Part shown: one piece after another, positions 1-28,843 of the stretch | Position numbering within the stretch: position 1 is the first letter of the stretch | Layout of the letters: each line of letters opens with the position of its first letter | Source: Nitrosopumilaceae archaeon | GTDB taxonomy: Archaea > Thermoproteota > Nitrososphaeria > Nitrososphaerales > Nitrosopumilaceae | Direction: 5' to 3' | Assembly: GCA_052389415.1 (NCBI GenBank) | Contig: JBQTHX010000016.1 | Span: 1-28,843 of the forward strand | DNA length: 28,843 nt | Notes under the pieces: generated by a model | What the model was told of the DNA's origin: nothing | The model's database searches: none | Seen by the model: only the letters and a program-made list of their open reading frames with translations | Position numbers and translations under genes: made by a program

Positions 1-61
1 CTGTATGTAACAAAAAATTTCTTACAACTAGTGATAGGTCAAAAGATAGAAGGTAAGACTC

Positions 62-2296
62 TTGGCTCACACATTCAAGGATAGTAACATAGTGGAATCA
101 AGGTCTGGTAGACTACTAAAGCTAACCATAGGTGTATCACTTATCACTCTATTTCTTTCAATTCTCACTCTGGTGACTATGGTATATTTTGGAAACTTTG
201 ATGGGAATCTAAAGTGGAATGCATATGGAATCGAATATGATCAAGCTGGCCAAATAATTTCATGGCTTGTAATGGGGATAATAGGAGGTTTTGCAATCTC
301 AGTAATACTTGGAATTTCCTATCTTGTAGTAAAAAAACGAAAAAGGGTTCCACAAAAAGATCAAAAACATGCGACTTTTCCATTAAATAATTCCGTAAAG
401 CCTTCGCCACCCGCAACAAAACCACAGGCGCCAATAGTAAACTTTGGAATAAAGACAATAAGTGAAGAGATAGCTACGGCAAATGCTCAAAAACAATCCG
501 CATTTTCAGAACTGACACAGATAAGATTCCAGATCGAGTCTTCAAGAACAAAACTCTTGGAGCTAAACTCACAGATAGAAAAGGCTCAAGCTGAGCTAAC
601 TGCTGTTCAAAAACAATCTTCAAGAAGAGATACTTTGAAAGAAAGAAGCTCAGAAATTGAACTGGCAAAGACAAAACTTTCGGATCTAAACTCACAGATA
701 CTAAAGGCACAAAGTGAGCTGGACTCTTTGCATAACCAGTTTTCACAAAAAGATGATGCTGTATCAGAGCTCAAAAAGACAAGATCAGAAATCGAGTCTG
801 CCAAAAAAAATCTCAACGGCCTAAACTCTCAAGTAGAAAAGACAAAATCCGATCTAGAGTCATTGAACAAAGAATTTGCCCAAAGAAAAGCTGAGATGTC
901 TGAACTTACTCAAACAAGAACACAAATCGAGTCTGCAAAGACTAGTCTCTCTGACCTAAATTCACAGATTGAGGCTGCAATAAGCGAATCACTTAGCTCA
1001 TTACAAGCTCAATATGACCAAAAGGACGCAGCTGGAAAGGATCTGGCAGAAACATTGTCACAGATGGAGGCATCCAAGAAAAAGATAGCTGACCTAAACT
1101 TGGAGATTGAAAAAGCAAAATCAGAACTTGATTCATTGCAAAAACAATATGCTCAAAAAGACGAAGCAGTAAAAGAACTCTCCAAGACACTCTTGGAGAT
1201 TGATTCAGCTAAGACAAACCTTGTTGAATTGAATTTGCAGATAGAAAAAGCAAAAACCGATCTAGACTCCCTACAAATACAATATTCGGAAAAAAATAAA
1301 GATCTCAACTTGCAGATAGACAAGGTAAAAACTCAACTAGAATCACTGCAAAAAGAATATGAACAAAAGGAAGCCATGTCATCAGATCTCTTACAGACTA
1401 GAACACAAATAGAGACTGCCAAGACAAACCTTGCTGAGCTAAACTCACAGATAGAAAAGACCAAAGCAGATATAGATTCACTACAAACGCAATATTCACA
1501 AAAGAATAAAGAACTAACTTTACAGATAGACAAGGCAAAATCAGAATTAGAGTTTCTACAAAAACAATATTCACAAAAAGACAAGGTCGTAGAAGAGCTG
1601 GAACATACCATGTCACAGGTTGAAGTGGCAAAAACAAAATTAACTGAATTAAACTCGCAGATAGACTCTGCAAACTCAGAGCTGGATTATTTACAAAAAC
1701 AATGTTTGCAACGAGATGCTGTTGTTGCTGAACTGACACAATCACGACAACAAATAGAATCTGCAAAAGCAAAACTGGCAGAGCTTATTTCTCAAATAGA
1801 TAGCGCAAAGGCAGAACTAGGCTCACTGGAGACTGAATTTGAGCATAAAGATGAGGTGGCCTCTGAACTAAAACAATCAAGAACACAAATCGAGTCTGCC
1901 AAGAGAAATCTTACGGTTCTTAACTCACAGATAGAAAAGGCAAAGTCTGATCTTGCATCCTTGCAGGAACAGTATTCTCAAAAAGAAGTAATAGTATCGG
2001 AATTGGCTCTGACAAAATCACAAATTGAATCGGCAAAGACAAATCTAAGTGATCTATTCACTCAGATTGATGAAGCCAAAGAAGATCTTCAATCCATACA
2101 AATTCAATATGTTCGCAGACAGGAAGATATCGTAACAGCAAAAAAAGAGCTTGAATTTATAGGAAAAGAACTATCAGTGCTCAGCCAGAAAGGATATCGA
2201 AAATCAAAAGAATCAGCATTGGATGAAAAGGATATTCAGAAAGGAATGGATAAACGTAGACTGGAATTCTTTAACTATCTGGCACAAAGACGGTAA
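62..2296 (+). CDS. membrane-anchored coiled-coil protein built from ~45-aa tandem repeats
   Basis: 744-aa ORF. The N-terminus has two hydrophobic segments (LLKLTIGVSLITLFLSILTLVTMVYF and IISWLVMGIIGGFAISVILGISYLVV), followed by a Pro-rich linker. After that come heptad-like units resembling ELTQTRTQIESAKTNLSDLNSQIEKAKSELDSLQKQYSQKDxxV. The start is uncertain: TTG at 62, first ATG at 179, which would remove the first hydrophobic segment. Confidence 0.6.
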   Translation: MAHTFKDSNIVESRSGRLLKLTIGVSLITLFLSILTLVTMVYFGNFDGNLKWNAYGIEYDQAGQIISWLVMGIIGGFAISVILGISYLVVKKRKRVPQKDQKHATFPLNNSVKPSPPATKPQAPIVNFGIKTISEEIATANAQKQSAFSELTQIRFQIESSRTKLLELNSQIEKAQAELTAVQKQSSRRDTLKERSSEIELAKTKLSDLNSQILKAQSELDSLHNQFSQKDDAVSELKKTRSEIESAKKNLNGLNSQVEKTKSDLESLNKEFAQRKAEMSELTQTRTQIESAKTSLSDLNSQIEAAISESLSSLQAQYDQKDAAGKDLAETLSQMEASKKKIADLNLEIEKAKSELDSLQKQYAQKDEAVKELSKTLLEIDSAKTNLVELNLQIEKAKTDLDSLQIQYSEKNKDLNLQIDKVKTQLESLQKEYEQKEAMSSDLLQTRTQIETAKTNLAELNSQIEKTKADIDSLQTQYSQKNKELTLQIDKAKSELEFLQKQYSQKDKVVEELEHTMSQVEVAKTKLTELNSQIDSANSELDYLQKQCLQRDAVVAELTQSRQQIESAKAKLAELISQIDSAKAELGSLETEFEHKDEVASELKQSRTQIESAKRNLTVLNSQIEKAKSDLASLQEQYSQKEVIVSELALTKSQIESAKTNLSDLFTQIDEAKEDLQSIQIQYVRRQEDIVTAKKELEFIGKELSVLSQKGYRKSKESALDEKDIQKGMDKRRLEFFNYLAQRR
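500..2160 (+). repeat. in-frame tandem repeat, ~135-bp (45-codon) unit, roughly a dozen diverged copies
   Basis: The protein blocks QIESAK(T/K)NL..LNSQIEKAK(S/T)(E/D)L(D/E)SLQ(K/E)QY(S/A)QK(D/E) recur at 45-aa spacing, with a few half-length units (KNKDLNLQIDKVKTQLESLQKEY). Boundaries are approximate. Confidence 0.7.
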
Positions 2297-2464
2297 TTCA
2301 GACTAAAGTCAACTATTTAGAAAACTCCAAAATTCACATAATTATAAATTAATTTTATTTTTAAAATCAAAAAAGGTTTCATTTTTGGAAACATCTGTAT
2401 AGTTGTTTTATTTTTCCCAAAAATGGCAGACCAATAATAAATATTTAAAGAAAATATTACAAAT

Positions 2465-2911
2465 ATGAATAAAAAAATTCTTGCAGCAATTTCTGTAGTA
2501 TTTGCAGCAGGCATTCTTTTAGTGGTCTCGCCAAGTGCACTAGCAACTGAAGAAAAAAAGGCATGCACACCAGGTTACTGGAAGAATAACACTGACACAA
2601 ATGGCTGGGACAGTCTAGACAGTTTAGATCTTCAAACCGAAGTACTAAACATCACAGGACTTGATCTTGGACCAGATGCAAATATCACATTAGCAGAAGC
2701 TGTGGCACTCAAAGGCGGAGGACAAAATGCAGTCTTTAGATATGCAGCTGCCGGTGTATACAACACACTTGCTGGCGTAGGATATCCACTAGATTGGTTT
2801 ACCGAAGCAATACAGAGATTCCTTGATGGAAACACATCTGGATCAATTGAAAAATTTGAGTTGATAAGCTCACTTGGCTGTCCAATTGATGCATTTGGAA
2901 GAACTATCTAA
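2465..2911 (+). CDS. small secreted protein of unknown function
   Basis: 148-aa ORF with an ATG start. It has a signal-peptide-like N-terminus (MNKKILAAISVVFAAGILLVVSPSALA) and Cys residues near both ends. No family recognised. Confidence 0.6.
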   Translation: MNKKILAAISVVFAAGILLVVSPSALATEEKKACTPGYWKNNTDTNGWDSLDSLDLQTEVLNITGLDLGPDANITLAEAVALKGGGQNAVFRYAAAGVYNTLAGVGYPLDWFTEAIQRFLDGNTSGSIEKFELISSLGCPIDAFGRTI

Positions 2912-2918
2912 TCTAAAC

Positions 2919-2942
2919 TAGTCCTTATCGGACTAATTTTTT
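2919..2942. terminator. hairpin plus T-run between the secreted-protein gene and the left casposon junction
   Basis: tagtcc (2919-2924) pairs with ggacta (2930-2935) across the 5-nt loop ttatc, and T6 follows at 2937-2942. It lies 8 nt after the stop at 2911. Archaeal termination commonly uses oligo-T. Confidence 0.4.
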
Positions 2943-2958
2943 ATTCTTTATCGATAAA
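2938..2958. repeat. left copy of target-site duplication (orphan copy of the aEF-2 3' end)
   Basis: tttttattctttatcgataaa at 2938-2958 is identical to 20031-20051. The reverse complement of ttattctttatcgataaa reads F-I-D-K-E-stop, the C-terminus of the aEF-2 ORF. Here it is detached from any ORF. Confidence 0.85.
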
Positions 2959-2994
2959 AATAGAATCCCCCTCAATTACGCCTAAAAATCTGCA
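2956..2994. repeat. left terminal inverted repeat (TIR-L)
   Basis: Sequence is aaaaatagaatccccctcaattacgcctaaaaatctgca. The reverse complement of 19997-20035 is aaaaatagaatccccctcgattacgcctaaaaatctgca, giving 38/39 identity. Weaker similarity continues about 11 nt inward (8/11). The outer A/T run overlaps the direct repeat, so the exact TIR/TSD border is ambiguous. Confidence 0.85.
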
Positions 2995-3262
2995 CATCGT
3001 CGTAATTGATTTATTCTCAAAAAACAAGAGTTACTGATCTCAACTGAATAAGAATGATGAAAAGTTTCAAAAAAGGTTAGCTGCTTATCAAATCGGAGCC
3101 ACTGCGTTTATCGCAATTGCTTCAGTTATCATATCCTTAGGTATTGTATTTACTCAGTTTGAAATTCTTCCAATAGATTCTTCATCAATTGATAATTCAA
3201 CCAGTAATAAAATACAGACCTGGACGAGTTCGGTTAGAGAAAGTGGTCAGACTCTCATATAT

Positions 3263-3649
3263 TTGGGCTCCGGATGGGTGATTGCTGGCATGGTTTTTTT
3301 CATGGTCCTAACTCTAATAGATAAATCAAAATCTAAGTTTAACAAATCTCGGAAAATAGTTCTTGTTGATGAAATGTATGATGGAAAAGACATAGAATTA
3401 GAGAAAAAGGGCTATGATGCATTTAGTGTAAAAAAACTTCGACTTAAAGGCGAACCGCTTCAATATGACTACTCAGTTTTAAAATATGTCGAAGAAAATA
3501 AAATGATCCTAATTACCGAAGATCCTGAGAATTATGGAGGTTGTCAAGAAAACAATCTTCCTTGCATTAAACTAGGACAAAATCCATCAATTGAAGAAAT
3601 CGTAAAAGAACTAGAATCTTTGAAAACAGAACATGACTCTAAAAGATGA
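3263..3649 (+). CDS. membrane segment plus PIN-like (DUF5615/Mut7-C-like) domain protein; possibly the 3' part of a frameshifted longer gene
   Basis: The C-terminal pattern KIVLVDEMYDG...GYDAFSV...DYSVLKYVEENKMILITEDPENY resembles the LLDENLP...G.DV....D.EIL..A..E.RILVT.D.DF pattern of small PIN-like domains. The frame is open upstream to 3038 with no ATG/GTG/TTG before 3263. Confidence 0.45.
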   Translation: MGSGWVIAGMVFFMVLTLIDKSKSKFNKSRKIVLVDEMYDGKDIELEKKGYDAFSVKKLRLKGEPLQYDYSVLKYVEENKMILITEDPENYGGCQENNLPCIKLGQNPSIEEIVKELESLKTEHDSKR

Positions 3650-3697
3650 TTAAAATCTACATACTTTTGTAAATTAACTTGTAGAAAATATTGATAA

Positions 3698-4123
3698 TTA
3701 TTGATAACAGGAATACCCATTTAATTTCTTTCTTAGAAGTTTTATAAAACCAAGAATTCCTATCATGATTCCCATCGATGCACCTATCAAACCTAGGGCA
3801 AAAATTGATGTGAAATGACCAAAAATTGATGCTTCATTATAAGTAAGATGAGGCGGAGATACTAACGCCGGAGTTACAAAGGGCCAGATAAATCCTGTGA
3901 GTTTATAGATATTTGCATTTCCTTCCAAACATACGTATGCTAAGTAAGAACTAACTAAAATTGACCCCAGACAGATGGTAAAAGAGATAAATTTTCTGGT
4001 TCCCAATTTTTGGGACAAATCATAGAGGAGTTTTAGACTGTTTAGAAGGAAAACTACAATTGCGAGATAATCTTTGATATCACTAATTCCTGGAAATCCA
4101 CTGAAGCGAATTGGGAAATTCAT
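3698..4123 (-). CDS. integral membrane protein (about 4 hydrophobic helices), unknown function
   Basis: 141-aa ORF with an ATG start and several 20-aa hydrophobic stretches. Confidence 0.5.
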   Translation of the reverse strand: MNFPIRFSGFPGISDIKDYLAIVVFLLNSLKLLYDLSQKLGTRKFISFTICLGSILVSSYLAYVCLEGNANIYKLTGFIWPFVTPALVSPPHLTYNEASIFGHFTSIFALGLIGASMGIMIGILGFIKLLRKKLNGYSCYQ

Positions 4124-4444
4124 TGATTTAATTTAAGGTTCTTCGGGTTAATAAAAATTTCACTAGATAAATTAGGATGAGATTAAACATAATCACGTAC
4201 CTTCAACATACTTGCAAGATGTTCCTTATTTTTTAGAACTATCCTTATTAGATTGATGTTGATACTTCTAATGTTGGACAATCAGCTTGTATACACCGTG
4301 ATTGGAGGAGTATTAGGTGGAATAGTAAAAACAATTTCAGATATGACAGTAGAATGGTTCAAAGAAATTCAAAAAAAATTATTAAAAGTGTAACAATAGA
4401 TGACACTTTTGAATTAATAAATTGTGAACTGTGACTCATGTTAA

Positions 4445-4828
4445 ATGAAGAGCAATAACAGATATTTTGGGAAATGGAATCAGGGCACAGGAATTACCAT
4501 GCCTGAAAGATTTTTAACAATTTTAGAATTTCAGAAAGATGGAAAAAAAGTAAAAGATAAACAAGGAAAAGATGCAGAAGTTTTGATCTGGTTAAACTCA
4601 AACAATGATATAGAAATAGCAAATCAGATATTGCCAAGAAAAAATTTGAATGGCATTGTTATTCAAAATCATTCCATAACAGTTCGTAGCAAATCATATG
4701 GAATAATAATTCCATACTCAATCATTCAAACCTACAAATTATTGAATAGAAAAGTCGTCGGATTTACAATTACCTGCAATGAATTTAATCATCTTGTTTT
4801 TCTTCCTCTTGAAAAAAGACACAAATAA
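4445..4828 (+). CDS. hypothetical protein
   Basis: 127-aa ORF with an ATG start. The N-terminal TGITMPERFLTIL weakly recalls AbrB/SpoVT-type swapped-hairpin motifs, which is not enough for a call. Confidence 0.45.
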   Translation: MKSNNRYFGKWNQGTGITMPERFLTILEFQKDGKKVKDKQGKDAEVLIWLNSNNDIEIANQILPRKNLNGIVIQNHSITVRSKSYGIIIPYSIIQTYKLLNRKVVGFTITCNEFNHLVFLPLEKRHK

Positions 4829-4829
4829 A

Positions 4830-4837
4830 TTTAAATA
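4830..4837 (+). promoter_or_regulatory. archaeal TATA-box-like element upstream of the RHH gene
   Basis: tttaaata lies ~35 nt upstream of the ATG at 4869. A ggtga SD-like element sits at 4862-4866. Confidence 0.35.
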
Positions 4838-4868
4838 GCACCATTGGTGTTAATTAATCTATGGTGAA

Positions 4869-5126
4869 ATGATGCAACGGATGAGCATTACGTTGGATGA
4901 TAATATTGCTAGAACACTAAGAGGAATACAAGGAAGATTAATTGAGAAATTTGAAAAAGACATTAGTTTTACAACCATTGTGAATACAGTACTTCTAGCA
5001 GGAGTTATTGGTACAGAAAGTTTTACAGAAAAAACGTGGACACTACTAAGTCAGTTTCTACATGAAGAGCAAATCAATCTGGATAAAGAAGGCCTTACGG
5101 ATAACTTTGTTAATCAACTAAAATAA
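4869..5126 (+). CDS. ribbon-helix-helix (CopG/Arc-like) DNA-binding protein, putative
   Basis: The N-terminus MSITLDDNIARTLRGIQGRLIEKF fits a beta-strand then helix RHH pattern. It is small (85 aa). Confidence 0.5.
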   Translation: MMQRMSITLDDNIARTLRGIQGRLIEKFEKDISFTTIVNTVLLAGVIGTESFTEKTWTLLSQFLHEEQINLDKEGLTDNFVNQLK

Positions 5127-5127
5127 T

Positions 5128-5430
5128 CTAATCAAAAAGAGACCTCTGGATCTTTTTTCGTAATCTCCCATTATTAAAAATATGATCTAATAGAGCAATT
5201 GTACCAACAAACAAAACTCCTGCTCCAAGTTTACTTTCAGACACATGTTTGTACAACGAAGTTGGAGATTCGTACGGGTCATGTTCATCATAATGAATGT
5301 TACATAACCTAGTATTTGGATCACATTCTGCGTGCCAATGACCATTTCTAAAATGGATCATTCCAAGTTTTTCTCCTAATGAAGGAGTCCATGTAGGATC
5401 GTTTTCAAAATCTTCAATTCTATAACTCAT
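5128..5430 (-). CDS. hypothetical protein with C-terminal hydrophobic segment
   Basis: 100-aa ORF with an aggtga SD-like sequence 7 nt upstream of the ATG (reverse complement of 5438-5443). It is co-oriented with 5456-5704. Confidence 0.5.
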   Translation of the reverse strand: MSYRIEDFENDPTWTPSLGEKLGMIHFRNGHWHAECDPNTRLCNIHYDEHDPYESPTSLYKHVSESKLGAGVLFVGTIALLDHIFNNGRLRKKIQRSLFD

Positions 5431-5455
5431 GATATATCACCTATAATAATGAGAG

Positions 5456-5704
5456 TTATCTCTGAAAAGTTTTGTTATCTCTTCCAAAATTTTGTCCAAT
5501 ATAATCAGCAAATGATTTTTCAGCACCAATGCGTAAAATACTGCCTAATTTCCCAATTCCTTGATCGCTAGAAGATTCAACAATTCCACCAATAATCCAA
5601 GTAAAAAATTGTCCTCCTAATCTATTGTAATTACCGTTAAGATCTTTTTCTGGCAACTGATTAAGTTTGTTCCTTATCACATCACTAGGTTCATTTTTCC
5701 CCAT
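5456..5704 (-). CDS. hypothetical protein
   Basis: 82-aa ORF. A TATA-like tttaaata on its strand lies ~30 nt upstream. Confidence 0.45.
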   Translation of the reverse strand: MGKNEPSDVIRNKLNQLPEKDLNGNYNRLGGQFFTWIIGGIVESSSDQGIGKLGSILRIGAEKSFADYIGQNFGRDNKTFQR

Positions 5705-5729
5705 GTTGTTATCTCTATTATTTTGCAGC

Positions 5730-5737
5730 TATTTAAA
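5730..5737. promoter_or_regulatory. symmetric TATA-like element in a divergent promoter region
   Basis: The plus strand reads tatttaaa and the minus strand reads tttaaata. It lies between divergent starts at 5704 (-) and 5775 (+). Confidence 0.3.
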
Positions 5738-5774
5738 CGTGCAGATTTGCAAATCCACGTTATATCAACATATA

Positions 5775-5996
5775 ATGTTTTTAAGACCATCGTTCGTGAT
5801 GATCTTAATGGTAACTGTTAGATGTGAAAATATAAATCCGATGTATTGGGCTTGGGTAGCAGAATATGCACGAAAAAGGCGAATAGAAAGATGCAAAGCA
5901 TTAGAAATGATCATAGAGGAGCATATGAAGTTCACAAAGAGAGAATATGAAAGATCATTAGAGGAAGGACTAATTGCCAAGAAAAAGAAGAAGTAG
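5775..5996 (+). CDS. small RHH-like protein, putative
   Basis: The tracked ORF 5667-5996 overlaps the start of 5456-5704. The internal ATG at 5775 follows the TATA-like element. NINPMYWAWVAEYARKRRIERCKALEMIIEEHMKF fits a strand-helix-helix layout. Start choice is uncertain. Confidence 0.35.
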   Translation: MFLRPSFVMILMVTVRCENINPMYWAWVAEYARKRRIERCKALEMIIEEHMKFTKREYERSLEEGLIAKKKKK

Positions 5997-6171
5997 AGAA
6001 GACGACTGGATTGAAGATCTGTTGAAATTGGGATTGGGTGTACTAGCCATATCTTTTCTTGCAAAATTAGCTGAAGGAACACAACAGGTTACAATATGCC
6101 CATATTGTAATAGCAAAATCGGAAAATTTGCTAGAACCTGTCCTAATTGTAGGAATACCTTAAATTTATAA
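5974..6171 (+). CDS. membrane-associated zinc-ribbon protein
   Basis: CPYCNSKIGKFARTCPNCRN is a CxxC...CxxC ribbon, preceded by the hydrophobic LLKLGLGVLAISFLAKL. The only available start is TTG, and it overlaps the previous ORF by 23 nt in an A-rich run. Confidence 0.45.
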   Translation: MPRKRRSREDDWIEDLLKLGLGVLAISFLAKLAEGTQQVTICPYCNSKIGKFARTCPNCRNTLNL

Positions 6172-6258
6172 TTACAGTCAAAATACCTTCATCATTATTT
6201 TAAATTAATATCATTGAATCAAGCTAAACCTCTTTAGTAGCAAGAGAGTTGTAACTTC

Positions 6259-7941
6259 ATGGCAAATATTTCGGAACATTTCCCAACTGATTTTCAACCT
6301 AGGCCCATCCAGAACGAGATCTTAAAGTATATTCAATCACAAATAGATTCTGGATTTAAAACAATAATTCTTTCAGCACCTACAGGAGTAGGAAAATCAC
6401 TCATAGCAGCAACTTTGGCCCGATATTTTGGTAGTTCTTTTATAGTTACAGCCTCAAAGCATTTACAGGATCAATACATAAAGGATCTTCAATTTCTCAA
6501 ACCTGTTAAAGGTAAATCAAATTTTCCTTGCCTCAAACTCATGGAGCATGAGAAGGTAAAAAGCGAACAAGTGGCCTTGCAGAAAGGATTAACTTGTGAA
6601 AAAGGAGTTTGCCAAGAAACAAAAGAAAAAAAGGGAAAAAAAGTAATAGAAATTTGTAAATTTAAACCAAAGATAGAAGAGTGCGTTAACGATCATTCTG
6701 ATGATGGGTATTGTCACTATTATAAACAGAAATATCTTGCACTCAATTCAGATCATTCTCTATGGAATTATTCTTCATATTTTCAGTTAATGAAATTTAG
6801 CAGAGATGTTTTTGCTGATTATATTGATAGACCGGTTGCCATTTTTGATGAAGCCCACAAAATCGAAGATCAAATAATACAATTTGTTGGAATCGACATA
6901 TATGATGGAAATTTAAGAGAATGTGGTATTGATGTAAAAAGCTATGCACTAGACAACATTGATCTTGTGGCACAACTAACTGAAGATCTCGCATTATCAT
7001 ATGCAAAACAACTTAAAGAGATTAAAAAAAGTAGATCTTTTCTTAGAAATCCAGATTATAGAATAATTGCAAAACTTGAAGGTAAGTATGACCGTATGAT
7101 AAATGCAAGTATCGAAATAAAATCAAATAAAGATAATTTTATCATTGATGAACCTAAAAAAGATGATAGGGGTAATTTCAAATCTTTATCGATCAAACCA
7201 CTTGATATTTCAAAATATGTAGGTTCACTTTTTGATATTCCCACTAGAATTTTCATGTCTGCCACAATTGACAAAGATAGTTTTTGTGAGAACACAGGAA
7301 TAGCACTCTCGGAGGTTGCTTTTGTTGATACTCCAAAATCACCATTTTTGCTTGAAAATAGAAGAGTGAATTTTCTAGATGTGAGAAAATTAAGTCAAAA
7401 ATCAAGCGAGGATGATGAATTAACAGTCATAAGAAAAATTGACGAAATATTGACAAAGCATTCAAAACAAAGAGGTTTGATCCTGACCTCTTCAGAAAGT
7501 AGATGTCATAGAATAAGAAATAATCTCTCACCACAAAATATGAAGAGAATTAGAATATGTCATAGCATGAACCCGAATGGAAAAACACAAGATCAGATAT
7601 TGCAAGAACATTACAAGGATGAAACAGGAGTATTGCTTTCATCTTCGTTATGGGAAGGTGTTGATTTAAAGGATGATCTATCCAGATTTCAGATTATTGC
7701 AAAGACGCCATATCCTGGTCTTGGTGAAAAAAGAGTTAAAATTAAAATGGAAAAATACCCTTTATGGTATAAATCACAGACAATAATGAAGTTGTTACAA
7801 GGTCTAGGTCGTTCAATTAGAAGTGAAAAAGACTGGGCCATAACATATGTCCTTGATTCTGCAGCTCTTGAATTACTGAATCGATCAAAGTCAATGATCC
7901 CAAAAGCATACTATGATATTTTAGGATGGAAAACTAACTAG
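6259..7941 (+). CDS. XPD/Rad3/DinG-family DEAH-box helicase with Cys-rich insert
   Basis: Walker A is LSAPTGVGKS and the DEAH box is IFDEAHKIED. The element KGKSNFPCLKL resembles GR.NY.C, and further Cys residues (CEKGVC, EICKF, EECV, GYCHYY) lie between motifs I and II, where XPD/DinG carry the 4Fe-4S cluster. The C-terminal motifs are SSSLWEGVDL and QGLGRSIRSEKDWAITYVLD. Confidence 0.8.
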   Translation: MANISEHFPTDFQPRPIQNEILKYIQSQIDSGFKTIILSAPTGVGKSLIAATLARYFGSSFIVTASKHLQDQYIKDLQFLKPVKGKSNFPCLKLMEHEKVKSEQVALQKGLTCEKGVCQETKEKKGKKVIEICKFKPKIEECVNDHSDDGYCHYYKQKYLALNSDHSLWNYSSYFQLMKFSRDVFADYIDRPVAIFDEAHKIEDQIIQFVGIDIYDGNLRECGIDVKSYALDNIDLVAQLTEDLALSYAKQLKEIKKSRSFLRNPDYRIIAKLEGKYDRMINASIEIKSNKDNFIIDEPKKDDRGNFKSLSIKPLDISKYVGSLFDIPTRIFMSATIDKDSFCENTGIALSEVAFVDTPKSPFLLENRRVNFLDVRKLSQKSSEDDELTVIRKIDEILTKHSKQRGLILTSSESRCHRIRNNLSPQNMKRIRICHSMNPNGKTQDQILQEHYKDETGVLLSSSLWEGVDLKDDLSRFQIIAKTPYPGLGEKRVKIKMEKYPLWYKSQTIMKLLQGLGRSIRSEKDWAITYVLDSAALELLNRSKSMIPKAYYDILGWKTN

Positions 7942-17489: not shown

Positions 17490-18572
17490 TCATGTGTAAT
17501 CTGGCAATTGATTCACATTATTTTCTAGTTTGGCAATCTCGACGACTTGACTCTGATCGAGAATAGGTTGAAAAGCCTTAGTTGGTTTATCGTCCTGTCT
17601 ATTGATTTTCATCCAGAACAAAATCTGATACGAATCGTTTATTGTATCTATTTCTTTTTTTATAAATTCATCTTTGATTCTATCAATATGTTTCCAGATA
17701 AGACCTTCGATAGATTTAGTTCCAACACTGTGAAGACCCTGAAAGATGAAAACATCTCGCTCTGGTCTGTTTCCAGCATATCTTATTCTATTAGGAATTT
17801 TTGTTAAAACGGCATATTCTTCATCAATTTGAGAATTATTATCAACCTGTGGGCTCTTTGGCAAGTCAGATTTTTTTGTATCGTAAAATAGGTACCGAAA
17901 TTTTGTGATGTGCGGATCAGGTAGTACAGTATCCCCTCCAATATCTTCGATTTTTTGTTTTACCTGTACAGGATCGTTATAGTCAATTTCAAATTCCCAT
18001 CTTAGTATTCCCTTGTATCTGTCACTCAAAAATAATCTGTCATCGCCTTTGATATCATATCCAAGAGCTTTCTGAGAAGTTAATGTGGATTTTGCACTGC
18101 CTATTGCTAATATGTTTTCTGCTAAATGGGCATCCTCTAACTTACAATTATCCGTACTTAGTGTTTTGATATCCTCAAACACATGAGTACCTGTTGCCTT
18201 TGCTATGTTTCTAATAATCGGCAGATTAAGGAACCATTTGTTGACAAGTCGCCTTACCGCCTCTTTGTTTCCTGGATGAATGAAGTTTTCAAACTGTGGA
18301 TGTACATACCCAGGATCACATACTACATTATGTAAATGTGAAAAATAACTATCAACTAATTGTTGTTTTCTCCTACGATTCATGATATGATCTATCAATC
18401 TTTCTACACCTGCTTCAACACCTAGAGGAATATTAGGAATAAATTCACCAGTTGTGAAATTAATCATAGTATTTTCTAGGTTTCTGTATATCGGAATTGG
18501 ATCAGGAATAAAAAAGTATTTTTTAGATGAATTAAAGCCGAAGACGCACCTAGAAAGGTCAAATGGTATCAA
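17490..18572 (-). CDS. hypothetical protein (360 aa), directly downstream of cas1
   Basis: Long ORF on the same strand as Cas1, with a 51-nt gap. The C-terminal EYAVLTKIPNRIRYAGNRPERDVFIFQGLHSVGTKSIEGL looks like an alpha/beta strand-loop-helix element. No family recognised. Confidence 0.6.
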   Translation of the reverse strand: MIPFDLSRCVFGFNSSKKYFFIPDPIPIYRNLENTMINFTTGEFIPNIPLGVEAGVERLIDHIMNRRRKQQLVDSYFSHLHNVVCDPGYVHPQFENFIHPGNKEAVRRLVNKWFLNLPIIRNIAKATGTHVFEDIKTLSTDNCKLEDAHLAENILAIGSAKSTLTSQKALGYDIKGDDRLFLSDRYKGILRWEFEIDYNDPVQVKQKIEDIGGDTVLPDPHITKFRYLFYDTKKSDLPKSPQVDNNSQIDEEYAVLTKIPNRIRYAGNRPERDVFIFQGLHSVGTKSIEGLIWKHIDRIKDEFIKKEIDTINDSYQILFWMKINRQDDKPTKAFQPILDQSQVVEIAKLENNVNQLPDYT

Positions 18573-18623
18573 TTATTATTTATTTACAGAATTGTGTGAT
18601 AAAAACAGATCATTCAGCTGTAA

Positions 18624-19709
18624 TCAATTTTGTATAAGATTTATCATCACAATACAATAATCAGCTAAATTTTGTATTGTAATCTTTACTATAGTAATTT
18701 CTTGACACATTGACATTCCATTAGACATTTTCAAACCATGCTTAAACTTGTATGGTCTTTCTGCCTGAAATTTCCTTTCTAATATTTCCAAGAATCTTTT
18801 AATTAAATCCGAATCAAGTACCACTTTTCCTTCTCTTGTCCACGCATATTCATTTTTCTTAATGGACTGATCATAATTTTGATGATTTGCAACTTTATAC
18901 ACCGAATATTCAACTAACCACCTAAAAGGTTCAATCAAGTCATACACTAGAGCCTGAAACGAAGTGTGAGTTCTATGATAAAATCCATAGTAAGGATCTA
19001 AACCTAATCCATTCACAAACTTGGCAATTTCTCCTGCTAGTACAGTATAGCCATAATTGAGAAGCGCATTAATCACATCTGAAGCATATCTATTGGATAA
19101 CCTAATTCCACCACCATGGCGAGATTCAAACATATACTTTGGATCAAAGAGTTTAGCATAATTATTGAAATAGATATGTCCACATCTTGATTCTGTAGTT
19201 AGAAAATTACGATATTCTGTAAAATTCTCTACTTGTTTTAGATATAGTTCTAGTTGTGAAATTCCTTTCTGTAAATACTCTCTTTCTAAAGATTTTAGGA
19301 AATTAATCTGACTGTTTAATTTTTCAGTTAAAATCCATTTTCTAAGATACAGAACTTTGTCAGGATCACGAAATGTATCATACTGACCAATTCTATATCC
19401 AGTTGCTGTAGTACTAGACATTACATTATTCATATTAGAAATTAAATTCCCAAATGTGTCAGTTAATATTACATTGACATTTTTCTCAGAAAGTAGTTTT
19501 ATCGCATCTGTAGAAACATAACCACGACCAGAAATCACAATTTTTTCATAAGGGATCTGAGTAACAAACCATTCTTCCTTTTCAGATTTGTTTGATAAAA
19601 CATCTAATCCATTTTTTAAAATAACACGATTATCCTTTAGATGAATGGCTACTCCATAGCCACGAAGTAACTTGATGTTATAGTGATTTTTGTGCCCCTT
19701 TAGAGTCAT
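18624..19709 (-). CDS. cas1: Cas1 homolog without CRISPR context (casposase)
   Basis: The N-terminus is LRGYGVAIHLKDNRVILKNG. The conserved Glu context is TTESRCGHIYFNNY. ASDVINALLNYGYTVLAGEIAKFVNGLGLDPYYGFYH carries the catalytic His context. ALVYDLIEPFRWLVEYSV matches the D/E..EpFR motif. Length is 361 aa. Confidence 0.92.
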   Translation of the reverse strand: MTLKGHKNHYNIKLLRGYGVAIHLKDNRVILKNGLDVLSNKSEKEEWFVTQIPYEKIVISGRGYVSTDAIKLLSEKNVNVILTDTFGNLISNMNNVMSSTTATGYRIGQYDTFRDPDKVLYLRKWILTEKLNSQINFLKSLEREYLQKGISQLELYLKQVENFTEYRNFLTTESRCGHIYFNNYAKLFDPKYMFESRHGGGIRLSNRYASDVINALLNYGYTVLAGEIAKFVNGLGLDPYYGFYHRTHTSFQALVYDLIEPFRWLVEYSVYKVANHQNYDQSIKKNEYAWTREGKVVLDSDLIKRFLEILERKFQAERPYKFKHGLKMSNGMSMCQEITIVKITIQNLADYCIVMINLIQN

Positions 19710-19953
19710 GTTTTACCTTTTTCAAGTATTTTTTCTCTAAGGCATTTACGTAATCACTGTATGCAAGAATCAATTTTGTCATTGTTTCCACCACTGGAGT
19801 CAGATAGTGAAACGAATCGACTAGCGGAGTTGTTGAATTACCAGCAAGTTTAGCCTCTGTACTTTTTGTATTCCACGTGCTACATTTTTCTAAAAAATCT
19901 ATCTTACGTTTCTTGAGTTCTTCTCTTAGATCTTCTAACTTTGTTTGAATCAT
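19678..19953 (-). CDS. small helical protein at the casposon end, upstream of and overlapping cas1
   Basis: 91-aa ORF with an ATG start. Its 3' end overlaps the cas1 start by 32 nt, and it begins ~45 nt inside the right TIR. Confidence 0.45.
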   Translation of the reverse strand: MIQTKLEDLREELKKRKIDFLEKCSTWNTKSTEAKLAGNSTTPLVDSFHYLTPVVETMTKLILAYSDYVNALEKKYLKKVKHDSKGAQKSL

Positions 19954-19996
19954 ACTTCATTGAATGATATTTTAAACAAAATACTTTACGAGGACA

Positions 19997-20035
19997 TGCA
20001 GATTTTTAGGCGTAATCGAGGGGGATTCTATTTTT
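19997..20035. repeat. right terminal inverted repeat (TIR-R)
   Basis: tgcagatttttaggcgtaatcgagggggattctattttt is the reverse complement of 2956-2994, with one mismatch. Confidence 0.85.
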
Positions 20036-20051
20036 ATTCTTTATCGATAAA
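20031..20051. repeat. right copy of target-site duplication (functional 3' end of aEF-2)
   Basis: Identical to 2938-2958. Here it is continuous with the aEF-2 ORF (stop codon at 20034-20036 on the minus strand). Confidence 0.85.
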
Positions 20052-22226
20052 TTCGTCAGCGTTAGGTGGTTCCGGACTTAGTCCTTTTCTTTTTCTAATC
20101 TCTGACATTATTGTTAACAAGACAGAGTTTGGAACTGGTGTCCATGCTTTAAAGTGAGTATTCCACATGGCCTTTCCAGCTGTCTGACCCCTCATCACCT
20201 CGGAAAGATCAAAAGTTTCTGAAGCAGGAAGCTCTCCTGTTAGAATATGGACCACACCTTTTTGCTCCATGTTCAAAACCTTCCCTCGTTTTCCTGAAAT
20301 AACACCTGCAACATTTCCAATCATCTCCTGTGGCACCCTAACCTCGATTCCAAGTGTAGGTTCCAAAAGAACTGGTTGTGCTAAAAGCATAGCTCCCATG
20401 CACGCACGTCTTGACGCAGGACCAAGCTGCGACAGACCTCTATGTGCTGGATCCTCGTGTGGTACAAAATGATGGAAGACAAACTTGCATCCTCTGACCT
20501 GTTCCTTTGCCAGAGGTCCTTCTTTCATGGTGTCTTCAAATCCAGAAAGTATAGAATCAGTTGATTCTTGGATAAACTGCACACCCTTTGTGCCGTCTAC
20601 CATCACATTTCCCCTTGTATCAAAACGCATTACGCGTTTTGCTTCATCTCTGTCCCAACCAGCATTTCTTAAGATTTCTGCAACCTCTTTTTTGTCCTTG
20701 TACTCGTTTAGTGTACCGTTTCTAATCATTTCTGCAATTTTTTCATCCAAGGGTTCAACTCTCATAAAGATCTTGTTGTGTCTGTTTGGAGATTTTGCCA
20801 TGATAGGACCTGCCTGTGCCCTTATTGTCTCTCTATAATTGATCAAGGGCTGTGATGTTACAATCTGTACACCTGCATCAGCAATAAGCGATGTTGCAAT
20901 CTCTAGATGCAAGACACCCATTCCTGCAATCACTGTCTCTCCGCTTTCTTCGTTTATCTTTACAACAAGGTTTGGATCCTCGATTGTTATTCTGCGCAAG
21001 GCTTCAACTAGTTTTGGAAGATCTTTTGGATGCTTGGGCTCAACAGCAATTTGAACGACTGGTTCAGAAACATACTGGATTCCTTCAAATGTGTGAGTTC
21101 CTGCAACACTTGATAGAGTCTGTCCAGCTCTTGCATGTTCTAATCCCAAAAGTGCTGGGATGTTTCCTGCAGCAAGTTCGCCAACCATCTCACGTTGGTT
21201 TCCCATGAAAAAGTTGACTGATTGGATTCTTCCTTCTCTTTTGGTATCTATGATGTTTATTCTATCTCCATCTTTTATTCTGCCAGAAAATAATCTCCCA
21301 ATAGCTACTGGACCTGCAGCAGGATCAACTGTCATGTTTACAATCATCATGACAGTAGGACCGTTGTCATCACAATTCAAAAGCGCCTTTCCCATGTCTG
21401 ATTCTAAATCACCTTTCCAAATTTTTGGAATCCTGTATTTTTGTGCAACATCAGGGGACGGATGATGTTTTACCACCATTCCAAGTACTGCATCATACAA
21501 TGGCGCCTTTTCCGCAAGTGCTTTGATGTCTCCGCCCTCTGAATAAGCCGCATAGATGTCTTTGAAAGAGATTCCCTTCTTTTTCATGACATCTGCATTA
21601 AATCCCCATCTGTCCTTTGCAGAACCAAAAGAGACGCTTCCGTCCTGAATGCTTACCTTCCACTTTTCTTTATACTCTGGTTCTGCGTAAATGTCAATTA
21701 ATCTGTTAAAATTTGTAATAATTTCTACTAGCCACTCTTGCATCTTATCTGGAGTCAGTCTTAGTTCCTTTATGAGACGGTCTATCTTGTTGATGTACAA
21801 AACCGGTCTTACTCTTTCTTCTAGAGCTTGTCTTGTTACAGTCTCTGTCTGTGTCATTATTCCTTCCACAGAATCTGATACCACAACTGCGCCATCGATG
21901 GCCCTGAGGCTTCTTGTGACACGTCCAGTAAAGTCAATGTGTCCTGGGGTGTCAATCATGTTGATTACGTATTCCTGACCTTCTGCTTCATAAAGCAAGG
22001 TAACATTTGCCTGAACGATTGTCATCTGCCTGTCCTGCTCTAATTTCATAGAGTCCAACGCAAGGGCTTGACCAGCAACTGATGGGCTGATAATTCCACT
22101 TGATGCCAAAAGGCTATCGCTCATTGTTGTCTTTCCATGGTCTACGTGAGCAATGACTCCAAAGTTTCGGATGTTCTTCTTGTTTCCAATTATCTTTAGG
22201 ATCTGTTCTGTGGCCTTGTATTTCAT
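20034..22226 (-). CDS. fusA: translation elongation factor 2 (aEF-2)
   Basis: GTPase motifs are AHVDHGKTT, DTPGHIDF and NKIDR. The diphthamide-loop-like motif is HEDPAHRG. The 730-aa length is typical of aEF-2. Confidence 0.97.
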   Translation of the reverse strand: MKYKATEQILKIIGNKKNIRNFGVIAHVDHGKTTMSDSLLASSGIISPSVAGQALALDSMKLEQDRQMTIVQANVTLLYEAEGQEYVINMIDTPGHIDFTGRVTRSLRAIDGAVVVSDSVEGIMTQTETVTRQALEERVRPVLYINKIDRLIKELRLTPDKMQEWLVEIITNFNRLIDIYAEPEYKEKWKVSIQDGSVSFGSAKDRWGFNADVMKKKGISFKDIYAAYSEGGDIKALAEKAPLYDAVLGMVVKHHPSPDVAQKYRIPKIWKGDLESDMGKALLNCDDNGPTVMMIVNMTVDPAAGPVAIGRLFSGRIKDGDRINIIDTKREGRIQSVNFFMGNQREMVGELAAGNIPALLGLEHARAGQTLSSVAGTHTFEGIQYVSEPVVQIAVEPKHPKDLPKLVEALRRITIEDPNLVVKINEESGETVIAGMGVLHLEIATSLIADAGVQIVTSQPLINYRETIRAQAGPIMAKSPNRHNKIFMRVEPLDEKIAEMIRNGTLNEYKDKKEVAEILRNAGWDRDEAKRVMRFDTRGNVMVDGTKGVQFIQESTDSILSGFEDTMKEGPLAKEQVRGCKFVFHHFVPHEDPAHRGLSQLGPASRRACMGAMLLAQPVLLEPTLGIEVRVPQEMIGNVAGVISGKRGKVLNMEQKGVVHILTGELPASETFDLSEVMRGQTAGKAMWNTHFKAWTPVPNSVLLTIMSEIRKRKGLSPEPPNADEFIDKE

Positions 22227-22282
22227 GAATGAAAAAAATCGTTCTAGAGCGGGTATTAAATCTTCTCAAGAATCTATTAAGA

Positions 22283-23206
22283 TCAATAGATCATAGATGA
22301 GCTAGTTTCTCTAAGGTTCTTGGCTGTTACAAAAAAACAATCCTTTTGATTTTTTTTCTTGGCATGATACAATGTAACTAGTTCTGATACAAAAATAAAA
22401 AACAAAACAATTTCTTGGATGTTTTTTGTATTGGGAGAAAATCGTATCACACGTAGTCCATATTTTTTAAGACTGGATGCAAGCTTGGAGTTGTACTTGT
22501 TTTTTTCCTCAAAAATTATGACAGTGTCGCCTTTCTTTGCAGAAAACAGACCCATGTGTGAAAACTGTTCTATTCTCTCATAATGCGCGTCAAGACCGCC
22601 TATTTCGTAAAGCTTGGCTGCTCCAAACATGGCAATAGGAAAAGTATGGAGATTGCCAAGCAAGTAGATCTTACCTTCCAGTCTTACTTTTCTGCATTGA
22701 GATTTTGCAATATCAAACAGCCTAGAGGTCTTTCGTATCTCTAGTTTTGTTACTAGAGTCATGCATGTCATGGCGCTTGCAAGAAAGCTTATGCTGCCAG
22801 CTGTAAAGATTCCCGAGTTTGGATATTGGAGCAAAATCATTTTTTTGCATGCACCTGCTAGCCTGCTTTGAGGATTTGATGTTATTGATGTAGTATTTTT
22901 TGATATCTCGGCAAGTTTTATGTTTGAAACAGTGTTGCCAGAAATTGATACAAGATACAGATTTTTGTTTTGTGCTAGTTTTGGGTTTTTTAACAAATCA
23001 AGCGGATCCAAAGCTTTTGCTCTAAACTCAGAAAACGCCTCAGCAAGTAATGCAGAAACAAACGAGTCTCCAGTACCACAAAAAATTGTATTTTTTTGTA
23101 TTCTTTTGGCAAGTGGTTTTTGCGGGACAAAGTTTTTTATAAAATCTAACTGTAACATGATCTCCTTTTCAAATGCATCAACAGTTGACAATAATTTATT
23201 TTTCAT
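22283..23206 (-). CDS. SIS-domain sugar phosphate isomerase/binding protein
   Basis: FCGTGDSFVSALLAEAF and LVSISGNTVSN match the SIS GxGxS and SxSGxT motifs. A second SIS-like half is present. Confidence 0.7.
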   Translation of the reverse strand: MKNKLLSTVDAFEKEIMLQLDFIKNFVPQKPLAKRIQKNTIFCGTGDSFVSALLAEAFSEFRAKALDPLDLLKNPKLAQNKNLYLVSISGNTVSNIKLAEISKNTTSITSNPQSRLAGACKKMILLQYPNSGIFTAGSISFLASAMTCMTLVTKLEIRKTSRLFDIAKSQCRKVRLEGKIYLLGNLHTFPIAMFGAAKLYEIGGLDAHYERIEQFSHMGLFSAKKGDTVIIFEEKNKYNSKLASSLKKYGLRVIRFSPNTKNIQEIVLFFIFVSELVTLYHAKKKNQKDCFFVTAKNLRETSSSMIY

Positions 23207-23236
23207 AACTTGATATTTATAATAGAGCTCAAAAAT

Positions 23237-24076
23237 ATGGTTATGGAAATTATTCTAGGCCATACTCCTGATGCCGATGATGCCTTCATGTTTTATGGAA
23301 TGCTTTCAGGAAAAGTAAACTCTCATGATTTCAAAGTCAACCATGTTGTTGAGGACATTGAGACTCTAAACAGGAGAGCATTAAAACACGAGCTTGATGT
23401 TACTGCAGTCTCTGTCCATGCCTGTGCGTACATTCCAGATTACACTATATTGAGAAGTGGAGGAAGTTTTGGTAAAGCATATGGTCCTATCGTGATATCA
23501 AAACAAGACATGACTCTTGACAAGTTAAAACAATCAAAGATTGCAGTTCCTGGAAAACTCACATCAGCCTTTTTGCTTTTGCAACTGATGCTTGGAAAGT
23601 TTGATTATGTTGAGATGAAATTTTCTGATATTCCTGACGCAGTAGAGCGCGGCGACGCAGATGCTGGACTGGTCATTCATGAAACACAGATTACATATGA
23701 CCAGAATAAACTCACAAAACTACTAGACATAGGTACTTGGTGGGCCGATTCCACAGGGGGTCTTCCCGTTCCGCTTGGAATTAACGTAATTAGTAACCAC
23801 TTGGGACAAGATATGATACGAAAGTTTGATGATTACTTTCGCGAGTCGATAATTTATGGGATGAATCGTGTCAATGACGCCCTGGATTATGCAATGCAGT
23901 ACGGACGCGGCCAACCACGTTCACTAATTGAGCGATTTGTAAGGATGTATGTAAATGACATTACAATCGATATGGGGATCTTAGGTGAGAGCTCCATTAA
24001 AACACTATTTAGATTTGCAACTGAGAAGGGTCTTGTACCCGACTTTGACCTTAGAATTTCTCAAGCTACAGATTAA
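23237..24076 (+). CDS. MqnA/MqnD-family (VitK2_biosynth, periplasmic-binding-protein-like) menaquinone biosynthesis protein
   Basis: ILGHTPDADDAFMFYGM, AVSVHA and GLVIHETQ are typical of the COG2107/futalosine-pathway family. ATG 23237 is preferred over the tracked TTG 23210. Confidence 0.7.
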   Translation: MVMEIILGHTPDADDAFMFYGMLSGKVNSHDFKVNHVVEDIETLNRRALKHELDVTAVSVHACAYIPDYTILRSGGSFGKAYGPIVISKQDMTLDKLKQSKIAVPGKLTSAFLLLQLMLGKFDYVEMKFSDIPDAVERGDADAGLVIHETQITYDQNKLTKLLDIGTWWADSTGGLPVPLGINVISNHLGQDMIRKFDDYFRESIIYGMNRVNDALDYAMQYGRGQPRSLIERFVRMYVNDITIDMGILGESSIKTLFRFATEKGLVPDFDLRISQATD

Positions 24077-24331
24077 GATCAAAGAATGGTAAATGTTTAA
24101 TTCTATGAATTCATAAGACTTGTAAAACAGGTAAGCAGGTTCACAAAAGCTGATAGGTATTGGGTAGATATGCAGCTCCGATCTTCCCGCCTACCTGAAT
24201 ATAATAACGCATTACGACAATTAAAGGAACACGTAGAATTTGTACTATTTCCATTTAAGGAACATAGACTAGTTAATCAATTCAAACTATGTTCTGGTAA
24301 AGAGAAGTTATGCTTCTAGTCTAGTTGGTCA

Positions 24332-24568
24332 TCAACTTGTCAACTTTGCACCACATTGAGGGCAAAATTTACCATAGGACTGGAATCCGCAATTTTGACA
24401 AGAATTGACAAACTGAAACTTTGGTGATTTTTTGTTAATAAATTTTAATAACGGAAGAAAAACTATCGGAAGAAAAAAGAAGAATATTCCAAGCTGGAAC
24501 AATATGAAAGATATTAACAGTGATGCTGCAATTATGATTACAGTTAATGGCCATCCTGCCCATCGCAT
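24332..24568 (-). CDS. small membrane protein with C-terminal zinc ribbon
   Basis: Two hydrophobic helices are followed by CQNCGFQSYGKFCPQCGAKL. Confidence 0.55.
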   Translation of the reverse strand: MRWAGWPLTVIIIAASLLISFILFQLGIFFFFLPIVFLPLLKFINKKSPKFQFVNSCQNCGFQSYGKFCPQCGAKLTS

Positions 24569-24628
24569 TTGTATACTATATTTTATTTCAACTTAAAGAT
24601 TATAGGGAATGAAAATTCAGATCTAGAT

Positions 24629-24904
24629 ATGGACAAGCGAATATTTGTTGCAGGAATTGTAATGCTTGTTGTTGGGACATCAGTCTCGTTATATCTTAAC
24701 AACTCTATGCCGGTAGCTAGGGGAAATGTTACACAAGAGGAAGCTGCTTTACTTTTAGAGACCCAGGCAACATATCATCAACTAATCATGCTTTTTGGAT
24801 ATGTTGGTGCATTTGGCTTTCTAATCACTTTGATAAGTGTGGGTCTTAAAAGAAAGAAGGGTGGGGCAGGAAAGACTGTAACACAAAAACCTGCGCAGAC
24901 TTAG
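24629..24904 (+). CDS. small membrane protein
   Basis: Two hydrophobic helices (IFVAGIVMLVVGTSVSLYL and LIMLFGYVGAFGFLITLISVGL). ATG 24629 is preferred over the tracked upstream start at 24569. Confidence 0.5.
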   Translation: MDKRIFVAGIVMLVVGTSVSLYLNNSMPVARGNVTQEEAALLLETQATYHQLIMLFGYVGAFGFLITLISVGLKRKKGGAGKTVTQKPAQT

Positions 24905-26022
24905 AACTTGTGTAAAATTCTAAAAAACGTGTCCCTTTGTGCTGGCTGTCTGTCAATTTCTTTTACCATGTTTACAAGCTCTAGTACTGAAGAGCTTGTC
25001 CCTTTTCCTGCTGCACGGTAGATCTCTTCAGAAAATGCAGTACCAACAAGATCGTTTCCACCATGAGCTAAAGCTACCTGCGAAAGTTTCTTGCCCAAAG
25101 CAACCCAGTAAACAGAGATGTTATCAAGATAACCAGAAAGCATCAGACGGGACAAGGCAATCACTCTCAAGTCATATGTTGATGCACTCTCACTTGAGAT
25201 CAATCCCTTTTGTTCAAGCTCGGTATTTTCCAAACTAAACTTGAGAGGAATAAATGTCAAAAATCCATGGGTTCTTTTTTGAACTTCCCTTAGTTTTACC
25301 AAATGATCAATGATATGTTCAGGTTTTTCAATATGACCAAAAAGCATCGTCGCATTGCTTTTGATTCCAAGGTTATGAGCTTGTTCTATGGTATCAAGCC
25401 ACTCTTGTCCAGAGCATTTTCCCCTGACAATCTTTTCTCTAATCTCTGGATGGAAAAGTTCTGCTCCTCCTCCTGGCATCGTATCAAGTCCTGCTGCTTT
25501 TAGCCTGGAAAGAATCTCTTTGACAGAGTTGTGGGTTAGCCTTGCGATAAAGAAAATTTCTGCGGCAGTAAACGCTTTGATGTTCATTTCAGGATGGGTC
25601 TTTTTTATACTCTTCATCATTTCTTCATAGTAATCCAGTCCTAAATCAGGATGGAATCCTCCAACGATATGCACCTCGGTTGCACCCATGTCCTTTGCTA
25701 TGCCAACTCTTTTCTCAATCTCCTGTGGCGTCAAAGTGTATGCATCACTTTCGTTTCCTTTTCGATAAAAAGCGCACATCTGACAACTAGCAGCACAAAC
25801 ATTGGTGTAGTTCAAATAATATGAAGCAGCAAAAGTAACAGTATCACCAACTCGCTTTTTTCTAATCGAGTCTGCTGCAGCTCCAATCATATACAAATTA
25901 TCGTATTGCATTAGTTCTAGTCCGTCGTTGTAACTAAGTTCCTCTCCAACTAGCGCTTTTTGCAAAGCATCACTGTCTTTGATTAGCTTTTCTAGCACGT
26001 TTGAATCTGTATTTTCTGTCAA
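24901..26022 (-). CDS. radical SAM enzyme of the MqnC/MqnE/CofH family
   Basis: NYTNVCAASCQMCAF carries the CxxxCxxC cluster motif in the context typical of futalosine-pathway and FO-synthase-type enzymes. It lies close to the MqnA/D-family gene. I cannot separate MqnC from MqnE by eye. Confidence 0.85.
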   Translation of the reverse strand: MTENTDSNVLEKLIKDSDALQKALVGEELSYNDGLELMQYDNLYMIGAAADSIRKKRVGDTVTFAASYYLNYTNVCAASCQMCAFYRKGNESDAYTLTPQEIEKRVGIAKDMGATEVHIVGGFHPDLGLDYYEEMMKSIKKTHPEMNIKAFTAAEIFFIARLTHNSVKEILSRLKAAGLDTMPGGGAELFHPEIREKIVRGKCSGQEWLDTIEQAHNLGIKSNATMLFGHIEKPEHIIDHLVKLREVQKRTHGFLTFIPLKFSLENTELEQKGLISSESASTYDLRVIALSRLMLSGYLDNISVYWVALGKKLSQVALAHGGNDLVGTAFSEEIYRAAGKGTSSSVLELVNMVKEIDRQPAQRDTFFRILHKF

Positions 26023-26139
26023 TATAAAACTAACATAAAAGATGATAATGCAAAGGACGGTCTAGCTTTGTCAAGTTGACATTTTTTGGCATTAGTTTTT
26101 CTCGTTGATTAAAAGTTAAAAAAAAGAGGAAGCAGAATT

Positions 26140-26289
26140 CTAAGAGAGAAGAATTGCTGCTGTGATTCCTATGCCAGTGATTAAACCCAACCCATAAAAT
26201 AGAAGGTCAAAAGCTACCACTTTCTTAAAAGAGGCACGGATCTCTCTGCGCCAAATTGATGGTTTGGCTAGTATTTCAGTTGTTTTCAT
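26140..26289 (-). CDS. 49-aa tail-anchored membrane peptide, putative
   Basis: Translated by hand as MKTTEILAKPSIWRREIRASFKKVVAFDLLFYGLGLITGIGITAAILLS. It falls below the ORF-track length cutoff. Confidence 0.3.
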   Translation of the reverse strand: MKTTEILAKPSIWRREIRASFKKVVAFDLLFYGLGLITGIGITAAILLS

Positions 26290-26396
26290 ACATGTACTTG
26301 CTTTCGTTTACAGATAATCTCTTGTTAGCTAAAAAAGTAACTAGTAAGCTAATGTGTAAAGTCCAATTAATGTGTGCTATAGTGCTATAATATTTC

Positions 26397-26528
26397 ATGA
26401 GCCTAAAACTAAAAGGGGTAGAGTGCATCGGATGCGGATATCAAAGTGCAATAGTGTATTTTGATGCAAGGTATCATGGCCTCAGAAGCCGATGTCCAAA
26501 ATGCGGTGGAGACTATCCCGAGTCTTAG
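26397..26528 (+). CDS. 43-aa zinc-ribbon protein, putative
   Basis: Translated by hand as MSLKLKGVECIGCGYQSAIVYFDARYHGLRSRCPKCGGDYPES, with CxxC...CxxC. Confidence 0.35.
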   Translation: MSLKLKGVECIGCGYQSAIVYFDARYHGLRSRCPKCGGDYPES

Positions 26529-26690
26529 CTTTGCCAAGAACCAAAATGCCAGGTACAAAAGATAAGTAGAGCAAGTCTTCTTGCTCTACTATGGTAAAAA
26601 GGAAAAAGGGTAAACATAGTAGGGTTGCAGACCAACGTGCTGCACGCAGAAAGAGAAAGTAGCTTTTGCTAATCCAACAAATCTAAATGT

Positions 26691-27512
26691 CTATAGTCTT
26701 ACCAGAAAGAGATTGTGACTTTTTGCATTTACTACAATAATTCCTGTGATTGCTATGACAAGGATTAGAACAGCTATTGGACCAAACTCTGGAACAATAT
26801 TGCTTCCAAGTATCGTAACTGTTTCAGATTTTGAAGTGAGAGGAATCGTTAATCTGTTGATGCCGCCATCTTCCTTTATCTCAAATTCAGTGATTGGCTG
26901 ATTATCTACCCAGACTATCAAGTCGCCAGAAATTAGATCTTTTGGAAGTTTTAAAACAAAAAGATCTCCATCATTTCCTTTTCCTGCCATTGTGAAAGTG
27001 ACTGCCTTTTGACTTTCATCTATCTCTGCGCTTAAAAGTGTCTTTTCCAACAAGTATTCTATATCAAATGTGGTCTTGCCGTCGCCAGCATCTGCTCCAA
27101 CGTTACGTAATACCTTCATCGACTCTCCCCCAACAACAGTGATCTTTCCTATCATCCAGGGATGTATGGCACAATAGTATGGATATGTGCCGCCCTTGAC
27201 AAATTTGTGACTAAATAATTTTCCAGCTCCAAAAAGACTGCTGTCAAAAAGGCCATCTGGTCCATCTGTTGGGTTTCCACTGGTTACAGTATGTGACGCA
27301 GTGTCTCCATTTCCCCACGAGACAGTGTCATAGAGTTCAATAGTAAGTTCCCATGGACTGTAGAAAAATCTCTTTTCTGCGTTTGTAGGATCTGCAGCTC
27401 CAGTTGGGATAGTAACATCCCAAGTTCTTGCAGATGCCAGATTATACCCAACTGGAATTAAAAGCAAGACAAGAATAGAACAAATCAGAATCCTTTTCAT
27501 ATCTTTTTTCAA
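26691..27512 (-). CDS. secreted type-1 (blue) copper protein, cupredoxin fold, with PEFG-type C-terminal anchor
   Basis: It has a signal peptide and the copper ligand pattern HTVTSG ... YYCAIHPWM (H, C-x2-H-x2-M). The C-terminus VPEFGPIAVLILVIAITGIIVV is a PEFG motif followed by a TM helix and a basic tail. Confidence 0.85.
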   Translation of the reverse strand: MKKDMKRILICSILVLLLIPVGYNLASARTWDVTIPTGAADPTNAEKRFFYSPWELTIELYDTVSWGNGDTASHTVTSGNPTDGPDGLFDSSLFGAGKLFSHKFVKGGTYPYYCAIHPWMIGKITVVGGESMKVLRNVGADAGDGKTTFDIEYLLEKTLLSAEIDESQKAVTFTMAGKGNDGDLFVLKLPKDLISGDLIVWVDNQPITEFEIKEDGGINRLTIPLTSKSETVTILGSNIVPEFGPIAVLILVIAITGIIVVNAKSHNLFLVRL

Positions 27513-27538
27513 AACTGAAAGTTATTAGACTTTACTAT

Positions 27539-28843
27539 CTAATTTGTAGTTGCAAATTGTTCTGACGCCATGACCAAGCTTGTTACATCGGACTGGGAAT
27601 GGACTGCAGAAAATGCGCCAAGTTTTCCTGGCAGGAAAAAAATTCCTTTTTTTGCTATCAGATCAAAGTGGTATCTTTGAAGCATCTTTGTGTCACACTT
27701 TGAGGCATCTTGGGCATTATTGACCTCTGAAACATTATTTGAGACAAAGTGAGTCATAAACAACGATCCCATGCCTGTTGAGACCACCTTTCCATCAAAG
27801 ACTCTGGTTAACTCCTTTCTTGTTCTATGGCCCAAAGAGTTCAACTTGTCGTAGATAGAACCTGATTTTTTCTTGAGATGACTAATCATTACACGGCCTG
27901 CTGTCATTGTGATTGGATTTGCAGAAAAAGTTCCCCCCCCAATATATGATCTTTCAAGTTTTGTATGCGAGTTTGTATTTGCAATTTCCATAATCTCCTC
28001 CTTGCCGCAAATGACACCGATTGGAAATCCTCCTCCAACAATTTTTCCCAAGGTAACAATGTCAGGATCAAGATTCATTTTTTTGTAAAGACAACCAAAC
28101 GAAAATCTAAAACCAGTCACTATTTCATCAAGCAAAAACATGGCATTGTTTGTGTGGACAAATTCTTGTATTCCTAAAAGATACTCTTTGGTTGCAGGAA
28201 TGCAGCCTCCTCCTCCAAGGACAGGCTCTATTATTACTCCAGCAAGATCATCTTTTACAGAGTTTAAAATTTCAAGCGACTTTTGCAAATCATTGTACGG
28301 CATTGAAACTATATTCAAGTCGTCTGCAATTCCCTTGCTCTCCTTTTGATCAAAGGGCCAGTTGACTGATTTTAAAAGATCTGTTGTGTATCCATGCCAT
28401 CCGCCATCAATCTTTGCAATAATCTTTTTTCCAGTAAATGCTCGTGCAATCCTTACTGCATACATCGTTGCTTCAGTGCCAGACGAAACATATCGAATCT
28501 TTTCTGCAACAGGTACTGCCTTTTGTATTATCTCAGAAAATGATACTGTCATCTCGTTTACAGTACCATGCATCCAACATGCAGGCAGTTGTTTTTTTAC
28601 TTGAGCAGAGACTGCTGAATGCGCGTGACCTAGGATCAAGCTCCAGTGACCCATCCAGTAATCTACATACTTGTTTCCGTCAATGTCATACAGAAATTTT
28701 CCTTTAGCTGATCTTGTCACAAAAGGATATGGCTCAAAAAATCTGATATTGTGACTAACACCATTGACGTGAAATTTTTTTGATCTTTCAAAAAGCAGGC
28801 CAGACTTTTTCGTCTTCTTTTTGTAAATCTCTAATGGTGACAA
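27539..28843 (-). CDS. class III aminotransferase, glutamate-1-semialdehyde 2,1-aminomutase-like
   Basis: [53 protein letters not shown] and the PLP-lysine context [12 protein letters not shown] support the call. The ORF runs to the window edge, so the N-terminus may be cut by a few residues. Confidence 0.85.

Follow-up and report, generated by a model that had tools for sequence, protein, structure and literature searches.

The window analysed here (the whole stretch of DNA, 28,843 nucleotides in length) comes from an uncultured ammonia oxidiser of the Nitrosopumilaceae (Nitrosotalea-like), and holds an element that has inserted within the 3' end of aEF-2 (Table 1). [quoted passage not shown] The flanks of the element are housekeeping genes. 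No CRISPR or tandem array, Rfam family or tRNA was found in the window, and Pfam, PHROGs, NCBIfam and PADLOC scans of the ORFs gave no Cas2, Cas4, integrase or virion family, in agreement with the original prediction, which had been made from the sequence alone and had seen no CRISPR array, Cas2, Cas4, integrase or virion gene.

Table 1. Features of the element and its target gene, in order along the window.
Feature	Positions	Strand	Basis or remark
Left TSD copy, distal to ef-2	2938..2958	.	Exact repeat TTTTTATTCTTTATCGATAAA
Left TIR	2954..3026	+	Core 2960-2994 (+); TIR profile match 2958-3007, E 2e-7
128-aa ORF, weak DUF5615-like	3263..3649	+	Pfam E 0.0015, below cut-off
Five small ORFs	3698..5704		3698-4123 -, 4445-4828 +, 4869-5126 +, 5128-5430 -, 5456-5704 -
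DinG/XPD-type SF2 helicase, 560 aa	6259..7941	+	Pfam, PHROGs, PADLOC
108-aa ORF downstream of polB, C-terminal hydrophobic segment	8118..8444	-	No family match
Protein-primed PolB (pPolB), 627 aa	8473..10356	-	Pfam DNA_pol_B_2, PHROGs, motifs
139-aa basic protein directly upstream of polB, overlaps polB start	10353..10772	-	Conserved family-1 gene
Two ORFs, 283 aa and 195 aa, upstream of STAND gene	10723..12165	+	No Pfam/PADLOC/NCBIfam/PHROGs match
NLR-like STAND NTPase, 615 aa	12327..14174	+	N-terminal DUF4062 (TIR-like NADase), then NACHT
HEAT/ARM-type alpha-solenoid, 741 aa	14171..16396	+	Start overlaps STAND stop codon
HEPN-domain protein, 311 aa	16391..17326	-	Pfam HEPN 3e-10
360-aa orphan protein adjoining cas1	17490..18572	-	No family match (Pfam, PADLOC, NCBIfam, PHROGs)
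Casposase, compact Cas1, 361 aa	18624..19709	-	Pfam Cas_Cas1; triad E173/H245/E260
91-aa ORF upstream of cas1, overlaps cas1 start	19678..19953	-	Gene call in independent assemblies; no family match
Right TIR	19965..20037	-	Core 19997-20031 (-); abuts ef-2 stop codon
Right TSD copy	20031..20051	.	Gives ef-2 last six codons + TAA stop
aEF-2, target gene, 730 aa	20034..22226	-	Six EF-G/EF-2 Pfam domains

Boundaries and insertion site

Each end of the element is marked by a copy of a 21-bp direct repeat, the target-site duplication (TSD), with 0 mismatches between the copies and 0 such repeats expected by chance. It is made up of the last six codons of aEF-2, the stop codon and AAA. The duplication keeps the ef-2 reading frame, with the aEF-2 stop codon falling within the right repeat, and the C-terminus (...EFIDKE*) is the same as in relatives. 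In the left copy, the ef-2 3' end is present as a displaced duplicate. Compared with the TSD of the casposon NitNF5-C2, 19 of the 21 positions are identical.

The terminal inverted repeats (TIRs) found by a repeat search of the window have arms of 73 nt with 82% identity, and the arms diverge past about 40 nt. The 35-nt core is ATAGAATCCCCCTC[A/G]ATTACGCCTAAAAATCTGCA, the two copies differing at one base; there are exactly two occurrences, with 0 expected from 100 shuffles. A TIR profile, which was derived from the related loci themselves, also finds exactly two copies within the window, and none internal to the element. Both the near-perfect inverted repeats and the perfect flanking direct repeat described in the original prediction are therefore real features of the sequence. 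At their inner edges the direct and inverted repeats have 5 to 7 A/T bases in common, which leaves the exact transposon termini ambiguous; such an overlap is typical among casposons (PMC4046053). The same sequence, ef-2/TIR junction included, is present at 99.98% identity in two Logan assemblies that are independent and come from other sequencing runs, which excludes an artefact of a single assembly. The element has a GC content of 0.313 (flanks 0.365 and 0.393), falling to 0.27-0.30 over 12-17 kb, compared with about 0.33 in the core.

The location at the ef-2 3' end is the most diagnostic feature of the element, and one that is absent from the original prediction. Thaumarchaeal family-1 casposons are known from published work to prefer this target, those integrated in ef-2 being NitAR1-C1, NitAR2-C1, NitNF5-C2 and NitDev-C2 (Krupovic 2014, PMC4046053; Krupovic 2019, PMC6563490). 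A casposon end abuts ef-2 in 56 of 76 related genomes (74%), with few of those elements intact: near-full cas1 and polB are kept in only 2-3 of the 24 TIR-positive loci that have at least 9 kb downstream. The relics at other ef-2 sites have a truncated cas1, that of the present copy being full length.

Casposase and replication genes

Cas1 matches Pfam Cas_Cas1 with an E-value of 9e-48 (163 bits, cut-off 22), and in alignment its catalytic residues E173, H245 and E260 correspond to those of the Methanosarcina mazei casposase, whose structure is solved (6OPM). This casposase is its best solved relative, at 98 bits, with the best CRISPR Cas1 at 86 bits. Among the matches listed, NitEve-C1 supplies the only published family-1 casposase identified by name, and identity to it is 63%; identity to any database protein is at most 89%. 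Generic Cas1 models were passed, and every score against the CRISPR-subtype-specific Cas1 models of NCBIfam was far below the cut-off. For the orphan protein adjoining cas1, only 3 strong relatives were found among 1.84 billion cluster representatives.

The polymerase matches Pfam DNA_pol_B_2 (E 2e-29) and phrog_11768 (E 1e-63), and contains all of the exonuclease motifs (ExoI D41xE, ExoII N86LQYD, ExoIII Y193xxxD) and polymerase motifs (A D279INSAYP, B K409IVLNSMYG, C TDS465). The ATDS of motif C is unusual, yet is common to all relatives examined, and is therefore a family trait. The Cas1 and family B polymerase assignments of the original prediction, which had suggested both profile searches, are upheld by them. 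The pPolB is 59-69% identical to the pPolBs of other ef-2 casposons, and its closest viral relatives are His1 and His2, a kinship already published for family-1 casposons (PMC4046053).

With the ORF at the corresponding place in four related loci (L035, L059, L078 and L086), the basic protein encoded directly upstream of polB has 43-51% identity, and with that in NitEve-C1 32%. A terminal-protein role for the ORF in this position is a published proposal (PMC4046053), and the protein found here may be such a terminal protein. Three small genes have been called universal in family 1, and only one of them is detectable by BLASTP in the present element.

A Walker A motif (APTGVGKS), a Cys-rich insert and a DEAH box (residue 197) are present in the helicase, which matches Helicase_C_2 (9e-23), DEAD_2 and phrog_2488 (2e-86). 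PADLOC matches it to typeIV_DinG (3e-63), but the NCBIfam model for Csf4 gives 27 bits against a cut-off of 400. Its identity to tailed-virus helicases is about 30%. It is a generic, virus-like DinG-type helicase and a likely replication accessory.

Cargo of the element

Passenger DNA accounts for about 13 kb, and its most informative part is a two-gene module, consisting of the STAND NTPase and its HEAT partner. The NTPase has Pfam matches to DUF4062 (3e-18) and NACHT (2e-7), and PADLOC matches to Avs2 (3e-12) and PDC-M54A (1e-13); the Avs2 match is limited to the NTPase region. Residue E91 (in SVTAIEY), the Walker A motif GERGIGKS and the Walker B motif IIDS are invariant in 12 family members of 35-67% identity. 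DUF4062 has been characterised experimentally as a TIR-like NADase with a catalytic Glu and a role in anti-phage defence, and TEP1 and NWD1 have the DUF4062-NACHT architecture (bioRxiv 10.64898/2026.05.01.722283; 10.64898/2026.06.25.731849). The AF2 model of the partner protein is all-alpha with a mean pLDDT of 82.7, and its Foldseek matches are CAND1, PP2A-A, SF3B1 and karyopherins; the partner is thus confidently predicted to be a HEAT solenoid.

In all loci examined the two genes stay together, the start of one overlapping the stop of the other. The module recurs among other casposons and defence islands: it is present in two other casposon contexts (L086/87 and L088), in another TIR-bounded element (L084/85), and in neighbourhoods rich in R-M, toxin and IS genes (L089 and L090). 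The DUF4062-NACHT protein is likely to be an NAD-destroying immune sensor, and we would put the chance that the STAND-HEAT cargo works as a defence system at about even. It would then be a split NLR/Avs-like abortive-infection sensor, in which the HEAT solenoid would recognise an invader protein, the NACHT domain would oligomerise and DUF4062 would deplete NAD+, so shielding the host, and hence the casposon, from viruses or rival elements. The sensor here is a separate protein, unlike that of canonical Avs/NLR proteins.

The HEPN protein is a full-length homolog of the HEPN protein of NitEve-C1 (27% identity, E 2e-21), and a search for the Rx4-6H catalytic motif found none in it. At the left end, homologs of the DUF5615-like ORF, with 49-52% identity, lie downstream of ef-2 in four other loci (L007, L011, L047 and L055). 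Pfam and PHROGs gave no significant match for the five small ORFs, and PADLOC gave one weak BrxA-like match (E 0.0015), for the ORF at 4445-4828.

It is worth adding that the description of the element as cargo-rich in the original prediction is correct as to the amount of passenger DNA, but that this is not exceptional, because family-1 casposons range in published size from 6.4 to 19.4 kb (NitNF5-C1), with the present 17.1 kb falling within the range, and because NitEve-C1 also carries HEPN and a NACHT ATPase. Elements of this kind, and insertion at this site, have been described before; what is new is the cargo, namely the STAND-HEAT module, the HEPN protein and the virus-type DinG-like helicase.

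Identity, mobility and comparison with known systems

We conclude with high confidence that positions 2938-20051 are a single family-1 casposon (thaumarchaeal, with protein-primed PolB) located at ef-2. The same family had been proposed originally, and the similarity of Cas1 to NitEve-C1, the ef-2 target and the DNA_pol_B_2 match agree with it. In no related genome is the 17 kb found as conserved core sequence. The casposon is apparently structurally intact, with neither the Cas1 triad nor any Exo or Pol motif missing. The published casposon model, together with biochemical work on family 2, suggests how the core would operate. The casposase would bind the TIR ends and join them, at staggered positions, to the ef-2 terminus, and gap repair would then duplicate the target, restoring the stop codon of ef-2 and placing a displaced copy at the opposite end of the element. 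For replication the element would use its own pPolB, with the product of the small ORF directly before polB as the probable primer.

The original prediction regarded the insertion as recent and possibly mobile. The core genes, TIR core and TSD are indeed intact, and we consider it somewhat probable that the element can transpose today. The search for empty sites and other copies that had been suggested found neither: there is no empty site in 80 related genomes, because none of them shares the left-flank genes, and no second copy was found. Nor did the JGI metagenome or IMG/VR collections contain an exact match to the reconstructed empty-site junction or to the TIR core, and mobility is therefore something that we infer, rather than see directly. 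The perfect duplication dates the insertion less sharply than it might, because the ef-2-side copy is coding sequence under selection.

The leading alternative is a genuine family-1 casposon that is now an immobile, fixed resident, kept for its cargo or tolerated, and not recently active. We consider this unlikely. In its favour, besides the lack of an empty site or second copy, the TIR arms are just 82% identical over their 73 nt, and most related ef-2 sites hold decayed elements (the 56 of 76 with a TIR, and the 2-3 of 24 that are near-full), from which it follows that residents commonly persist and decay in place. However, the core ORFs here are all full length with intact catalytic residues, cas1 is not truncated as it is in relics elsewhere, the TIR cores are one base apart, and the duplication is perfect even in the copy that is not under coding selection.

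It is decidedly less probable that the 17 kb is a composite, whether of a small core casposon and an independent mobile defence island or of two fused elements, with boundaries that do not delimit one transposing unit. Relatives with the same core are only 6.5-8.4 kb (L059 and L078), the GC content drops across 12-17 kb, and the STAND-HEAT pair is present outside recognisable casposons (L089 and L090). Against this, the TIR profile finds no internal copy, Pfam, PADLOC, NCBIfam and PHROGs detect no integrase or transposase inside the element, and published family-1 elements reach 19.4 kb. In L086/87 the pair lies between the pPolB and Cas1 of another casposon, and the module therefore travels within TIRs as ordinary cargo.

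It is very improbable that the element is an integrated His1/His2-like or polinton-like virus or plasmid whose polymerase is protein-primed and which merely carries a Cas1 gene. The viral relatives of pPolB, the phage family of the helicase (phrog_2488) and the many ORFs without assigned function would suit it, but PHROGs and Pfam detect no capsid, packaging ATPase or other virion family for any ORF, and the TIR, TSD, ef-2 site specificity and Cas1 similarity to a known casposase fit the definition of a casposon. That Cas1 is a CRISPR adaptation enzyme, with its array and Cas2 outside the window, can be dismissed as exceedingly improbable despite the NCBI annotation 'CRISPR-associated endonuclease Cas1' and the generic models passed, since array and Cas2 are absent throughout the 28.8 kb, the flanks hold housekeeping genes, all subtype-specific models are below cut-off, the gene lies within the TIR/TSD boundaries and adjoins pPolB, and its closest characterised relatives are casposases.

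As a family-1 casposon, the element shares with the others in ef-2 the compact Cas1, the pPolB, the small ORF upstream of polB, TIRs that begin ...AAAAATAGAATCCCCC, and the 21-bp duplication of the ef-2 3' end, which overlaps the TIR and keeps the ef-2 frame. It differs in its size (NitAR1-C1, NitAR2-C1, NitNF5-C2 and NitDev-C2 are 6.4-13.1 kb), in having two of the three 'universal' small genes undetectable, and in having the DinG-like helicase, the DUF4062-NACHT protein with its HEAT partner, and a Nitrosotalea-like host. NitEve-C1, from Ca. Nitrososphaera evergladensis SR1 (L083), has a Cas1 63%, a pPolB 39% and a terminal-protein-like ORF 32% identical to those here, a homologous HEPN protein of about 310 aa near cas1, and a NACHT-type STAND ATPase as cargo. 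However, NitEve-C1 is intergenic, its HEPN protein keeps the Rx4H motif that is lost here, and its ATPase, a single protein of 1116 aa that combines NACHT with pentapeptide repeats, has neither DUF4062 nor significant similarity to the 615-aa STAND protein.

The closest relative found is an unpublished casposon in GCA_023265135.1 (L086/L087), which has the same order of terminal-protein-like ORF, pPolB (69%), DUF4062 STAND (48%), HEAT (47%) and Cas1 (58%), and likewise a TIR followed by an ef-2-derived repeat. Unlike the present element, it is part of an array, where it faces a second casposon head to head, and is without the DinG-like helicase or HEPN gene, and the gene of about 360 aa adjoining its cas1 is unrelated to the orphan here. 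Family-2 casposons and the casposases known from biochemistry and structure (Aciduliprofundum boonei; Methanosarcina mazei, PDB 6OPM) share the Cas1 fold with its Glu/His/Glu triad, TIRs, a TSD and site-specific integration beside a gene 3' end; the RNA-primed-type PolB, C-terminal HTH domain of Cas1, tRNA-gene target and conserved HNH nuclease gene are theirs only.

Like the defence systems with a DUF4062 TIR-like NADase (Swarozyc, Evangelion) and DUF4062-NACHT proteins (TEP1, NWD1, NPHP3), the STAND protein has an N-terminal DUF4062 with the E-Y-motif Glu, followed by NACHT, and like Avs/NLR-like STAND systems it matches Avs2 and PDC-M54A over the NTPase region and is found on mobile elements and defence islands. 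It differs from both in its archaeal host, in being borne by a casposon, and in having the repeat 'sensor' as a separate HEAT-solenoid gene instead of fused WD40, TPR or other C-terminal domains. Finally, the casposon resembles the CRISPR-Cas adaptation module in its homologous integrase and polarised insertion beside a fixed 'leader' (the ef-2 end), and the tandem casposon arrays of relatives, with a duplicated target between successive elements, resemble a CRISPR array; in contrast to CRISPR-Cas adaptation, there are no Cas2, array or spacers, and the inserted unit is a 17-kb self-replicating element.

Ends and target site of the casposon

The element is bounded by a perfect 21-bp direct repeat, TTTTTATTCTTTATCGATAAA, with no further near-match in the window and none expected in shuffled sequence. 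Just inside lie inverted-repeat arms of 73 nt (82% identity), and their 35-nt core, the heart of the terminal inverted repeat (TIR), differs at one position between the arms and occurs at only two sites in the window; the end sequence includes ...CCCCCTCAATTACGCC... The direct and inverted repeats overlap by 5-7 A/T bases, and for this reason the sequence does not fix the exact termini and allows a stagger of between 9 and 21 bp. Such overlap is common in casposons (Krupovic et al. 2014, PMC4046053). The size is 17,072 bp between the repeats, or 17,114 bp with both direct-repeat copies, and the GC content is 0.313, lower than that of the flanks (0.365 and 0.393). The same sequence, right junction included, recurs at 99.98% identity in two Logan assemblies made from other sequencing runs, and an artefact of a single assembly is thereby excluded. 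Both kinds of repeat noticed in the original prediction are thus real.

The 55 nt downstream of the ef-2 stop in related genomes served to build a TIR profile. This profile matches the window exactly twice, at the two ends of the element, and finds no internal TIR or tandem structure in the window, so that a composite reading of the 17 kb is rejected. Given these matches, and with one cas1 and one polB, the 17 kb is treated as one transposing unit.

The right direct repeat holds the last six codons of aEF-2 and its TAA stop, and the insertion is therefore in the 3' end of ef-2, a site which the original prediction overlooked. The duplication restores the ef-2 reading frame. The 3' end of ef-2 is the preferred target of thaumarchaeal family-1 casposons (PMC4046053; PMC6563490), being the commonest though not the universal integration site of the family, and it is the one used here. 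The published target-site duplication (TSD) of NitNF5-C2, TTTTTACTCTTTATCAATAAA, is likewise 21 bp and is identical to the present repeat at 19 of 21 positions, its TIR starting ATCAATAAAAATAGAATGCCCCCC (Krupovic et al. 2019 supplementary table, PMC6563490); in length and sequence the repeat matches both NitNF5-C2 and NitAR1-C1.

The right flank is ordinary ammonia-oxidiser chromosome, with menaquinone biosynthesis genes, a plastocyanin-like protein and an aminotransferase. In the left flank, a perfect hairpin, TAGTCCTTATCGGACTA, lies between the left repeat copy and a convergent gene for a 148-aa secreted protein, and was probably the original terminator region common to ef-2 and its neighbour before the insertion. 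Further out is a 744-aa coiled-coil protein with about eleven 45-aa (135-bp) repeats, whose Pfam matches are only to filament and coiled-coil families and which has no homolog beside ef-2 in any of 80 related loci.

Positions of features in the window and in related loci (L numbers)
Locus	Feature	Position	Strand	Remarks
Window	Coiled-coil protein	62-2296	+	
Window	Hairpin	2915-2937		
Window	Direct repeat, left and right copies	2938-2958; 20031-20051		
Window	Inverted-repeat arms	2954-3026; 19965-20037		
Window	First ORF inside left TIR, 128 aa	3263-3649	+	Weak DUF5615-like match
Window	DinG/XPD-type helicase, full length	6259-7941	+	Walker A, DEAH box, Cys-rich insert
Window	Protein-primed-type PolB, 627 aa	8473-10356	-	DNA_pol_B_2 at 2e-29; phrog_11768 at 1e-63
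Window	TP-like ORF, 139 aa, overlaps polB start	10353-10772	-	Equally placed in five other casposons
Window	STAND NTPase, 615 aa	12327-14174	+	N-terminal DUF4062 at 3e-18, then NACHT at 2e-7
Window	HEAT-repeat partner, 741 aa	14171-16396	+	Start overlaps STAND stop codon
Window	HEPN protein, 311 aa	16391-17326	-	Full-length homolog of NitEve-C1 HEPN protein, E 2e-21
Window	Casposase (Cas1), 361 aa	18624-19709	-	Pfam Cas_Cas1 at 9e-48
Window	aEF-2 (translation elongation factor)	20034-22226	-	Six EF-G/EF-2 domains
L007; L011; L047; L055	Homologs of first ORF	21859-22125; 16357-16626; 11353-11619; 10754-11017		
L084 (same in L085)	TIR-profile match	5879-5927		
L084 (same in L085)	STAND + HEAT pair and GmrSD/HEPN_Swt1 gene	9015-13029		
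L088	STAND + HEAT pair, cyclase-domain gene, truncated Cas1	10001-16099		
L016; L045; L063	TIR-like sequence at ef-2 stop, examples	12194-12247; 12194-12246; 6092-6145		
L078; L086	Tandem arrays	20565-20689; 16747-16856		Also L049, L054, L013, L028
L049; L054; L026; L042	Short elements	12194-13759; 5354-7262; 12194-13944; 12194-14907		
L006, L014, L015, L034, L037, L038, L041, L066, L081	Contig ends near TIR			

Core genes, family assignment and mobility

Cas_Cas1 is the sole Pfam match in the casposase (residues 18-311), which is compact, with no fused HTH or Zn-binding domain and no extra domain of any kind. In alignments with 6OPM and 4N06, residues E173, H245 and E260 fall on the catalytic positions, and the reading of this ORF as Cas1 is borne out. 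Among solved structures the M. mazei casposase 6OPM is its best match, ranking above all CRISPR Cas1 structures, and all of the NCBIfam CRISPR-subtype-specific Cas1 models fall far below cut-off. It is 63% identical to the casposase of NitEve-C1 (Ca. Nitrososphaera evergladensis SR1) and has more than 1300 close relatives. These comparisons place the protein with the family-1 casposases and not with CRISPR-associated Cas1. The exact sequence is found in an NCBI MAG labelled Nitrosopumilaceae archaeon, and the next relative is at most 89% identical; this is therefore not a published casposon. A CRISPR-Cas adaptation module is rejected, since Rfam, tRNA and tandem-repeat scans of the window found no CRISPR array (and no tRNA or Rfam family), and searches of the ORFs with Pfam, PADLOC, NCBIfam and PHROGs found no Cas2, Cas4, integrase or virion family, small ORFs being included for virion genes. 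The scans agree here with what had been seen by eye.

Every exonuclease and polymerase motif is present in the protein-primed family B polymerase (pPolB), and the profile match and the full motif set uphold the first description of the ORF. Motif C (residues 463-467; window 9815-9829 region) reads ATDS instead of the canonical DTDS. Polymerase decay was considered as an explanation and is rejected: the first Asp is replaced by Ala also in the three other aligned pPolBs (L035, L059 and L078), and a variant common to all of the aligned casposon polymerases is therefore a family trait. A PDB sequence search gave no match. The nearest viral relatives of the polymerase are the haloarchaeal viruses His1 and His2, an affinity already published for family-1 casposon polymerases (PMC4046053). 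The TP-like ORF is 32-51% identical to the same-position ORFs in five other casposons, and the gene just upstream of pPolB has been proposed to encode the terminal protein (PMC4046053).

Taken together, the Cas1, the pPolB, the TIRs, the TSD, the small gene upstream of pPolB and the ef-2 site support the original family-1 call, and the element is a family-1 casposon, to all appearance intact, at the canonical site in ef-2. At 17.1 kb it is large, yet inside the published family-1 range of 6.4 to 19.4 kb (Krupovic et al. 2019, PMC6563490). The core genes common to L035, L059, L078, L086 and NitEve-C1 (complete or partial elements) are only Cas1, pPolB and the TP-like ORF; for two more small genes reported to be universal in family 1, which are short and divergent, BLASTP against the same five (E 0.05) found no counterpart.

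The intact genes, together with the near-perfect TIR core and the perfect duplication, point to a recent or still competent element, and from these we infer that it may be mobile. This part of the original prediction stands as a sequence-based argument, while the searches found neither an empty site nor an extra copy. Among 80 species-level loci in an EF-2-anchored comparison, no homologs or DNA of the left flank were found, so that no exact empty site could be shown; the reconstructed 38-nt empty junction, GGACTAATTTTTTATTCTTTATCGATAAATTCGTCAGC, was not found as an exact match among JGI metagenome contigs, nor was the 35-nt TIR core, used to search for other copies, among metagenome or IMG/VR contigs.

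The CRISPR adaptation machinery has been proposed to descend from casposons. To our knowledge no branch other than family 1 has a protein-primed polymerase, and we know of no biochemical study of a family-1 casposase. The element leaves the known picture of casposons unchanged. Being intact, with clean ends and a 21-bp target defined in ef-2, it offers casposase, TIR and target together as substrates for the first such biochemistry.

Cargo genes and the STAND + HEAT pair

The STAND NTPase and its HEAT-repeat partner form the cargo module that connects a self-synthesising transposon with the DUF4062-NACHT architecture. PADLOC matches the NTPase region of the former to Avs2 (3e-12) and PDC-M54A. 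In 12 aligned family members (35-67% identity), the Glu of SVTA[IL]E[YF] (E91) is invariant, as are Walker A (GERGIGKS) and Walker B (IIDS). Domains of the DUF4062 family act in anti-phage defence as TIR-like NADases that rely on a catalytic Glu, and human TEP1, NWD1 and NPHP3 have the DUF4062-NACHT architecture; active NADase in this architecture was shown only in 2026, for bacterial defence and for the human vault protein TEP1 (bioRxiv 10.64898/2026.05.01.722283, 10.64898/2026.06.25.731849). The N-terminal effector of the present protein is accordingly assigned to DUF4062 by homology, NADase activity being established only for the homologs. A relationship to the NACHT ATPase of NitEve-C1 is rejected, there being no significant similarity.

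The HEAT partner is predicted by AlphaFold2 to be an all-alpha solenoid (mean pLDDT 82.7), which Foldseek matches to the HEAT/ARM scaffolds CAND1, PP2A-A, SF3B1 and karyopherins, with no enzymatic domain found. In Avs/NLR STAND systems the C-terminal repeat sensor is part of the same polypeptide, whereas here it is encoded by a gene of its own, translationally coupled to that of the STAND protein.

Relatives of either protein are rare (15 for STAND and 5 for the partner in the searches), and in every locus examined the two genes lie side by side, the start of one overlapping the stop of the other. In another, unpublished casposon (L086/L087, GCA_023265135.1) the pair lies between pPolB and Cas1. 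In L084 and L085 it lies inside another element, which begins with a TIR-profile match adjoining an RNA 3'-phosphate cyclase (RTC) gene; the two proteins are 67% and 60% identical to the window pair, and a GmrSD/HEPN_Swt1 gene accompanies them. This may be a casposon-type element at a target other than ef-2, on a contig that ends before any cas1 or polB. In L089 and L090 the pair occurs amid restriction-modification, toxin and IS genes. A further casposon-linked context, with a nucleotide cyclase as neighbour, was seen in L088, where the pair is followed by a guanylate/adenylate-cyclase-domain gene and then a truncated Cas1 (261 aa).

From this association with defence or mobile-element neighbourhoods we propose an antiviral role for the pair. 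As rare genes of casposons and defence islands, paired in every locus examined, the two are proposed to form a split NLR/Avs-like sensor, in which the solenoid would bind a trigger, the NACHT domain would then oligomerise, and the DUF4062 domain would deplete NAD+. The module is recurrent, and we know of no earlier description of it from archaea or from casposons; an archaeal, split, casposon-borne version would widen the NADase story.

Among the other cargo, the helicase fits phage helicase family phrog_2488 at 2e-86, is about 30% identical to those of archaeal and bacterial tailed viruses, and matches the PADLOC 'type IV-A associated DinG' model at 3e-63. Identity as the type IV CRISPR protein Csf4 is rejected: TIGR03117 gives 27 bits against an NCBIfam cut-off of 400, so that the helicase is not Csf4, and there are no csf genes. 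The likeliest role would be as a replication accessory. The HEPN protein has no Rx4-6H motif (R.{4,6}H) anywhere; where its NitEve-C1 homolog has RARLLH it has R-x4-Y, and RNase activity seems doubtful. The 360-aa ORF beside cas1 is an orphan, with three strong relatives in an exhaustive search of 1.84 billion cluster representatives, and homology to the equally placed 363-aa ORF in L086 is rejected, the two having no similarity. About ten further ORFs gave no significant match to any family. The first ORF inside the left TIR has homologs (49-52% identical) downstream of ef-2 in four genomes, and may be a recurrent gene of such elements.

The ef-2 end in related genomes

A TIR-profile match (E < 0.01) begins at the ef-2 stop codon in 56 of the 76 species-level Nitrosopumilaceae, Nitrosotalea and Nitrosotenuis loci that have sequence beyond ef-2, a count that is partly circular in that the profile was seeded from the same loci. 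The window TIRs and the published TIRs, all outside the seed set, also match the profile, and no match was found upstream of ef-2 in the approximately 1.1 Mb searched. The consensus of this TIR-like sequence is AAATGGAATCCCCCCC..ACGC..AAAAAT.TGC..TCGTAA. Of the TIR-positive loci, 24 extend at least 9 kb downstream; just 2-3 of these retain a near-full cas1 and polB, and about nine others retain fragments only. Most ef-2 sites are thus occupied, and intact autonomous copies are in the minority. Sites that look truly empty include L004, L005, L011, L021, L058, L069 and L073. Most Nitrosopumilaceae genomes therefore have a casposon end, usually a relic, fused to ef-2, which matters for annotation and assembly in this ecologically important group.

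Many MAG contigs end some 0-170 nt past the ef-2 stop, within or just after the TIR, which suggests that casposon ends make assemblies break, owing to repeats or strain variation. In several loci the inverted counterpart of the TIR and a further copy of the ef-2 end bound elements of 1.5-8.4 kb. The short TIR-bounded elements at ef-2 (1.5-2.7 kb) are too small for Cas1 and pPolB, and are thus candidate non-autonomous (MITE-like) casposon derivatives.

Casposons and relics were also observed in tandem arrays downstream of ef-2, with a copy of the ef-2 3' end between successive elements. In L078 and L086 an element is followed by an ef-2-derived repeat and then by the next element, the sequence between elements in L078 being ...GGGGGGATCTCATTT TTATCGACAAAGAGTAA AAATGCAAAGCCCCCCC...

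A tentative joint reading, which we consider possible rather than probable, would be that the family-1 casposons of ammonia-oxidising archaea carry an undescribed two-component NLR-like immune system (DUF4062 NADase-NACHT plus HEAT sensor), that the ef-2 end is a polarised 'landing pad', and that the cargo possibly serves inter-element competition. New casposons would insert beside ef-2 and push older ones outward to decay, and the cargo may serve competition between elements for the single ef-2 site as well as antiviral defence. The tandem layout resembles that of CRISPR arrays, in which insertion is leader-proximal, and the resulting element-repeat-element array would mirror the CRISPR leader and array.

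Follow-up and report, generated by a model that had tools for sequence, protein, structure and literature searches.

Casposons of Thaumarchaeota have repeatedly been found at one protein-coding target. [quoted passage not shown] A further case followed (PMC4779613, 2016), and ef-2 was later recognised as the most common target of thaumarchaeal casposons, with two casposons arranged in tandem in Ca. N. adriaticus NF5 and one integrated at ef-2 in Ca. Nitrosotalea devanaterra (PMC6563490, 2019). Tandem insertion and solo TIRs are also known from Methanosarcina family 2 casposons and from one Nitrosopumilus genome (PMC4779613, PMC6563490). The casposase of strain AR1 integrates specifically into the reconstituted site (PMC6614799, 2019). 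Dissection of this site revealed that the apparent 22-bp repeat (GTTT + 13 + 5) holds a true TSD of 13 bp, ATTGATAAAGAGT, and that integration needs leader TTT, spacer AAA and, within the 13 bp, A1, A11, T13 and ATAA as a ruler at positions 5-8; the TIR 3' motif is TTCTA (PMC8464041, 2021).

The window, that is the whole 28,843-nt stretch of Nitrosopumilaceae DNA analysed here, comes from an ammonia-oxidising archaeon and carries an element which we assign to family 1 (thaumarchaeal, protein-primed PolB) casposons, integrated site-specifically at the 3' end of the gene for aEF-2, an essential translation factor, according to a 13-bp TSD model. We put the probability of this reading at roughly 0.88. 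Since its gene set, architecture and host match the definition of family 1 (PMC4046053), the element adds a member to a family already described, and its site is also of a known kind. A sequence-only reading of the window had mentioned earlier reports that thaumarchaeal casposons target the aEF-2 3' end, and this is indeed published (PMC4046053, PMC4779613, PMC6563490, PMC6614799), with the target dissected in vitro (PMC8464041). It had further singled out the aEF-2 3' end as a mechanistically interesting, leader-like Cas1 target; the site is real, but it has already been studied in that respect (PMC8464041). The window thus offers a clean new example of known biology and no new mechanism. Repeat, TIRs, gene content and intact aEF-2 were read directly from the window, and their coordinates are listed in Table 1.

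Table 1. Features of the casposon locus, in order of position in the window
Feature	Position	Strand	Basis
Left host flank gene, 148 aa, no family match	2465..2911	+	ORF list; convergent with aEF-2 in reconstructed empty site
Small hairpin TAGTCC-ttatc-GGACTA	2919..2935		read from sequence
Left (distal, orphan) copy of 21-nt repeat	2938..2958		reverse complement FIDKE*K
Distal copy of inferred 13-bp TSD (ATCGATAAAGAAT in aEF-2 sense)	2943..2955	-	homologous to AR1 TSD ATTGATAAAGAGT (PMC8464041)
Whole casposon, 17,080 bp	2956..20035		gene content and flanking repeats
Left TIR, tip AAAAATAGAATCCCCC	2956..3007	+	inverted-repeat search; TIR profile from relatives
DinG/XPD-family helicase (cargo or replication accessory)	6259..7941	+	Pfam Helicase_C_2, ResIII, DEAD_2
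Protein-primed-type family B DNA polymerase PolB	8473..10356	-	PF03175 DNA_pol_B_2 (organellar/viral, protein-primed type), E 2.4e-29
Conserved small gene directly upstream of PolB, overlapping PolB start	10353..10772	-	homologues beside PolB in L058 and L045
DUF4062 + NACHT/STAND NTPase (defence-like cargo)	12327..14174	+	Pfam domains; weak Avs2 and PDC-M54A matches
HEPN-domain protein, 311 aa (cargo)	16391..17326	-	PF05168, E 2.6e-10
Cas1-family casposase, 361 aa	18624..19709	-	PF01867, E 9e-48, residues 18-311
Right TIR	19983..20035	-	inverted-repeat match; TIR profile
Right copy of 21-nt repeat, true aEF-2 C-terminus	20031..20051		
aEF-2 gene, intact, 730 aa	20034..22226	-	
Proximal copy of inferred 13-bp TSD: codons I-D-K-E and stop T	20036..20048	-	junction reading

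The element is bracketed by a perfect direct repeat of 21 nt, TTTTTATTCTTTATCGATAAA, whose only copies in the 28.8-kb window, with up to two mismatches allowed, are the two that the sequence-only reading had reported. In reverse complement the repeat translates as F-I-D-K-E-stop-K. Its right copy closes an ORF of 730 aa ending in ...PNADEFIDKE*, which contains the full EF-2/EF-G domain set and scores 851 bits against the NCBIfam equivalog TIGR00490 (cutoff 738) across the full profile. No ORF of at least 60 aa reads through the left copy. The right copy is thus the true aEF-2 C-terminus and the left one an orphan, as had been proposed. The element sits at the aEF-2 stop codon and leaves the gene intact. 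Over its last 249 residues the protein is 95% identical to sequences from Nitrosopumilaceae MAGs, the closest matches being Nitrosotalea-like MAGs.

It might be objected that a repeat which lies in an AT-rich region and ends in homopolymer runs arose by chance and is unconnected with any insertion. We consider the probability of this negligible. Among 100 dinucleotide-preserving shuffles not one contained even a single match to the repeat, none being expected by chance, and the two copies enclose TIRs and a complete casposon gene set, an architecture that recurs in dozens of related loci.

Inverted repeats abut both 21-nt copies directly on the inside. With 2956 and 20035 taken as first bases, the two arms agree at 38 of their first 39 positions and at 46 of 53. 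A TIR profile (nhmmer) has only two matches in the window, with model position 1 at base 2956 and a start also at 20035; the profile was built from relatives' sequence starting right after the 13-mer, so this register is set by construction. GC content is 31.2% in the element and 38.5% in its flanks.

Tyrosine/serine-recombinase integrative elements of Thaumarchaeota typically enter the 3' ends of genes and are flanked by short direct repeats (PMC6563490). The 21-nt repeat could therefore represent the att core of such an element, with Cas1 and PolB as mere cargo, and the interior does hold several ORFs lacking a family match (among them 283 aa and 360 aa) that leave room for a recombinase. 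This alternative is highly improbable. No tyrosine/serine recombinase or integrase domain was detected in any ORF tested in the window, the repeat is abutted by long TIRs, which att-type elements lack, and Cas1 adjoins the same kind of TIR in several relatives examined. A tRNA target was rejected too, as the window contains no tRNA gene.

The casposase scores 138 bits against NCBIfam TIGR00287 cas1 (cutoff 71.7), and no second Pfam domain beyond PF01867 was detected in its 361 residues. Among solved structures, the best relative is that of the casposase from Methanosarcina mazei (6OPM). Alignment to this 431-aa protein stops at chain residue 277, and the C-terminal part of 6OPM has no counterpart in the window Cas1. 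The Cas1 sequence recurs with 100% identity in an NCBI MAG annotated as a Nitrosopumilaceae archaeon and is 63% identical to Cas1 of N. evergladensis SR1. An ORF of 360 aa without a match adjoins the gene. Neither a CRISPR-like repeat family nor any other cas family was matched in the window, the DinG-like helicase aside.

The small gene that overlaps the PolB start is 53% and 52% identical to homologues adjoining PolB in L058 and L045, respectively, and has no Pfam match. In this position a candidate terminal protein has been proposed (PMC4046053). From the literature we infer that the element is replicated by its own PolB.

The remaining recognisable genes might be cargo. The helicase matches PADLOC typeIV_DinG (type IV-A CRISPR-associated DinG) over nearly the full profile (E 2.6e-63); it passes no NCBIfam cutoff, and its Csf4 match is weak. 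Searches with PADLOC and Pfam and for repeats found no other type IV genes and no CRISPR array in the window. A defence-like cargo block extends over 12327-17326 and comprises the STAND NTPase, an overlapping 741-aa protein with a sub-threshold HEAT match only, and the convergent HEPN protein.

Assignment to family 1 thus draws on several features found together. Cas1 lies outside any CRISPR array and is compact, without the C-terminal HTH of family 2; PolB is of the protein-primed type. Three to four small genes are reported upstream of pPolB, of which one was checked and is present. TIRs (38/39) accompany a 21-nt repeat containing a 13-bp core, and the host is thaumarchaeal (Nitrososphaeria).

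We compared the locus with described elements. NitAR1-C1 and NitSJ-C1 (Ca. Nitrosopumilus koreensis AR1 and Nitrosopumilus sp. SJ; PMC4046053) likewise have Cas1 without HTH, protein-primed PolB and TTCTA TIRs, and occupy the (a)EF-2 3' end within a repeat of about 22 nt whose 13-bp core (ATTGATAAAGAGT, against ATCGATAAAGAAT in the window) lies between TTT and AAA. Unlike NitAR1-C1, the window element carries two substitutions in the 13-mer and resides in a non-marine-looking Nitrosopumilaceae host, with aEF-2 closest to that of Nitrosotalea-like MAGs. The AR1 casposase is not among the best 120 matches of the window Cas1, which reach down to 63% identity. NitDev-C1 (Ca. Nitrosotalea devanaterra, locus L058; PMC6563490) shares target gene and polarity, with Cas1 beside aEF-2 on the same strand. 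Identity to the window counterparts is 70% for its Cas1, 62% for its PolB and 53% for the small gene upstream of PolB. It differs in the target 13-mer (GTCGACAGCGAGT), leader (TAC), TIR type (AAAAATGGTTTACCCCC) and cargo, NitDev-C1 being reported with an OLD nuclease.

Resemblance extends to more distant systems. Family 2 casposons (Methanosarcina, Aciduliprofundum; PMC4779613, PMC6614799, PMC6977970) also integrate site-specifically by means of Cas1, right at the 3' end of a conserved gene that is not disrupted, and form tandem arrays and solo-TIR remnants at their preferred site, as found at aEF-2 in relatives of the window. In contrast to the window element, they use tRNA genes or intergenic targets, duplicate about 14 bp and have a C-terminal HTH and an RNA-primed-type PolB. 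Tn7 at attTn7 downstream of glmS, the analogy drawn in PMC4046053, similarly exploits the conserved 3' coding end of an essential gene that stays intact, and elements accumulate at its site; unlike the window element, Tn7 employs the transposase TnsABC+D, has a 5-bp TSD and encodes no polymerase of its own.

We then considered how much of the 21-nt repeat is duplicated target. Read in the sense of aEF-2, the proximal junction is GAA-TTT / ATCGATAAAGAAT / AAAAA-TAGAATCCCCC and the distal junction is GGGGGATTCTA-TTTTT / ATCGATAAAGAAT / AAAAAA-TTAGTCC. The 13-mer differs from the AR1 TSD only by T3C and G12A, that is at 2 of 13 positions. A1, ATAA (5-8), A11 and T13 are all retained, as are leader TTT (GAA TTT / ATCGAT...), spacer AAA (the distal flank after the orphan 13-mer is AAAAAATTAGTCC) and TIR motif TTCTA, in agreement with the sequence requirements described for the NitAR1-type site (PMC8464041). 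In the window alone, a duplication of 21 bp or of 13-19 bp is indistinguishable from one of 13 bp combined with mimicry by the TIR tips. This ambiguity arises because the host leader is itself TTT and the host spacer A6. Symmetric partitions had been calculated to give a TSD of 13 to 19 bp; the arithmetic is correct, the range being set by how the shared A/T run is assigned. The predicted empty site, GACGAATTTATCGATAAAGAATAAAAAATTAGTCC, is the same under either border model and equals the earlier reconstruction. Its junction in sequence form is GACGAATTTATCGATAAAGAATAAAAAATTAGTCCGATAAGGACTAG.

Relatives proved more informative. L078 and L080 represent an empty and a filled state, agreeing at 298 of 301 positions upstream and throughout the first 79 positions downstream. 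In the empty site (L078:1848-1863) the sequence is GAATTC-ATCGACAAAGAGT-GAACATC, and aEF-2 stops with TGA. In the filled site ATCGACAAAGAGT is present at both ends and nothing more is duplicated (L080:6736-6751 and about 11719), so that exactly 13 bp were duplicated in this pair. At the proximal junction, ...GAGT-AAAAATGG, the stop codon has changed from TGA to TAA, with AA contributed by the element tip. The insert of L080, 5 kb long, is probably composite, as its two TIRs are of different types, but the junctions keep their value as evidence.

A second line of evidence comes from loci whose leader is not TTT. In L039 (two junctions), L063, L066, L068, L080, L044 and the flipped copies of L060 and L065, the 13-mer follows a host codon TAC or TTC. 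At all nine junctions every TIR-flanked internal or distal copy of the 13-mer is preceded by T4-6 and not by the host bases. Several of these elements end in GGGGGATTCTA-T5, like the window element. From the empty/filled pair and these nine junctions, together with the start of the TIR profile at 2956 and 20035, we assign 2943-2955 and 20036-20048 to the TSD, and 2956-20035 to the element. The true duplication is thus most likely 13 bp, in our estimation with good though not overwhelming confidence, and the extra TTT and AAAAA of the 21-nt repeat most likely come from T5/A5 TIR tips. The earlier view that the TSD/TIR border cannot be fixed is superseded by this comparison and by the in vitro work, both of which indicate 13 bp. 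These data provide support from natural genomes for a 13-bp TSD previously known from in vitro work alone, and they show element tips completing the host stop codon.

The same casposon might instead have entered the same site through a staggered cut of 21 bp (or 14 to 19 bp), in which case the whole repeat would be TSD and the element would end in TAGAA/TTCTA. The 21 nt are perfectly identical, earlier papers gave the AR1 repeat as a 22-bp TSD (PMC6614799; PMC8464041), and TIR substrates used in vitro ended in TTCTA-3' (PMC8464041). In addition, the natural AR1 repeat of 22 bp has as its first base a G (GTTT) that a T5 tip leaves unexplained, so that it fits tip mimicry less neatly. Nevertheless, we judge a longer duplication unlikely, since AR1 integration mapped in vitro to 13 bp (PMC8464041), the L078/L080 pair duplicates exactly this length, T4-6 replaces leader bases at the nine TAC/TTC junctions, and the TIR profile begins at 2956 and 20035.

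Under the 13-bp model, insertion might proceed as follows, with stagger and recognition rules taken from relatives and from published AR1 biochemistry. The Cas1-type casposase of the element would bind the TIR ends and recognise the target ...GAA-TTT / ATCGATAAAGAAT / AAA..., consisting of a leader ending in TTT, the 13-bp core and a spacer starting with AAA; within the core, the ATAA ruler at positions 5-8, A11 and T13 would serve as recognition features. The two 3' ends of the element would then be joined to opposite strands 13 bp apart, and gap repair would duplicate these 13 bp. The aEF-2-proximal A5 tip would complete the stop codon, with T from the host and AA from the element, while the distal T5 tip would recreate TTT ahead of the orphan copy. 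Because of these A5/T5 tips, the apparent repeat would be stretched to 21 nt and both copies would resemble valid targets. The aEF-2 protein itself is left unchanged.

This requires one amendment to the sequence-only reading, according to which the duplication regenerates the last five codons and the stop of aEF-2. Four codons and the T of the stop would indeed be restored by the duplication proper. As judged from relatives and in vitro work, the Phe codon would never be cut, and the AA of the stop would be provided or re-provided by the TIR tip.

We looked for an empty allele in the lineage of the window and found none. The exact protein sequences of aEF-2 and the left flank gene were recovered on filled contigs only (Logan SRR34758885, SRR34758886), and the alleles found for this lineage, from two sequencing runs and one MAG, are all filled. 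The corresponding check on a related lineage, the L078/L080 pair, did succeed. A degenerate pattern exclusive to the empty site had no match in JGI metagenomes. Searching the same metagenomes with flank proteins yielded four loci, in none of which aEF-2 was detected; L084 alone among them carried the sequence of a casposon junction, in which TIR-like sequences lie on both sides of a 13-mer copy, like those of L008. In L089, a Cas1 that is 71% identical to that of the window is encoded just downstream of aEF-2, a TIR-like tip follows straight after the aEF-2 stop, and the upstream host gene order is the same.

Occupancy of the site was surveyed in 80 aEF-2 loci (L001-L080) from one-genome-per-species archives, of which 75 could be scored for the tip. 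A TIR-like tip (A4-7 followed by a C-run) directly after the T of the aEF-2 stop is present in 62 of these 75 species-level Nitrosopumilaceae, Nitrosotalea and Nitrosotenuis loci; the same pattern occurs at only 4.6% of other TAAAA sites in the loci. Several of the 13 exceptions are visibly degraded TIRs, and only about five sites look clean, two of them with TGA or TAG stops. These data suggest that the site is occupied in most related species sampled, which bears on how casposon target sites could become CRISPR repeats. A literature search found no report of such pervasive occupancy at aEF-2, which is weak evidence of novelty and no proof of absence.

We also asked if the TIR-like sequence after aEF-2 might be a conserved host-encoded motif, for example a terminator. 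This was rejected, as inverted partner copies flanked by 13-mers exist, Cas1 genes or fragments follow in 20 loci, one empty/filled pair is available and the motif is matched at so few of the other TAAAA sites.

Few of these loci appear to hold complete elements. A full-length Cas1 match within 6 kb is found in only five (in L065 it is split across reading frames), and about fifteen have only Cas1 fragments, mostly N-terminal stubs. Most of the occupied loci examined have decayed to remnants, which in some cases form tandem arrays. Of the 80 contigs, about 25 break off less than 1.5 kb downstream of aEF-2 or still within its final codons, a pattern consistent with breaks in assembly or binning at a mobile element.

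Arrays of the type TIR-T5 / 13-mer / A5-TIR were found, in positions relative to the aEF-2 stop, in L008 (+484), L010 (+3202, +4215), L039 (+1281, +2889), L063, L066 and L068. In L080 (+4971) the distal TIR-T5 / 13-mer abuts the host flank directly. Up to three elements or remnants are stacked in one array. Since flanking TIRs are often of different types, these arrays are better explained by decayed tandem insertions than by matched miniature elements. In L060 (+2719), L064 (+1918) and L065 (+4100) the target lies in reverse complement between back-to-back TIRs, exact in L060 and L065 and degraded in L064. The flipped orientation suggests, as the simplest explanation, inversion through the flanking TIR palindrome.

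Taken as a whole, the survey allows a tentative interpretation, to which we give somewhat less than even odds. The aEF-2 3' end of sampled Nitrosopumilaceae may be a near-permanently occupied, self-renewing landing pad. A5/T5 tips would rebuild TTT-13mer-AAA on both sides, and successive casposons would stack into TIR-13mer-TIR arrays, of which solo TIRs and Cas1 stubs are left after decay; between back-to-back TIRs, the 13-mer could also flip. The window would then represent a rare fresh and intact insertion into a clean site. If true, the proposed casposon-to-CRISPR transition would have a living analogue in such a natural array, with its conserved 13-bp 'repeat' beside a fixed 'leader'.

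aEF-2 is not a universal target, as already noted in PMC6563490, since L087 and L088, which encode close relatives of the window Cas1, have no aEF-2 within 10 kb. In L088 (9868-9944), the TIR beside a Cas1 72% identical to that of the window is preceded by about 25 nt resembling the aEF-2 3' end (..PEEFIDKE*). This junction may represent an array fragment that has moved elsewhere, or else a mimic of the target. In L087, also far from any aEF-2, two TIRs stand back to back with a 13-mer in reverse complement between them.

With its two TIR matches only, the window shows a single clean insertion. The element is apparently intact, 17 kb long, and comes from an uncultured soil or freshwater-type Nitrosopumilaceae lineage. 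Owing to its identical TSDs, near-perfect TIRs and defence-like cargo, it lends itself well to being compared biochemically with the AR1 enzyme.

The host spacer, which runs from the left flank gene's stop (2911) to the orphan TSD (2943), measures just 31 nt and holds the hairpin listed in Table 1; the TIR profile revealed no older casposon remnant in it. A 63% homologue of the flank gene lies downstream of aEF-2 in L008. Further upstream, a host flank gene at 62-2296(+) encodes a 744-aa coiled-coil protein with 8-11 copies of a degenerate 135-nt (45-aa) repeat at 60-76% identity, and a 58% homologue of this protein is encoded in L084.
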